This document shows, in pieces, positions 1 through 64,000 of a stretch of 64,000 bases of DNA. Both the position numbers and the translations under genes were made by a program. The stretch comes from Acidobacteriota bacterium (GTDB lineage: Bacteria; Bacillota; Syntrophomonadia; Syntrophomonadales; DTU052): NCBI GenBank assembly GCA_050259595.1, contig JBLNAX010000037.1, positions 11,315-75,314 of the forward strand. The letters are read 5' to 3'. How positions within the stretch are numbered: the stretch's first letter is position 1; the number at the start of each line of letters is the position of its first letter. The notes beneath the pieces are model-generated. The model had not been told where the DNA came from, made no database searches, and saw only the letters and a list, made by a program, of their open reading frames with translations.

Positions 1-97
1 TTGAAATGTCCGTAAACGCAGTAAATACGGAACTTGTCACGTGGATAAAAAAAGATTAACATGGTTACATAAAAAGATAAGGAGGTATATTTAGGGG

Positions 98-946
98 ATG
101 CCGGAAAGAATAGCGCTGATGACCGACAGCGCCTGTGATCTCCCACCGGAGATACTGCAGAGTCATTCGGTTTTCGTTCTGCCGCTAAAGATCATTTATG
201 GGGACCAGGAATATAGGGACAAGGTGGACATTCAGCCGGAAGAAGTCTACGACAGAATGCCGGAACTTATCCCGACTACTTCTATGCCCAGCCCGGGAGA
301 GATCCAGAACATATTCGATGAAATCAAAAGCCATGGCTATACTAAGATACTAGCCATGCATATTTCTAGTGGACTCTCTGGTACTTTTAATGCTGTCAAG
401 ATGATAGCTCAGGAGATCACTGACATGCAGATCGAGGTTTTTGACTGCAGAACATTGTCAGTCGGGCAGGGATTTCAGATCTATGAAGCGGCAAAGGACA
501 TTGCACGGGGGTTGGATCTTAGTAAAATTCTAGAAAACATAGAAAAGAGACGGGCCAAGGTTCAAGTATTTTACGTTATTGAGACCCTGGAGTACTTGAA
601 GAGAGGCGGCCGGATCGGGAAAGTAGCTGCGGTGTTGGGGGAACTATTGCAGCTAAAGCCCATTATTTCAGTCGATGATGAAGGCAAGTATTTCACTTAC
701 TGCAAAACGAGGGGGCGCAAGCAGTCGATTGATAAACTGGCTGAAATCATTGAGAAAGCAGTAAACACAAACCAGGTCGATATTGCTGTAATGCACGGCG
801 GGGCCCTGGAAGAGGCTAAAAAGCTCAAGGAACGGCTGCAGCATTTGCCCAATGTAAAGGAAATGCTGTTCGGACAGATAAGTCCGGCGTTGGGAGTCCA
901 TACTGGCCCTGGATTGATAGGGGTCTCCTATGTCGAAGCACTGTAA
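98..946 (+). CDS. DegV-family (fatty-acid-binding) protein
   Basis: Complete 282-aa ORF. N-terminal IALMTDSACDLP and the overall DegV-like sequence support the call. AAGGAGG lies upstream and a hairpin terminator follows. Confidence 0.85.
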   Translation: MPERIALMTDSACDLPPEILQSHSVFVLPLKIIYGDQEYRDKVDIQPEEVYDRMPELIPTTSMPSPGEIQNIFDEIKSHGYTKILAMHISSGLSGTFNAVKMIAQEITDMQIEVFDCRTLSVGQGFQIYEAAKDIARGLDLSKILENIEKRRAKVQVFYVIETLEYLKRGGRIGKVAAVLGELLQLKPIISVDDEGKYFTYCKTRGRKQSIDKLAEIIEKAVNTNQVDIAVMHGGALEEAKKLKERLQHLPNVKEMLFGQISPALGVHTGPGLIGVSYVEAL

Positions 947-960
947 GGGTTAATTAAAAC

Positions 961-996
961 AAAAAGCCGTTGCTATAGACGCAGCGGCTTTTTTCG
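961..996 (+). terminator. Rho-independent terminator after degV
   Basis: AAGCCGTTGC / GCAGCGGCTT stem followed by a T-run. Confidence 0.7.
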
Positions 997-1124
997 TTAT
1001 ATCGCACTAATGAGTTCGTAATTATCTACGAATCCTGGAATAAAATGCTTGATCGTTTTTCAGTTATATCGCGGCACCGCCCATAATACAATGTCTTAAA
1101 ACAGGCAGAGGGCGTGAGACACGG

Positions 1125-1811
1125 ATGCGATGGAAATGGCTTATTGTAGGCTTGATCATATTAGCCGCTGCGGGTGGAGCCGCTTGGTGGATGGTTCCGG
1201 TGTACCAGGAGGGCCGAATTGACGGCCGAGAACTGCTGGTATCTGCCTTGAAAAACACTGCTTCAACACAAAGCTTCAGATATGAACTGGAGTCATACCT
1301 AACAGTTGAAGGGCGGAAGGAGGTGATAAGCAAGGTAGAAGGCGAAAAAAGCAGCGAAGGCAACATACATATAAAGGGGGAGATGGTTAAGACACCAGTC
1401 AATATATACCACTTTAAACAGTCGATATTCAACTGGGATTCATTTGCGAAACGATGGCTGGTTATCAACGATGCCCAGAGCAATTCCACAAAGGTTTTGA
1501 TTTCCGAGCTTGACCCGCTGTCAAACTTTAATTTTAAGAATATAGGTGAGGTCAAAAAAGAGGGTTTTGAAACAATTGATGGCAGCAAGTGTATGATTAT
1601 CTGCTGCAGGCCTAGCGTGGAAAACGAATTGATGGAGATCCTTTGGCAGGACTTTACTTATAAAATATGGATCGATGTAAACGAAAGGGTGATTAAGAAA
1701 ACGGCACTTTCAGCGGTCAGCAAAAATAATTCCAACACGTTCCTGAGCCTGAAAGTTACGTTCAAAGATTATAATTCACAGATAAAAATCGATAAGCCTA
1801 ATGTGGAATAA
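1125..1811 (+). CDS. N-terminally membrane-anchored hypothetical protein
   Basis: 228-aa ORF with one N-terminal hydrophobic helix (WLIVGLIILAAAGGAAWW). No recognisable catalytic motif. The stop codon sits inside the 28-bp hairpin repeat. Confidence 0.6.
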   Translation: MRWKWLIVGLIILAAAGGAAWWMVPVYQEGRIDGRELLVSALKNTASTQSFRYELESYLTVEGRKEVISKVEGEKSSEGNIHIKGEMVKTPVNIYHFKQSIFNWDSFAKRWLVINDAQSNSTKVLISELDPLSNFNFKNIGEVKKEGFETIDGSKCMIICCRPSVENELMEILWQDFTYKIWIDVNERVIKKTALSAVSKNNSNTFLSLKVTFKDYNSQIKIDKPNVE

Positions 1812-1833
1812 GGCCTCCTCGGAGGCCTTATTC
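1806..1833 (+). repeat. 28-bp terminator-like hairpin, left copy of a direct repeat
   Basis: GAATAAGGCCTC-CTCG-GAGGCCTTATTC. It is identical to 2031-2058 except for two loop bases. Confidence 0.85.
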
Positions 1834-2030
1834 AGCTTAATGACAAAAGCAAATCTCGGCGTTATTTCGCAAAGCCCGTTCAATCAACGTACTCCACAAA
1901 ACGACTTGACGGCGAGCTGTTTCGCCGGAATGCCGACGGATCGAATCTGGCGCTTGCGTCTGATGAGCAGCGGCCAATCACGGGCTTTTCTCATGCCTTG
2001 ATCTTCGCTCCCGTCATCAACCTGACCAAA
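1834..2030. mobile_element. MITE-like non-autonomous element, long copy
   Basis: The ends AATGACAAAAG... and ...GTCAT form imperfect terminal inverted repeats. The arms match the second copy at 29912-30022 over about 50 nt on the left and about 40 nt on the right. No transposase is present. The 66-aa track ORF at 1801-2001 has no RBS or coding character. Confidence 0.55.
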
Positions 2031-2058
2031 GAATAAGGCCTCGTTGGAGGCCTTATTC
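2031..2058 (+). repeat. 28-bp terminator hairpin, right copy, with U-tract
   Basis: GAATAAGGCCTC-GTTG-GAGGCCTTATTC followed by TTTTG. This is probably the functional terminator of the upstream gene. Confidence 0.8.
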
Positions 2059-2060
2059 TT

Positions 2061-2090
2061 TTGACACCCTCCGATTGGTGCTGATATAAT
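2061..2090 (+). promoter_or_regulatory. Sigma-A-type promoter of hpt-guaA
   Basis: TTGACA (2061-2066), 18-nt spacer, TGaTATAAT extended -10 (TATAAT at 2085-2090). Confidence 0.7.
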
Positions 2091-2111
2091 CCACCTATGG
2101 GAGGGATTAAT

Positions 2112-2651
2112 ATGAACCTACAGGATGTAAATATTTTGTTCTCCGAAGAGCAGATACAGGCGAGAGTTGCTGAGCTGGCTGCCGAAATAAGCCGTGATTA
2201 TAACGGCCAAAAACTATTGGTGGTCGGTATACTTAAGGGTGCCTTTATTTTTATGTCGGATCTTATACGCAACTTGGATATCAATGTGCAGGTGGACTTC
2301 ATGGATGTATCCAGCTATGGGACATCAACAGAATCTTCTGGAGAAGTTCGCATCATGAAGGATCTGGAGGAGCCTATCGAAGGCCGCAATGTATTAGTTG
2401 TCGAAGACATTATAGATACTGGTCTCACTATCAATTACATTCTGGAAATCCTACACAAACGCCGGCCGCGTACACTTAGAGTATGTTCCTTCCTCGACAA
2501 GCCAGCCCGCCGCAAAGTAGGCGTGATTCCAGATTATTGTGGTTTCCAGATCCCTGACCATTTTATTGTTGGCTATGGCTTGGACTATGCTGAAGAATAC
2601 CGGGCTTTGCCCCATGTGTGCATCTTAAAGCCAGAAATATATTCTAAGTAG
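2112..2651 (+). CDS. hpt: Hypoxanthine-guanine phosphoribosyltransferase
   Basis: PRPP-binding motif [13 protein letters not shown] and typical HGPRT length. The ATG at 2112 has GGGAGGG 7 nt upstream. The track start at 2097 would coincide with the predicted transcription start site (TSS). Confidence 0.9.
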
Positions 2652-2661
2652 GGGCGTGTTT

Positions 2662-4197
2662 ATGAGCGAATTAGTAGTAGTACTGGATTTTGGCGGGCAG
2701 TACAACCAGTTGATCGCCAGAAGAGTTAGAGAGCTGTCCGTCTACAGCGAAATGCATCCCTATGATATCTCCTATGACGAATTGATGGCCATGAAGCCCA
2801 AGGGAATCATATTCTCTGGTGGACCAGCCAGTGTGCATGCCGAAGGAGCACCTCGCTGCGATGAGCGGATATTTACCGCCGGTATCCCAGTTCTGGGTAT
2901 ATGCTATGGCATGCAGTTGATGGCTCAGGAGCTGGGCGGCAAAGTTGAGCGTGCCGAGCTTCGGGAATACGGCAAAAGTATGCTGAAACTGGTAGCATAT
3001 GACGACCCTATGTTGGCTGGTCTGCCGCAGGAAATGCAGGTCTGGATGAGTCATGGCGATTCAATTTCACAGGTTCCCGATGGATTTGAAATAACATCTT
3101 ACACCAGCAATTGCCCAGCAGCCAGCATGTGCAATCCAATGAAGAATCTGTTTGGAGTGCAGTTCCACCCGGAAGTGCGCCACACCCCGCAGGGCAATGA
3201 TATCCTGCGCAACTTCCTGTTCAATGTCTGCCAGTGCAAGGGCGATTGGAATCTGCGCCATTTCATAGAGCAAACAGTCAGTGAGATCAAAGCCCAGGTG
3301 GGTGATAAGAAGGTTATCTGCGGGCTTTCCGGCGGAGTTGATTCTTCGGTGGCAGCGGCTATGGTGCACCGTGCAATCGGTGACCAGTTGACTTGTGTTT
3401 TCGTGGATCATGGCCTGCTGCGCAAGAATGAAGCCGAGCAGGTGGTGGAAACCTTTGGCGACCACATGAAAATGAATCTGGTCCATGTCGATGCCAGTGC
3501 CCGTTTTCTGGGCAAGCTGGCGGGCAAGAGCGACCCGGAAGAAAAACGCAAGATCATTGGCCATGAGTTTATCCGGGTGTTTGAAGAAGAAGCCCGTAAG
3601 CTGGGGGATATTGAGTTTCTAGTACAGGGCACTCTCTATCCCGACGTTATTGAGAGCGGCACCAAGACCGCGGCTACCATTAAGAGTCATCACAATGTAG
3701 GCGGTCTGCCCGAAGACATGCAGTTTAAGCTTATCGAACCGCTGCGCCTGTTGTTCAAGGATGAGGTGCGTGCAATTGGAGAGGAACTGGGACTGTCTGA
3801 TGAGATCGTATGGCGTCAGCCGTTCCCCGGGCCAGGACTGGCCATTAGGATTCTTGGTGATATCACTCCAGAGAAGCTGGATATTCTAAAAGAAGCCGAT
3901 GACATCGTAGTTGGCGAGATCCGCAAGGCTGGATTATATAAAGAGATCTGGCAATCTTTCGCGGTCCTCCCGTCGAATATGAAGAGTGTAGGGGTCATGG
4001 GCGATGAACGCACCTATGCTTATCCTATCGTCGTACGTGCAGTTACCAGCGACGACGCTATGACAGCTGACTGGGCACATATGCCTTACGAACTGCTGGA
4101 CATCATATCCCGCCGCATCGTGAACGAAGTAAAGGGCATCAACCGGGTGGTTTACGACATAACCTCAAAACCGCCGGGCACCATTGAGTGGGAGTAA
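2662..4197 (+). CDS. guaA: GMP synthase (glutamine-hydrolysing)
   Basis: GATase-1 domain (GICYGMQ, HPE), ATP-PPase SGGVDSS P-loop and a conserved C-terminal dimerisation domain ending PPGTIEWE. Confidence 0.97.
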
Positions 4198-4222
4198 GAG
4201 TCTAAACTATAACATGCAGAAT

Positions 4223-4280
4223 AAACAGGTGGTGCAGATTCGAGCCATTTTCGGCAAGTTCTAAACCACCTGTTTCATTT
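4223..4280 (+). terminator. Possible terminator after guaA (long-loop hairpin)
   Basis: AAACAGGTGGT ... ACCACCTGTTT followed by a T-rich stretch. The loop is unusually long at about 31 nt. Confidence 0.45.
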
Positions 4281-4624
4281 TATGAGCTGTTAGACTTTTT
4301 TGATTAGTCTCTTACTTACCCTAAATCCTTCGATTATCTGACACACATCGAGATATCAATTCAGCTTCCAAGCGTTCGACAATCAACTGTAATTGAATGC
4401 CGTGACCATTGTTGCGGTATTACAGAGACTTGCGGCTGGTGAATATCCGCGAGCATCCTGTCAGAATTGCAGGGAATTTTGTTCTTGCCCCTTATATGTA
4501 AAATTCTTCATAGTATATAGTGACGAATCAAATCAAGGAATAATTTCCAAACAAATTGACAACTTATTATAAATTTCGTCGGGGAAGGGATCAGAGAATA
4601 AACAGAACAAAAGGGGTTACATTA

Positions 4625-5029
4625 ATGCATTCAAAAATCATGTATGTTGAGTTGAAAACAGGATATCTTCATAACGGTCCGGCTTGGATCGGTCGGGTAA
4701 TGCTGTCTAAGGAAGGCCAGACTGCTTATTTTAATCAAAGAGAATTCTGCAAGGCACGCAGTTGGAGGGCAAACTATTGTGACATTGAAACTGGTGAGGA
4801 GTACTGGATATCAGAGGTCAAGAAGAAGGGGCGCGATCGTCATGCGGCGGGATTTGGCAAAATCAATATCGATGAAAAGGTAGTTGCTGAGTATCTGAGA
4901 ATGACCAAACAGAAAGCCCTTGATCGGAAAAAGTTTAAAGAAGTCATCATCTTGGACATTTTTCCGAGTGAAAGACACCTCAGGTCCAATAGCCAAACTG
5001 ACGGCCTTGGTGCGGCGCTGGGCTTGTGA
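4625..5029 (+). CDS. Conserved hypothetical protein
   Basis: The ATG at 4625 has AAGGGG upstream. The sequence MYVELKTGY..NGPAWIG...YWISGVKK-like resembles a recurring uncharacterised family. The track start at 4556 lacks an RBS. Confidence 0.55.
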   Translation: MHSKIMYVELKTGYLHNGPAWIGRVMLSKEGQTAYFNQREFCKARSWRANYCDIETGEEYWISEVKKKGRDRHAAGFGKINIDEKVVAEYLRMTKQKALDRKKFKEVIILDIFPSERHLRSNSQTDGLGAALGL

Positions 5030-5049
5030 TTCCCAATGAATAGACAAAT

Positions 5050-5080
5050 AAAAAACGGTGGTTTTTAGCCACCGTTTCCG
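5050..5080. terminator. Bidirectional terminator between convergent genes
   Basis: AAACGGTGG-TTTTTAG-CCACCGTTT flanked by A-run and T-run. Confidence 0.7.
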
Positions 5081-5098
5081 GTTAACCTCGACGAACGG

Positions 5099-5392
5099 TT
5101 ACCAGAGAGGTTTGATTTTATAATTTTCCAGTGTTTGCTTCATCATGTCAGAGTATGTGGCTTGGAATGTATCCTGTGCTGTCTTCAGGCTTTTAATGGC
5201 CTCCCCTGCCATTAAAGCAAATCTCTCATGTGTGTCTCTGCTCTGATCCAATGAGCTTGACATCATGTCACTCCAGTTTTTGCTGAACTCAAGACTCTGG
5301 TCAAGACTCTTCATGTAAGTCTCCCACATCTTGTCGTTCATGTCAGTGATAACCTTGTTCCCTTGTTCCAGTGAACTAATGAACCTTTGCAT
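5099..5392 (-). CDS. Small all-helical hypothetical protein (phasin-like composition)
   Basis: 97-aa ORF with GGAGGGG upstream. No motif allows a functional call. Confidence 0.55.
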   Translation of the reverse strand: MQRFISSLEQGNKVITDMNDKMWETYMKSLDQSLEFSKNWSDMMSSSLDQSRDTHERFALMAGEAIKSLKTAQDTFQATYSDMMKQTLENYKIKPLW

Positions 5393-5694
5393 TTTAGCCC
5401 CTCCAATTTTATCTTTTAATATTTAGTCGACACAAGAATATTTTACCTTTTTTCTACTAAATTAGTCTACCATTAGTTTGCGAAATATTCACTCCTTTTG
5501 TCTTAACTAACCGAAATATGACGATAAATAACCATAATAGTCGTATTAAATAACCAAAACAAAAGAGATATCCGGCGTACTGGTTAGAACATTAAATTTG
5601 CTTTATAATGTTTAATATAAATAACACCTTGATCAGAAGGACCGGTATTTGGAGAGTTACGGACCATTGATGATATGGACTTCGGCGCGGTGAC

Positions 5695-6318
5695 ATGTCA
5701 TGGCCTTTGTTATTCTGGATTGCGAGGGAGGCGTTTGCTATAAAGAGAGTGCTCCTAGTCAATGACTGCAAACTTGAATGTCTTATCATGAAGGACATGC
5801 TTGTCAGTTTGGGATATGATGTGAAAACATCGGATGAGAATGACTGTATGAAACTCGTTCGCACTTACGATCCAGACATTCTGATTGCCAATCGGACCAT
5901 GAACCGCCTCAGTGGAGATATGATCATTGAGACCGTTAAAACATATAAGCCTGAAACACGGGGCATTCTTTCGTCATGCAGCCCAATCCGATTGGAGGAT
6001 TACATAGAGCAAAAAGTTGATGCAGTGATTCAAACACCTGTCGATGCCTCCGAGTTAAAAAAGATTTTGATCAGCTACCATCATCCGGAAACTGCATCAG
6101 CGGTAGTAGCTGAGTCCAAGCCGATTGTTTATGAGGCTGATGTGAAGCCGCCAGACTCTAAACCGCAGATAAGACCGGAGACCACTACGGGTACCCAGCT
6201 AACAGCGCCTCCACCAGTTAAATATGTATTCTGTCCTTTCTGCGGAGGTAAGCTTATTGATGTTCCTGGAGATTTTGATTTTTGTCCTTTCTGCGGTCAT
6301 AAGCTGAATGCTAGTTAA
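5695..6318 (+). CDS. Pseudo-receiver (CheY-like fold lacking phospho-acceptor) fused to a C-terminal double zinc ribbon
   Basis: Receiver-like beta-alpha pattern (KRVLLVNDC ... DILIANRTM ... GILSSCS ... AVIQTPV), a Pro-rich linker, then CPFCGGKL...CPFCGHKL. The start codon is uncertain. Confidence 0.6.
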   Translation: MSWPLLFWIAREAFAIKRVLLVNDCKLECLIMKDMLVSLGYDVKTSDENDCMKLVRTYDPDILIANRTMNRLSGDMIIETVKTYKPETRGILSSCSPIRLEDYIEQKVDAVIQTPVDASELKKILISYHHPETASAVVAESKPIVYEADVKPPDSKPQIRPETTTGTQLTAPPPVKYVFCPFCGGKLIDVPGDFDFCPFCGHKLNAS

Positions 6319-6437
6319 AAGATTTACCGCCCACCACCTCTTTACTGATGAGGACTATTGTCCAGAAAACACAGTCTTGCCCAGTGTCGAAACATATCGA
6401 ATGCAATATTGATCAGTACAATGCCAATACCTTGGCC

Positions 6438-7148
6438 TTAGTCTTCAATTCTCTGCATGTAATCCAATTCATCTCTTTTTAGATCGATGTAAAGTGTGCC
6501 ATCTGTGTTTAATCCGGCAAAAAACACATCCGTAATGCGGTCGATACTACGTTGGTGCAATTCTTGATAAAGCCATTCAAAGGATAAGTTATTCTGAACC
6601 AGGTTCTGTTCCAGTACCTGCCCGTCCTTGATTATTTCCGAAGCCATTCCCTCGTAAGTAGTCGTTAGCCCAAGGTCTTTGGGCGTTACCGGCTGATACG
6701 GGGTCTTCTTTAAGATGCTCAGCACTCCATGAGGCTCGAGTACGGCAAATTCCACCTGCCCGATATTGAACACACCTTGTTCGCGAAGCTGGCGGTGCAG
6801 GTCATCAAGGTGATAGCGGGTGCGTCCCATGTTTTTCTCCATAATCTTACCGTTCTGAATCACAACTACCGGTTCTCCTTCCAGCAGTTTACGGGCAGGA
6901 AGGCTTTTGACCGTAATGATACCCGCCCCGATAGTGGCTAATGTCAGGATGATCGGACTTAAAAGCACCTGTAATCCTTTAACAGATGAGGTGATAAAGC
7001 CGCCGGCTATTGTGCCGATAGTGATGCCGACGACAAAATCAAAGAAGGTAAGTTGGGATAAAAGCTTTTTCCCGATCAATCTGGCCAGTACAACCAGAAG
7101 AACGAAAACCACCAGCGATTCCCAAAGCACAGTCAAGTAGATGTTCAT
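6438..7148 (-). CDS. DUF421 / YetF-like membrane protein
   Basis: The N-terminal three-TM region with GKK.LSQLT.FDFVV.ITIG and a C-terminal soluble domain are typical of the DUF421 family. Confidence 0.75.
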   Translation of the reverse strand: MNIYLTVLWESLVVFVLLVVLARLIGKKLLSQLTFFDFVVGITIGTIAGGFITSSVKGLQVLLSPIILTLATIGAGIITVKSLPARKLLEGEPVVVIQNGKIMEKNMGRTRYHLDDLHRQLREQGVFNIGQVEFAVLEPHGVLSILKKTPYQPVTPKDLGLTTTYEGMASEIIKDGQVLEQNLVQNNLSFEWLYQELHQRSIDRITDVFFAGLNTDGTLYIDLKRDELDYMQRIED

Positions 7149-7212
7149 GTCTACCTCGCTCTAACATTTTTGATTATTGTTAGATTCAATAGCGCTGCTT
7201 ATTCAGGGGGGC

Positions 7213-7242
7213 GTAAAAAGAGGCCGCATTTGCGGCCTCTCT
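7213..7242 (-). terminator. Rho-independent terminator of the 7268-7744 gene
   Basis: On the minus strand GAGGCCGC-AAAT-GCGGCCTC followed by TTTTT. Confidence 0.75.
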
Positions 7243-7267
7243 GTTGATATGTATACAACTGGGGTTG

Positions 7268-7744
7268 TTACTGGCCTTTTTTAAACTGGTAAATTACAAA
7301 TGCGGGAATTCCGCCGAATACCAGTGCTGCAACGGCCAAAAGCCACAAAGCTGGATTGAGGTTATAAGATAAAATGGACATGATCGTGATAACTGCGAAT
7401 AATAGCTGGCCGATAGCGCCAATCCGGAAGAACAGACGTGCAAAGCTCAAATCTTTTCTAGTGAATTCGGCGGCGTAACCAAATGCTACAAAAAATGCGC
7501 CTATCCCCTGGTACAAAAACGCTTCCAGAGGAGTCAAGGTGCAGCTGCGGGATAATAGGGCAAGCGGCATTAGGATCAATAAGATGCCGACTAGGTACTG
7601 GCCCCAGCCTAAGAACTGAAGCATCTTCATTAGCTTGGCTATTTTGGCCATCATCGCTGCCATAGCGGCTGGGTCTGGAGCCGGTGGAGCCTGGGCTTCC
7701 GCTGCCTGGGTGGAGTTATCCGGAGTCTCCGACAAGTACAACAC
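7268..7744 (-). CDS. Integral membrane protein, unknown function
   Basis: About four predicted TM helices after an Ala/Pro-rich N-terminus. The TTG at 7738 is better spaced from the GGGGG RBS than the track start at 7744. Confidence 0.6.
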   Translation of the reverse strand: MLYLSETPDNSTQAAEAQAPPAPDPAAMAAMMAKIAKLMKMLQFLGWGQYLVGILLILMPLALLSRSCTLTPLEAFLYQGIGAFFVAFGYAAEFTRKDLSFARLFFRIGAIGQLLFAVITIMSILSYNLNPALWLLAVAALVFGGIPAFVIYQFKKGQ

Positions 7745-8029
7745 CCCCTTTTTAATATGGATAATTATAACATGAGTGCGATTTCACTACTATAACTGAA
7801 AATTTGGTAATTTCGGTTAACTTAATATGTTTTTAATATTTATTAATATAAATTTAATCGAAATGACCCATTTATTTAACATTCAGTATTTAGAATATTT
7901 ATGTAGACTCATAGAGAAATATTTGGCGTGGAATTATATGGCAATTGCTGAATATAGATTTGTAAGGTGAGTTGTTTAGTGGTATGGATTCATGTGAACA
8001 CTGTTGTTTAGAATAAGGAGGTATTTACA

Positions 8030-8200
8030 ATGGATTTGTTGATCAAAGCATCGGCGAGTAAAATAATCCGGGCCTTAATGGATCTAGAAAGCGAGATTCA
8101 GGTCAAAATGAACCGTTATCCGGGGGCTGGTTTGGAAAATGAGCTAGCGGAAGTCCGCTCGGCCATTCACCAGTTAAGATCCAGGCTCGGAGACCTTTAG
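8030..8200 (+). CDS. Small hypothetical protein (56 aa), absent from the ORF track
   Basis: ATG preceded by AAGGAGG with 7-nt spacing. It encodes MDLLIKASASKIIRALMDLESEIQVKMNRYPGAGLENELAEVRSAIHQLRSRLGDL, which is predicted helical. Confidence 0.5.
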   Translation: MDLLIKASASKIIRALMDLESEIQVKMNRYPGAGLENELAEVRSAIHQLRSRLGDL

Positions 8201-8250
8201 AAAGCGGGAAATTGTCCCTGTGTTGCCGGTTAGGATTAGCCTATTCCAGG

Positions 8251-8279
8251 TTGACATATTTGCACCCTTTTGTTACTAT
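8251..8279 (+). promoter_or_regulatory. Sigma-A-type promoter of the pur operon
   Basis: TTGACA (8251-8256), 17-nt spacer, TACTAT (8274-8279). Confidence 0.75.
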
Positions 8280-8304
8280 CAGGCTAGAAAGCTAACAACA
8301 TAGC

Positions 8305-8400
8305 GAAAGTGTGCCTAGGGTTCCGCACAATTTCGTGGACTGGTCCAAGTGGCACAGGCGCATACAGCGCTACACCGGTGGGAGAAAAGCCCGGTCGGGG
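8305..8400 (+). promoter_or_regulatory. ykkC-like riboswitch aptamer, subtype 2 (probably PRPP-responsive)
   Basis: CTAGGGTTCCG ... CTGGTCCaAGtgG ... ACACcGGtGGGAgAAAAGCCCGG matches the ykkC/guanidine-I scaffold as I remember it (CTAGGGTTCCG ... CTGGTCCGAGAG ... ACACGG.GGGA.AAAAGCCCGGGAGA). The changes fall in the ligand-pocket segments. It lies directly upstream of purE. Confidence 0.7.
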
Positions 8401-8450
8401 AGGTTTCGCATATCAAGCGATTCCCCTTGACCGGGTTAATGATTTTTAGG
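8390..8450 (+). terminator. Riboswitch expression platform: intrinsic terminator overlapping the aptamer 3' strand
   Basis: CCCGGTCGGGGA ... TCCCCTTGACCGGG hairpin followed by TTAATGATTTTT. The left arm reuses the aptamer GCCCGG segment. Confidence 0.65.
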
Positions 8451-8460
8451 AGTGATATTT

Positions 8461-8982
8461 TTGCCGAAAGTCGCCATTATGATGGGAAGCGATTCCGACC
8501 TGCAGATCATGAAGGATGCTGCAGATATTCTGAAGAAGTTTGGCGTTGAATATGAAGTTGCCATTCTTTCGGCACATCGGGTGCCACACGACACAGCGTC
8601 ATTTGCCGATAGTGCTGAAGAACGGGGCCTTCAAGTCATTATTGCCGGGGCTGGTGGAGCGGCTCACCTAGCAGGGGTGGTCGCTGCTCATACTACAGTT
8701 CCAGTGATCGGGGTCCCGATCATGTCGAAGACTCTTTCTGGAGTGGACTCACTTTATTCTATAGTCCAGATGCCGAAAGGCATCCCCGTGGCGACAGTGG
8801 CGATCAATGGCTCGGCTAATGCAGCTTTGCTGGCGATACAGATTTTGGCTATCAGTGATCCTGAGCTGAGGGCTAAGATCAATGAGTACAGACATCGTAT
8901 GGCGGAAGAAGTACGAGTAAAGAGAAACCGCCTGAACGATTTGGGGATAGAAGGCTATCTATTACAAAAGGGGGGCAAGTAG
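8461..8982 (+). CDS. purE: N5-carboxyaminoimidazole ribonucleotide mutase (class I PurE signature)
   Basis: [14 protein letters not shown] and AGGAAHLAG motifs. The TTG at 8461 lies 9 nt after AGGAG. The track start at 8452 overlaps the RBS. Confidence 0.93.
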
Positions 8983-10275
8983 TTGATCGAGAGGTACACT
9001 CTCCCACAAATGGGGAGGATATGGAGCGAGGAGACTAAGCTGCAGAATTGGATGCAGATCGAGGTTTTGGCCTGTGAGGCGTGGGCTAATCTAGGGGTGA
9101 TCCCTTTGGAAGCTGCGCAGAATATCAAGGCTAAAGCCAAATTTGATATTGCCGGGGTCCAGAAGATCGAAGAAGAAGTACGTCACGACGTGATCGCCTT
9201 TCTGACCAATATGGGTAGTTATATTGGCGATGATTCCAAATACGTTCACCTGGGCATGACCTCTTCAGATATCTTAGATACCGGGATAGCTATGCAAATG
9301 CGGGATTCGGCAGACTTGATATTGGACAAGCTGGACAAGTTCAAGAGTATCCTGGGACGCATGGCCATTGAACATAAAAATACACTGATGGTAGGCCGTA
9401 CCCATGGCGTACATGGGGAGCCGATCACTTTTGGATTGAAAATGGCATTATGGTATACCGAAATCGAACGCGGTATCGAACGGGTCAAGACAGCTCGGGA
9501 AGTTGTCTCTTACGGCAAAATCTCTGGTGCAGTTGGTACCTTTGCTAATGTCGATCCCCTGGTCGAAAAATACGTTTGCGAACAACTAGGCTTAAAACCG
9601 GCTAAGGTTTCGACCCAGATCATCCAGCGTGACCGTCATGCCGAATACTTAACAGCCCTGGCCCTAGTCGCCAGCAGCCTGGAGAAGATGGCGACCGAGA
9701 TTAGAAACCTTCAACGTACCGACATTCTAGAGGTTGAAGAGCCGTTCCTGAAAGGGCAAAAGGGTTCTTCGGCTATGCCGCATAAACGCAATCCTATGAT
9801 GAGTGAGCGGGTAGCCGGTTTGGCTCGTGTCATTCGCACTAACGCCCTGGCGGGTATGGAGAATGTGGCTCTCTGGCATGAGCGCGACCTGACACATTCG
9901 TCTGTAGAGAGGGTCATTCTGCCGGACAGTTCGATCCTTCTTGATTACATTTTAGAGAAGTTTATCACGGTAATGAACGGGCTGGTGGTTTACCCCGAAA
10001 ACATGATGGCCAACATGGAAGCTACAATGGGCTTGGTTTTCTCGCAGCGGGTACTGCTGGCATTGATTGAAAAAGGCCTTCTTCGGGAGGAGTCTTATAA
10101 GCTCGTGCAGACTACAGCCATGGAATCCTGGCGCACCAAAGTGCCATTCCGTGAGCTGCTGGATCATGATGTGGTCATCATGAAGTATCTATCAAAAGAA
10201 GAACTCGATTCATTGTTCGATTACGGTTACCATCTCAAGCATGTGGACCATATCTTGGACCGGTGTGGCCTCTAA
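8983..10275 (+). CDS. purB: Adenylosuccinate lyase
   Basis: 430 aa with the fumarate-lyase signature GSSAMPHKRNP and a TTG start after a GGGGGG RBS. Confidence 0.96.
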   Translation: MIERYTLPQMGRIWSEETKLQNWMQIEVLACEAWANLGVIPLEAAQNIKAKAKFDIAGVQKIEEEVRHDVIAFLTNMGSYIGDDSKYVHLGMTSSDILDTGIAMQMRDSADLILDKLDKFKSILGRMAIEHKNTLMVGRTHGVHGEPITFGLKMALWYTEIERGIERVKTAREVVSYGKISGAVGTFANVDPLVEKYVCEQLGLKPAKVSTQIIQRDRHAEYLTALALVASSLEKMATEIRNLQRTDILEVEEPFLKGQKGSSAMPHKRNPMMSERVAGLARVIRTNALAGMENVALWHERDLTHSSVERVILPDSSILLDYILEKFITVMNGLVVYPENMMANMEATMGLVFSQRVLLALIEKGLLREESYKLVQTTAMESWRTKVPFRELLDHDVVIMKYLSKEELDSLFDYGYHLKHVDHILDRCGL

Positions 10276-10307
10276 GAAAACTTAAATGCCATTAAGGGGG
10301 GATTTTA

Positions 10308-11021
10308 ATGTTGGAAAAACGCGATTTTATCTATGAGGGGAAAGCCAAAAGACTGTACACGACGGATGATCCTGAACTGGCAATCGTCGAATACAAAGAT
10401 GATGCGACCGCCTTTGACGGAACCAAGCGCGGAACTATCGAGAGTAAGGGCATGGTCAACAACAAGACCAGTGCCTTATTGTTTGCTCATCTTGAGCAGC
10501 AGGGCATAATCACCCATATGCATGAATACATCGATGAGCGGCACATGGTGGTCAAGCGCGTGGACATAGTGCCGGTCGAGATGGTCGTGCGCAACACTGT
10601 AGCTGGTAGTTTATCCAAACGTCTGGGCATTGATGAAGGCGTGAAACTGCCGAAGACCATAGTGGAAATGTATTATAAAAACGACGATCTGCATGACCCC
10701 ATGATCAACGAAGACCACGCGGTGGCTCTGGACTGGGCAACCCGCGATGAACTGGCTGAGATGAAGGAAATGGCGCTAAAAATCAACCAACTCCTGATCC
10801 CCTTCTTTGCCAAAGCCAACCTGGACCTGATCGATTATAAGCTGGAATTTGGCCGTTTTAAAGGCAAAATAATTCTGGCTGACGAGATTTCGCCCGACAC
10901 ATGCCGTCTGTGGGACATCGACACTAAAGAAAAACTAGATAAAGACCGGTTTCGTCGTGATCTAGGCAAGGAAAAAGAGGCTTATCTGGAAGTTTTGCGG
11001 CGTTTGGAAGGGGTGAAGTAG
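10308..11021 (+). CDS. purC: SAICAR synthetase
   Basis: 237 aa with YEGKAK..Y N-terminus and DEISPD..RLWD motif. Confidence 0.96.
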   Translation: MLEKRDFIYEGKAKRLYTTDDPELAIVEYKDDATAFDGTKRGTIESKGMVNNKTSALLFAHLEQQGIITHMHEYIDERHMVVKRVDIVPVEMVVRNTVAGSLSKRLGIDEGVKLPKTIVEMYYKNDDLHDPMINEDHAVALDWATRDELAEMKEMALKINQLLIPFFAKANLDLIDYKLEFGRFKGKIILADEISPDTCRLWDIDTKEKLDKDRFRRDLGKEKEAYLEVLRRLEGVK

Positions 11022-11270
11022 GTGTTTTTAGGTAAAGTTTATGTTACCCTCAAAAAAGAGGTCTTGGACCCGCAGGGAGATGCAGTCCGTAAAGGCTTAT
11101 CCAGCATGGGATATAAAGAAGTGCAGGATGTTAGGGTGGGGAAATATATCGAGGTCAAGATCGATGCCAGCCAGATGGAAGAAGCTAGGAAACGGCTGGA
11201 TGAGATGTGTTCCCGCCTGCTGGCAAATCCAATCATTGAAGAATACAGCGTGGAATTGGTGGAGGTTTAA
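11022..11270 (+). CDS. purS: FGAM synthase PurS subunit
   Basis: 82 aa with V.VTLK..VLDPQG typical of PurS and a GTG start. Confidence 0.9.
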
Positions 11271-11271
11271 A

Positions 11272-11970
11272 ATGAAATTTGGAGTAGTGGTTTTTCCCGG
11301 CTCCAATTGCGATGCCGACTGTTACCACGTAGTTGACGAAGTTCTTAAGGAAAAAGCTGAATATATTTGGCATAAAGACACTCATCTCAAAGGATGCGAT
11401 GCGCTGATCCTGCCGGGTGGTTTCAGCTATGGCGACTATCTGCGCTGTGGAGCTATCGCACGCTTTTCACCAATAATGCAGAAAGTAACTGAATTTGCGA
11501 ACCGCGGCGGGCTGGTGATCGGCATATGCAACGGTTTTCAAATCTTAACGGAAGCCGGTCTGCTGCCAGGGGCTTTGCTGCGCAATGACAGCCTGCAGTT
11601 CAGGTGCCTTCCGGTCAATCTCAAGGTAAAAAGCGCTGACTCGCCATTTTCCAATTTGTTCACTAAAGATGAAGTCATAATGGTGCCGGTCAATCATGGC
11701 GAAGGCAACTATTTCTGTAATGAAGAGACATTAAAGGAGCTTATTGAGTTTGACCAGATCGTATTCACCTACTGCGACAAGCAGGGCTATGAAACGGCTG
11801 AGGCCAATCCCAATGGAGCGCTGGCCAATATCGCGGGGATCGTCAATCGGCAGCGCAATGTGCTGGGCATGATGCCGCATCCCGAAAGAGTTTCGGAGGC
11901 TATCCTCGGGGGAGTCGATGGTTACCGGATCTTTGCCTCCATGATAAAACAGTTCAAGGAGGGGAGATAA
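11272..11970 (+). CDS. purQ: FGAM synthase glutaminase subunit
   Basis: [14 protein letters not shown] start, GICNGFQ nucleophile elbow and MPHPER. The track start at 11041 is an artefactual extension overlapping purS out of frame. Confidence 0.95.
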
Positions 11971-14180
11971 TGACAGAGAAAAAGCCCTGGCGCGAAATGG
12001 GCCTAAATGATGAAGAATACCAGATGGTTCTGGATTTTATGGGGCGTGAGCCGAATCTCCTGGAACTGGGCATGTTTGCAGTCATGTGGTCTGAACACTG
12101 CGGATACAAGAGTTCGCGGCCTGTGCTGAAGCTTTTTCCCACGACTGGCCCGCGGGTCATTCAAGGACCTGGGGAAAATGCCGGTGTAGTGGATATTGGG
12201 GATGGACAGGCAGTTGTTTTCAAGATCGAGAGCCACAATCACCCGTCAGCTATCGAACCGTATCAAGGCGCTGCTACCGGGGTGGGCGGCATCATTCGAG
12301 ATATATTCACCATGGGTGCACGGCCGATCGCAATGCTGAACAGCCTGCGTTTCGGTACTCTGGACGATGAGCGCACCCGTTACTTGTTTTCTGGGGTAGT
12401 TTCCGGCATCGGCGGTTATGGCAACTGTATGGGTATCCCCACCGTGGCCGGTGAAGTATATTTCCATCCCAGCTACCGGGATAATCCGCTGGTCAATGCT
12501 ATGTGTGTCGGCCTGGTAAATGCCGACGAGGTGGCATTAGCGGTCCCTGGTGAAGTGGGAAGTCCATTGATTCTAGTAGGTGCTAAAACAGGTCGTGATG
12601 GCATACACGGAGCGACCTTCGCTTCTGAGGAGCTGTCCGAAGAATCAGAAGCCAAGCGGCCTTCGGTACAGGTCGGTGACCCGTTTATGGAGAAGCTATT
12701 GCTGGAAGCCTGCCTGGAACTGATCAAAGAAGGTCTAGTGGCTGGTATGCAGGATCTGGGAGCGGCTGGCCTTACTAGTTCGGTAGCTGAAACCGCCAGC
12801 AAGGACAAACGGGGTGTGGAGGTAGATGTTCTCAAAGTCCCACGCCGCGAAGAAGGCATGACACCTTATGAGGTCATGCTGTCTGAATCTCAAGAGAGAA
12901 TGCTGATAGTCCCGGAGGAAGGGGCAACTGAGAGAATACAAGAAATCTTTGATAAATGGGGTCTGGATGCGTCTATTATAGGTCGCGTTACGGACGATGG
13001 CAAATTCCGAATCATGGAGGGTGACCGGGTCGCGGGTGAACTTCCGCTGCTGGCTTTGACCGATGAGTGCCCGGTATACCGGCGGGAGAGCCGCGAAGCG
13101 GGATACTACCAGGTGGTCAAGAATTTTGATTTTTCGGGGGTCAGTGAACCTTCTGACTTTAATAAAGTATTGATCGATTTGATGGGCAGTCACAATATTG
13201 CCAGTAAAGAATGGGTATATACTCAGTATGATCATCAGGTTATGATAAATACCCTGGTCAATCCAGGACAAGGAGATGCCGCAGTGCTGCGGGTCAAGGG
13301 CACTTCCAAGGGATTAGCCCTTACCACTGACTGCAATGGCCGATTCTGTTATCTCGATCCATATATCGGTGGGATGATGACAGTAGCTGAAGCTGCTCGC
13401 AATGTAGCCTGCACGGGGGCACGTCCGCTGGCCGCCACCAATTGCCTGAATTTCGGCAACCCAGAGAAACCCGAAGTGTTTTGGCAGTTTGTGAATTGTA
13501 TCAAAGGTATGTCTGAGGCTGCTTCCAAGCTGGGGACTCCAGTGGTGAGCGGTAATGTTAGCCTCTACAATGAGACACGCGGCGGAGAGGCAGTACTGCC
13601 GACACCGACTGTGGGTATGGTAGGTTTGTTGGATGATGTTGATAAACGCCTGGATATGGGCTTTAAATCCGCTGGTGATGTTCTGATCCTGCTAGGCCGG
13701 ATGCGCGATGATATAGCCGGCAGTGAGTATCTGTCGATGGTCCATGGCCTGGAGACCGGGGCTTGTCCGGCTATGGACTTGGACGAAGAAAAGAAATTAA
13801 TCGATTTTATACTGGATATGAATAAAGAAGGTCTTATCAAGTCATGTCATGATATTTCCGAGGGTGGTCTGGCTGTGTGTATCGGCGAGTCAGCGATCAC
13901 CGGGAAAGTCGGAGCGATAGTTGACCTGACGGGGACTGCTGGGCGAGCCGACGGCCTGCTGTTTGGTGAGGCTCCCACTAGAGTCGTTATCAGTGTGGGA
14001 AGCGGTGCCAGCGAAACCATAATAAATGCCGCAAAGTCTGTTCAATTGGCAGCGGCGGTGATAGGTGAAGTGGGCGGTAACGATCTTAAGATTTCTATCA
14101 ACTGCCAGCAAAAGGTGAAGGTGCCAGTTGCTGAGCTGACTGCAAAATGGCAAGGGGCGATAAGATGTGCGATGAGCTAG
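11970..14180 (+). CDS. purL: FGAM synthase II (small PurL)
   Basis: 736 aa with ESHNHPS and duplicated AIR-synthase-like domains. The ATG overlaps the purQ stop (TAATG). Confidence 0.97.
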
Positions 14181-15580
14181 AAAGAAACTGGCACGATGAG
14201 TGCGGTGTTTTTGGCATTTATTTGAAAGACCCGGCAGGAACCACTGATGCTGCCCGGGCTGCGTACTATGGCTTGTATGCCCTGCAGCATCGAGGGCAGG
14301 AAAGTGCCGGAATAGCTGCCAGTGACGGCAAAGAGATCCTGCTACACAAGGGCATGGGTCTGGTTTCCGAGGTGTTTTCCCCGGAGGCTATCGAAAAATT
14401 ACCGGGATACGCGGCAATTGGGCATGTGCGCTATTCAACCACCGGATCGAGTCTGGTGGTAAATGCACAGCCTTTGGTATTTCGCTATCTTAAGGGCATG
14501 ATCGCTTTGGCGCATAACGGCAATCTAGTCAATGCTGGGGAACTGCGCAACCGTCTGGCCACTTTCGGATCAGTGTTCCAATCGACCACTGATACCGAAG
14601 TCATCGTAAACCTGCTGGCGCGTTACGCTCAGGACCCGCTGGAGGAAGCATTGAAAAAATGCATGATCGACATCAAAGGAGCTTACGCTCTGGTGATAAT
14701 GACTGAAAAACAAATCGTTGGTGTACGTGATCCGCTGGGTATTCGGCCGCTCTGTATCGGCAGTTTGAGCGGTAATTATGTGCTGGCATCGGAGTCTTGT
14801 GCACTGGACACGGTAGGAGCCGAATATGTGCGTGATGTTGAGCCAGGTGAAATCGTAGTGCTCGATGAGCGGGGCTTGACGGCCATCAAAACCCAGCATA
14901 CAGGCCTCAAAGCTCACTGCATTTTCGAGTATATTTATTTTGCTCGTCCCGACAGTGTGATCGATGGCATCAATGTCAATGTTTCGCGCCGGGCCATGGG
15001 ACGCCAACTGGCTCGTGAATATGGGGTCCAGGCGGATATTGTAGTATCGGTACCAGATTCAGGGACTTCAGCCGCCCTCGGCTATTCTGAGGAATCGGGA
15101 ATACCCTTTGAACAGGGTTTGGTTAAGAATAGATATATTGGACGTACTTTTATCCAACCCAGCCAAAAGATGCGTGATCTGGGGGTGCGTCTTAAGCTTA
15201 ATCCGGTAAGCCAGGTGGTGACCGGTAAGCGGGTGATCCTGGTCGATGATTCGATAGTGCGGGGCACTACCAGCAAGAAGATCGTAACCATGCTGAGGGA
15301 AGCAGGGGCTACCGAGGTTCATATGGCGGTAGCCTCACCGCCCACCAGTTGTTCATGTTTTTACGGGATCGACACCTCACGGCGTGAGGAGCTTATTGCG
15401 TCTAAAATGGATGTTGAGGGCATTAGAGATTTTATCGGTGCTAACAGTCTGCATTATTTATCAATAGACGGGATGTTTTCAGCATTTGAGAACCGTCACG
15501 AATACTGTGCTGCTTGCTTTGATGCCCAGTACCCGATAGCTGTGGACGAAGTAGCCGCTTCTAAGTTCAGCCTCGAATAG
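14165..15580 (+). CDS. purF: Amidophosphoribosyltransferase
   Basis: Propeptide then CGVFGI Ntn-nucleophile, PRPP loop [13 protein letters not shown] and Cys ligands for an Fe-S cluster near the C-terminus. ATG at 14165 is preferred over the track start at 14147. Confidence 0.96.
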
Positions 15581-15601
15581 TGACCGGAAAGGGGTAATGG
15601 A

Positions 15602-16645
15602 ATGCCGGACAATGATAAAGGCCTAGATTACAAAAAGGCTGGGGTAGATATTGATGCGGCTGATGAAACAGTCAAAAGGATGCTGCCCTGGATAAACGCC
15701 ACCCGCCGCCCAGAAGTTATTTCTGATATCGGCGGATTTGCCGGGTTTTTCAAGCTCGACATCGGACGTTACCCTAAACCGGTTCTGTTATCCGGTACCG
15801 ACGGAGTGGGCACCAAGCTTAAAATTGCTCAGATGGCAGACAAACATGATACCATCGGGATAGATCTGGTGGCCATGTGTGTGAATGATATACTTGTCCA
15901 CGGTGCGGAACCATTGTTTTTCCTTGATTACCTGGCCGTGGGCAAGGTCGATCCCGAGCGCATCGAGAAGATAGTTATCGGTGTTGCAGAAGGGTGTAAA
16001 CAAGCAGGATGTGCGCTCATAGGCGGCGAAACCGCTGAAATGCCGGGGTTTTATGCCGAGGATGAGTATGATCTGGCTGGATTCGCAGTAGGAGTAGCCA
16101 ATGAAGACAAGATAATCACGGGTAAGAGCATGGAAGCTGGAGACGTGGTCATCGGTCTGGCTTCTTCGGGGATCCACTCCAATGGTTATTCCCTGGCCCG
16201 CAAGGTGCTGTTAGAAAAAGCCGGTATGAAGCTGGAACAACCGGTAGCAGAGCTGGGGACTACACTGGTGGATGAGCTGCTTAAACCGACCCATATATAT
16301 GTGCGCAGCATCAATACTCTGCTTGAGCAGGTGGAGGTCAAAGGACTGGCCCATATAACCGGGGGCGGTATCGAGGGGAACTTTGTTCGTGTACTTCCTG
16401 AAGGAATTCAGGCCTGTATCAATAAAGGGGCTTGGGAAGTGCCGCCTATATACCAGATGATGGCCAAGCTTGGCAACGTCGCGAGCCCTGAGATGTTTAA
16501 GACCTTCAACATGGGAATCGGTTTCATCGTAGTAGTAAAGCCGACCGAGGCCGACAAGACGGTCAAAATACTGAAGGACATGGGCGAGACTGCCTTTGTT
16601 ATTGGCGAGATATTAAGCGGCGAGCGAGGAGTAGTGATTAGCTGA
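15602..16645 (+). CDS. purM: AIR synthetase
   Basis: 347 aa with the DGVGTK motif. Confidence 0.96.
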
Positions 16646-17280
16646 TGGTAATGGTCATGCCAGAGCCGGTCGCTGGTCTGAAGCTGGCAGTGCTGGCATC
16701 AGGGCGCGGTTCTAATTATGAAGCAGTTCAAAAGGCCATAGAACAGGGAACGATCCCGGCTGAAGTGCAGGTCGTGATCACTGATAAGGCGGATGCTGGG
16801 GTTCTGGAAAGAGCCAGAAACCGTAATATTGCCGCCCGCTACATAAACCCCGGTCAATTTGCTAATAAGCGTGAATACGAGCAGGAGTTGGTCCGGGTTT
16901 GTGAGGAGTTCAAGGTTGATCTGATAGTCTGTGCAGGTTTTATGCGCATTCTAGGCACCACTTTTCTTGATGCATTTCCATTGCGGGTAATCAACATCCA
17001 TCCCGCTTTACTGCCTTCTTTTCCCGGGCTGCATGCCCAAAAACAAGCTTTTGATTACGGTGTAAGGTTCAGCGGCTGTACCGTTCATTTTGTGGATAGT
17101 GGAGTCGATACTGGCCCCATAATATTACAGCAAGCCGTTCCAGTGCTGGCTGGTGATAATGAGGAAGCACTGACAGCCCGGATATTGGAGCAGGAACATC
17201 AGCTTCTGCCAGAGGCTATCAGGCTTATCGCAGCAGGTCGCTTGCGAGTGGAAGACCGCAAGGTAGAAATACTTCCTTAA
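16645..17280 (+). CDS. purN: GAR formyltransferase
   Basis: SGRGSN, the NIHPALLP motif and HFVD..VDTGPII. Confidence 0.93.
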   Translation: MVMVMPEPVAGLKLAVLASGRGSNYEAVQKAIEQGTIPAEVQVVITDKADAGVLERARNRNIAARYINPGQFANKREYEQELVRVCEEFKVDLIVCAGFMRILGTTFLDAFPLRVINIHPALLPSFPGLHAQKQAFDYGVRFSGCTVHFVDSGVDTGPIILQQAVPVLAGDNEEALTARILEQEHQLLPEAIRLIAAGRLRVEDRKVEILP

Positions 17281-17292
17281 GGGGGTTTAATA

Positions 17293-18816
17293 ATGGCAAG
17301 AAGAGCATTAATCAGCGTTTCCAACAAAGAAGGACTGGTCGATTTTGCGCGGGGTCTAGAGGGACTGGGCTGGGAGATCATCTCCACTGGCGGCACTTAC
17401 TCGACTCTTAAGGAAGCCGGAGTAAATGTAGTCAAGGTGGCTGAGGTAACAGGTTTCCCTGAGATTCTGGATGGGCGGGTCAAGACACTGCACCCCAAGA
17501 TCCACGGCGGCATTTTAGCCAGACGCACACCAGAGCACCTACAGCAGCTGACTGAGAACGAAATCGGACCCATCGATCTGGTGGCAGTCAACCTGTATCC
17601 ATTTAGAGAAACTATACAAAAGCCAGGCGTGACCCTAGCTGAAGCGATCGAAAACATAGACATCGGCGGACCAGCCATGATCAGGGCTGCGGCTAAGAAT
17701 AATGAAGGTGTCATAGTAGTCGTCAGACCCGAGAATTACTGGGCTGTTCTGAAAGAACTGGAGATGGAAGGGGACATCAATCCCCAGATGCGTCTGAAGC
17801 TGGCCCAGGAGGCATTTGCCCATACTGCCTCATATGATGCGCTTATTGCACGTTATCTTTCGGATATTCTCGGCGAAGAATTTCCGGAAACTATGATCTG
17901 GACCGGAGAAAGAATGTATGAGCTGCGTTACGGGGAGAATCCTCATCAGAAAGCGGCTTTTTATAGGAATTCCACCCGCACCAATGGGCTGCCGAAGGCT
18001 CGCCAGCTTAACGGCAAGGAATTATCCTACAACAATATCATTGATGCCGAAGCCGCAGTAGCATTGGTCAAAGAATTTGATGATCCGGCTTGTGTCATTA
18101 TCAAGCACACCAATCCCTGTGGCACGGCCATCGGAAGCACCCTAACCGAAGCTTATACCCGGGCTTTCAATGCCGATCCAGTATCGGCGTATGGCGGTAT
18201 CATCGCTTTGAACCGCACAGTTGACAAAGTAACTGCAGAAAAGGCAGCCGAGACTTTCATGGAGGTGATCATCGCACCTGGCTTCGATGAGGATGCGCTA
18301 GCAGTTCTGAAGAATAAGAAGAACCTGAGAGTTCTGTCCATGCCTTTGACCAAAGACGGCGGCTTCCAGCTCAAGAGCGTGGAAGGCGGCATGGTAGTTC
18401 AGGGTCTGGATGTGGATGAGATCACCGAGCAAGATCTGCAGGTGGTTACTGAGAGAAAGCCCTCCCCTGAGGAGATAAAGAACCTGCTTTTTGCCTGGAA
18501 AGTGGTCAAGCACGTTAAGTCTAATGCTATCTTGATCGCAAAAGATAATGTGAGCTTGGGAGTCGGTGCCGGTCAGATGAACCGGGTCGGCTCAGCCAAA
18601 ATTGCCTTAGAACAAGCTGGAGAAGCCGCCAAAGGCGCGGTTATGGCTTCTGATGCATATTTTCCATTTAAAGATACCGTAGAAATAGCTGCTCAGTATG
18701 GCGTAACCGCTATAATTCAGCCGGGCGGTTCTGTGCGCGACGAAGAAAGCATCGAAGAATGCAATAAACAGGGCATAGCCATGGTCTTTACGGGCGTAAG
18801 GCATTTCCGGCACTAA
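17293..18816 (+). CDS. purH: Bifunctional AICAR formyltransferase / IMP cyclohydrolase
   Basis: 507 aa with ALISVS.K N-terminus, KTLHP.IHGGIL and C-terminal FTG.RHFRH. Confidence 0.97.
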
Positions 18817-18957
18817 AATCAAATTCACCATTATGTCCACGGGATAATTTTAACTTTAGGACTTTAATACTTTACCGTGGTGATGTATTATAGTATAAGT
18901 CAATAAGATCATGAATATAAGCTTTAGAATAAAGAATTTAACCTAGGAGGGCTAATC

Positions 18958-20226
18958 TTGGGCAAGAAAGTACTGGTTGTGGGCCAGGGAGCTCGCGAAC
19001 ACGCCATTGTATGGAAGCTAAGCCAGAGTCCAGAGATAGAGAAAATATATGCAGCGCCGGGCAATGCCGGAATCGCTGAGATCGCGGACTGTTTTGACTT
19101 TGCGGTCGATGAGACTGCCAAATTGCTCGATCTAGTCGAACAGAAGGGCATTGATTTGACCATTGTAGGACCAGAAATTCCTCTCATGAATGGCCTGGTG
19201 GACGAATTTGAGAAAAAGGGCTTGAGAGTATTTGGCCCGCGCGCCAATGCTGCCCGTATTGAAGGCAGCAAAGTCTTTACCAAGGAATTGCTAAGAAAAT
19301 ATAACATACCGACCGCAGACTTCGGCGTGTTTACTGATATCGAGGCAGCCCGTGCTTACATACGGGAGAAGGGTGCTCCGATCGTAGTTAAAGCCGACGG
19401 TTTGGCGGCTGGTAAGGGTGTAGTGGTGGCTGCTGATGTGGAAGAAGCTGAAGCGGCTGTCTTTGCTATTATGGAGAGCCGGGTATTTGGCGAAGCCGGG
19501 GACCGGGTGGTCATCGAGGAGTGCCTGGAAGGCGAGGAAGTCAGCGTTTTTGTTATCTGTGACGGTGAAAATGCCAAGTTTATGGCTTCTGCCCAGGATC
19601 ACAAGCGGGTTTTTGATAATGATCAAGGGCCCAATACCGGAGGCATGGGAGCTTACAGTTCACCTCCCCTCTATACACCAGAACTTCATGAGCAGGTGAT
19701 GACAAAAGTTATCGATCCCGTGGTCAAGGCCATGGCAGCCGAAGGCTGCCCGTATAAAGGTATTTTATATGCCGGGATCATGGTGACGGCGGATGGGTTG
19801 AAAGTACTTGAATTTAATGCTCGTTTTGGGGATCCTGAGGCCCAGGTGGTCCTGCCAATGCTAATAAGCGATCTTCTAACCATTATTGATGCAGTGATCG
19901 ATAGCAAATTGGATGAGGTCCTGGTGGAGTTTAAGAATGAGGTAGCTGTTTGCGTGGTACTGGCTTCGGAAGGGTATCCGGGCAGTTATCCGAAAGGATT
20001 GGAGATCAATGGGATCAGCGAAGTGGGAGCTGGAACGCTGGTGTTTCATGCTGGTACCAAGCGCCAAGGCGCGAAACTGCTCACAGATGGAGGAAGAGTA
20101 TTAAGTGTGGTCAGCACAGGAGCTACTGTGTCGCAGGCTATCGAGAGTGTCTACAAAGAGGTTCCTAAGATAAACTTTACAGGAGTTCACTATCGCAAAG
20201 ATATCGGTGCCCGCGCTTTAAAATAA
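18958..20226 (+). CDS. purD: Phosphoribosylamine-glycine ligase
   Basis: 422 aa with an ATP-grasp fold and KVLVVG.GAREHA N-terminus. It has a TTG start after GGAGGG and is separated from purH by an AT-rich 141-nt gap. Confidence 0.96.
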   Translation: MGKKVLVVGQGAREHAIVWKLSQSPEIEKIYAAPGNAGIAEIADCFDFAVDETAKLLDLVEQKGIDLTIVGPEIPLMNGLVDEFEKKGLRVFGPRANAARIEGSKVFTKELLRKYNIPTADFGVFTDIEAARAYIREKGAPIVVKADGLAAGKGVVVAADVEEAEAAVFAIMESRVFGEAGDRVVIEECLEGEEVSVFVICDGENAKFMASAQDHKRVFDNDQGPNTGGMGAYSSPPLYTPELHEQVMTKVIDPVVKAMAAEGCPYKGILYAGIMVTADGLKVLEFNARFGDPEAQVVLPMLISDLLTIIDAVIDSKLDEVLVEFKNEVAVCVVLASEGYPGSYPKGLEINGISEVGAGTLVFHAGTKRQGAKLLTDGGRVLSVVSTGATVSQAIESVYKEVPKINFTGVHYRKDIGARALK

Positions 20227-20237
20227 GGAGTGGCTGA

Positions 20238-20768
20238 ATGATTTATCGAAGGCTGGTCGGAGTTGCTGTCTTAGGCGGTATTATTGCCCTTTTTAGTTTT
20301 AACACCACACGCGAATACGCCAAGTGGACCATTCTTTTCTTAATGCCGGCTTTGGTGGTTTACAGCCGCCAGCGCCAGTATACGAAGAACGAATGGCAAT
20401 GGTGGGGCTTAACTCTGATAATAGTTGGTCTTTTAACAGGCTATGGCTTTATGTTAAAGGACATGCCGAATCATATTATAGTACGCGAGATTACCAGACA
20501 AGGCGATATGTATCTGTCTGGAGGTCAATATGATAAAGCTATCAACAAATACAACGAGCTGTATAAGCACGGCGAACAGTCAAAGGCTGGTCGTAAGATC
20601 CGCGAAGCTGAGGTGCAAAAGGGCTTTGCCCAGAAGTATGAACAGGCCAATAAGTTAGTTAAACAAGGCCAATATGCACAAGCCCGCAAAATTTTACAGC
20701 AAATTCCGGGAGTTGCTGTTACCCATGGAAAAGCCGTTGATTTATTAAAAAGGATCGAGGGGAAATAA
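20238..20768 (+). CDS. Membrane-anchored hypothetical protein with helical (TPR-like) C-terminal region
   Basis: Three predicted TM helices, then a Lys/Gln-rich helical tail. Confidence 0.55.
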   Translation: MIYRRLVGVAVLGGIIALFSFNTTREYAKWTILFLMPALVVYSRQRQYTKNEWQWWGLTLIIVGLLTGYGFMLKDMPNHIIVREITRQGDMYLSGGQYDKAINKYNELYKHGEQSKAGRKIREAEVQKGFAQKYEQANKLVKQGQYAQARKILQQIPGVAVTHGKAVDLLKRIEGK

Positions 20769-20769
20769 A

Positions 20770-21438
20770 GTGAACACGCTAACGCTGGATATGGTCAAAA
20801 ACAATTCGGTGGTCAGGCTGTACATGGAAGAAGGCAACAAGTATATCGGGACCACTGGGGCAATAGAGCATAATTTATGCCACGCCCAGCTGATTTCTGA
20901 TCTGAGCTTTGAGATCCTTAATAAATTAGGCTATCCGAAGCGAGAAGCAGAATTGGCGGCTATCGCCGGATATGTCCATGATATAGGCAACCTGGTCAAT
21001 CGCTATTGGCACGGAACTTCAGGGGCGATCATGGTTTTTGACATGCTGCTCGATATGGATGCCGACCCTCTGGAAACAACCACTATAATGGGAGCTATAG
21101 GGACTCATGAAGAGCATGCGGGAGGGCGTCCGGTCAATAATGTAGCAGCGGCGGTAATCCTGGCTGATAAATCCGATGTAAACCGGAGCCGGGTACGAAA
21201 GCAAGATGCAGCTACCTTTACTACCCGAGACCGGGTTAACTATGCGGCTCAGGAATCGAGTCTTGAGGTGGATGCCGAATCGCGCCGCATTACGATGAAG
21301 TTAAAAATTGATGTTGCTATCTGCTCTGTAATGGAGTATTTCGAAATATTTCTAACTAAGATGATGATGTGCAAGCGAGCTGCCGAGTTTCTTGACTGTA
21401 CATTCGAACTGATCATCAATGATGTAAGGTTGCTATAG
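20770..21438 (+). CDS. HD-domain phosphohydrolase-like protein
   Basis: H...HDIGN motif plus a downstream metal-ligand His/Asp pattern. GTG start directly after the preceding stop. Confidence 0.7.
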   Translation: MNTLTLDMVKNNSVVRLYMEEGNKYIGTTGAIEHNLCHAQLISDLSFEILNKLGYPKREAELAAIAGYVHDIGNLVNRYWHGTSGAIMVFDMLLDMDADPLETTTIMGAIGTHEEHAGGRPVNNVAAAVILADKSDVNRSRVRKQDAATFTTRDRVNYAAQESSLEVDAESRRITMKLKIDVAICSVMEYFEIFLTKMMMCKRAAEFLDCTFELIINDVRLL

Positions 21439-21461
21439 TCTACGTGAGGGGAGGGCCCATA

Positions 21462-21773
21462 TTGACTGAGTTTAAACCGCAATGGGGCAATGAAACAACC
21501 GATTATCTGATAAAAGCCCTCAGGATGCTGCAAACCGAAGAAGAGATTTGCAGATTTCTCGATGATATCTGTACGATAAGCGAGCTGGAGGCCCTGGCCC
21601 AGCGCTTGCAGGTGGCCAAACTGCTTGCCCGCCAAGAGACCTATAATGAAATAGCTGGTCATACAGGGGCTAGTACCGCTACCATCAGTCGGGTCAAAAA
21701 GTGTTTAGTATATGGGGCGGGCGGCTATGAGCTGGTTCTGTCCAGATTGAAAGAAACGGGTGAAGAGGAATGA
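21462..21773 (+). CDS. yerC: YerC/YecD-family TrpR-like DNA-binding protein
   Basis: About 100 aa with LLT..E...L..R..VA.LL......Y.EI...TGAS.ATISRV, characteristic of TrpR-related YerC. TTG start after GAGGGGAGG. The stop overlaps the hisZ ATG (ATGA). Confidence 0.8.
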   Translation: MTEFKPQWGNETTDYLIKALRMLQTEEEICRFLDDICTISELEALAQRLQVAKLLARQETYNEIAGHTGASTATISRVKKCLVYGAGGYELVLSRLKETGEEE

Positions 21774-22891
21774 AGTACAAAGAGGTTGTAAAAGGGGCCA
21801 AAGATTATCTGCCACAGGAAGCGGCTTTGAAGAGAGAGTTCGAAAACCAGACGGTGGACATTTTCACGAGATGGGGATACCAGGAGGTAGTGACCCCTAC
21901 GTTTGAATATCTGGAAGTGATCGAAGCAGGTGCTGGTCAAGCTCTGCGTGATGAGCTGTTTGTATTCCAGGACCAGGATGGACGGCTGTTGGCGTTAAGG
22001 CCGGAAATGACAATTCCCATTGCCCGCATCGTGGCTACCAAACTGACCGATGCACCAACGCCGCTGCGCCTGTTCTACAATGCAAATCTATTCCGCCGTA
22101 CACAGCCGCAGATGGGGCGTTACAAGGAATTCTACCAATTAGGAGTCGAGCTGATCGGTGCTCCGGGGCCGATGTCCGATGCCGAGGTTATTGCATTAGC
22201 AGCAGAGACACTTATCCAGCAGGGTCTGGAATTTAAAATAAGCATGAACCATATTGGCATTGTTAACTCTTTGCTGGAAACCAGCGGCTTCAGTGCCGAG
22301 AATAAGGAAGAAGTAAAAAGCCTGATGCTGAAGAAAGACCTGGTAGGTCTAGGGAACAAGCTGTCTGGGCTAAAGCTCACAGCGGAGGTATATCAGGCAT
22401 TAAGTGAAATACCTGTCCTGCACGGTGGACCGGAGATCCTCAACAAACTGGGCGCCGTTCGGGCCATTCCGGGTATGAGCCAGGCTATAGACGAACTGGA
22501 ACAGGCTTATTCATTGCTTAAGCACTACAATGTACAGGATTCTGTAGTGATGGATCTCGGGATTTTAAGAGGTTTTGACTATTACACCGGAATCGTCTTC
22601 GAAGGATACTCGCCTAATCTGGGCTATCCTCTGTTAGGTGGTGGCCGGTATGATAACCTGCTTGGCAAATTTGGCAAACCCCTAGAGGCTACGGGATTTG
22701 CCGTAGGTGTGGAACGGGTCATGCTGGCCATGGACCACCAGAAACCCAATGCATCGGCCAGTTATATCATAAAAGGTTCCAACCTGGAAAAGATGATCGA
22801 GAAGGCACGGGAACTGCGTTGCACAGGCTGTATTGTGGAGATCGATGACAGCGCCAGTGATCAGGAAATGGTTGTTGAAGCAAAGCTCTAA
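21770..22891 (+). CDS. hisZ: ATP phosphoribosyltransferase regulatory subunit
   Basis: 373-aa HisRS-like catalytic core without an anticodon-binding domain, immediately upstream of a short-form hisG. Confidence 0.9.
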   Translation: MKYKEVVKGAKDYLPQEAALKREFENQTVDIFTRWGYQEVVTPTFEYLEVIEAGAGQALRDELFVFQDQDGRLLALRPEMTIPIARIVATKLTDAPTPLRLFYNANLFRRTQPQMGRYKEFYQLGVELIGAPGPMSDAEVIALAAETLIQQGLEFKISMNHIGIVNSLLETSGFSAENKEEVKSLMLKKDLVGLGNKLSGLKLTAEVYQALSEIPVLHGGPEILNKLGAVRAIPGMSQAIDELEQAYSLLKHYNVQDSVVMDLGILRGFDYYTGIVFEGYSPNLGYPLLGGGRYDNLLGKFGKPLEATGFAVGVERVMLAMDHQKPNASASYIIKGSNLEKMIEKARELRCTGCIVEIDDSASDQEMVVEAKL

Positions 22892-22970
22892 GGGTGATCC
22901 CCGGATCATCGGGGCGGATACACTTCACTAACGACGATTTAACACTTTTATTTAAAGCGAGGAAGAAGAT

Positions 22971-23624
22971 ATGAATTCCCAGTTGACTATTGCTCTGCCC
23001 AAGGGAAAACTGCTGGATCCGAGCCGCAAAATGCTGGCTGGCTTGAACCTGCCCTGGGAAGGGGTGGATGAAGAGAGCCGCAGTCTGGTCTTTGATTATC
23101 CTGAAGCTGGAGTGCGTTATGTAATGTGCCGGCCGACGGATGTTCCTACATATGTTGAGTACGGTGCTGCCGATTTAGGAATTGTGGGAAAAGACATCAT
23201 CATGGAACAGAACAAAGACGTTTTCGAGATGGTCGATCTGGGATTCGGCTACTGTCGTTTCGTAGTCGCCGTACCATCGGAGAGAGCCGATGAACCCTTA
23301 AGTGCGTTCAACTACCAGCGGGTAGCTACTAAATTTCCTCATGTGGCCGAAGAATTTTTCCGTGAACATGGCCTGCAGGTAGAAGTCATCAAGCTGCATG
23401 GCAATATCGAATTAGCCCCGCTTTGCGGCTTGGCTGAGATGATCGTTGATATAGTCTCAACAGGCAAGACACTTAAGGAAAACAATCTGGTGCCCAAGGC
23501 CGAGATAATTGAATGCACATCCAGACTGATAGTGAACCGGGTTAGTTATCGTACGAAGAACGAGGCGATCGAGCCTTTAATAAATAAGATCAATCAGATG
23601 ATTAAGGATGGTGTTTTGAAGTGA
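22971..23624 (+). CDS. hisG: ATP phosphoribosyltransferase (short form)
   Basis: 217 aa with LTIALPKG N-terminus and DIVSTG.TL motif. Confidence 0.95.
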
Positions 23625-24904
23625 TCAAGAGATTTGAAGGCAATACTCAGGAATTCAAAAGCTTCATAAATCAGGCCATGATCGATATGGAAAAAGCCGT
23701 TAAAACGGTTGAGGATATTCGTGATCTGATTCTGGGCAAGGGCGATCACGGCATTGTTGAACTCGGAGCTAAGTTTGACGGAGCCAACTTGTCTGCAGAT
23801 GCTCTAAAAGTGACCTGGGCGGAGATCGAGGAAGCTTACGAGAAGGTTGATGAAGACTATTTAGCGGCATTGGCTGAGGCTATTGCCAATATCGAGGATT
23901 TTCATCATAAACAGTTGAGTACAAGCTGGATGGAACCGGATGATTTCGGCAACATATTGGGACAGCTGCATCGCCCTTTAGACCGGGTGGGAATATATGT
24001 TCCGGGGGGGACGGCTGCTTATCCTTCATCAGTTCTAATGAACGCTATTCCGGCACAAGTAGCGGGAGTACGCGAAATCGCCATGGTTACGCCTCCGGCA
24101 GCGGATGGCAGCATGAACCCTTATACTCTGGTAGCAGCTGCGGAACTGGGAATCGAAGAAATATACAAGGTAGGCGGAGCTCAGGCGATCTTTGCCCTGG
24201 CTTATGGCACTAAGTCGATCCCGAAGGTAGATAAGATAACCGGCCCCGGCAACATGTGGGTAACCCTGGCCAAACGCATGGTTTACGGACAGGTGGACAT
24301 CGACATGCTGGCTGGCCCCAGTGAGATATTGATCGTGGCTGACGAAAACGCCGATCCGTCTTACATTGCGGCTGATATGATGTCCCAGGCCGAGCATGAT
24401 GTTAAAGCTAGATCCTTCGTGGTCACCACCAGCAGGGAACTGATCGATCAGGTGGAAGAAGAATTAGAAGTGCAAATCAAGACTTTGTCCAGACAAACGA
24501 TTATTAGAGAGTCTCTTGAAAACTACGGAGCATTCATCCTGGTAGATAATTTGATCGATGCACTTGCGGTGGCTAATGAAGTTGCACCTGAGCATTTAGA
24601 AGTAATAGTCGATGAGCCATTTAGCTGGCTTAGTTACATACAGCATGCTGGGGCTATTTTCCTTGGCCAGTATACTCCGGAGCCGGTCGGCGATTATATG
24701 GCTGGTCCGAACCACATACTGCCCACGGGCGGGACAGCCCGGTTCTATTCACCGGTAACTGTTGATACATTCATGAAGAAATCAAGCTTGATCTATTACA
24801 GTAAAAATGGGTTCGCCCAGTATCGCGATAGCATTATCAAATTGGCGGAGGTTGAGGGGCTGACAGCTCATGCCAACTCCATCAGGGTTAGAAAGGGGTT
24901 TTAA
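23621..24904 (+). CDS. hisD: Histidinol dehydrogenase
   Basis: 427 aa with SQAEHD and APEHLE motifs. The GTG start overlaps the hisG stop. Confidence 0.96.
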
Positions 24905-24906
24905 GG

Positions 24907-25503
24907 ATGGCCGAACCGGTTAGAAAAGGCGAGATCCAGCGCAAAACAAGTGAAACCGAAGTCTTTGTCAGTTTTGAATTGGATGGGATCGGGAACTACC
25001 AAATCGACACGGAAATCCCGTTCCTGGGGCACATGCTGTCCTTGTTTACCATGCACAGCTTGACCAACCTCACTATAACCGCTCGCGGGGACATTAACGT
25101 GGATTACCACCATACGGTAGAGGATATTGGAATCTGCCTGGGGCAGACATTAGGTCAGGCGGTGGGTGACAAAAAGGGCATCAACCGTTATGGAAGTGCT
25201 CTAGTCCCGATGGATGAAGCTCTGGCTCAGGTGGTCATCGACATGTCCGGTCGTTCTTTCATAGATTTCAATGTGGACTTTCCGACCGAAACGATCGGCA
25301 ATTTCCCCACTGAGTTATTTGAGGAATTCTTCAGAGCAGTGGCTTCCAATGCTGGTATGACGCTGCATATAGATGTTCTAAAGGGAACCAATTCCCATCA
25401 CATGATCGAGGCGGTATTTAAAGCTCTGGGCAGAGCTTTGCAGGTCGCCTGCAGCATAGATCCTAAAATGGATGGAGTCTGGTCGACTAAAGGCAAGCTG
25501 TAG
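24907..25503 (+). CDS. hisB: Imidazoleglycerol-phosphate dehydratase (monofunctional)
   Basis: 198 aa with R.T.ET.V and the repeated HH..E motifs. Confidence 0.95.
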   Translation: MAEPVRKGEIQRKTSETEVFVSFELDGIGNYQIDTEIPFLGHMLSLFTMHSLTNLTITARGDINVDYHHTVEDIGICLGQTLGQAVGDKKGINRYGSALVPMDEALAQVVIDMSGRSFIDFNVDFPTETIGNFPTELFEEFFRAVASNAGMTLHIDVLKGTNSHHMIEAVFKALGRALQVACSIDPKMDGVWSTKGKL

Positions 25504-25514
25504 GGAGAACAGAT

Positions 25515-25970
25515 ATGGAGCTGCAATGGGGAGAATTCATTATCTCCACGAATAAGGATGCTTTATCATTAGATGTGATCAGCGGCTTTCTTACTATGAC
25601 TTACTGGGCCAAGAAACGTCCTCTTGAGGTAATAATGAAGTCGATCGAGAATTCTATATGTTTTGGAGTTTATCACAATAATCGGCAGGTTGGTTTTGCC
25701 CGGGTGATCACAGATAATGCAACCATGTTCTATCTGTCCGATGTCTTTATAATTCCTGAATACCAAGGACGGGGATTGGGCAAATGGTTGGTCAGCAGTA
25801 TTGTGAATGATAAACGATTTACCAGCCTGAATGGAATTTTGGGCACTCAGGATGCCGAGGGGCTATATGAGAAGTTCGGTTACGTGGTTCCCCAAAAACC
25901 ACGAGTGCTGATGTTTCGGATGCCCTTGAAGAAATCAGATACAAAGCCTGGGGAGATCACAAATGATTAA
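25515..25970 (+). CDS. GNAT-family N-acetyltransferase embedded in the his operon
   Basis: Motif A QGRGLGKWL. Its 3' end overlaps the hisH start by 8 nt. Confidence 0.8.
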   Translation: MELQWGEFIISTNKDALSLDVISGFLTMTYWAKKRPLEVIMKSIENSICFGVYHNNRQVGFARVITDNATMFYLSDVFIIPEYQGRGLGKWLVSSIVNDKRFTSLNGILGTQDAEGLYEKFGYVVPQKPRVLMFRMPLKKSDTKPGEITND

Positions 25971-26568
25971 AATAATCGATTATGGAATGGGCAATCTTCG
26001 CAGTGTGCAGAAGGGCTGTGAAAAAGCCGGTCTGCAGGCGGAAATAACCAATGATCCAGATGAAGTCCTAAAGGGAGACGGGGTCATCCTCCCAGGGGTC
26101 GGCGCTTTTGCCGATGCCATTTTTCAACTAAAGCAAACGGGTCTGGATAAAGCGGTTCATGAGACAGTGAAGCTTGGCAAGCCGTTGCTTGGGATTTGTC
26201 TGGGTTTGCAGCTTTTCTTCAGTGAGAGCGAAGAAGACGGCATCTATGAGGGCTTGAATCTCATTGAGGGGCGTGTGGTTCGCTTCCCGCCCGGCCGCAA
26301 AGTTCCGCATATGGGTTGGAACCAGCTGGAGATCCAGGGCCAGCCACCGTTATTCAAGGGGATACCGGACCAATCATATTTTTACTTCGTTCACAGTTAT
26401 TTCTGCGATCCTATTGAACCGGTCACGATTGGTCTCTGTGACTATGGCATCAAGTTTACCTGTGCCGTGCAAAAAGGAAATGTGCTAGGTACACAGTTTC
26501 ACCCGGAAAAATCCAGTTCACTGGGGTTGACCATACTGAAAAACTTTGGGGAGATGCATGCTAAATGA
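25963..26568 (+). CDS. hisH: Imidazole glycerol phosphate synthase, glutaminase subunit
   Basis: GICLG nucleophile elbow and FHPEKS. Confidence 0.95.
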   Translation: MIKIIDYGMGNLRSVQKGCEKAGLQAEITNDPDEVLKGDGVILPGVGAFADAIFQLKQTGLDKAVHETVKLGKPLLGICLGLQLFFSESEEDGIYEGLNLIEGRVVRFPPGRKVPHMGWNQLEIQGQPPLFKGIPDQSYFYFVHSYFCDPIEPVTIGLCDYGIKFTCAVQKGNVLGTQFHPEKSSSLGLTILKNFGEMHAK

Positions 26569-27287
26569 TTATTTTTCCGGCGGTAGACATTAAGGATGGC
26601 CTGTGTGTGCGCCTGGTGCAGGGCCGCAAAGAGGATCAGACTGTATATTCGAAGGACCCGGCTCAAATGGCCAGACAATGGCAGTCACAGGGGGCTGAGT
26701 GGATCCACGTTGTAGATCTCGATGGGGCTTTTTCCGGGGTACCCAAAAACACTGAAATCATTAAAAACATTGCAGCGACCTTGACCATTCCGTTTCAGTT
26801 GGGCGGCGGCATCAGAGATATCGAAACCGCCCGCAGTTACCTGGAATTGGGGGTTTCTCGCATAATAGTCGGGACCAGAGCCCAGGAAGACCATTCCTTT
26901 GTTGAAAACTTGATATCTGAATTCGGGCCGGAAAAAATAATTGTGGGAATCGATGCTAAGAACGGCTTTGTGGCGGTCAAAGGGTGGGAGGACACCACCG
27001 AGACCAGGGCCATAGATTTGGCACAAGACATGATGAAAATAGGCGTATTGCGTACGATATACACTGATGTCAGCCGGGACGGGCTGCTGCAAGGTCCCAA
27101 TCACCAGGCCATTGGCGAGATGGCCAAGCAATCAGGCTTGGCTGTGATAGCATCAGGTGGTGTTTCCACGGTCGAGGATATCGTGAGACTTAGAGCCATA
27201 GCCGGAGTTGAAGGTGCCATCATGGGCAAAGCGCTGTATGATGGGAAAATAACTCTGGAAACAGTATTGCTGGCAGCCAAGAATTGA
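26565..27287 (+). CDS. hisA: ProFAR isomerase
   Basis: PAVDI.DG..VRL.QG N-terminus and (beta/alpha)8 phosphate-binding repeats. Confidence 0.95.
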   Translation: MIIFPAVDIKDGLCVRLVQGRKEDQTVYSKDPAQMARQWQSQGAEWIHVVDLDGAFSGVPKNTEIIKNIAATLTIPFQLGGGIRDIETARSYLELGVSRIIVGTRAQEDHSFVENLISEFGPEKIIVGIDAKNGFVAVKGWEDTTETRAIDLAQDMMKIGVLRTIYTDVSRDGLLQGPNHQAIGEMAKQSGLAVIASGGVSTVEDIVRLRAIAGVEGAIMGKALYDGKITLETVLLAAKN

Positions 27288-27296
27288 GGTGTTAAA

Positions 27297-28052
27297 ATGC
27301 TAGCCAAGAGGATAATCCCCTGCTTGGATGTCCACGCAGGACGGGTAGTCAAAGGGGTCAACTTCGTTAACCTGCAGGATGCCGGGGACCCGGTCGAACT
27401 GGCAGCTTTTTATGATTGTGAAGGGGCCGATGAACTGGTATTTCTAGATATAACCGCTTCTGCTGAACAGCGAAACATAATGTATGACGTGGCACGCCGC
27501 ACTGCTGAACAGGTATTTATACCGTTTACAGTAGGTGGTGGCCTGCGTAATATTGATGATATCCGCAACATGCTGAAAGCAGGAGCAGATAAGATCTCAC
27601 TGAATACGGCTGCAGTCAAGTCGCCATCCTTAGTCATGGAGAGTGCTAAGAAATTCGGCAGCCAGTGTATTGTGGTTGCCATCGATGCCCGTAAAGTTGG
27701 TGATGATCAGTGGGAGGTCTTTATCAATGGTGGGCGCACCGAAACCGGGATAGATGCGGTCTGGTGGGCTAAACGGGTAGAAGGACTGGGCGCTGGTGAG
27801 ATACTATTGACCAGCATGGACAAGGACGGAACCAAAGATGGCTATGACATAGAGGTGACCCGGGCTATCAGTGAATCGGTGGAGATTCCGGTCATTGCAT
27901 CCGGTGGGGCAGGCAATTTGGAACATTTGCGGGCCGCACTGGAAGAAGGCAAGGCTGATGCAGCATTGGTGGCTTCTATTTTTCATTACGGTGAGTACCG
28001 TGTAAGTCAGGCCAAGGAATACTTAGTAGAGAGAGGAGTGCCGGTAAGATAA
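27297..28052 (+). CDS. hisF: Imidazole glycerol phosphate synthase, cyclase subunit
   Basis: [10 protein letters not shown]-terminus, VGGG(I/L)R and SGGAG motifs. Confidence 0.96.
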
Positions 28053-28705
28053 TGAGTTTTTGGAATGATGATCTCAAATTCGATGAAAACGGCTTAATAC
28101 CAGCCATCGTGCAGGACGTGGACAGCAAGGAAGTCTTGATGATGGCTTACATGAACCAGGAAGCACTGGAGAAGACGATCTCCACTGGTATGACCTGGTT
28201 TTATTCGCGCAGCCGCCAACAATTATGGCAAAAGGGCGAAACATCCGGCAACACCCAGAGTGTAGTCGAGATTCGCCATGACTGTGATTCCGATACTATA
28301 TTGGTGCTGGTGAAGGCTGCCGGTCCGGCTTGTCATACTGGCCATGAAACATGTTTCTACCGGAATATCGATGGGGAAGAATTGTCTGAACCCAAGTTTG
28401 ACCCGGATGTTGTTTATGGCACGGAAGGCCCGGCTATATTGTATGAATTGATCAACATACTGCAGGACCGGCGTGAACATCGGCCGCAGGGTTCATATTC
28501 GGCCTATCTTTTCAACGAAGGGCTGGATAAGATACTTAAAAAGGTCGGTGAGGAAACAGCCGAGGTGATAATAGCGGCTAAGAACTCAGAAGCCGGGGAA
28601 CTTGTTTATGAAGCCTCTGATCTCATGTATCATCTATTGGTTCTCCTTGTGGAAAAGGGGATCGATCTGGGCCAGGTCTTTGCTGAACTACGACGCCGAC
28701 GGTAG
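28052..28705 (+). CDS. hisI: Bifunctional phosphoribosyl-AMP cyclohydrolase / phosphoribosyl-ATP pyrophosphatase
   Basis: 217 aa with the SRSR...WQKGETSG and C.TGH.SCF cyclohydrolase part, followed by a MazG-like PRA-PH part. Confidence 0.94.
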
Positions 28706-28759
28706 TCAGGTGTAGTTGGATGTGTTTGATCTTGGCTAGTATGGAGAGGAGATAGAGGA

Positions 28760-29083
28760 ATGCCGGTAGTCAGTGTCAAAATGACCAGCGGACGAACAGA
28801 GGAAAAGAAGCAGGAACTGGTGGCGGCCATAACCCAAGACGTTGTACGCATTCTTAATGTCAGTCCGGACTGGGTTACGGTGGTCATAGATGAATATGAT
28901 CGAGAAAACTGGGCTTCGGGCGGGCAGTTGCACTCCATAAAGTATGGGCCAGGCAGTGGTTCTGCTGGTACTGATCAAAAGAAGCTCCGGATCAAAAAGA
29001 CTCCGTTAGTTGACGAACAAGAAAACCAAGCAGCTGCCCAGGATGCTGGTGATGACAATCCAGGTTTGCTGTTTGAGGAGTAG
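28760..29083 (+). CDS. 4-oxalocrotonate-tautomerase-like protein with long acidic/disordered C-terminal tail
   Basis: Pro at position 2 (MPVVSVK...) and a roughly 60-aa beta-alpha-beta unit, then about 45 aa of low-complexity tail. Confidence 0.7.
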   Translation: MPVVSVKMTSGRTEEKKQELVAAITQDVVRILNVSPDWVTVVIDEYDRENWASGGQLHSIKYGPGSGSAGTDQKKLRIKKTPLVDEQENQAAAQDAGDDNPGLLFEE

Positions 29084-29091
29084 AGGATAAT

Positions 29092-29484
29092 ATGCCGCTA
29101 GTTAAAGTGGAGGTTAGAGCAGGTCAAACGACTGAGCATAAGAATGCGATACTGGACGGGGTTCATCAGGCCCTTGTTCAGGCAATCAAGATCCCAGAAT
29201 GGGACCGAAATCAACGCCTGTATGAGCTGGATTCCGAGCATTATGAGATTCCGCCCAATAAAAGTGGAAATGCGGTCATCATTGAAATAACCATGTTCAA
29301 AGGTCGTTCCAAGGAGGCCAAACGCGAGCTTTACCGAGCAATCGTGGCTAACCTGGCTAGCAACCCCGGTATACAGGGTAATGATATCATGATCGTGGTC
29401 CATGAACCGCCCTTGGAAAACTGGGGCATTCGCGGTGGCAAAATGCCGGATGAAGTGGACCTGGGATTCAGTATAGAGGTTTGA
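29092..29484 (+). CDS. Tautomerase-superfamily protein (about 130-aa fused-repeat type)
   Basis: MPLVKVEV... with catalytic-type Pro1 and a second beta-alpha-beta half (IMIVVHE.P.ENWG..GG). Confidence 0.7.
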   Translation: MPLVKVEVRAGQTTEHKNAILDGVHQALVQAIKIPEWDRNQRLYELDSEHYEIPPNKSGNAVIIEITMFKGRSKEAKRELYRAIVANLASNPGIQGNDIMIVVHEPPLENWGIRGGKMPDEVDLGFSIEV

Positions 29485-29505
29485 TCCAAACAGGGAGGGG
29501 GCGCC

Positions 29506-29916
29506 ATGACAAATAGTTGTCAACAGCTCGTGCTGGTTCAGGTACCGGGGACATTTGCGGTTTGCCGCTTAAGTACTGATGAGCCGATTCCGAAGTGGGT
29601 GCTGAAGCTGAGCGGATTCTTCTCCATTACCCGTTCGGCAGATGAACTATCCGTTCTTTGTCCTGAAGTTCATGTTCCAGGTAATGTGAAATATGAAGGC
29701 GAATTTTCCTGCCTCAAGGTTCAGGGGCCTCTGGACTTTTCCATGTTTGGAGTCATGGCAGCATTGGTTGTGCCGCTGGCTGATGCCGAAATCAGTATAT
29801 TCGCCGTATCTACCTTTGATACGGATTATTTGCTGGTCAAACAGAGAGATTTAAAAAGTGCAGTACAAGTTTTACAGTCGGTCGGCCATAAAATAACCGG
29901 GAGTACCTCAAGCTAA
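29506..29916 (+). CDS. ACT-domain-containing protein
   Basis: 136 aa. A stand-alone ACT-like small-molecule-binding fold is inferred from the pattern ...FSITRSADELSVLCPE... GPLDFS.FGV.A.....LA...ISIFA.STFDTDY.LV. Confidence 0.6.
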   Translation: MTNSCQQLVLVQVPGTFAVCRLSTDEPIPKWVLKLSGFFSITRSADELSVLCPEVHVPGNVKYEGEFSCLKVQGPLDFSMFGVMAALVVPLADAEISIFAVSTFDTDYLLVKQRDLKSAVQVLQSVGHKITGSTSS

Positions 29917-30022
29917 TGACAAAAGAGAATCTCTGCGTTATTTAAAAAGCCCGTTCAATCAACGTACCTCGGTACGTATCAATCACAGACTTTTCAAATG
30001 CCTTGATCTTCACTCTTGTCAT
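29912..30022. mobile_element. MITE-like element, short copy
   Basis: It has the same terminal arms as 1834-2030 with the central about 80 nt replaced by an ACGTAC-CTCG-GTACGT hairpin. The ACT gene stop codon lies in its first bases. Confidence 0.55.
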
Positions 30023-30058
30023 ACGCTTGATTATACTGCCTACTTTGATGCAATCTGA

Positions 30059-30484
30059 TTACTTCACATCAGCCAGTTTTTCCATTATACTTGCCAAATT
30101 ATCATTGAAATATTGCTCAGTATCCTGATTTCTGTCTTTTTCCGAAGCATATTCGCTCCGTAGTTGGGTCAGTTCACCGCCATCCAACCAAAATCCAGCG
30201 CATTTTGGGCATTCATCGATTACCACTTGGCTGGTTAAACTAAAACGATGGCGCATCAATACAACATCAATGCATTTTGGACATTTGTATCGCTTATCTC
30301 CGGTCTGCACCTGATTCTTTCCTTTAATACCTTCGAGTTCGCTAGCCGGTTCATTACCCTCGTCAACTTTTTTTAGTTCAAACTGGTCAAACCACATTCC
30401 CCCACAGCCACTCTGACATACGTCGACTGTTAAGCTGCCGGAGTTTACCGCAATCAATTCGTTCTCACAAGCCGGACATTTCAT
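30059..30484 (-). CDS. Double zf-TFIIB-type zinc-ribbon protein
   Basis: Two CPxC...C..C(G)G.WFD/WLD..EL units. The ATG at 30484 follows GGGAGG. The track start at 30532 is unsupported. Confidence 0.75.
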   Translation of the reverse strand: MKCPACENELIAVNSGSLTVDVCQSGCGGMWFDQFELKKVDEGNEPASELEGIKGKNQVQTGDKRYKCPKCIDVVLMRHRFSLTSQVVIDECPKCAGFWLDGGELTQLRSEYASEKDRNQDTEQYFNDNLASIMEKLADVK

Positions 30485-30609
30485 GCTTATTTCCTCCCTG
30501 TGATAAATTATGGATAAAATAATAAATTCCACCCGAGTGATAATATTTCCTCTAACCAGGAATTAAGGAGAGACCTGGTTAAGGTTTCTAAGGTTTTCAA
30601 GAAACAATT

Positions 30610-30640
30610 AAGGGCTGGTGTTAAATCCAGCCCTTTTAAG
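30610..30640 (-). terminator. Probable terminator of the 30657-31391 gene
   Basis: AAGGGCTGG ... CCAGCCCTT hairpin with a modest U-tract. Confidence 0.5.
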
Positions 30641-30656
30641 ACTATTATCAATAATG

Positions 30657-31391
30657 CTATTCTGCTGCGATCATTGCCGGTTCAGTCTCAACTTCCCGCA
30701 TCACCAGTACACCCATCCAAAGATAAGCTAAAAGCAACGACATGAATAATACATTGGGGTACGGGAAACTAGGCCAAATCAACTTTTGAATCGTATCGAT
30801 TATGACCGGTAGGGTCATGGCATAGAGAGCAATTATTTTTCCGGTTTTAAAGTCGATTTGAGCTTTCTGGATTCTCGCGAACACCAGGCAAATGCCTCCG
30901 CCCAGCATCATAATGAGTACCTTGGCAAACCAATTATATGTGATTCCCAGTAGTAGAATTGATGAATGGGTGAATTGAATCCACTTCAGCATTCTCTCGG
31001 AAATGTTGGTGGTCAAACTGACAGCTGTGGCATCAGCCGGGGCTTTGACTCTCTGATTTTCCGGCAGTTCCGATAATTTCAAGCGGAGTTGGGCTGATTC
31101 CTCAAAAGAACGTGGTGGCAGATATTGGTTCTGGGTTTGCAGGTTTATGTTGTTAGTCACGGCAAAGCCATTGGCTAGATTATAAAAGCCTACCGGAGAT
31201 TTACTGAGTTTGTCTCGGACTGATCCGGCTCCTTCGTCCATTTGTACCATGAACATCAGAAGAACAGGAAATGCAAGCACGAGTACTAACCAGAATAGAT
31301 AACTAGTATGATGTTCGGCAGGTTCCTGGGTAAACTCCTTATAAGAGTTCACGCTGAAAATGGCATCTCTCACACGCAACAATATCTCCAT
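30657..31391 (-). CDS. Polytopic membrane protein, unknown function (DUF1189-like by architecture)
   Basis: 244 aa: an N-terminal cytoplasmic segment, one TM, an extracytoplasmic loop, then a cluster of TM helices. Confidence 0.55.
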   Translation of the reverse strand: MEILLRVRDAIFSVNSYKEFTQEPAEHHTSYLFWLVLVLAFPVLLMFMVQMDEGAGSVRDKLSKSPVGFYNLANGFAVTNNINLQTQNQYLPPRSFEESAQLRLKLSELPENQRVKAPADATAVSLTTNISERMLKWIQFTHSSILLLGITYNWFAKVLIMMLGGGICLVFARIQKAQIDFKTGKIIALYAMTLPVIIDTIQKLIWPSFPYPNVLFMSLLLAYLWMGVLVMREVETEPAMIAAE

Positions 31392-31683
31392 AAATGCCCC
31401 TCCCCTGGGTTTTATCTAATCTCTCCACTACAGATTACCATATTCCAAAGCAATTTGCACGAATTTTGGCAAGAATTTATTAATTCCAAATTCAAATTAG
31501 GCCCAATTTCCTGGGACTTTAGAATGTTTCTGGGTGGCTAACAGCATGGTAATTATGTATAACGGCCATTAGGTGTGGAGATAGCCGTGATTTTGGGTTA
31601 TAATTGTTGGGTGTGATAATAGATTTATATTATTTGTTGCAAGGAACTTATGGTAGTTTGACGAGGGATAGAGGGGCGCAGAC

Positions 31684-35855
<4,172 letters not shown>

Positions 35856-36027
35856 TGCCCCCATTTAATCTTAGTTGAGTCAAGTTTTTCTGACATACAG
35901 TATGATATGGAATAAGCCAATGTGATTGTGTGATTGTACCAATTCGTATATAATTGTACCCGGTGGGTCGTTTGCGGCCAAGATGGATGATTTTTGACTG
36001 TGTTGAGTTTTGAGGGAGGTATTTAAA

Positions 36028-36798
36028 GTGGATTTTATCGAAGTGAATGGCATCAAGCTAGCTTATGAAGACCTGGGACCTAAAGATGGTGTACCATTGG
36101 TATGTGTTCATGGCTGGACAGCTAACAGACACCGGTGGGATCACCAGGCTGAGTATTTTCCTGCTACCCGGCGGTTTATTCGATTCGACCTGCGGGGACA
36201 TGGTGAGAGCGATAAGCCCATTATGAGATACTCCATCAAACAATTCAGTGAAGATCTTAAAGGCCTACTTGATAAGCTTGGTATCGAAAAGGCAATTCTT
36301 GCCGGACATTCAATGGGCGGTATGACGGTACAACAGTTTGCTCTGGATTATCCGGAACGGGTGGAGAAACTGATTCTGGTCGACACCTGTGGCAGATTTC
36401 CATTTAACGCTTTAACTAGAACGGGTGTTGCAACCTGTGGCGCCCTGCCATTCCAAATGTTCGTCAAGATGAACATCGTTCGAGCATTTAAGCCCGGTTT
36501 TTCAAAGAGCAAATTAGAGGAGTTTGTGCGCCTTTCGCAAAACAATCCGCAGCCTGTCGTTATGTCCTGTTTCAAAGAAGCAATGGCCGAGTATGATATA
36601 ATGAGCCGTCTGCCACAGATCAAGGCTCAAACTCTAGTTTTCCACGGTTACCATGATATACAGCTTACTTTAGATGAGGGGTGTAAGCTGGCGATGCTGA
36701 TTCCTAATGCTACTATGAAGATAGTAGACAGCGGGCACGAGACTCCGGTGGAAGTGCCTGAACAGTTGACCAAAGCGATAGCTGAATTTATTCAATAA
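36028..36798 (+). CDS. Alpha/beta-fold hydrolase
   Basis: HGW oxyanion region, GHSMGG nucleophile elbow and a C-terminal GH. The GTG at 36028 follows GAGGGAGG. Confidence 0.8.
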   Translation: MDFIEVNGIKLAYEDLGPKDGVPLVCVHGWTANRHRWDHQAEYFPATRRFIRFDLRGHGESDKPIMRYSIKQFSEDLKGLLDKLGIEKAILAGHSMGGMTVQQFALDYPERVEKLILVDTCGRFPFNALTRTGVATCGALPFQMFVKMNIVRAFKPGFSKSKLEEFVRLSQNNPQPVVMSCFKEAMAEYDIMSRLPQIKAQTLVFHGYHDIQLTLDEGCKLAMLIPNATMKIVDSGHETPVEVPEQLTKAIAEFIQ

Positions 36799-36824
36799 GC
36801 ATATTCAAAATTCAATGACGTTTG

Positions 36825-36850
36825 CGCCTCCTTGCTAAGGGGGCGTTTTT
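36825..36850 (+). terminator. Rho-independent terminator after the hydrolase gene
   Basis: CGCCTCCTT-GCT-AAGGGGGCG followed by TTTTT. Confidence 0.75.
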
Positions 36851-36951
36851 ACTTGTAATTGCGACATTGCTTTGCGCCATGATTAGGGTTGTGAAACCGG
36901 TTCAAGTGCTGGGAATCGGACGCTTTTCTTGTGTTAGGGATGCTAAAAAGC

Positions 36952-36980
36952 TAGTGAAGAATATTGCTTTCTGTTATAAT
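36952..36980 (+). promoter_or_regulatory. Probable gatCAB promoter (extended -10)
   Basis: TGtTATAAT (TATAAT at 36975-36980) with a weak -35 (TAGTGA). Confidence 0.5.
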
Positions 36981-37021
36981 ATTGTGCATGAGATTTTCAG
37001 GAAGTGGGGGAAATTGTCCAA

Positions 37022-37306
37022 ATGGCCCTTACCATAAAAGAGGTTGAACATGTTGCCATGCTGGGTAGGCTGACTCTTACTGAGGAAGAAAAAGATCTTT
37101 ACGCACACCAACTGAGTGCTATTCTCGAGTTTGCCGAGATTTTGAATAAACTTCCTACTGATGACGTGGAGCCGTTGGCCCACGTTCTGCCTGTTTTCAA
37201 TGTCATGCGTGATGATGAAAAAAGGCCTTCGTTTACCCGTGAGGATGTTCTGTCCAATGCCCCGGAGCAGGAGGACGGGCTATTCAAGGTTCCCAGAATC
37301 GTGTAA
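37022..37306 (+). CDS. gatC: Asp/Glu-tRNA(Asn/Gln) amidotransferase subunit C
   Basis: V.H.A.L.RL.L.. E... pattern, 94 aa, directly upstream of gatA. Confidence 0.92.
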   Translation: MALTIKEVEHVAMLGRLTLTEEEKDLYAHQLSAILEFAEILNKLPTDDVEPLAHVLPVFNVMRDDEKRPSFTREDVLSNAPEQEDGLFKVPRIV

Positions 37307-37321
37307 GGGGGAGCTCTAATA

Positions 37322-38782
37322 ATGGATCTATACCAACTGACAGCATTAGAAATACAGAAGAAGCTTGGTAGTGGGGAAGTCAAACCTTCCGACGTCCTTG
37401 ATTCCGTGGCACAGCGCATTCAAGACGTGGAGGACCGGGTCAAGGCTTTTGTGACTTTGATCGTCGATGAAGCGCGCCAATTATCTGCTTCCTTGGATGC
37501 AAGCAAGAGCTTTTCGGGAATTGCCGGGATCCCGTGCGGTATTAAGGATAATATGTGTACCCGCGGTGTCCGGACCACCTGCAGTTCTAAGATATTGGAG
37601 AATTTTATCCCGCCCTATGATGCCACGGTGGTTCAGAAGCTTAATGACCAGAAAGCAGTAGTGATGGGTAAATTGAACATGGACGAATTTGCGATGGGCT
37701 CGTCGACTGAGCAATCGGGGTTCTTCCCTACCTGCAATCCCTGGGACCTATCCCGCGTGCCCGGCGGATCATCTGGTGGCGCGGCTGCGGCTGTGGCGGC
37801 GGAAGAGGTGTTTTATGCGCTGGGGTCAGATACCGGTGGCTCCATAAGACAGCCCGCTTCACTGTGTGGAGTTGTGGGATTGAAGCCGACTTATGGACGC
37901 GTATCGCGTTTTGGCTTGATCGCTTATGCTTCTTCACTGGATCAGATAGGGCCTCTAACCAGGACAGTAGCGGATTCCGCTCTGGTTATGAATGCCATTT
38001 CGGGCTATGACAGATTCGATTCTACCAGTGTTAACCAGCCTGTGCCCGATTATCTAGAGTACTTGAAACCTGAAATAAAGGGCCTAAAAATAGGCGTTCC
38101 CCGCGAGTATTTCCAACAGGGGGTAGATCCAGCAGTTATAGATAAGATCAAAGCTGCTATGAAGAAATATGAAGAATTGGGCGCTATCCTGGAGGAGACC
38201 AGTCTTCCGCATAGCGAATTTGCACTTCCTGCATATTATATCGTAGCGCCTGCTGAGGCTTGTTCCAACCTGGCTCGCTTTGATGGGGTAAAGTACGGAT
38301 TGCGCGAAACCCAGGCGGCCGATATTATTGAAATGTTTTGTGGTACTAGGGCTAAGGGCTTTGGCGCGGAAGTAAAGCGCCGCGTAATGCTGGGAACCTA
38401 TGCCCTTAGTTCAGGATATTATGATGCTTACTATGTTAAAGCCCTGAAAGCTCGCCGTTTAATACGGGATGATTTTGACAAGGCATTTGCCCAATATGAT
38501 GTGCTGCTGGCACCAACGACGCCTTCAGTAGCCTTTAAAATTGGAGAAAAGCTGGATGACCCGCTAGCCATGTACATGTCAGATATTCTGACCATACCAG
38601 TCAACCTAGCTGGTATTCCGGCCATTTCGATTCCTGCCGGTTTTGTGGACGGACTGCCGGTGGGGCTGCAACTGATGGGCAAACCGTTTTCCGAAGGGAC
38701 GCTGCTCCAGGCGGCTTATGCCTTTGAACAAGCCACCGATTTCCACAATCAGCGTCCGGGATTGGAGGTGCGGCATGGCTAG
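37322..38782 (+). CDS. gatA: Asp/Glu-tRNA amidotransferase subunit A
   Basis: Amidase signature [12 protein letters not shown] ... [12 protein letters not shown]. Confidence 0.96.
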
Positions 38783-40226
38783 AGCAGATTTTGAAGCTGT
38801 AATTGGCCTGGAGGTGCATACCGAACTGAAGACCCAATCTAAGGCATTCTGCGGCTGTTCAGTACAGTTCGGTGCTGAACCAAATACTCAGGTGTGTCCC
38901 ATATGCATGGGAATGCCGGGGGTATTACCGGTCATCAACCGCCAAATGGTTGAATATGCTGTTAAGACCGGCCTGGCACTAAACTGCGAAATAGCCGAGT
39001 TTTGTAAGTTTGACCGTAAAAACTACTATTATCCTGATTTGCCCAAGGACTTTCAAACCTCGCAATATGACCTGCCTATAGCCCTGGGGGGTTATCTGGA
39101 TATTGAAATTGATGATGTGACTAAAAGAATAGGTATTACACGCGTCCATATGGAAGAGGATGCCGGCAAGCTGGTGCATCAGGGTACGATCTCGACCACC
39201 CCATACAGCCTGGTTGATTACAATCGGTCTGGAGTACCACTGCTGGAGATCGTTTCGGAACCCGATATGCGGACTGCCCAGGAAGCGCGTATGTATATGG
39301 AAAAGCTGCGTGCTATCCTGCTGTTCCTTGGTGTTTCGGACTGCAAAATGCAGGAGGGCAGCCTGCGCTGTGATGCTAACATAAGTGTGCGACCCAAAGG
39401 TCAGAAAGAATTGGGCACAAAAGCCGAGATCAAAAATATGAATTCCTTCCGTTCGCTGGAGCGAGCGGTGGAATATGAGATCGATCGCCAGATAGAAGTG
39501 ATCGAGGATGGAGGCCGCATAATTCAGGAGACCCGGACCTGGGATGAGGGCAAACAGGTGACAATCAGCATGCGTTCAAAGGAAGAGGCTCACGACTACC
39601 GCTATTTCCCGGAGCCTGACCTGCCACCGATCAAGATCGACCAGGTTTGGATCGAGCGGGTAAGAAAAACCCTGCCAGAACTGCCGGATGATGCACGGGC
39701 TCGTTTGATCGAGAAATACGAACTGTCAGCCTATGATGCTTCTATCCTTACTTTATCAAAAAAGATACTGGATTTCTTCGATGAATGTATTAAAGAGTAT
39801 CCAAACCCCAAAGCCGTTTCCAACTGGATCATGAGTGATTTGATGCGGCTGCTCAACCAGAATAACATTGAGATCGATGAAAGCAAGGTTACTCCTACAG
39901 GATTGACCGATATGCTGAAATTGATAGATAAAGGTATGATCAGTGGCAAGATAGCCAAGACAGTCTTTGAGGAAATGTTCGTCAGCGGCGATGACCCGGA
40001 GAAGATAGTGCAGGCTCAAGGACTGGTCCAAATCAGCGACGAATCGGCTGTTTTGGGAATTGTCAAAGAAGTGATATCTCAGAATCCCAATGTAGTAGAG
40101 GATTATAAAAACGGCAAAGACAAAGCTATCGGATTCCTGGTCGGTCAGGTAATGAAGGCTAGCAAAGGCAAAGCCAATCCAGAAATGGCTAACAGACTGT
40201 TGCGCGAAGAACTCGCCAACGTATAA
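38775..40226 (+). CDS. gatB: Asp/Glu-tRNA amidotransferase subunit B
   Basis: [11 protein letters not shown]-terminus, CPVC-type motif and [10 protein letters not shown]. The ATG at 38775 overlaps the gatA end. The track start at 38718 is an upstream extension. Confidence 0.96.
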
Positions 40227-40346
40227 TATCATTAGCATTATACGTCACACGAAGTTAGAGGCCTGCAAGAGAGTCGGCTTGCTTAAGGCTTAGAATAAAG
40301 AAAAAACGCAGCAAAAGATGCAGTAGTATCGTTTAGACAAAGGGGA

Positions 40347-41525
40347 GTGAGAGTTTTGACCATTAGATTGGGTAGAGACTGGTTCCTGGACGAAGGATCC
40401 AAAGTATTTATCGTAGACACCACACTTCGTGATGGTGAACAAACTGCCGGTGTAGTATTCTCTAATCCGGAAAAGATCAGAATCGCCAAGTATTTGAGCG
40501 ATATGGGTGTTGACCAGATAGAAGCCGGAATACCGGTAATGGGTGGAGACGAGAAAAAGTGTATTCGAGAAATCGTCGAACTGGGCCTTACGTCCAGTAT
40601 CATGGCCTGGAATAGGGCTGTCATCAAGGACATCAAGGAATCTATCGACTGTGGAGTGGACGCGGTCGCTATTTCCATTTCCACATCTGACATCCACATT
40701 GAGCACAAACTGCAAACAACACGCCAGGATGTTCTTAACCGTATGTCGGATGCCGTTAAATTTGCCAAGGACAAGGGGCTGTACGTTTCGGTGAATGCCG
40801 AAGATGCCTCGCGTTCAGACATGGATTACCTGGTGGAGTTTGCTCTGATAGCCAAGCATTGTGGGGGTGATCGCCTACGCTTTTGTGATACAGTAGGCAT
40901 TCTTGACCCATTGACCTCATTCAGAAAAATCAAGACTTTGGTTGATGCTGTGGGAATCGAGGTCGAGATGCATACCCACAATGATTTTGGCATGGCCAAT
41001 GCCAACGCCCTTTCTGGAGTGTACGCAGGGGCTCGGTATGTGGGAGTAACTGTTAATGGGTTAGGCGAAAGGGCTGGCAATGCTTCGCTTCAGGAAGTGG
41101 TAATGAGCTTAAAATATCTCATGGGTTTAGATCTATATTTCAAGACTGAAATGTTCCGGGAAGTCGCGCAGTACGTGGCGGCCGCCTCTGGCCGGGTGCT
41201 TTCGCCTGCACTTCCGATCGTGGGAGATAACATTTTTGCTCATGAATCAGGGATCCATGGGGACGGAGTATTGAAGAATCCGCTCACTTATGAAGTCTTT
41301 ACTCCTGCAGAGGTAGGCAATGAACGCCAAATAGTGATAGGGAAACACTCTGGTACTGCGGCATTAAAGTCGAAATTTAAGGAATATGGGACCGAACTTA
41401 ACGAAGAACAAGCTCAGGAGCTATTGGCTAGAGTGCGGACTACAGCCGTCGACCTGAAACGTTCTTTGTTTGATAAAGAATTAGTATTTCTTTTTGATCA
41501 ATACTTGCGAGAGAGGAGTAAGTAA
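40347..41525 (+). CDS. Homocitrate / Re-citrate / 2-isopropylmalate synthase-family enzyme (NifV-like length)
   Basis: DTTLRDGEQ, the E.G.P and HTHND metal-site motifs of the DRE-TIM aldolase family. At about 390 aa it lacks the LeuA regulatory domain. Confidence 0.8.
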   Translation: MRVLTIRLGRDWFLDEGSKVFIVDTTLRDGEQTAGVVFSNPEKIRIAKYLSDMGVDQIEAGIPVMGGDEKKCIREIVELGLTSSIMAWNRAVIKDIKESIDCGVDAVAISISTSDIHIEHKLQTTRQDVLNRMSDAVKFAKDKGLYVSVNAEDASRSDMDYLVEFALIAKHCGGDRLRFCDTVGILDPLTSFRKIKTLVDAVGIEVEMHTHNDFGMANANALSGVYAGARYVGVTVNGLGERAGNASLQEVVMSLKYLMGLDLYFKTEMFREVAQYVAAASGRVLSPALPIVGDNIFAHESGIHGDGVLKNPLTYEVFTPAEVGNERQIVIGKHSGTAALKSKFKEYGTELNEEQAQELLARVRTTAVDLKRSLFDKELVFLFDQYLRERSK

Positions 41526-41675
41526 GCGGGGAAAAACAATTGCGGAAAGAATTCTCTCCAACAAAAGTAGAGTTGATGCTCATGCTGATGAGATAGTAAT
41601 AGCTGATCTGGATTGATCAATAGGTAGGTCGTAATAGTATTCAAAATTGGTTCATTTAATGAGGTGAAGCTTTCA

Positions 41676-42674
41676 ATGTATAAAATCACATTGATTCCTG
41701 GGGATGGTATTGGCCCTGAAGTAACCGAAGCTACGCGGCGTGTTATTGATGCTAGTGGAGTAGAGGTCAGTTGGGAAATTGCTGAAGCAGGTGAACATCA
41801 GATTGCCCAGCATGGGACACCATTGCCCGATTCTGTTCTGGATTCTATCAAAAAGAATGGCATTGCACTTAAAGGTCCTATAACTACTCCGGTTGGCAAG
41901 GGATTTCGCAGTGTCAATGTAACACTGCGAAAGGAACTGGACTTATGGGCTAATGTCCGGCCCTCCCATAATTATCCGGGGATCGCTAGCCGCTATGAAA
42001 ATGTTAACCTGACAATCGTGCGTGAAAATACTGAAGATCTTTATGCAGGCATCGAATACTGGGCAAGTACTCACGCTGGTGTTTCGGTCAAAGTCATTAC
42101 TCGTGAGGCATCAATGCGGATTTCTCGGTTTGCTTTTGAATTGGCAAGAAAAACCGGACGTAGAAAAGTTACCTGCGCTCATAAAGCCAACATTATGAAG
42201 ATTTCTGATGGATTGTTTTTGGATTGTTTCCGGGAAGCAGCGGTGGATTACCCTGAAATCGAAGCCGAAGACCGCATTATTGATGCACTCTGTATGCAGC
42301 TTGTACAAAAACCCGACACCTTTGAGATATTGGTTATGGCCAATCTTTATGGCGACATCACTAGTGATCTTTGTGCCGGATTGGTGGGTGGCTTAGGTGT
42401 TGCACCTGGTGCAAATATTGGCGATAAAATAGCAGTATTCGAACCAGTACACGGTAGTGCTCCTGATATTGCTGGCCAGGGGCTGGCTAATCCTTTAGCA
42501 ACTCTGCTCAGCGGAGTGTTGATGCTAGAGCACCTTGGCGAGCAAGCCGCAGCGGGTCGCATCCGGAATGCGGTTTGGAAGGCCCTTGAGGATGACTGTA
42601 AGACTGCAGACCTTGGTGGTCGTCTAAAGACCAACGAGATGGCGGATGCCATTATTGCGCGGATCAATGCATAG
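41676..42674 (+). CDS. Isocitrate / homoisocitrate / isopropylmalate dehydrogenase-family enzyme
   Basis: I.LIPGDGIGPEV N-terminus and NLYGDI.SDL motif. The ATG at 41676 follows a GGTGA RBS. Confidence 0.85.
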   Translation: MYKITLIPGDGIGPEVTEATRRVIDASGVEVSWEIAEAGEHQIAQHGTPLPDSVLDSIKKNGIALKGPITTPVGKGFRSVNVTLRKELDLWANVRPSHNYPGIASRYENVNLTIVRENTEDLYAGIEYWASTHAGVSVKVITREASMRISRFAFELARKTGRRKVTCAHKANIMKISDGLFLDCFREAAVDYPEIEAEDRIIDALCMQLVQKPDTFEILVMANLYGDITSDLCAGLVGGLGVAPGANIGDKIAVFEPVHGSAPDIAGQGLANPLATLLSGVLMLEHLGEQAAAGRIRNAVWKALEDDCKTADLGGRLKTNEMADAIIARINA

Positions 42675-42722
42675 AGTAATTATTAAGTAACTTATACTTT
42701 TCCAACATATTCGTATATCACC

Positions 42723-42754
42723 AATCCTGCCCTGGGCAGGATTTATTTTTTTTT
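42723..42754 (+). terminator. Rho-independent terminator
   Basis: AATCCTGCC-CTG-GGCAGGATT followed by TATTTTTTTTT. Confidence 0.85.
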
Positions 42755-42811
42755 ATCAACTGGCAGGCACTGAGACAAGATAAATATGAAGAAGTGCAAG
42801 GAGGTTGAGAT

Positions 42812-43135
42812 ATGGATAGGGTAGTGATGAACGGAGGAATCGCCGCCGAACCTTACCCGGTGGGGGTTGGAGAAGCTCTCCATATTCAGTATTCCGGGAT
42901 GCTATCCAGATCAGGTGCAGATAAGGTTTATCTGCGTGCGGGTTACGGCAGTAATGATTCCTGGGCAGATGTTCATGACTATGAAATGATGCCTACCGAC
43001 AATGGTTGGGAAGCCGATTTGAAGGTTCATCGGGGTGGCCGGATCCACTTCTGCTTCAGAGATCGAGCCGACAATTGGGATAACAATAATGGTCACAACT
43101 GGAACTATCCAATTGATTCTAGTCGCTTTAAATAA
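42812..43135 (+). CDS. Stand-alone CBM25/CBM53-like (starch/glycogen-binding) module protein, paralog A
   Basis: 107 aa with no signal peptide. The pattern ...V.I.YSG.L...GAD.VY...GYG....W........M....GWEA.....G...FCFRD.ADNWDNN.GHNW.Y resembles CBM25/53 (W...WDNN.G.NY). Confidence 0.65.
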   Translation: MDRVVMNGGIAAEPYPVGVGEALHIQYSGMLSRSGADKVYLRAGYGSNDSWADVHDYEMMPTDNGWEADLKVHRGGRIHFCFRDRADNWDNNNGHNWNYPIDSSRFK

Positions 43136-43158
43136 GCATATTTGAAAGGAGGGATAAC

Positions 43159-43473
43159 TTGGCCAAGGCGGAAATTGAGAGCGGTGTGATCACCACGCCG
43201 GTCCCACTTAAGAAGAATAGTACGGTTCACGTAATCTACAGCGGTATGCTGTCTGACCATGGGGCAGATCAAGTCTACATGCATAGTGGCTATGGTGCCA
43301 GTCATGATTGGTACTGGGTCAATGAACAAGCTATGGATCGCAACCGCTGGGGTTGGGAAGCTGTAGTGGATATACACGGAGATCACAGGTTCAACTTCTG
43401 TTTTAGAGACAGTGCCGACCACTGGGATAATAATAGTGGGCATAACTGGAGTTACGAGATTCAAGGGCAATAA
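43159..43473 (+). CDS. Stand-alone CBM25/CBM53-like module protein, paralog B
   Basis: 104 aa, clearly paralogous to 42812-43135 (YSGMLS..GADQVY, FCFRDSADHWDNNSGHNWSY), with a TTG start after GGAGGG. Confidence 0.65.
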   Translation: MAKAEIESGVITTPVPLKKNSTVHVIYSGMLSDHGADQVYMHSGYGASHDWYWVNEQAMDRNRWGWEAVVDIHGDHRFNFCFRDSADHWDNNSGHNWSYEIQGQ

Positions 43474-43597
43474 TCAGCAAACCAGTTCGTCAAATGTATC
43501 TGTTGAGGATTTACTATAATATAGATCAACCAACCTTACCGCACTTAATTAGAGACTAGATACGATTTGGCTAAGAAGTTTCTCATAATTAGCGAAC

Positions 43598-43628
43598 CAA
43601 AAGCTCATTCTAATGAATGAGCTTTTTA
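43598..43628 (+). terminator. Terminator, family copy A (AAAGCTCATTC/GAATGAGCTTT)
   Basis: AAAAGCTCATTC-TAAT-GAATGAGCTTTTT. The track ORF start at 43613 lies inside this hairpin. Confidence 0.8.
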
Positions 43629-43645
43629 TATTGGAGGCGTTTGTA

Positions 43646-44899
43646 TTGCGAATAGTAATGCTGGCCTGGGAGTTTCCACCTCGTATCGTTGGTGGACTTG
43701 CTATGCATGTTTATGACCTTTCGACTACGCTTGCCAGTCTGGGCCATGATGTGACGGTCATTACGTGCAACAACCATTCCTCTCCCAGTGAGGAAAAAAT
43801 GGACGGGGTCAATGTGCTGCGGGTCAATCCTTACGAGCTGCCATCGCGGGATATCGTATCCTGGGCAATGCAGCTAAATGTAGCTATGTTGGAGAAAGCA
43901 GTACAGGTCATTAACCGGGACGGTCCCTTTGATATCGTACATGCCCACGACTGGCTGACGGCTTATGCCGGGCGGGCTTTGAAACACTCTTATCAGCTGC
44001 CATTGATCGTAACCATTCATGCTACTGAGCATGGCCGTAATAATGGTATTCACAATGAAATACAGCATAATATAAGCAACATTGAGTGGTGGCTGACCTA
44101 CGAAGCCTGGAAAGTGATCTGCTGTTCGGATTACATGGTGGGGGAAGTCAGGCGAGTCTTTAACCTGCCGCATGACAAGGTCGTGCATATTCCAAATGGT
44201 GTCCACCCCGCGCGAATTCGAAATCGTCAAATGCCGGAAGGGTTTAAGGAGCGTTTTGCCCTGCCCTGGGAGCGTATCATCTACTATGTAGGGCGCTTGG
44301 TACAGGAAAAAGGGGTGCAAGTGCTGATCGATTCGGCATACAAGGTGCTGGCCCATGTGCCAGAAGCTAAATTCATAATTGCCGGGACCGGACCTTTCGA
44401 GAGCCATCTGCGCGCTAAGGCCCGCGATCTAGGTTTGGGTGACAAAATGCTGTTTACCGGGTATATCAATGATGAAGATCGAGATATGCTGTATCTGGCC
44501 GCTGATGCAGCGGTTTTTCCCAGTCTCTATGAACCGTTTGGCATAGTAGCACTGGAGGCTATGGCCGCCGGTACACCGGCAATTGTATCGGATAGTGGAG
44601 GACTCGCTGAGATCGTAAAAAACAATGTCGACGGTTTGTGGGCTATGACTGGCTCGGCCAATTCGTTGGCAGACCGCATAATCGAGGTTCTAACTAACGA
44701 TGTAATGGCGCGTAAGCTAGTCGATAATGCTTATTCAAAGGTAAAAAATCTTTATGATTGGAAGATAATAGCCCGCCACACTTTGGACATTTATAGATCA
44801 GTCGCCAAAGATTCCAAAGCCGCTGGGCGGGGCCAGGAAAGAGGCGGAACACTTTTTCAATTCAATCGTCGTCAGCGCAGTCAGGAGTTAGTTAAGTAA
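43646..44899 (+). CDS. GT4-family glycosyltransferase (glycogen-synthase-like / GlgM-like)
   Basis: MRIVMLAWEFPP.IVGGLA.HV N-terminus and EX7E (EPFGIVALE). The TTG at 43646 follows GGAGG. Confidence 0.8.
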   Translation: MRIVMLAWEFPPRIVGGLAMHVYDLSTTLASLGHDVTVITCNNHSSPSEEKMDGVNVLRVNPYELPSRDIVSWAMQLNVAMLEKAVQVINRDGPFDIVHAHDWLTAYAGRALKHSYQLPLIVTIHATEHGRNNGIHNEIQHNISNIEWWLTYEAWKVICCSDYMVGEVRRVFNLPHDKVVHIPNGVHPARIRNRQMPEGFKERFALPWERIIYYVGRLVQEKGVQVLIDSAYKVLAHVPEAKFIIAGTGPFESHLRAKARDLGLGDKMLFTGYINDEDRDMLYLAADAAVFPSLYEPFGIVALEAMAAGTPAIVSDSGGLAEIVKNNVDGLWAMTGSANSLADRIIEVLTNDVMARKLVDNAYSKVKNLYDWKIIARHTLDIYRSVAKDSKAAGRGQERGGTLFQFNRRQRSQELVK

Positions 44900-44921
44900 G
44901 CTATTAGTAGATAATTATTGA

Positions 44922-44953
44922 GAAAGCTCGTTCTTAAGGAATGAGCTTTTTTG
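44922..44953 (+). terminator. Terminator, family copy B
   Basis: AAAGCTCGTTC-TTAAG-GAATGAGCTTTTTT. Confidence 0.8.
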
Positions 44954-45134
44954 CTTGTGCCGATTTTTTAAGGGTTAGGCCATTCTTGGGAAAACGAGCC
45001 TATTAACTCAGATTATTAGTTAAGTAGGAAAATAAGGCTTCGTGTCGAAGTCAATCGAAGGGTCATTATAAGATACAACCCGTAGACTGTCACCTCAATA
45101 CACAGTCGAGGTTGAAGATAGGAGTGATTAACTG

Positions 45135-45938
45135 TTGAGCTATTTCAAAAAGCGGTGTTATGAAATCCTGATTTTGGATCTGCCCGGCGATGTTGTAGGC
45201 AAGATTATTGACGGCTCACTGTTGGTTTTGATCATTCTCAATGTTTTGGCTGTTATGGTCGGTACGGTAGAAGAGATCACGGTCTCGTACGGGCGGGCGT
45301 TATACATATTCGAGATATTTTCGGTGGTTATATTCACAATAGAGTACCTGCTGCGAATATGGTGCTGTACTCTAGATGAGAGGTTTTCAGGTCCTCTCAC
45401 TGGACGTATTCGCTTCTTTTTTCAGGCAATGACTCTGATCGATTTGGCAGCGATACTCCCTTTCTACCTACCAATGCTGGTAACGCTCGATACCCGGTTC
45501 TTACGCGCTTTGCGGCTTTTCCGGCTCTTCAGAGTCTTGAAAGTCGGTCGTTATTCCAACTCAGTTCGTTTGTTAGGGCTCGTGCTGAGTAAAAAACGCG
45601 AAGAATTGGTGGTCTCATTTTCGGCGGTGATGGTCATCTTGATCATCATCTCCAGTGTAATGTTTTTCTTGGAGCACGATTCCCAGCCTGATAAATTCTC
45701 CAGTATACCGGCTACGATGTGGTGGGGAGTGGCCTGCTTGACTACGGTCGGCTATGGTGATGTTTTTCCGGTAACGGTTATGGGCAGGATCTTAGGGGCA
45801 TTGGCAGCAGTGGTGGGCTTAGCCCTCTTTGCCTTGCCGACTGGAATAATTGCCGCGGCTTTCTACGAGGAACTAGAGAGTCACAAGAACCAAAGTCAGG
45901 GAACTTGTCCACATTGTGGCAAGGAAATCCAATTATAA
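45135..45938 (+). CDS. Six-TM voltage-gated-type K+ channel (Kv/KvAP-like)
   Basis: S4-like RFLRALRLFRLFRVLKVGR with Arg every third residue, the TVGYGD selectivity filter and a C-terminal CPHCG. Confidence 0.85.
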   Translation: MSYFKKRCYEILILDLPGDVVGKIIDGSLLVLIILNVLAVMVGTVEEITVSYGRALYIFEIFSVVIFTIEYLLRIWCCTLDERFSGPLTGRIRFFFQAMTLIDLAAILPFYLPMLVTLDTRFLRALRLFRLFRVLKVGRYSNSVRLLGLVLSKKREELVVSFSAVMVILIIISSVMFFLEHDSQPDKFSSIPATMWWGVACLTTVGYGDVFPVTVMGRILGALAAVVGLALFALPTGIIAAAFYEELESHKNQSQGTCPHCGKEIQL

Positions 45939-46006
45939 TTGATGAAATGATCGGTTAAGTAAGTTTTTATATCTAAGGTACATTCATAATCTCATAATTT
46001 GCCTAT

Positions 46007-46040
46007 GAAAAGCTCATTCTAAGTAATGAGCTTTTTTTTC
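46007..46040 (+). terminator. Terminator, family copy C
   Basis: GAAAAGCTCATT-CTAAGT-AATGAGCTTTTTTTTC. Confidence 0.8.
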
Positions 46041-46111
46041 GGGTAAAAGACAAGAACCAAGCATAAGCAAACACGAGAAATGACCCCTTGTTTGCGCGAA
46101 GGAGTGATTTG

Positions 46112-48565
46112 TTGAAAGCCGTAGTAATGGCTGGCGGAGAAGGAACCCGCCTGCGCCCATTAACCTGCAACCTGCCCAAGCCTATGGTTCCAGTCTTGAG
46201 CAAACCGGTCATGGAATACAGCATCCATTTGCTCAAAAAGTACGGTATAACAGATATTGCTGCGACGTTGCAGTATTTGCCCAACGTGATCAGTGGGTAT
46301 TTCGGAAATGGTGAGGAATGGAACGTAAACATGCGTTATTTCCTAGAGGAATCTCCGCTGGGTACGGCTGGCAGCGTTAAAAATGCCGGAGAATTCCTGG
46401 ATGAAACCTTTATAGTCATCAGTGGTGATGCATTGACTGATTTTCCGTTGGATCAGGCTATTGAGTTTCACCGTTCGAAAAAGGCGCTGGCTACACTAGT
46501 CCTGACAAGGGTCGAATCACCACTCGAATACGGTTTGGTTTTGACTGATAAAGAAGGCCAGATCAATCGTTTTCTGGAAAAGCCATCATGGGGTGAAGTG
46601 TTTAGTGATACTGTAAACACAGGGATATACATTTTGGAACCTGAAGCTCTGGAGGATGTGCCCAAGGACCGGCCTTTTGATTTTTCGAGGGACTTGTTTC
46701 CCAAGTTTCTGGCCCGCAAAGACCCCATGTTTGCCGTTGTTTTGGACGGGTATTGGTGTGATATCGGAAACTGCCAACAGTATAGGCAGGTACACATAGA
46801 CATATTGAACAACATGGTGAAGATTCCGATCCAAGGAGAAAGACGGGGCAGCATTATTCGTGGCCATGGCAGCCAGATCTCACCACGGGCACGGGTGGAA
46901 GGGCCTGTTTACATCGGCCCTAATTGTGATGTTGAACCGGGTGCTCACTTGCTGGCTTACACAGTGCTGGCAGGTAATTCAATAGTTGGTCCTGGTACTT
47001 CGCTAAAAAGGTCTATAGTCTGGGGCGGAACTTGTATCGGGCGCAATTCTGAAATCAGAGGAGCTATCCTAGGGAAGGGCGTGCGAGTTCATGACCGCTG
47101 CTCAGTTTTTGAGGGAGCTGTATTGGGCGACAATAGTGTGCTGGAGGATGATGTTGTTGTTCAGCCCGAGATCAAGGTCTGGCCTTATAAGGTAGTCGAG
47201 TCAAAACGTGTGGTAACGGAAAGCCTGGTGTGGTCGGATAGACTGCCGCGCAGTATTTTTACCCAGCAGGGCATATCCGGTGATTATCATTCTCAACTCC
47301 CCCCTGAAAAGATGGCGAAATTGGGGCGTACAATGGGGACTCATCTGCATTTAGGGGCAAAGGTAGTGATTGGCTGTGATGGTTCTGCAGTCTCATTGGC
47401 TGCTAAAGAGGCACTGTTAGCAGGCTTAATATCCACCGGACTGCAGGTATACGAAGCGGGGCAGGTCCTGCTGCCCATCCTGCGTTTTGCGGTGCGGGAA
47501 ACAGAGTCGGCAATGGGGTTTCACTTGGCATTGGCTGGTACACAATTTCAAAATGTTAGTTTACGCATTGTTGGTCAGCAAGGTCTTGACCTGCTGAAAA
47601 CAGATGAACGCAAAATAGAAAATGCTTTCTACAGAGGCGAATACCGGGCGGTGAATATTGATAAAATGCACATGCCGGAGCGAATTGCTGACCTGGACTC
47701 TGCCTATATCAGTGATATCTTGGAGGACATTGATCAGTTGGCCATCAATACCCGACGTTTTCGCATTGTTCTAGGGGCGGAGCTGCCGGGGATCTCAAAT
47801 ATCGCTGCGCGGATTTTGGATCGTCTGGGATGTGACATAGTTCGGGTAGATGGTTTTGAAGTTTCTGTTAACGGCATCTATGACCGTGAAGAGGTATTGA
47901 ACAATGTTTCGCAGACCACAGTGAGGCATGGCGCGGAAATAGGAGTTTTTCTGGAGGATGGTGGCCAGAAAGTGGTATTCACCGCGTCGGATGGCACGGT
48001 CATTGAGGATGAGAAATTCACTGCATTGATTTCTGGAACCCTTGGAACCTGTTTTGGCAAAGTGTTCCTGCCTGTCTATGTGCCAGTTTCTATCGAAGAT
48101 TATCTTCGCCGTCAGGGCCGAAAAGTGGTGCGAACAAGAGCCTTTTTCGGTGAGTTTATGCAGGAAATGATCAGGGAAGGAGAAGCTGAGCAGCTGCGCC
48201 TCTATGCTGACGGTTTGTTCGCTACTCTGAAACTACTTGAATTTATGGCCCGGCATGACTATAGTTTTGTAGATCTATTGGAAAACATGCCTTCCTTTAA
48301 CTATATCAAAAGGGAGGTGCCTGTATCATGGGAGGACAAAGGACGGGTAATACGGCGCTTAGCCGAGGAGAATGTTCAATATGGGAGTGAACAGTCGTTA
48401 GGGGGGATCCGCATGAATCATGACAACGGTATCGGACTAATTCTTCCTGATGAAGACCGTCCCGTGTGTCGTATCTATGCTGAAGCGTTTTCAATGGAAA
48501 TGGCTGAATCACTGGCCGATTTCTATCACCAAAAAATCGAGAATATTTGCCAGGAACTGAGCTAG
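46112..48565 (+). CDS. Sugar-1-phosphate nucleotidyltransferase + left-handed beta-helix + degenerate PGM/PMM-like domain
   Basis: N-terminal MAGGEGTRLRPLT...PKPM signature, then hexapeptide-repeat region. The C-terminal four-domain PGM/PMM-like region has all catalytic loops altered. The TTG at 46112 follows AAGGAG. Confidence 0.85.
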   Translation: MKAVVMAGGEGTRLRPLTCNLPKPMVPVLSKPVMEYSIHLLKKYGITDIAATLQYLPNVISGYFGNGEEWNVNMRYFLEESPLGTAGSVKNAGEFLDETFIVISGDALTDFPLDQAIEFHRSKKALATLVLTRVESPLEYGLVLTDKEGQINRFLEKPSWGEVFSDTVNTGIYILEPEALEDVPKDRPFDFSRDLFPKFLARKDPMFAVVLDGYWCDIGNCQQYRQVHIDILNNMVKIPIQGERRGSIIRGHGSQISPRARVEGPVYIGPNCDVEPGAHLLAYTVLAGNSIVGPGTSLKRSIVWGGTCIGRNSEIRGAILGKGVRVHDRCSVFEGAVLGDNSVLEDDVVVQPEIKVWPYKVVESKRVVTESLVWSDRLPRSIFTQQGISGDYHSQLPPEKMAKLGRTMGTHLHLGAKVVIGCDGSAVSLAAKEALLAGLISTGLQVYEAGQVLLPILRFAVRETESAMGFHLALAGTQFQNVSLRIVGQQGLDLLKTDERKIENAFYRGEYRAVNIDKMHMPERIADLDSAYISDILEDIDQLAINTRRFRIVLGAELPGISNIAARILDRLGCDIVRVDGFEVSVNGIYDREEVLNNVSQTTVRHGAEIGVFLEDGGQKVVFTASDGTVIEDEKFTALISGTLGTCFGKVFLPVYVPVSIEDYLRRQGRKVVRTRAFFGEFMQEMIREGEAEQLRLYADGLFATLKLLEFMARHDYSFVDLLENMPSFNYIKREVPVSWEDKGRVIRRLAEENVQYGSEQSLGGIRMNHDNGIGLILPDEDRPVCRIYAEAFSMEMAESLADFYHQKIENICQELS

Positions 48566-48639
48566 TTTAACGGGCATAGTTTTATACATTTTACCCAAGC
48601 TAAATAGGGATTAAAGTAAGATTGGAGGTAGAAAATAAA

Positions 48640-49650
48640 ATGCCGGAACTACGGCAGGATCCATTGAGTCATCGATGGGTAGTAATATCGATGGAACGGG
48701 CTAAACGGCCCCATGATTTTAAGCCTAAAAGTCTGGAAAGTCATTCAGGCAACTGTGTTTTCTGTGAAGGAAACGAAGAAAAAACGCCCCCGGAAATATA
48801 TTCCTTCCGTGATTCAGGAAGTGGTATAAATACCCCGGGCTGGTGGGTCAGGACTGTTCCCAATAAGTTCCCTGCCCTGGCCATTGAAGGCTCAGTGCAT
48901 GAGTCGGTTCATGGCCTAAATAAGGCTATAAACGGGGTGGGTGCTCATGAGGTCATAATTGAAAGTCCTGAACACCGGATAGCATTTTTCAAACATCCTA
49001 TCCAGCAGGTTGAAGAGGTAATTAGGATGTGGCGGGATCGTCATCTGGACCTGCGTAAAGATCATCGCTTGAAATATGTTTTGGTATTCAAAAATGAAGG
49101 TCCGGAGGCTGGTGCTTCCTTAGAACACAGCCACAGCCAGCTAATGGCTTTGCCCATGGTGCCTAAGTCGATCGAGGATGAGATCAATATTGGTTTCCGG
49201 CAGCATGCGCAGGCTACCGGTCGCTGCATTTGCTGTGACATGGTGGGGCAGGAAGTAACCGATGGCAGTCGTGTAGCCATGGAAACCGAAAAGTTTGTCG
49301 CCTTTTGCCCTTTTGCTTCGCGCTTTCCCTTTGAAACCTGGATCGTTCCGAAACAGCATGAATCAGATTTTGGTTTGATCAAAGATGACGATGTGGGCGA
49401 GCTGGCCTGGATATTGCGCGAGTCATTGTGCCGGCTGTCCGATGTACTGGGAAATCCACCTTACAATATGCTTCTCCACTCAACTCCGGTCAATGTGGAT
49501 ATCGGTGTATCATACCACTGGCATATCGAAATATTGCCTAGATTGACAACTGCTGCTGGTTTTGAGTATGGAACAGAATACTATATCAATCCGACTCCGC
49601 CGGAAATTGCAGCCGAGTCCTTGCGGGCTGGCTCATGTCATGCACACTAA
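48640..49650 (+). CDS. GalT-family (HIT branch III) nucleotidyltransferase/phosphorylase
   Basis: R.DPL..RWV.IS..R..RP, the CVFCEGNE zinc motif and the HSHSQ (HxHxQ) active site. The ATG at 48640 follows GGAGG. Confidence 0.85.
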   Translation: MPELRQDPLSHRWVVISMERAKRPHDFKPKSLESHSGNCVFCEGNEEKTPPEIYSFRDSGSGINTPGWWVRTVPNKFPALAIEGSVHESVHGLNKAINGVGAHEVIIESPEHRIAFFKHPIQQVEEVIRMWRDRHLDLRKDHRLKYVLVFKNEGPEAGASLEHSHSQLMALPMVPKSIEDEINIGFRQHAQATGRCICCDMVGQEVTDGSRVAMETEKFVAFCPFASRFPFETWIVPKQHESDFGLIKDDDVGELAWILRESLCRLSDVLGNPPYNMLLHSTPVNVDIGVSYHWHIEILPRLTTAAGFEYGTEYYINPTPPEIAAESLRAGSCHAH

Positions 49651-49667
49651 GTGAAAGGAGTGAGGCA

Positions 49668-51122
49668 ATGAGAATCTTGATAGCATCCTCCGAAGTTGCC
49701 CCCTTTGCTAAAACCGGAGGTCTGGCCGATGTTGCAGGCTCGCTGCCCAAGGCATTAAAGAAGCTAGGCCATGACGTCAGAGTGGTCATGCCCTGTTACA
49801 AACAGATAAATGCAGGAAGATACCTGACTGATCTGCCGGTGCCGATGGATGGACACCTTGAAACAGCTATTGTCAGGCAGACCGAGCTAAAGATGGAACA
49901 AGAAGAAGTGCCGGTTTATCTAATTGACAACTACAAATATTTCTACCGTGACAAGATGTATGGTTTTATTGATGAAGCTGACCGATTTAATTTCTTCACC
50001 AAGTCGGTTCTGGCCATGCTGCCGTATTTAGGATTTCAGCCGGATGTCATCCATTGCAATGACTGGCATACCGCACTGCTGCCGTTATTTCTTAAAGTCA
50101 AATTCATGGAGGAACCGTTTTATCAAAAGATCGGTACTGTCTTTACTGTTCACAACCTACAGTACCAGGGCCGTTTTCCCAAGACCATTTTAAAGAACCT
50201 AGGATTAGATGACTACTTCTTTACCCCCGAAGAATTAGAGTTTTTCGGCGAAGTAAACTTCATGAAAGCAGGACTGCTTTATTCTGACGTTCTGAATACT
50301 GTCAGCCAGAAATATGCTATGGAGATCCAGACCACTGAATTAGGTGAAGGCTTGGATGGTTTGCTTAGAAAGCGTTCTATGGACCTTTTTGGAATCTTGA
50401 ACGGCCTCGATTACGATGAAATCGATCCGGCTTCGGATAACAAGATTTATGTTCAATATGACATTCATTCACTGGAAAAAAAGAAGGAAAATAAGTATCA
50501 ACTGCAAAAAGAACTAGGTCTGGCAATGGGTGACGTGCCAATGGTGGGGTTGATTACCCGTTTAGTTTCCCAGAAAGGTCTAGACCTAATCTCGGCGGTT
50601 ATCGATGATATCATGCGCATGGGCATCCAGCTGGTTTTGTTGGGAACCGGTGAGGATTATTACGAAAAACTCTTTGCTGACGTCAAAATGCGTTTTCCGA
50701 ATCATACCTCCATAAATCTGGGGTTTGATCCTGTTTTGGCTCAGAAGATTTATGCTGGTTCTGACATTTTCCTTATGCCGTCAAGGTTTGAACCTTGTGG
50801 TCTCGGGCAGCTGATATCACTTCGTTACGGGACCATACCGGTAGTCCGCAAAACCGGCGGATTGTGGGACACAATCAAAAATTACGATAAAGATACCGGA
50901 TATGGCAATGGATTTACCTTTGAAGATTATAAACCTGAAAAACTCTTGGATGCGTTAAGCCGCGCAGTACGGCTCTATCAGGAAAATCAGGAGGCCTGGG
51001 GCAAGCTTATGCACATGGCCATGAGCATGGACTTTTCCTGGAACCGTTCGGCCATCAAGTATTTGGAACTCTACGAAAAAGCGGTAAAAAAACGAAAGAA
51101 CAAAATCAACCGGGCTGTCTAA
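49668..51122 (+). CDS. glgA: Glycogen/starch synthase (GT5)
   Basis: MRILIASSEVAPFAKTGGLADV N-terminus, followed by the PSRFEPCGL and GGL.DT motifs. Confidence 0.95.
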   Translation: MRILIASSEVAPFAKTGGLADVAGSLPKALKKLGHDVRVVMPCYKQINAGRYLTDLPVPMDGHLETAIVRQTELKMEQEEVPVYLIDNYKYFYRDKMYGFIDEADRFNFFTKSVLAMLPYLGFQPDVIHCNDWHTALLPLFLKVKFMEEPFYQKIGTVFTVHNLQYQGRFPKTILKNLGLDDYFFTPEELEFFGEVNFMKAGLLYSDVLNTVSQKYAMEIQTTELGEGLDGLLRKRSMDLFGILNGLDYDEIDPASDNKIYVQYDIHSLEKKKENKYQLQKELGLAMGDVPMVGLITRLVSQKGLDLISAVIDDIMRMGIQLVLLGTGEDYYEKLFADVKMRFPNHTSINLGFDPVLAQKIYAGSDIFLMPSRFEPCGLGQLISLRYGTIPVVRKTGGLWDTIKNYDKDTGYGNGFTFEDYKPEKLLDALSRAVRLYQENQEAWGKLMHMAMSMDFSWNRSAIKYLELYEKAVKKRKNKINRAV

Positions 51123-51220
51123 AAACGAGTCCAGCCGGGACAAAAAGTGGTTTCAAAATGACCGGAGCTTGTGGTAATATATGATAACCGGGGAAACACC
51201 GAAGATTGAGGGGGGAGGCA

Positions 51221-51610
51221 ATGAAGGTCAAGGAAGCCATGCATGCTCCTGTAATTACGGTTACACCGCACAACTCGCTACAGGAAACTCTAGAGATCAT
51301 GAGAGACAACAATTTGCGCAGGCTGCCGGTTTTAGAGGGTGAAGAGCTCGTAGGCATCATCGTCCAACACGATATCGAAAAAGCGTTGCGTCGTCCAGGA
51401 ACGATCTATGAGTCACCGGTGGATTGGGTGATGACGAAGAAACCGGTTTATTCAATCGAGCCTGAGGCAAGTATTGTTGAAGCGGCACGCATGATGAAAG
51501 ATTTGAAAATAAGTGCGATACCAGTCGTAGAAGCAGAAAAACTAGTAGGAATAATATCCGACACAGATATCTTGGAAATCTTCATAGATGTTATGCAACG
51601 GGATAATTAA
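51221..51610 (+). CDS. CBS-pair domain protein
   Basis: Two CBS repeats (RRLPV......GIIV..DI and ISAIPVV......GIIS.TDI). The ATG at 51221 follows GGGGGAGG. Confidence 0.8.
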   Translation: MKVKEAMHAPVITVTPHNSLQETLEIMRDNNLRRLPVLEGEELVGIIVQHDIEKALRRPGTIYESPVDWVMTKKPVYSIEPEASIVEAARMMKDLKISAIPVVEAEKLVGIISDTDILEIFIDVMQRDN

Positions 51611-51632
51611 ATATCCCGTTTGTTCTTTTTTT
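51598..51632 (+). terminator. Rho-independent terminator of the glgA/CBS unit
   Basis: ACGGGATA-ATTAAA-TATCCCGT (the stop codon is in the loop) followed by TTGTTCTTTTTTT. Confidence 0.8.
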
Positions 51633-51649
51633 GGGATCATTCTCAAGAA

Positions 51650-51900
51650 ATACTAGAAGGCCCGCAAGGGGGAATCACAATCAAGACCGGAAGAACCGGA
51701 AATGACCGAGCTCTAAAAGAGCCTAAAGACAAACCTTGCGAGCCTAGTGGAAGCCAGAAGCAGCAGACTCCTGAAAAGGAGAATTCAGGACGTTACTCGC
51801 TCCGTAAAGGAGGAAACCTGAACTATTTGAGTCCGAGGACTCAAGCCGCTTGCTGGCTTCTAATAGTATTATGTCCAGGGACTCAGAAGCTATACTGTTG
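51650..51900. ncRNA. Candidate structured non-coding RNA of unknown class
   Basis: Two long-range helices (51658-51669/51734-51745 and 51750-51764/51845-51860) each enclose perfect local hairpins. There is no coding potential. The strand is unresolved, although the mismatches favour the minus strand. Confidence 0.4.
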
Positions 51901-51924
51901 ATTTAATGGATAATCGTGGAAAGT

Positions 51925-52437
51925 TTATTGTTCGTTGTTCAGGTTATATTTACTGATAATAAAAGCAGCGATCAAGCCACCTATGAGGGCGGTAGCCAAC
52001 TGAAGGGGTCCAAAGCTCAGGGCGATGGCTTTTGCTGCCTTAGCTGGGAGACTGGTAATTCTGGATGCTAATATAAAATTAATAGAGCTGTAAAAAACTA
52101 GAAACTTAAAAACTGCCGCCAATATAACTGCAATATAATTGTTGAATCTTCTAGCATAATAAAAGACTATTATGAGTATTATATTGGCTACAATAATAAC
52201 TGGAATCAAAAATGGGAAACCCATTACCCCTAAGACAAACGCTAGTATTGGGGTGAACAAGCCTATAGTAATGCCGGAAGTAATTCCGACATAGGCTACT
52301 GCGATTATAAGGAGGGCGTTTACGACCGAACCGGTGAGGATCTGGCCGAATGGAGGAGGAAGCTTAACATACTGAAAAATCAACGCTATAGCTAGTAATA
52401 CCGCTGTGCGAGTCACATACCTTAATGAAGGATTCAT
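51925..52437 (-). CDS. ECF-transporter S-component-like small membrane protein (substrate unknown)
   Basis: About 170 aa with 5-6 TM helices and an N-terminal R.....A.L.A.A pattern. The ATG at 52437 follows GGAGAG. Confidence 0.6.
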   Translation of the reverse strand: MNPSLRYVTRTAVLLAIALIFQYVKLPPPFGQILTGSVVNALLIIAVAYVGITSGITIGLFTPILAFVLGVMGFPFLIPVIIVANIILIIVFYYARRFNNYIAVILAAVFKFLVFYSSINFILASRITSLPAKAAKAIALSFGPLQLATALIGGLIAAFIISKYNLNNEQ

Positions 52438-52576
52438 TTTAGTCACTCTCCGTTTCTAATGCTTTAGCCCATTATAAGATATATTAGATGGTTCGTCAGC
52501 AATCAGGAATTCATAAGAGGAAAAGCCGTGATGAAGGCGAACTCTAGATAAAGTTCAAAACCGAGGAGGTTGGAGA

Positions 52577-53047
52577 GTGTTAGTCTATGATGTTCCGGGA
52601 AAGGGAGCGTTCTCTCTAGAAAATCTTGTTCTCGATCTAAACGGTACCATTGCTTTGGATGGAGTCCTTCTGCCAGGTGTGAAGCAGCGAATTGAAAGAC
52701 TTCGGGATAAGTTGAGGATATTTTTAGTCACCTCGGACACTTTTGGTACCGGTGCTGGTATAGCCGATGATTTGGGCATACAGCTAACAGTGGTCGATCA
52801 GTATCGCGGGGGCGATGATAAACTGCGGTTTGTTAGAGAGCTAGGCGGTAGGATCACAGCCGCCATTGGTAATGGGACCAATGATGGACCAATGTTTTCT
52901 GAAGCCGAACTTTCTATAGCTATATTGGGAAGCGAGGGCTGTGCAGTTAAAAGTATGATGCAGGCAGATATATTGGTCAAAGATATTTGTGATGCCCTTG
53001 ATTTGCTGCTCATCGAAAAAAGGCTGGTCGCATCGCTCAGACCATAA
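52577..53047 (+). CDS. HAD-superfamily 'soluble P-type ATPase'-like protein
   Basis: DLNGT (DxxGT) motif I, VTSD and GNGTNDGPM (P-type ATPase hinge-like GDGxND) in only 156 aa. Confidence 0.7.
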   Translation: MLVYDVPGKGAFSLENLVLDLNGTIALDGVLLPGVKQRIERLRDKLRIFLVTSDTFGTGAGIADDLGIQLTVVDQYRGGDDKLRFVRELGGRITAAIGNGTNDGPMFSEAELSIAILGSEGCAVKSMMQADILVKDICDALDLLLIEKRLVASLRP

Positions 53048-53082
53048 GATTCTGATTATCGGTAATTTATGAACGGAGGGAT

Positions 53083-53445
53083 TTGGTGAATACCAGCAAT
53101 ACCAGATGGACGATCAGAAATATTTATCTCTATTTAGTGTGTTTTGTTAGTATCATTCTTTTGATTGTCTCTCTATCCGATTTGTCTTCGAATATTGTGG
53201 GGATCTTATATCCATCGCCAATGATGATCCAACCGCCAGAGGCATATGACCCTGGGAATAAAATGACTGTGGCTGAACGCCAAAAGGTCCAGGCTATTCA
53301 GGAAAAAGCAGCTCGTGATTCGCAAACTTACAACTATGTCAGGGAGTCTATCCAGGAAGGTGTCATGATCCTACTGGTTATACCGCTGTATATTTTTCAC
53401 TGGCGCAAGATCCAAATGGAAAGCGCACGGGAGGAAAACAGCTAA
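53083..53445 (+). CDS. Small two-TM membrane protein
   Basis: 120-aa ORF with terminal hydrophobic helices and an RBS upstream. Confidence 0.5.
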   Translation: MVNTSNTRWTIRNIYLYLVCFVSIILLIVSLSDLSSNIVGILYPSPMMIQPPEAYDPGNKMTVAERQKVQAIQEKAARDSQTYNYVRESIQEGVMILLVIPLYIFHWRKIQMESAREENS

Positions 53446-53480
53446 GAGTTTCATGCAATAAGCATAAACTACTGTGCATT

Positions 53481-53526
53481 AAAACCCGTGAATGGCTGAT
53501 GAGCAACAGCCATTCACGGGTTTTTA
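53481..53526. terminator. Bidirectional terminator between convergent genes
   Basis: 18-bp perfect stem AAAACCCGTGAATGGCTG / CAGCCATTCACGGGTTTT. Confidence 0.85.
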
Positions 53527-53559
53527 TAAATATTGCAGATATTCGCTTTTATCATTTGA

Positions 53560-54651
53560 CTATTTTACTGCAGAGACTCCGCGATTGATCTCTTGAGCGA
53601 CTGCCGGTGAAGGAATTCCACTCCATAGAGTGGTCATAAACGAACGCATCTCCTGCTTGGCAGCCGCTGAACCACGACCGGAGTAGTTGTAGTTGGTGTA
53701 CAATGCGTGCCCCAGCTTGGTCACCGATCCCCTATAGCGGGCTTCAGCTTGGGCTAGAGCACTCGGATTCATAGAAGAGGCAATAAAATTGGCTTGAGCA
53801 TTGGAGACCTCGAGCTTCATGAAACCGATTTGTTGTACAGTGGCCACTGAGCCGGCTTGTTTAACCTTGGATGTTTTACTGGTATTGGCTTTGGACGGAG
53901 GTGTGCTCTGAGCATTTGGCTGAACTGGAGGCGTAATGATGCCTACTGGTGTTACCGCCGGAACTGCAGGTTTTATTGCGGTAGGGGACGGGGGCTTCTT
54001 TACAGTAGCATTGCTTGTAGTAGGAGCATGTTCTGCCTGTAAAGCAGTACTGTTAGAAGCAGACTTCTTTACATCTAGCTTTGAAGCAACATCGTCACCT
54101 AGGTGCCTAGCCCAGTTTAGGGTAACAAACAATGAGCCCAGAAAGACCAGGCCGCCTATTACACAAGCAGCCATTATCTTAAGTGTTTTGCTACTATCTG
54201 AGGAACTCTTCGCTTCAACCATTACTGGGGGTACCGGTTGACTGCTGCGAATGGAGTCTATAGCCTCATCAACTGAGATTTCCCCAACAATATCCGAGGC
54301 TAAAGGAGCGGTACTAGCAGGTGCCGACGCTGGTGCAGTTGAAGGGGCTGGTTTGGCTTCTGCGGTTGAGGTCACTGTGGACTGTTTTAAATTTAATACT
54401 ATGGTCACGTCGTTGTTAGCAACGCCGTCGTCTATTTGCTCCAGTCGGTCCCCGCATTCAGTGCAGTATGAGCTATCTGTGATCGAAACCTGTTTGCAGT
54501 TGGGGCAGCGTTTGGTTTTGGCGCCAGTATCGGCCACACTGTTCGTAGATGGCACAATGATTTCAGCGCCGCAGTTCCCACAGAATTTATCGCCATATTC
54601 TAGTGCATAGCCACAAGCAGAACAATTTGTTGTGAATAAATCGTTACCCAA
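53560..54651 (-). CDS. Zinc-ribbon (x2) / single-TM / Pro-Thr-Ala-rich protein with conserved-looking C-terminal domain
   Basis: CSACGY...CGNCG and CPNCK...CTECG ribbons, TM MAACVIGGLVFLGSLFV and a PT-rich spacer. The in-frame TTG at 54651 follows GGAGGG. The track start is 54687. Confidence 0.65.
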   Translation of the reverse strand: MGNDLFTTNCSACGYALEYGDKFCGNCGAEIIVPSTNSVADTGAKTKRCPNCKQVSITDSSYCTECGDRLEQIDDGVANNDVTIVLNLKQSTVTSTAEAKPAPSTAPASAPASTAPLASDIVGEISVDEAIDSIRSSQPVPPVMVEAKSSSDSSKTLKIMAACVIGGLVFLGSLFVTLNWARHLGDDVASKLDVKKSASNSTALQAEHAPTTSNATVKKPPSPTAIKPAVPAVTPVGIITPPVQPNAQSTPPSKANTSKTSKVKQAGSVATVQQIGFMKLEVSNAQANFIASSMNPSALAQAEARYRGSVTKLGHALYTNYNYSGRGSAAAKQEMRSFMTTLWSGIPSPAVAQEINRGVSAVK

Positions 54652-54812
54652 AGTTTTCCCTCCATTTTTAACAGCATAGTTTAGCAAAGGCCTAGGGGAA
54701 TTTATCCCTTGATGCCAGTTTATCAGAAGTAGTCATGGAAATTTGTCGAGATTGGTTGAAGGAACAGCGAATGAGCAGGAAGTGCATCTTGGACTTAAAA
54801 ATTATGGCTGTT

Positions 54813-56171
54813 TTAGCTGGCGTTAGGGCGGGCTATTTTACCTTCCTGGTATGCCTGAACAAAAGCTTCAACAATATGTGGATCAAATTGGGTACCGGAA
54901 TTTTTAATAAGTTCACCAATGGCGATCTCGTTGCTTAAAGCTTTTCTGTAGGCACGATCACTGGTCATGGCGTCATAGGAGTCGGCTACGGCAATAATGC
55001 GAGCAATAATATCGATTTCCTCCCCGCGGATCCGGTCAGGGTATCCCCGGCCATCAAAGCGTTCGTGATGCCATTTTACCCCGGGTATCACTTCGCGTAA
55101 GCGCCGAATATGCTTGATGATCTGCTCTCCGAAAACAGTATGCATTTTGATTATTTCATATTCTTCATCGGTCAGTTTGCCAGGCTTAAGCAATATTTCG
55201 TCACGGACACCGATTTTACCAATGTCGTGCAGCATAGCAGCTAGTTCCAAACGATTTATCTCGTTTTCATCAAATCCCATAACACTACCTAAGGCGATAC
55301 TGTATGTCATTACCCGCTTGGTATGACCTCCCGTATATGGGTCTCGTTTTTCAATAGTCTCGGCTAGGGTGTAAACAGTTGTGAGAAAGGTTTCCCGTAG
55401 GTCGTCGTACAAACGTGCCGTTTCTATGGCTGATGCTGCATGCAAAGCGATGGAGGAAAGGATTTTCAAGTCCTCTGCCGAGTAAACTTCGGGCTCTTTG
55501 CTGCTAACATTTATTACCCCAATAACACGATCGCGAATCTTTAAAGGAGCGCTCATTAACGCTCGAACGTGATGGACCCCTGGAACGAAGCGCGAATCTT
55601 CATTGACATCGTTGATAAGCTCTGGTTTTCCTGTTTCCATGACTAAGCCTGCAATGCCCTGGCCGGGCAATAAGACGATTTTGGGATTAGAGTCTCTACC
55701 CATCCCAGCTACTACCTGCAGGGTACCAGACTGCTCATCGCGTAGAATGACAGACATGCTGTCGGACTTGATAAATCTCTTGGCTTCACTGAAAACAAGA
55801 CTGGTTACTTCTTTGGGGTCGAGATTTTCGGCTAGCATCTCTGATATATTGTGTAGAAGGGAAATTTCTTTATACTTATCCAGCGCCTCAGCCGCCAAGG
55901 ATTTTCGTTCTGCTTCCCGGCTGGCCAGGAGGGACAAAGTCTTAGCAATCGCCTTGATACTTTCGTTTCCACCCACATAACCAATCACAGTACCCTGTAT
56001 TTCTACCGGGAACCGGAGGATGTCGCTGCTGTCCTTGCCTTTGCTACTTTCTAAAACACCGCCATTGGCATCATAAAATACCAGCTGAGTCTGAAGAGAT
56101 TCAGCTAGCTCTTCAATGGTATTGCTAATATCCTTTTTTGCCAGCAGGCGTTTCAAAGTTAAGTCATTCAA
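54813..56171 (-). CDS. GAF + HD-GYP domain protein (putative c-di-GMP phosphodiesterase/sensor)
   Basis: HDIGK ... HHERFDGRGYP motifs, with a GAF-like region upstream. Confidence 0.85.
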   Translation of the reverse strand: MNDLTLKRLLAKKDISNTIEELAESLQTQLVFYDANGGVLESSKGKDSSDILRFPVEIQGTVIGYVGGNESIKAIAKTLSLLASREAERKSLAAEALDKYKEISLLHNISEMLAENLDPKEVTSLVFSEAKRFIKSDSMSVILRDEQSGTLQVVAGMGRDSNPKIVLLPGQGIAGLVMETGKPELINDVNEDSRFVPGVHHVRALMSAPLKIRDRVIGVINVSSKEPEVYSAEDLKILSSIALHAASAIETARLYDDLRETFLTTVYTLAETIEKRDPYTGGHTKRVMTYSIALGSVMGFDENEINRLELAAMLHDIGKIGVRDEILLKPGKLTDEEYEIIKMHTVFGEQIIKHIRRLREVIPGVKWHHERFDGRGYPDRIRGEEIDIIARIIAVADSYDAMTSDRAYRKALSNEIAIGELIKNSGTQFDPHIVEAFVQAYQEGKIARPNAS

Positions 56172-56353
56172 TGCTGATCACACCTCTCGGGTGGGTATCA
56201 GGGGCTGGTCTGTTAGATTGTACCTGCAGATTTGTATCTTGATGTTCTGCTGTAAATCTATCCAGAAGCAAAAGCTGCATATCATAATTCTACATCTAAA
56301 CAAGAAATAACACTATACTTGTCGAAATATTATAGATTAAATCAGATTAAAAT

Positions 56354-56381
56354 AAAAAGGAAGAGGATACTCTTCCTTTTT
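56354..56381. terminator. Bidirectional hairpin terminator downstream of the FN3 gene
   Basis: AAAAAGGAAGAG-GATA-CTCTTCCTTTTT. Confidence 0.8.
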
Positions 56382-56399
56382 ATGGATTATTGTTCGTGC

Positions 56400-59300
56400 T
56401 TAATTCTTAAATTCGATCACGGCACTTTTAGTTTTTGCGTCCCATGTTACCTTACATCCTAAGTTAGCCGCTACAAATCTTAAAGGAACCAATACCCTGC
56501 CTGGAGGGACCAACTGTGGTGCAACCTTCTTGTTGGACGTATCGATATAAACTAGTTTGCCGTTGACCCGGGCCTTGTTCTGGCCTACCCAGAGCTGTAC
56601 TGTGCTGCCTTTAAGGGTTATCGTCACTTTTTTCTGCTTGGTATCCCAGGTTATCTTGGCGCCCAATGGTTCCATGGCATATTTTATCGGCAGCATTACT
56701 CGACCGGAAGGGGCGATTGGGATAGTATCCATATATTTGGCCTGGTTGTTGACATAGTATTTACTGCTGCCTATGTACAGCCGGACCGTTTTGGTTCCTG
56801 GATTAATGGCCGGCAGGCTGGCATTGGGTTCGACCGGGACATATATCGGGTTCAATTGGGCAGTCGTGGTAATGTAGGCTTCGTTTGAATAACCTGAATT
56901 GCCCGCTGAATTATACGCATAGATCCTGTACCAATAGGTCGTAGCTGGCTGTAAGCCACTGTCTACGTAACTTGTAGCGTTGTTGACAGTGGTTACGTAG
57001 GTATAAGTATTGCGGGCTGTTCGGCGTTCTATTTTGACACCTGTAGTATTGGCATCCTGGCTCCAGCTGAAAGTAGTGGAACTGCTGGATAACGCGGAAC
57101 CGCGTAAATTGTAAGGGGCAGATGGCTTGACACTAATGGCAACAATGGCTTCTGGTGAATAAGATGAACTGCCATAGCTGTTGGTAGCTTTGATTCTATA
57201 ATAATATGTGCCGCTGGTGAGAGAACTGTCAGTGTATGAAGTATAGCCGCCCGAAAGGTACTTGACGTCTGTATAACTCCCGCTATCCAAACGTCTTTCC
57301 AGAGTAAATCCGGTTTCGTTGGAGGAGTTGTCTCTCCAGGTCAGATTTACTGAACTTCCGGAAACGCTGGCTGTAAGACTTGATGGCGGACTGATCGGAC
57401 TTACACTGGTTTCAGCCGAATAGTATGATTCTGAAGTGTTATTAATAGCCTTGATGCGGTAGTAGCAGTTAATGCCGTAATCGTAAGAATCCAGAGTATC
57501 GGTGCATGAAGTTGAATAATTTATGGTTTTAAGATATCTGTAATTGTCCCCGCCTTCTCTTCGCTCTAAGACAAACCCGGTTTCATTTGAAGAATTGTCG
57601 GTCCAGCTTAGATTTACAGTTAGTCCGGTTACCGTTGCCTGGAAGCTCGATGGTGCAGGTATAGAGGAAGAGCTATTGTAAGTGATGTAGATCTCATTGG
57701 AGTAATCTGAGAAATGAGTGCTGTCATAATATGCACGAACCCGGTAGTAATAAGTGTAACTGCTCGGGAAAACGTTTGAGTTAGTATATGTTCTTGAATT
57801 ATATCCAACAGAGCCTATCTGTGACCAACTTCCAGAAGAATCCCGCCGCTCAATATAGAATCCGGATTCACCGCTCGAGTTATCTGTCCAGTTCAATACA
57901 GCATCGTTGCCGGATCTGCTCACAGTGAGGTAGGAAGGTGAGGATAAAGAAGACCTAATGAGAATGTATGCTTCACCGGAGTATATCGAGCTGGCACTGC
58001 TGTTTACGGCCTTTAGCCGGTAATAATAAGTGCCGCCAGCAGTCAGAGTGCTGTTATCGGTATAGGTCGTGACCCCTGCAGCAGCACTGGTCAACTGTGA
58101 ATATGTCCCGTTTGATTGCCGTCTTTCAATTACAAAGGATGTTTCGTTAGGGGAATTATCGATCCACGACAGTTTTACCGTTCCGCCGACCTGTACAGCC
58201 GATAGAGACGATGGAGCTATAGGAGTGGACATATTAATTGATACTTCATTTGAGTAATCAGAATATACACTGTCTTTTACAGCTCTAATTTTGTAATAGT
58301 ATGTATTGTTGGCTGTTACCAAACTGTCAACATACGGGGAACTTGACAAAGTGCCTCCGATATTTGTGTAAGCATTGCCTGATAATTTTCTTTCAAGGAC
58401 AAATCCGACTCCGCTGGTGGCGCAAGTCCAGCTTACGGTAGCTGAGCCATTCGTATCAGAGGCACTGAGGACAGGAGCTGAGGGTTTTGGAGCAGTGGGA
58501 GTTGTGACAGACAGTTCGCCGCTGTATGGCGAGCTGCCTGTATTGTTGACGGCTTTAACTCGATAAATATATGTTGAACTCGAAGAGACCGTTGAATCTA
58601 TGAACGTATTGATATTTGCGCCTGTGTTGCCGATTGAAGCGTACTCACTGCCTTGACCTTTCCTTTCAATAATGAAGCCGTTTTCGTTATTAGAACTGTC
58701 AGTCCAGGTCAGTTGCACACTGGCAAACGTTACGTTGCCTTTTTGTAGATCAGTCGGTGCGGTCGGTGCTGCCTGGGGAATGGCACTTTTAACATCTGAA
58801 AACAGTGAATAAGCTGAACTACCATAATATGATCTTACCTGGTAAAAGTATTCAGTTCCTGCTGTAAGTCCAGTATCAGCAAAGCTGGTAATGTTTACAA
58901 GGACGGTGCCTAGTGGTGAAAAATTACCCTGGTTGCCAATGCTGCGATATATTTCAAAGCCTTGTGCACCGATTGAGGTATTGTTCCAACTCAAACTGAT
59001 GGAATTCTCGGTTGTGGCAGAAATGGATAAAATGGGTGCCCGCAAGTCCGGCGAGGTAGTACATGATACTTCTGCAGGCGCCGAACTGCCGTTCTGACTA
59101 ACGGCTGTTACCCTATATCCATAGGCCGTAGCCGGCTGCAGAACGCTGTCGACATAAGAGGTTGCATTGTAAACAGTACCGGCGATATCTTCCCAGGGCC
59201 CCGAGTTTACTGAACGCTGCAAATGGAATTCATTGGCGACTACCAGATCATAACTCCAATTAACTGTCACGCTGGTTTGGGTTGCGGTTGCCGTTAAGCC

Positions 59301-59414
59301 AGTGGGCGTCGGTGGCGGTGCAGCCATGTCAGCAAGTGCCGCCAACGGGCTAACCAGCACACTTGTGACAAATAGAACAATGAGTAGCAAACAACTGGTC
59401 GTTCTCTTGCTCAA
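56400..59414 (-). CDS. Secreted 9 x fibronectin-type-III repeat protein with C-terminal copper-amine-oxidase-N-terminal-like ('stalk') domain
   Basis: Signal peptide (LLLIVLFVTSVLVSPLAALA), then nine roughly 90-aa units with W.D.S.NE.GF..ER ... Y.Y.V.A.N. The last 128 aa match the Cu_amine_oxidN1 pattern (two G....PLR/PIK...LG..V.WD halves). TTG start. Confidence 0.85.
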   Translation of the reverse strand: MSKRTTSCLLLIVLFVTSVLVSPLAALADMAAPPPTPTGLTATATQTSVTVNWSYDLVVANEFHLQRSVNSGPWEDIAGTVYNATSYVDSVLQPATAYGYRVTAVSQNGSSAPAEVSCTTSPDLRAPILSISATTENSISLSWNNTSIGAQGFEIYRSIGNQGNFSPLGTVLVNITSFADTGLTAGTEYFYQVRSYYGSSAYSLFSDVKSAIPQAAPTAPTDLQKGNVTFASVQLTWTDSSNNENGFIIERKGQGSEYASIGNTGANINTFIDSTVSSSSTYIYRVKAVNNTGSSPYSGELSVTTPTAPKPSAPVLSASDTNGSATVSWTCATSGVGFVLERKLSGNAYTNIGGTLSSSPYVDSLVTANNTYYYKIRAVKDSVYSDYSNEVSINMSTPIAPSSLSAVQVGGTVKLSWIDNSPNETSFVIERRQSNGTYSQLTSAAAGVTTYTDNSTLTAGGTYYYRLKAVNSSASSIYSGEAYILIRSSLSSPSYLTVSRSGNDAVLNWTDNSSGESGFYIERRDSSGSWSQIGSVGYNSRTYTNSNVFPSSYTYYYRVRAYYDSTHFSDYSNEIYITYNSSSSIPAPSSFQATVTGLTVNLSWTDNSSNETGFVLERREGGDNYRYLKTINYSTSCTDTLDSYDYGINCYYRIKAINNTSESYYSAETSVSPISPPSSLTASVSGSSVNLTWRDNSSNETGFTLERRLDSGSYTDVKYLSGGYTSYTDSSLTSGTYYYRIKATNSYGSSSYSPEAIVAISVKPSAPYNLRGSALSSSSTTFSWSQDANTTGVKIERRTARNTYTYVTTVNNATSYVDSGLQPATTYWYRIYAYNSAGNSGYSNEAYITTTAQLNPIYVPVEPNASLPAINPGTKTVRLYIGSSKYYVNNQAKYMDTIPIAPSGRVMLPIKYAMEPLGAKITWDTKQKKVTITLKGSTVQLWVGQNKARVNGKLVYIDTSNKKVAPQLVPPGRVLVPLRFVAANLGCKVTWDAKTKSAVIEFKN
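56880..59320 (-). repeat. Tandem diverged ~270-bp coding repeats (FN3 modules)
   Basis: A repeated nucleotide and protein pattern is visible across the ORF. It is a coding-domain repeat, not CRISPR. Confidence 0.8.
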
Positions 59415-60264
59415 TATTGGACATCTCCTCTCCGATACTTCATATTATCTTTCTAGTACGCAATTCTCAGCTTGCTTATTTCAGCAACATTGGAATTCTA
59501 AGGGAATGCGTTGGTAAAATTATACTACCTTTCTCACTGCCTACCAAGATGTGGCATAAATAATTCAAAGACGACATATAGCCCAAATGGCCTAGTGTTA
59601 TCTGGGTTCTTCACTGTAAACTAAATTATATTTTAGAAATGTTACAAGATTATTAACGGCTTGAATTTAGCTGTTTTTGCTAATTATCGATCACTTAGAC
59701 GAAATATTGAGAATTAACTGACTGGTCCAACCATTGAACCAGTCGCGCCATTGATATATCTTTATATAAGGAAGAGCGTTCGTAAAGATATAGGTTTGGG
59801 GGGTGAAAACCGCCGGTAATGTTAGAATCAAGTGGGCAGGACATTTCTTACTGTTCAAAGATCTAGTCGATCAAATTTGTACAGGCTGCGATATTATGTA
59901 CTAGTCATTTTGAAACAAGCAGTGTCCAATTTGGAGTGGTCCGAACACCCAACCTAGAACCGCTATTTTTCTTGCTCTTTACGCAAAATTAGGTAGGTCT
60001 TAGGTGATTTGGCGTGTTTTTTCCTCAATGTTTAGTGTATACATTTCAATTTTGGCAAAAAAACATCATATTTAACACACTTTTAACATTACCGCTATTA
60101 TCATATGGTTTATAATAGTCCAAAGCGCAATGAGAAAGTTCACCTTATTCATGTCTGATGTTGTGATTTTCTCGGCATTTCTTAACATATTATCCTGATC
60201 TAAAATCGATTATATCAGGAAACCCTTGACCTTGACCGGTTCCAATACGAAAGGGGAGGAGTAA

Positions 60265-60828
60265 ATGGGTAAAGTTGTCTTGTCCGCTAACCGCGAATCC
60301 CGCGAATTTATCAAGGCTGTTGAAGTGGCTAGTGGGACCAGGACCAGCCTGTGCTACCAGTGTGGAAAATGTTCGGCTGGCTGTCCAGTGGCTTTTGCCA
60401 TGGATTATACGCCACGCCAGATCATTCGATTGCTTCAGTTAGGATTGGTAGATGAAGCCGTAAACGCTGACAGCATATGGATCTGTGCCACCTGTGAAAC
60501 CTGCAGTTCCCGTTGTCCTAGAGGTGTAGAGATTGCCTCTCTGATGGATACCTTGCGCCGGGAGGCCCTGCACCGCGGAATTATCACAGACCATGAGGTC
60601 AATGACTTTAACAAAAGCTTCCTTAATTCAGTCGAACGCTTTGGCAGACTGCATGAAGCAAGTATGGTTATCGAGTATAACCTGCGTATCGTGAAACCTT
60701 TGAAAGATGCCGAATTGAGCCCGCAAATGCTTAAACGCGGCAAGCTGAAAATATTGCCGGAAAAGATAAAAGGCCAGAAAGCGGTCAAGGCCATTTTCCA
60801 AAGAGTCAAAGATATGGGAGGTGAGTAG
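60265..60828 (+). CDS. hdrC: Heterodisulfide reductase subunit C-like (2 x [4Fe-4S])
   Basis: CYQCGKCSAGCP and CATCETCSSRCP motifs, with GGGGAGG upstream. Confidence 0.88.
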   Translation: MGKVVLSANRESREFIKAVEVASGTRTSLCYQCGKCSAGCPVAFAMDYTPRQIIRLLQLGLVDEAVNADSIWICATCETCSSRCPRGVEIASLMDTLRREALHRGIITDHEVNDFNKSFLNSVERFGRLHEASMVIEYNLRIVKPLKDAELSPQMLKRGKLKILPEKIKGQKAVKAIFQRVKDMGGE

Positions 60829-60830
60829 GT

Positions 60831-62081
60831 TTGAAGATTGCTTACTATCCCGGATGCTCGTTAGACGCAACTGCTGTTGAATACGGTATGTCTACGGAAA
60901 GGACTACTGAACTGCTGGGTATTGACCTGTGGGAAATCCCGGACTGGAGCTGCTGCGGCGCTAGCTCAGCTCACCAAACCAGCCACCTGCTGGCCTTGGC
61001 TCTGCCTGCGCGCAACCTTGCTATCGCCGAAAAAGCGGGCTTAGATGTACTTGCACCTTGTGCTGCCTGCTACAATCGCATGCGCCAGGTGGAACATGAA
61101 GTACGTGACAGTGACGAAATTAGAGGCAAAGTCGAAAAGGCGATAGACATGCCATACAAAGCCTCGCAGAGTACGGTTTCGATTCTAGAGCTGTTCACTC
61201 AAAGGTATGGGTTAAACAATGTGAGCGCAAAGGTCAAGAATCCTCTCAAAGGAATGAAACCGGCCTGCTATTACGGATGTTTGTTGGTAAGACCGGTAGC
61301 GATCACTGGCTTTGATGACCCCGAGAACCCGCAGAGTATGGACGATATCATGAAGGCGGTGGGGGCCAGTCCTGTTGATTGGGCATTTAAAACCGAGTGC
61401 TGTGGAGCCGGTTTATCTGTGACTAAGCCGAATGTTGGACTTAATATGATCTATCGAGTACTGAAAAACGCAGTGGAGAACGGAGCCGACAGCATTGTTA
61501 CCGCCTGCCCGATCTGTATGCTAAACCTTGATATGCGGCAGAAGGCCATTGAAAAGAAATTCAAAGTAAATTTCAATATACCTATCTACTATGTCACCGA
61601 ACTGATGGCGGTAGCACTGGGTGATAAACCGGAGAAAGCCGGAATCAACAAACATTTTGTGGAAGCGGTATCGATTTTCTCCAAGCTGCCCGAAAAAGCC
61701 AAGGCGATGGAAGCGGAGGCGGCGGCCAAGGGGGGCAAAGCACCCAAGGCTAAGGATGATGAAGACAGCGATGAAGGAGCTAAGCCGGCCAAGAAGGCAC
61801 CGGTGGAGAAGAAAGTCGATGCTGCTCCGGCTAAGGAAGATCTACCTGGACAGAGCGGCTGTTATGGCAAGGACAATGTGCAGCTGATGTTTGCACTTAA
61901 AATTTATGAAGACGAAGATAAAGCTATGAAACTGGCTGATATCTTGATCCTGGATGAAGCACGTATGACCAAGCTCAACGAAATCTTGGAGCAGGATAAA
62001 GCCAAAGCCGTTAAAGTAGCTGATGCGCTGCTGGCTAAGGCGGCCAAGAATTCTGGAGGAGAGGAGGGTGATAAAGCATGA
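60831..62081 (+). CDS. hdrB: Heterodisulfide reductase subunit B-like with ~130-aa charged C-terminal extension
   Basis: Two CCG domains (DWSCCGAS, TECCGAG with CP.C). The canonical part ends near aa 285, and the remainder is Lys/Ala/Glu/Asp/Pro-rich plus a helical segment. Confidence 0.88.
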   Translation: MKIAYYPGCSLDATAVEYGMSTERTTELLGIDLWEIPDWSCCGASSAHQTSHLLALALPARNLAIAEKAGLDVLAPCAACYNRMRQVEHEVRDSDEIRGKVEKAIDMPYKASQSTVSILELFTQRYGLNNVSAKVKNPLKGMKPACYYGCLLVRPVAITGFDDPENPQSMDDIMKAVGASPVDWAFKTECCGAGLSVTKPNVGLNMIYRVLKNAVENGADSIVTACPICMLNLDMRQKAIEKKFKVNFNIPIYYVTELMAVALGDKPEKAGINKHFVEAVSIFSKLPEKAKAMEAEAAAKGGKAPKAKDDEDSDEGAKPAKKAPVEKKVDAAPAKEDLPGQSGCYGKDNVQLMFALKIYEDEDKAMKLADILILDEARMTKLNEILEQDKAKAVKVADALLAKAAKNSGGEEGDKA

Positions 62082-64000
62082 GACGAGTAGGAGTATTCGT
62101 TTGTGATTGCGGAACCAACATCGCCGCCGCTATTGACACCGCCAAAGTTGCGGTAGCCGCTCAAGAGCTATCCGGTGTGGTATATGCAACCACTTATAAG
62201 TATATGTGCTCCGATCCCGGACAGGAAATGATCAAGAAAGCTACTCAAGAACAACAGCTGGACCGGGTAGTAGTGGCTTCCTGTTCTCCGCGTATGCACG
62301 AAAATACCTTCCGTAAGGCGCTATCGGCAGCAGGACTGAATCCGTATATGTTAGAAATGGTAAATATCAGGGAGCAGGACTCTTGGGTCCACTCCAATGA
62401 TAAGGAAAGTGCGACCCAGAAGGCAGCCGATCTTGTGCGCATGGCAGTGGCCAAAGTCATGAAGAACAAGCCACTGCAAGTTTCCTATATCCCGGTCACC
62501 CGCAAGGCCTTGGTTATCGGGGCGGGAATAGCTGGAATGCAGGCGGCACTGGATATCGCTGATTGTGGATACCAGGTGATCCTTGTCGAGCGCGAACCAA
62601 CTATAGGAGGTAAGATGGTCCAGTTGGATAAGACATTTCCAACGATGGACTGCTCGGCTTGAATAAGCACACCCAAGATGGTTGCTGTGGCACAGCATCC
62701 TAATATTAAACTCTATACCTACTCTGAAGTTGCCGAAGTTACTGGCTTTATAGGCAACTTCAAAGTCAGGATCAAACAAAAGGCAAAATACGTTGATTGG
62801 GATAAATGCACTGGATGTGGTCTCTGTGAGACCAAATGCCCAAGCAAGGTAAATAGTGAGTTTGACTTGAATCTAGGCCAACGGAAGGCTATTTATAAGT
62901 CCTTTCCACAAGCCGTTCCGAATAAACCTGTAATTGATGATGTGAACTGCCGTAAGTTTAAGACCGGCAAATGCGGTATTTGTGATAAGCTCTGCCCGAC
63001 CAAAGCTATTGATTATGAGGACACGGATGCCTTTATTACCGAAGAAGTAGGCGCCATCATAATGGCTACCGGCTTTGACCTCTTTGAATGGGAAGGCGCT
63101 TATGGTGAGTATGGGTATGGCAAATATCCAGACGTCATCAGCAGCCTTCATTTTGAACGGCTAGTCAATGCTTCGGGCCCGACTGGCGGGAAAATAAAAC
63201 GCCCGTCTGATCATAAGATTCCTGACAGTGTAGCCTTTATCAAGTGTGTCGGATCACGTGATGATACTAAAGGCAAGAGTTACTGTTCGCGGGCCTGCTG
63301 TATGTATACCGCTAAGCACGCATATCAGGTCATGGAGAAGATTCCAGATGGCGATGCTTACGTTTTCTATATGGATGTGAGGACCGCCGGTAAAAACTAT
63401 GAGGAATTTTACCAGCGTGCGGTTGAGAAAGGCGCTAAGTACATTCGCGGCCGAGTAAGCAAGATCTACCAGCGTGGTGATCGCCTGGTAGTATGCAGTG
63501 AGGATACACTGCTCGGAACTCCTATCGAAGTCGAAGTCGATATGGTGGTACTGGCTACTGCTATGGTGCCATCGTTGGGAGCAGATGAAATTTCGAAGGT
63601 GGTTGGTTTCTCAACTGATAAGGATGGCTTCTTCCAGGAAGCTCATCCCAAGCTTCAACCCGTGGAAACTTACACCGGCGGCGTATTCCTGGCCGGAGCC
63701 TGCCAGGGACCAAAGGATATCCCGGATACGGTGGCCCAGGCCAGCGCGGCTGCTGTAAAGGTCGTGTCGTTGTTATGTAAACCAGAACTGGCGACAGAAC
63801 CTATGGTTTCTGAAGTAGAGGAGACCAAATGTACCGGTTGTGAATTCTGTGTACCGATTTGCCCGTACAAGGCGATCAGTATGAAGGTTGTTCAAGAAAG
63901 AGGTCATGGCCACACGGTTGAACGTCAAGTGGCATCTGTCAATAACGGATTGTGTCAGGGTTGTGGAGCCTGCATTGCGGCTTGCCGCCCCTGTGCATTG
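62078..64000 (+). CDS. hdrA: Heterodisulfide reductase subunit A-like flavoprotein with in-frame TGA (probable selenocysteine) at 62660-62662; 3' end beyond the window
   Basis: The frame stays open from 62663 to the window end and encodes the HdrA hallmarks: GAGIAG FAD site, FPTMDCSA-TGA-ISTPKM, CTGCGLCETKCP, CVGSRD...YCSRACC and CTGCEFCVPICP. Confidence 0.85.
62680..62700 (+). promoter_or_regulatory. Candidate bacterial SECIS hairpin
   Basis: GGUUGCUG-UGGCA-CAGCAUCC (8 pairs with one U.U). It starts 18 nt after the UGA and has G in the apical loop. Confidence 0.5.

Follow-up and report, generated by a model that had tools for sequence, protein, structure and literature searches.

Introduction

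The textbook view of bacterial glycogen metabolism comprises activation by GlgC, polymerisation by GlgA and phosphorolysis by GlgP, the GlgE route being a known alternative. In the GlgC-GlgA-GlgP module, a GT5-type GlgA stands at the centre and glucose-1-phosphate (Glc-1-P) is linked to the polymer via ADP-glucose. ADP-glucose is also handled by At5g18200 of Arabidopsis thaliana (PDB 1Z84, 1ZWJ and 2H39), an ADP-glucose phosphorylase (EC 2.7.7.36) of the GalT/HIT family. For this plant enzyme, a Km of about 7 µM for ADP-glucose and a phosphorolytic mode of action are reported (PMC4136846); it has no GalT activity (PMC6329318), and it is a stand-alone cytosolic protein without a settled physiological role (PMC4136846, PMC6329318).

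Our literature search found no paper on a bacterial GalT-like partner of GlgA or on its role, and GalT/HIT enzymes are unmentioned in the covered part of a 2024 Chem Rev review of prokaryotic α-glucan enzymes. A Pseudomonas match for "ADP-glucose phosphorylase" was set aside as a slip for pyrophosphorylase. Here, we describe a bacterial protein related to At5g18200 and, unlike it, fixed beside, or fused to, glycogen synthase.

Results

The window, that is the whole stretch of 64,000 nucleotides that was analysed, belongs to a genome that is 98.7% complete and carries the following features, with the basis of each assignment in brackets.

43613-44899, + strand: GT4/GT5-like glucosyltransferase, 428 aa, first in the glucan cluster (Pfam, TIGR02149)
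46088-48565, + strand: nucleotidyltransferase fusion, 825 aa, consisting of a sugar-1-phosphate nucleotidyltransferase, a left-handed β-helix and a phosphohexomutase-like domain (Pfam)
48640-49650, + strand: GalT-family HIT protein of probable At5g18200 (ADP-glucose phosphorylase) type, 336 aa (phmmer against the PDB, Pfam)
48754-48777, + strand: CVFCEGNE, residues 39-46, with the Cys-x-x-Cys of the predicted first metal site (C39, C42) (invariant residues)
49126-49140, + strand: HSHSQ active-site motif, residues 163-167, in which His165 is the predicted nucleotidylated nucleophile (invariant residues, alignment to At5g18200)
49225-49236, + strand: CICC, the second Cys-x-x-Cys (C196, C199), in the C-terminal HIT-like half (invariant residues)
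49668-51122, + strand: glycogen synthase GlgA (GT5), 484 aa (TIGR02095)
51221-51610, + strand: stand-alone CBS-pair protein, 129 aa (Pfam CBS, 104 bits over two stretches)
51597-51620, + strand: terminator-like hairpin at the end of the gene string (9-bp stem, then a run of T)

The GalT-like open reading frame extends from an ATG at 48640 to a stop codon at 49650 and is preceded by a GGAGG about 11 nt 5' of its start. The nucleotidyltransferase gene ends 74 nt upstream of it and the glgA ATG lies 17 nt past its stop codon, in agreement with the arrangement and the two motifs reported in the initial annotation; the GalT-like gene and the adjoining glgA are called here the pair. GlgA scored 559 bits on TIGR02095 (cut-off 328) and contains the N-terminal K-T-G-G-L donor loop (AKTGGLADV in the translation). 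The product of the gene at the head of the cluster matched Glycos_transf_1 (156 bits), Glyco_transf_5 (82 bits) and, under the cut-off, the TIGR02149 glgA_Coryne model (156 bits). Outside coding sequence, no other terminator-like site comparable to that at 51597-51620 was found on the + strand between 46088 and 51597, and a promoter-like site is located at 51158-51185, before the CBS gene. No RNA sequencing runs containing 46088-51610 are listed.

Of three candidates for a conserved partner, the CBS protein, the K+ channel and the GT4 gene, none recurs beside the pair among 80 related loci, and all three were discarded. A CBS homologue was detected within 10 kb at only one of these loci. The link with the CBS protein suggested in the initial annotation is not conserved, and control of the GalT-like enzyme by an adenylate-sensing CBS protein would be pure speculation.

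To place the GalT-like protein in its family, we ranked its scores against solved structures, the plant protein being compared through an alignment. In phmmer searches of the PDB, the protein matched At5g18200 (1Z84/2H39) over its full length with 235 bits (E 1e-68), compared to 132 bits for the Pyrobaculum aerophilum GalT (6K5Z), 106 bits for the Escherichia coli GalT (1HXP) and 61 bits for human GALT. Both PF01087 and PF02744 were matched. The protein is only about 45-50% identical to the plant enzyme and 28% identical to E. coli K-12 GalT. With class I GalT (1HXP, 6K5Z) the protein shares the superfamily branch, the HxHxQ nucleophile motif, a Cys-x-x-Cys metal site and a similar size, but it has HSHSQ where the E. 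coli enzyme reads HPHGQ (residues 164-168, as previously noted). By contrast, HSHSQ, the Cys-x-x-Cys pairs of both halves and the length class are common to At5g18200, with which the second Cys-x-x-Cys could be aligned to the same motif. Three sets of residues, H163, H165 and Q167, then C39, C42, H103 and H163, and finally C196, C199, H240 and H293, were invariant in two alignments (A1 and A3, with 14 and 10 relatives). By homology with the GalT structures, C39, C42, H103 and H163 are probable zinc ligands, and both Cys-x-x-Cys/His sets probably bind metal.

Automatic annotation makes of this protein an ordinary Leloir GalT (UDP-glucose:galactose-1-phosphate uridylyltransferase). This name is carried by all homologues in the databases, as galactose-1-phosphate uridylyltransferase, and the protein passes the TIGR00209 galT_1 model (122.8 bits, cut-off 102.1). 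However, it scored only 143.9 bits on the PRK11720 equivalog, far under the cut-off of 448, and its much closer relative is a plant enzyme without GalT activity (PMC6329318). Moreover, the neighbours and fusion partners are glucan enzymes, without a galK/galE context. The initial annotation saw no gal genes (galK, galE) nearby, and none were found within the window; in the whole genome, galK gave no match and the galE and galU models gave none at cut-off, the best galE-like match reaching 193 bits against a cut-off of 262. No Leloir pathway to which the GalT-like gene could belong was detected. A Leloir function is extremely improbable, and these comparisons place the protein with little doubt in the At5g18200 branch of the GalT/HIT family, as first proposed.

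The conservation of the neighbourhood was examined in a 251-genome sample of the phylum of the source genome. Of 48 genomes with a strong homologue, 43 carry the GalT-like gene touching glgA on the same strand. Beyond the phylum, the pair is found in at least six others: Planctomycetota, Nitrospirota, Nitrospinota, Thermodesulfobacteriota, Zixibacteria and Bacteroidota. In addition, the two proteins are fused in both orders. GlgA-GalT-like proteins make up six clusters, the order GalT-like-GlgA is seen in Phosphitispora sp. TUW77, whose complete genome has an 834-aa gene of this kind, and GH57-GalT-like fusions form about 37 clusters; on the tree, the fusions have at least three origins each. 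The adjacency of the GalT-like gene and glgA is far beyond chance, and the enzyme is very probably functionally coupled to GlgA. A complex prediction for GlgA and the GalT-like protein, with a 10-row alignment for each, gave a score of 0.00 and is uninformative on binding either way. In Acidobacteriota the GalT-like gene, which forms one clade on the tree, lies among housekeeping neighbours (UPF0102, aminotransferase, CysRS, Hsp70).

We then compared the occurrence of the pair with that of glgC and of GT35 phosphorylases. Within the phylum, glgC is present in 1 of the 46 genomes with the pair and in 64 of the 76 other glgA genomes, and GT35 (classical or distant) in 10/46 pair genomes compared to 58/64 genomes with glgA and glgC and no pair, counts that are not phylogenetically independent. 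The pair genomes span 18 families, including those of Pelotomaculum, Desulfotomaculum, Phosphitispora and the source organism, and the comparison set spans 34, with an overlap of one family. In the source genome, a canonical glgC was not found, the best match to TIGR02091 reaching 125 bits for a cut-off of 424.9, nor was a GT35 phosphorylase detected by Pfam or by tblastn with the enzyme of a relative; GH15 and GH57 enzymes are encoded elsewhere in this genome. On the GlgA tree, the GlgAs of the pairs form their own 24-row clade (SH-aLRT 99), which includes the GlgA of the window and is sister to the glgC-adjacent clade (100).

This distribution could mean that the GalT-like enzyme substitutes for GlgC, making ADP-glucose from Glc-1-P and ADP with release of Pi and feeding GlgA, the ADP of which would be re-used; in a variant, AMP would be taken from ATP by a HIT-type GlgC analogue releasing PPi. 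Besides the near-exclusive pattern, the GalT-like gene fills the place on the side of glgA that is held by glgC in classical clusters, fusions to GlgA in both orders would suit consecutive steps sharing ADP and ADP-glucose, and no nucleotidyltransferase fusion was matched in two of the pair genomes (G064 and G079). Against this stand several observations. In Planctomycetota, Nitrospirota, Nitrospinota and Thermodesulfobacteriota the pair includes the single GlgA of genomes in which glgC is present too. At two loci outside the phylum glgC lies on the same contig, a few kb from the pair, and outside the phylum the pair coexists with GT35 as well; the pair is therefore not a universal GlgC substitute, and the replacement pattern is lineage-specific and may reflect few evolutionary events. 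Furthermore, within the phylum both glgC and the GalT-like enzyme are missing from 12 genomes with glgA, and one family (f34) has a GlgA of the pair-type clade, adjoined by the nucleotidyltransferase fusion, and no GalT-like gene, indicating that GlgA does not need the GalT-like enzyme. Finally, the equilibrium of the plant enzyme favours ADP and Glc-1-P (Keq about 5-40), so that ATP-free synthesis of the donor from ADP and Glc-1-P runs against equilibrium unless Glc-1-P/Pi is high, and the summed reaction of the pair is that of glycogen phosphorylase, with net synthesis only at Pi/Glc-1-P below about 3.6. Substitution for GlgC, in either form, is in our view unlikely. The alternative route around GlgC put forward in the initial annotation fits the near-exclusivity within the phylum; since other phyla keep glgC with the pair, the enzyme is not simply a replacement of GlgC.

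The upstream nucleotidyltransferase fusion matched NTP_transferase (185 bits) and PGM_PMM_I (57 bits) of Pfam, and scored 101 bits on the glgC model TIGR02091, below the cut-off of 424.9. The best solved relative of its N-terminal part is a UTP-glucose-1-phosphate uridylyltransferase (8x7s, 220 bits; a literature search for this PDB code gave no match), and this domain is also close to GDP-mannose pyrophosphorylases. Compared to PDB 9du5, the mutase loops ASHNP, DGDADR and SGTEP read LAGTQ, EDGGQK and DEDRP, so that the phosphohexomutase-like domain, judged by its sequence, has lost the catalytic Ser, the Mg and the phosphate-binding loops and is catalytically degenerate. The fusion occurs in 44/46 pair genomes and in 10 of the 12 glgA genomes without glgC and GalT-like gene. 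In several families its gene is located 2-11 kb from the pair (G052, G081, G168, G207, G153, G193, G111, G229, G271 and G123). Since about 25 glgC genomes and many that lack glgA also encode this widespread fusion, it is not confined to the pair, and it could not be singled out as the sole reason for the missing glgC. Given this wide occurrence, the fusion is no more than a candidate maker of the NDP-glucose donor.

Two further explanations involve this protein. In the first, the GalT-like enzyme would act as a valve that only drains, at high Pi, the ADP-glucose made by the nucleotidyltransferase, in place of the allosteric control of GlgC; together, the two enzymes would turn ATP and Pi into ADP and PPi without net energy loss, in a PPi-using anaerobe. 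Such a role would agree with the phosphorolytic, low-Km character of this enzyme type (PMC4136846), with the nucleotidyltransferase gene lying directly upstream here and at some distance in the families cited above, and with the coexistence of the pair and glgC in other phyla. It leaves unexplained, however, why the ties and repeated fusions are to GlgA and GH57 rather than to the nucleotidyltransferase, and why GT35 is scarce in pair genomes, and we consider this role improbable. In the second, the enzyme would be a phosphorylase or transferase of UDP-, GDP- or another NDP-hexose, serving a GlgA clade that perhaps does not use ADP-glucose. The nearest relatives of the nucleotidyltransferase N-domain, the separation of the pair GlgAs from the glgC-linked ones and the limited identity to the plant enzyme would be compatible with this proposal. 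On the other hand, the active-site stretch FKNEGPEAGASLEHSHSQLMALP closely matches that of the ADP-glucose enzyme, FKNQGASAGASMSHSHSQMMALP, the GlgA of the window passes the ADP-glucose-type model, and the partner GlgA in other phyla is also served by GlgC, which makes ADP-glucose. Another substrate is quite improbable.

Discussion

By analogy with the characterised plant enzyme, the GalT-like protein would catalyse the reaction ADP-glucose + Pi <-> ADP + Glc-1-P (EC 2.7.7.36) by a ping-pong mechanism via His165-AMP, the covalent chemistry being presumably shared with At5g18200. We regard as somewhat probable a model in which the upstream nucleotidyltransferase supplies NDP-glucose for synthesis and the GalT-like enzyme, coupled to GlgA, provides an energy-conserving phosphorolytic exit by which ADP-glucose leaves as Glc-1-P. 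The pool of donor available to the neighbouring GlgA would then be tied to the ratio [Glc-1-P][ADP]/[Pi]. The exit would also take ADP-glucose produced by reversal of GlgA on glycogen and ADP, and GlgA and the GalT-like enzyme would then together do the job of glycogen phosphorylase. The opposite flux, from Glc-1-P and ADP to ADP-glucose, is chemically possible; net synthesis by it would require an unusually high Glc-1-P/Pi ratio. That the physiological direction is phosphorolytic is a close call, falling slightly on the doubtful side. The near-exclusive glgC pattern inside the phylum fits donor synthesis by the enzyme equally well. Why an ADP-glucose consumer should be fused to an ADP-glucose user is hard to see, unless the purpose is GlgA reversal or ADP recycling. 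If the GH15 and GH57 enzymes hydrolyse glycogen, as they might, there would be no need for a phosphorolytic bypass.

A broader proposal, which we put forward tentatively and hold to be rather doubtful, is that GlgA and the GalT-like enzyme constitute a two-enzyme, ADP-cycling, reversible glucan synthase/phosphorylase replacing GlgC and GT35 in at least 18 families of this Bacillota-type phylum. The overall reaction would be glucan(n) + Glc-1-P <-> glucan(n+1) + Pi, in which ADP/ADP-glucose would act as a bound shuttle, and the repeated fusions to GlgA and GH57 would channel the micromolar ADP-glucose intermediate.

Compared to the GlgC-GlgA-GlgP module, GlgC and GT35 are not found here, a GalT-family enzyme adjoins GlgA and this GlgA comes from a clade sister to that of the glgC-linked GlgAs. 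Unlike the stand-alone plant enzyme, the bacterial one occurs, within this phylum, where glgC and GT35 are not found. A possible functional analogy is offered by AspP of E. coli, a NUDIX ADP-sugar pyrophosphatase known to drain the ADP-glucose pool, by which removal of ADP-glucose would restrain glycogen synthesis (PMC4136846). AspP nevertheless has an unrelated fold, is not encoded beside glgA and hydrolyses its substrate to AMP and Glc-1-P, wasting the phosphoanhydride bond, whereas the GalT-like enzyme would keep this bond as ADP.

In a wide set of the sampled anaerobes GlgA is present, glgC and in most cases GlgP were not found, and an enzyme whose only characterised relative is a plant protein always lies next to GlgA. 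The name galactose-1-phosphate uridylyltransferase is probably wrong for thousands of database entries. If Glc-1-P is linked to the polymer by the pair via ADP-glucose, at no cost in ATP, or if glycogen is mobilised by GlgA reversal, ADP-glucose phosphorylase, that of plants included, would gain a physiological role, and the pair would represent a new, energy-thrifty turnover of storage glucan, which would be relevant for organisms living near the thermodynamic limit.

Gene string around the GalT-like gene and family assignment

The 336-aa GalT-like protein is encoded within a string of genes that share one strand:

43613-44899, +, GT4/GT5-like glucosyltransferase gene
45135-45938, +, voltage-gated-type K+ channel gene, 267 aa (Ion_trans, 114 bits)
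46088-48565, +, nucleotidyltransferase/beta-helix/phosphohexomutase-like fusion gene, 825 aa
48640-49650, +, GalT-family gene, 336 aa
49668-51122, +, glgA (glycogen synthase, GT5)
51221-51610, +, CBS-pair gene, 129 aa

The initial annotation was accurate as to the start codon of the GalT-like gene (ATG at 48640, preceded by GGAGG), the motifs CVFCEGNE (residues 39-46) and HSHSQ (residues 163-167), the 17 nt separating its stop codon from the glgA ATG and the HPHGQ motif of E. coli GalT (sequence from MG1655). As no comparable intergenic terminator-like site was found from 46088 up to a terminator-like hairpin at 51597-51620, 3' of the CBS gene, the fusion, GalT-like, glgA and CBS genes may form a single transcript. 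A promoter-like site ahead of the CBS gene counts against a single transcript for all four. At the cluster head, 42812-43473 (+ strand) holds a pair of small ORFs, of 107 and 104 aa, and the K+ channel gene (45135-45938) sits within this glucan cluster, between the GT4 and nucleotidyltransferase genes; no K+ channel gene was found beside the GalT-like/glgA pair at 80 related loci.

When the 336-aa protein was scored against all solved structures, the best match was Arabidopsis At5g18200 (1Z84, 2H39; 235 bits, E 1e-68, residues 2-330), followed at a distance by the GalT proteins of Pyrobaculum (132 bits) and E. coli (106 bits) and by human GALT (61 bits). At5g18200 has been demonstrated to be an ADP-glucose phosphorylase and not a GalT (PMC6329318; bioRxiv 10.64898/2026.09.13.751320), with a Km for ADP-glucose of about 7 uM (PMC4136846). 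Its active-site stretch is nearly identical to that of the window protein, HSHSQ being present in both. Residues C39, C42, H103, H163, H165 and Q167 are invariant across two alignments, one of 14 and one of 10 relatives, as is a second set formed by C196, C199, H240 and H293. By score ranking, the protein is thus very probably a member of the At5g18200-type (ADP-glucose phosphorylase) family, in agreement with the branch proposed in the initial annotation (235 bits versus 106 for E. coli GalT). Every named homologue is labelled galactose-1-phosphate uridylyltransferase, because the loose TIGR00209 galT model is passed (123 bits for the 336-aa protein, cut-off 102) while the PRK11720 equivalog is not (144 bits, cut-off 448). 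Knowledge of this enzyme family comes from one plant protein.

The GalT-like gene is linked, and in some genomes fused, to glgA

The neighbourhoods of the 80 related loci, taken from species-representative genomes, were compared. In Pelotomaculum, Desulfotomaculum, Desulfovirgula and a Peptococcaceae MAG, GlgA starts about 10-320 nt downstream of the GalT-like gene on the same strand, and the same spacing and strand recur in members of Planctomycetota, Nitrospirota, Nitrospinota, Thermodesulfobacteriota, Zixibacteria and Bacteroidota. Many Acidobacteriota loci, which form one clade on the GalT-like tree, have housekeeping neighbours and not GlgA. Among 251 genomes drawn evenly from the window's phylum, 48 carry a strong GalT-like homologue (285 bits or more), and in 43 of these 48 its immediate neighbour is a GlgA scoring above the TIGR02095 cut-off, so that the linkage to glgA, for which a conservation check had been proposed, is conserved. 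The commonest order is GalT-like followed by GlgA; it is reversed in four genomes.

The two genes are also found as single polypeptides. One sampled genome joins them in an 847-aa frame, a search for longer proteins recovered six clusters of GlgA-GalT-like fusions (791-832 aa), and the complete genome of Phosphitispora sp. TUW77 encodes a GalT-like-GlgA fusion. The same search gave about 37 clusters of GH57-GalT-like fusions as well as tandem GalT-like duplications within one chain. On the GalT-like tree, the GlgA fusions arose at least three times, and so did the GH57 fusions. Linkage and fusion make it very likely that the GalT-like enzyme is functionally coupled to GlgA. The GH57-GalT-like fusions (metagenomic proteins P0279-P0312, P0141, P0180, P0272 and P0273) are 590-1080 aa long with the GalT-like domain C-terminal; the window's genome encodes no close relative of their GH57 part, which matches none of the NCBIfam branching-enzyme models well, and no other glucan genes surround the fusions in the two neighbourhoods examined. 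In P0121, P0271 and P0122, two GalT-like units stand in tandem, the first being more diverged (30-34% identity).

Gene content of the window's genome

The genome that carries the window (3.58 Mb, 112 contigs, 98.7% complete) contains no match to galK, and no match to galE or galU above the model cut-off. The absence of a gal context noted for the window thus extends to the genome, where no Leloir pathway is detectable. The top match to glgC reaches 125 bits for a cut-off of 425 and corresponds to a paralogue of the nucleotidyltransferase fusion. No GH13 branching enzyme was found in this genome, nor any GT35 phosphorylase, either by Pfam or by tblastn with a distant Pelotomaculum GT35. Two GH57 branching-enzyme-like genes, one GH15 enzyme and three stand-alone phosphohexomutases are encoded.

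The genome also encodes a second GalT-like protein, a 333-aa paralogue (44% identical, HSHTQ) whose gene lies in an unrelated context on contig C33 (L003:4178-5179, + strand). No glucan genes were found near it; two cNMP-binding/DUF2225 genes and a CHASE2 adenylate/guanylate cyclase gene lie upstream. Same-order relatives (family f2) have a weaker GalT-like match only and lack glgA, glgC and GT35. Because of this context and of these relatives, the paralogue may represent a separate, GlgA-independent subfamily. A second glucan cluster, on contig C18 (L032:7116-16091, + strand), comprises genes for a GT4 glucosyltransferase (391 aa), a paralogous nucleotidyltransferase/mutase-like fusion (854 aa), a GH57 branching enzyme (520 aa), a GH57-like protein (819 aa) and a methyltransferase (401 aa); its GT4, GH57 and methyltransferase set presumably resembles the mycobacterial methylglucose-lipopolysaccharide genes Rv3030-Rv3032.

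Two glycogen-synthase systems in the phylum

In the phylum sample, glgC is present in 1 of 46 genomes with the pair (the window's genome included) compared to 64 of the 76 other glgA genomes, and classical or distant GT35 in 10 of 46 pair genomes compared to 58 of the 64 glgC-bearing non-pair glgA genomes, the genomes in both comparisons not being phylogenetically independent. At the family level, 18 families have the pair and 34 have glgC, with one family in both; in the sole pair genome with glgC, a second GlgA adjoins that glgC. A tree of 54 GlgAs separates those of the phylum into a glgC-adjacent clade (16 rows, support 100) and its sister (24 rows, support 99). All GalT-like-adjacent GlgAs fall within the 24-row clade. 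So do the second copies found in family f16, GlgAs from genomes that lack both glgC and a GalT-like gene, and those of family f34, which stand beside the nucleotidyltransferase fusion without a GalT-like gene. Two glycogen-synthase systems thus exist in the phylum: the classical GlgC/GlgA/GlgP system and a second one that includes the window.

In family f16 (G065, G155, G195, G231, G264 and G294; L116:8001-14435), two GlgA genes lie 2-6 kb apart, one adjoining the GalT-like gene or joined to it in a fusion, the other in its own subclade; classical GT35 is present and glgC absent. Many sampled genomes, with or without glgA, encode proteins of roughly 540-620 aa whose match to GT35 is confined to Pfam positions ~415-583 (48-65 bits); none was found in the window's genome.

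The complementarity with glgC within the phylum favours the main rival explanation, that of the initial annotation, in which the GalT-like enzyme supplies the donor for GlgA, either ATP-free or as a HIT-type route. However, glgC and the GalT-like gene are both missing from 12 of the 76 other glgA genomes. Moreover, among 50 genomes outside the phylum with a close GalT-like homologue, 35 have glgC over the cut-off and 37 a GT35 match, most with a single GlgA; in Planctomycetota, Nitrospirota, Nitrospinota and Thermodesulfobacteriota, this single GlgA is the one adjoining the GalT-like gene. Because the pair and glgC coexist there with one GlgA, the GalT-like enzyme is compatible with GlgC and is no general GlgC substitute. 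The complementarity of the pair with glgC and GT35 is lineage-specific. As the equilibrium is also unfavourable on background values, we consider donor supply by the GalT-like enzyme unlikely.

Of the 46 pair genomes, 44 carry the nucleotidyltransferase fusion, as do 10 of the 12 glgA genomes devoid of glgC and GalT-like gene; these genomes are not phylogenetically independent. The fusion also occurs in about 25 glgC genomes and in many without glgA, full-length relatives being found in more than 100 of the 251 phylum genomes. The nearest solved relative of its N-domain is a UTP-glucose-1-phosphate uridylyltransferase. Its mutase-like C-terminal half (residues 385-825 of the product of 46088-48565) has lost the catalytic Ser, Mg and phosphate-binding loops; this domain is probably a sensor or scaffold.

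Energetics and proposed role

The reaction of ADP-glucose with Pi favours ADP and Glc-1-P roughly 5- to 40-fold, and that of GlgA favours the polymer roughly 50- to 150-fold; together they sum to the glycogen phosphorylase reaction, at Pi/Glc-1-P of about 3.6. By analogy with the plant enzyme, His165 would take AMP from ADP-glucose and hand it to phosphate, reversibly. Given these equilibria, GlgA and the GalT-like enzyme would allow flux in both senses, with net mobilisation at ordinary Pi, and reversal of GlgA at sub-millimolar ADP would yield only micromolar ADP-glucose, a range that would match the Km of the plant enzyme. With so scarce an intermediate, nearness or fusion of the two enzymes would be advantageous. 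We slightly favour, as a whole, a scheme in which synthesis would be driven by the nucleotidyltransferase and the GalT-like enzyme would provide a phosphate-dependent, energy-conserving exit, the ADP-glucose level being set by mass action. The exit, argued from the background energetics and from the plant enzyme, is the more tentative part: that the enzyme would run from ADP-glucose to Glc-1-P is given somewhat less than an even chance.

The literature searched yielded no description of a glgA-linked bacterial family member or its fusions, nor of a GlgA system lacking glgC and GlgP around a GalT-like enzyme. New here are the phylum-wide sampled counts of the pair versus glgC and GT35, the split of GlgA into two clades, the distribution of the nucleotidyltransferase fusion, and a thermodynamic argument for reading GlgA and the GalT-like enzyme as what would be a split phosphorylase.

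Follow-up and report, generated by a model that had tools for sequence, protein, structure and literature searches.

A putative family of structured minus-strand RNAs with a sigma-F/sigma-G-type promoter at the glgA-CBS locus of Syntrophomonadales

The stretch of DNA analyzed here (the window) is 64,000 nucleotides long and contains a spacer at 51641-51924 that is flanked by the stop codons of a CBS-pair gene and an ECF-S transporter gene. Further neighbours of this locus are glgA and a HAD-like gene. The main features are as follows.

51206/51221-51610, plus strand: CBS-pair gene (PF00571)
51597-51620: bidirectional-looking hairpin between the RNA described below and the CBS gene
51645-51861, minus strand: predicted RNA gene of about 215 nt, placed by the match of covariance model R1, promoter geometry and a U-rich tail
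51925-52446, minus strand: ECF-S transporter gene (PF12822)

The spacer segment occurs once in the 64-kb window, and a scan of the window for tRNA and tmRNA genes found none. The original prediction proposed that this segment encodes a novel structured RNA. Its folding is markedly better than that of dinucleotide shuffles on both strands: for the 284-nt segment, plus-strand folding reaches -92 kcal/mol (z -4.28) and minus-strand folding -101.6 kcal/mol (z -5.90), with 0 of 200 shuffles as good in either case, and the copy in the related locus L004 has a z-score of -6.66. All helices listed in the original prediction were recovered at their positions, both by direct reading and in minimum-free-energy (MFE) folds, and, as had been claimed, the two mismatches in the long helices read C.A and A.C on the plus strand but become G.U when the minus strand is read.

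Searches in related genomes, the homologue check proposed with the original prediction, returned matches in syntenic loci. A glgA search across one genome per GTDB species yielded six loci at 76-79% identity, assigned to Syntrophothermus, Syntrophomonadaceae or Syntrophomonadales, and nhmmer with the window minus strand as query gave matches in five of these six, downstream of glgA-CBS and in three of them twice. Scanning metagenomes for the pattern of invariant columns returned 20 loci, of which the covariance model accepts eight, from digester, bioreactor and activated-sludge samples; the other 12, which it does not accept, were discarded as chance matches. The same pattern scan of viral contigs gave no match. 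Additional loci (L054-L058, L063 and L064) were collected through relatives of the CBS protein. In all, at least 13 syntenic loci in Syntrophomonadales-like MAGs and metagenome contigs carry homologues. Model R1 matches the window at 51645-51865 on the minus strand (142 bits, E 1e-36) and recognizes 20 full-length copies at 76-199 bits, plus L063 and L064. So far, the family is confined to Syntrophothermus-like Syntrophomonadales.

The MAGs that contain loci L001-L005, L017 and L018 (JBLMZT, JBLMZW, JBLMZI and others, PRJNA951521) are named Acidobacteriota, Candidatus Saccharibacteria, Chitinophagales and Solirubrobacterales. The glgA and CBS genes of these loci are 76-97% identical to those of Syntrophothermus/Syntrophomonadaceae MAGs, and the taxonomic labels are probably wrong.

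Sequence comparison of the copies revealed strong covariation, which the original prediction had named as a check of its claim. In a plain MAFFT alignment of 10 copies analyzed with RNAalifold, which is independent of the model, compensatory changes are found in 18 of 51 pairs. The R1 alignments comprise 17 and then 20 distinct copies, with pairwise identities of 51%-95% (median 66%). In these alignments, which are fitted to the model and so biased towards it, but with which the independent MAFFT/RNAalifold result agrees, 92.6% of cells are paired and double changes affect 33 of 62 pairs, or 39 of 62 with 20 copies. None of 500 shuffles reached any of the measures, and sliding the partners by 1-3 columns reduced pairing to 30-49%. 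Every helix contains at least one covarying pair. Furthermore, the modelled pairs include 78 G.U and 18 A.C combinations; because G.U pairs outnumber A.C in this way, the RNA strand is the minus strand of the window, which bears out the earlier guess of a minus-strand transcript.

These data also bear on whether the segment has a function at all. A 93-aa plus-strand ORF spans it, and the segment might on this basis be viewed as a decayed gene remnant, or else as a mobile element, a repeat or a fold that arose by chance. However, the ORF has no Pfam or NCBIfam match and is not open in any homologue, including the 88%-identical L004 copy, and no reading frame is conserved across the copies on either strand. 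Protein coding was therefore rejected, in agreement with the earlier view that the spacer has no coding potential. Apart from its single occurrence in the window, the RNA is found at the syntenic site only and is absent from the viral contigs scanned, and the fold z-scores range from -5.9 to -6.7. With compensatory changes in 39 of 62 pairs, a non-functional origin is effectively refuted and may be regarded as negligible.

The segment is also absent from catalogued RNA families, as the original prediction had supposed. A cmscan of the whole window against Rfam 15 at the gathering threshold returned nothing, nor did a search of 51500-52100 at E<=10, and three homologous loci searched at E<=1 yielded nothing beyond an unrelated TPP riboswitch in L036. 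Membership of the ylbH/CsfG, raiA, 6S, Y-RNA-like or other catalogued families is therefore not detectable. The L036 riboswitch (8010-8114, minus strand; RF00059, 70 bits) is of the ordinary type and lies about 3.5 kb from the RNA array of that locus. Homologues, covariation, strand asymmetry and the Rfam result jointly support the core of the original prediction, a novel non-coding structured RNA on the minus strand, and we are highly confident that a genuine structured ncRNA gene is present.

The RNA consists of two multi-helix domains followed by a U-rich tail. For each helix, the number of base pairs with double changes, taken on alignment A6, is given.

51750-51860, minus strand: Domain A, four-way junction (P1-P4), found in MFE folds; 86%-100% of cells paired
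51845-51860 with 51750-51764, minus strand: P1, closing Domain A; double changes in 7 of 12 pairs
51827-51844, minus strand: P2 hairpin; 3 of 4 pairs
51782-51824, minus strand: P3/P3b hairpin with internal loop and bulge; 1 of 5 pairs in P3, 3 of 5 in P3b
51768-51781, minus strand: P4 hairpin, CUCCU/AGGAG; 2 of 6 pairs
51657-51746, minus strand: Domain B (P5-P8), with the same helices in MFE folds of the window, L004 and L015 copies
51734-51746 with 51657-51669, minus strand: P5, closing Domain B; 10 of 13 pairs
51709-51723, minus strand: P6 hairpin; 5 of 5 pairs
51680-51708, minus strand: P7/P8 hairpin, with inner CCGG/CCGG at 51687-51699; 6 of 10 pairs
51645-51656, minus strand: U-rich tail UCUAGUAUUUCUU, which follows P5 and is the likely termination region

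Across the family, P1 spans 12-16 bp and P5 11-13 bp. P2 is capped by UUCG or CUCG, the P3/P3b hairpin has an asymmetric internal loop and a 3' bulge, and a short CCAYN linker lies between Domain A and Domain B. CU-rich elements are found in P4 (CUCCU with a pyrimidine U/C loop), at the junctions (UUCCA/UUCC) and in Domain B (CUUCC). Most of the invariant nucleotides are located inside helices P1, P3 and P4, not in single-stranded seed regions. One natural deletion variant was observed: the distal tandem copy of L043 (1493-1674, minus strand) lacks P4 (CUCCU/AGGAG) entirely and retains the rest.

The genomic context of the RNA is highly regular. The loci share the order glgA, CBS gene, one to three RNA copies convergent with CBS, an optional ECF-S gene and a HAD-like gene. 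In every locus that carries the RNA, it is located directly downstream of the CBS gene and convergent with it, and its other flank is variable. The RNA is independent of the ECF-S gene, since most homologous loci have the RNA and lack ECF-S; loci that retain it in this way are L014-L017, L019, L036 and L053. The ECF-S protein itself has few relatives. Its orthologue in L004 (84%) has the same ECF-S/spacer/CBS arrangement, in which the spacer core is 88% identical and the flanking spacer has diverged. Orthologues at 51% (L006/L007, in a different context) and 42% (L013) have no such RNA, and the L006 spacer folds about as well as shuffles (z -0.48); an ECF-S-linked RNA was rejected on these grounds.

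The same comparison weighs against the idea that the structure is a 3' UTR or stabilizer of the ECF-S mRNA, or a plus-strand 3' element of the CBS gene, and thus not an independent gene. The interval from the ECF-S stop codon (51925) to the structure shows no terminator, so that read-through is possible in the window. Nevertheless, the RNA is kept where ECF-S is missing, the spacer downstream of the 51%-identical ECF-S orthologue carries no RNA, and each tandem copy has its own promoter box. For a plus-strand CBS element, the excess of G.U over A.C pairs (78 versus 18) points to the opposite strand and the CBS terminator lies upstream of the element. We consider such a dependent element very improbable.

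The ECF-S gene is preceded by a sigma-A-like promoter (CTGACG-17-TATAAT; 52471-52499, minus strand) that is conserved in L004. A riboswitch in the ECF-S leader was rejected, as only about 30 nt of leader follow this promoter and Rfam gives no match.

In L018 (5986-7483), glgA-CBS is kept, and the RNA is missing together with the ECF-S and HAD-like genes; a long minus-strand ORF follows the CBS terminator in place of the RNA. The RNA can therefore be lost.

Tandem arrays contain one to three paralogous copies, each with its own promoter box and U-rich tail. Copies within one locus are 64-68% identical to each other, whereas orthologous proximal copies are 87% identical across species; the duplication is thus an old one in which both copies were retained. 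The promoter and tail retained by each copy argue for independent functional genes. In addition, six independent short-read contigs (L054-L057, L063 and L064) end about 40 nt upstream of an RNA copy, which would be expected if assembly broke at further tandem copies.

A single conserved sequence element lies upstream of the copies and, in the window, directly upstream of helix P1.

51891-51895, minus strand: -35 box GTATA of the sigma-F/sigma-G type; G[C/T/A]ATA in 20 of 20 copies
51867-51876, minus strand: -10 box GGACATAATA; near-invariant GG[T/A]CATAATA in 20 copies

The window promoter thus reads GTATA-14-GGACATAATA. This bipartite box (G[C/T/A]ATA, 14-15 nt, GG[T/A]CATAATA) precedes all 20 copies, each tandem member included, and is the sole conserved upstream sequence; the spacer and the sequence further upstream vary. 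Its distance to P1 is fixed, with the box ending 4 nt before the YAG that opens P1. The original prediction had placed a promoter inside the end of the ECF-S gene (51975-51947). That site is not the conserved one and was not returned by the promoter scan; the box at 51895-51867 supersedes it.

The promoter geometry also sets the probable transcript boundaries. The 5' end would lie at about 51861-51859, 6-8 nt past the -10 box, and the 3' end at about 51645, in the U-rich tail. The earlier claim of a structured RNA holds and its size does not: rather than about 250-284 nt, the predicted transcript measures about 215 nt (roughly 51861 to 51645). A terminator scan found no canonical simple-hairpin terminator for the minus-strand RNA, which ends in the branched P5 followed by the U-rich tail; CUUCUAUUUUU-like tails directly follow P5 in nearly all copies. 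The P5 closing helix and this tail would together end the transcript.

The position of the 3' end raises the question of an effect in cis, in which transcription into the 3' end of the CBS gene would lower its expression by antisense action or interference at a specific developmental time. Such a role would suit an RNA that is always convergent with and immediately downstream of CBS whatever its other flank, and in L016 and L058 the U-rich tail borders on or overlaps the stop codon of CBS. However, all loci are syntenic relatives, and common descent can explain the adjacency. Simple interference also has no need of an elaborate structure that covaries, or of as many as three tandem copies with individual U-rich ends, and in the window the hairpin at 51597-51620 separates the RNA from the CBS gene. 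We therefore regard a mainly cis-acting RNA as improbable; a cis effect on the convergent CBS gene as an additional role is possible.

The promoter boxes closely resemble those of forespore sigma factors. In Bacillus subtilis, the sigma-F consensus is GYATA at -35 and GGnnAnAHTR at -10 in the form in which bioRxiv 10.1101/2023.12.01.569620 quotes Wang et al. 2006. With a spacing of about 14-15 bp, the strict GYATA form of this B. subtilis consensus is matched by 14 of 20 copies, and by all 20 if GAATA is allowed (GHATR-14/15-GGnnAnAHTR). The sigma-G consensus is reportedly GnATR-17/18-CATnnTA, a pattern that, in this form, fits 19 of the 20 copies. Sigma-F promoters are distinguished by a G preceding the -10 box and sigma-G promoters by an A following it (PMC3789822); both are present in the -10 region of the family, as in promoters read by both factors. 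The motif is specific to the RNA: within the 64-kb window, a single site matches both the sigma-F and the sigma-G pattern, at 51895-51867 on the minus strand, and in 158 kb of related loci 19 of the 24 pattern matches lie directly upstream of the 19 RNA copies. From these sequence matches, we infer that the promoter is of the sigma-F/sigma-G type.

A different sigma factor could nevertheless read the promoter of a real minus-strand RNA, which would then not be forespore-specific. Sigma-A might act through the CATAAT contained in the -10 box, a 5/6 match to TATAAT, but a TTGACA-like -35 box and a TG extension are both missing. [quoted passage not shown] The -10 of the CBS-proximal copies (CATAATATA) fits the sigma-K-like pattern CATAnnnTA, whereas window-type and distal copies read CATAATAC and break it. 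Sigma-E promoters have the ATA of the -35 box (PMC3789822), but positions 5-6 of their -10 consensus (CATACAnT) are unmatched here. Moreover, two invariant features, the G in the -35 box and a GG located two nt upstream of CAT, are hallmarks of the sigma-F type. Reading by another sigma factor is thus unlikely, though less so than a mainly cis-acting role.

A further sigma-F-type pattern (GAATA-14-GGAGAGATTA) occurs in the window at 31445-31417 on the minus strand and ends 26 nt upstream of a DUF1189 gene (30657-31391, minus strand). This site could be a further forespore promoter, or it could have arisen by chance.

Given a promoter of the sigma-F/sigma-G type, synthesis of the RNA would most likely be limited to the forespore, during sporulation or an equivalent programme, and we consider forespore specificity probable. 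No sporulation genes are found among the 20 window ORFs annotated between 29 and 63 kb. In Syntrophothermus lipocalidus, the core sporulation set is near-complete, with only spoVG, sleB and cwlJ missing (PMC3533761), and the species itself has been described as non-sporulating.

Elements that may be distant, simpler relatives of the family were found in other loci, although the evidence is thin. The covariance model matches them weakly, in L059, L061 and L062, and all are two-domain RNAs. They come from a second lineage, which has the gene order CBS, peptidase C92, a 147-aa gene and HAD and a CBS protein of 52-56% identity. The L061 element (4454-4626, minus strand) scores 26 bits (E 1.7e-6, filters off) and has a fold z-score of -5.9; GAATA-17-CACAATA lies upstream, and its 5' end reads UAGAAACCGG. 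The L062 element (1873-2099, minus strand) scores 15 bits, has GTATA-17-GATAATA upstream and reads UAGAAACAGG at its 5' end. Both adjoin the HAD-like gene. The L059 element (5505-5649, plus strand; identical in L060) scores 19 bits, begins with GAGAAGCCAG and shares its P1 sequence with the core family; no such promoter is present upstream of it.

Taken together, these results suggest that the locus contains a stand-alone minus-strand gene whose product is a structured non-coding RNA about 215 nt long. It would represent a new family of structured sRNAs that are transcribed independently, are specific to the forespore and act as functional analogues of CsfG from Bacillus. We assign this reading as a whole a probability of roughly 0.6. 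By analogy with CsfG, the RNA would act in trans, as a forespore riboregulator or as a protein-binding RNA. The CU-rich elements (CUCCU of P4 with its pyrimidine loop, and the UUCC junctions) could pair with ribosome-binding sites, and the location of most invariant bases inside P1, P3 and P4 suits an RNA that binds protein or adopts a tertiary fold no less than one that acts by base pairing. Any particular molecular mode is accordingly doubtful, with base-pairing and protein binding about equally plausible. A more speculative variant would be a new class of complex-folded RNAs of about 200 nt, made only in the forespore and serving as part of an RNP or in a biochemical activity during spore maturation or dormancy, perhaps with the simpler Clostridia relatives in L059, L061 and L062. 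This idea draws on the two junction domains, the sequence-invariant helices P1, P3 and P4 and the old tandem paralogues, and we hold it to be somewhat less likely still.

To our knowledge, very few sporulation-specific non-coding RNAs have been found, almost all of them from Bacillus, and we know of no defined target for CsfG 15 years after its discovery. The RNA described here would be a second, CsfG-unrelated, covariation-supported family with a forespore promoter signature, in syntrophic fatty-acid-oxidizing Clostridia of anaerobic digesters. If this is true, forespore-specific structured RNAs would be a recurrent feature of endospore development, and the family would offer a compact study model whose structure and promoter are clear and which includes natural paralogues and deletion variants. 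The covariance model and alignment are ready for an Rfam entry. Judged from its sequence features, the RNA would belong to a known general kind, sporulation-sigma-controlled sRNAs, and form a new family outside CsfG, raiA and any Rfam family.

Several known systems share individual features with this RNA. Tandem multicopy "sibling" sRNAs, such as LhrC1-5 of Listeria and Qrr of Vibrio, have their own promoter and terminator per copy and are maintained in evolution. The family resembles them in its evolutionarily maintained tandem paralogues, which have individual promoters, but LhrC1-5 and Qrr are simple hairpins of about 100 nt with exposed seeds, whereas the units here are two-domain RNAs of about 200 nt conserved mainly in helices. 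The raiA motif RNA (RF03072) is a trans-acting RNA of about 200 nt from Bacillota with multiple junctions, many conserved nucleotides and sporulation-linked phenotypes (PMC10861870). In contrast to it, the present RNA has no Rfam match and neither comFC nor raiA as neighbours; raiA RNA is constitutive and present in more than 2,500 species, and no pseudoknots were identified in the RNA described here. A further precedent is Bvs196/S357 of Bacillus velezensis and B. subtilis. Bvs196 is a forespore-specific RNA of 294 nt that is driven by sigma-F and sigma-G, independently transcribed, conserved and stable in structure, and implicated in spore properties (PMC9147052). It is restricted to Bacillus and located in the hinT-ecsA spacer; both size and context differ from those of the present RNA.

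The closest comparison is with CsfG itself, an sRNA of B. subtilis and other endospore formers that depends on sigma-F and sigma-G and is conserved across spore formers (PMC3574147; PMC8583004; PMC4152353). Conserved CU-rich stretches and an association with Hfq have been described for CsfG, for which no target is known (PMC3574147; PMC8583004); in Rfam it corresponds to the opposite strand of RF00516, the "ylbH leader" family. The two RNAs share the promoter type, by consensus match, and the present RNA has CU-rich elements (CUCCU of P4 and the UUCC junctions). However, RF00516 matches neither strand here even at E<=10, and CsfG measures about 136 nt, compared with about 215 nt and two multi-way junctions in the present RNA. 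The loci differ as well, ylbG-ylbH for CsfG and glgA-CBS here (neighbours glgA, CBS-pair, ECF-S and HAD-like), and the present RNA occurs in one to three tandem copies and is known only from a narrow Syntrophomonadales clade. Conserved CU-rich stretches in loops or interhelical regions are a criterion for CsfG-like RNAs; the RNA here has CU-rich elements, and most of its invariant bases lie in helices. The best reading is that the RNA would be a functional analogue of CsfG, not a homologue.
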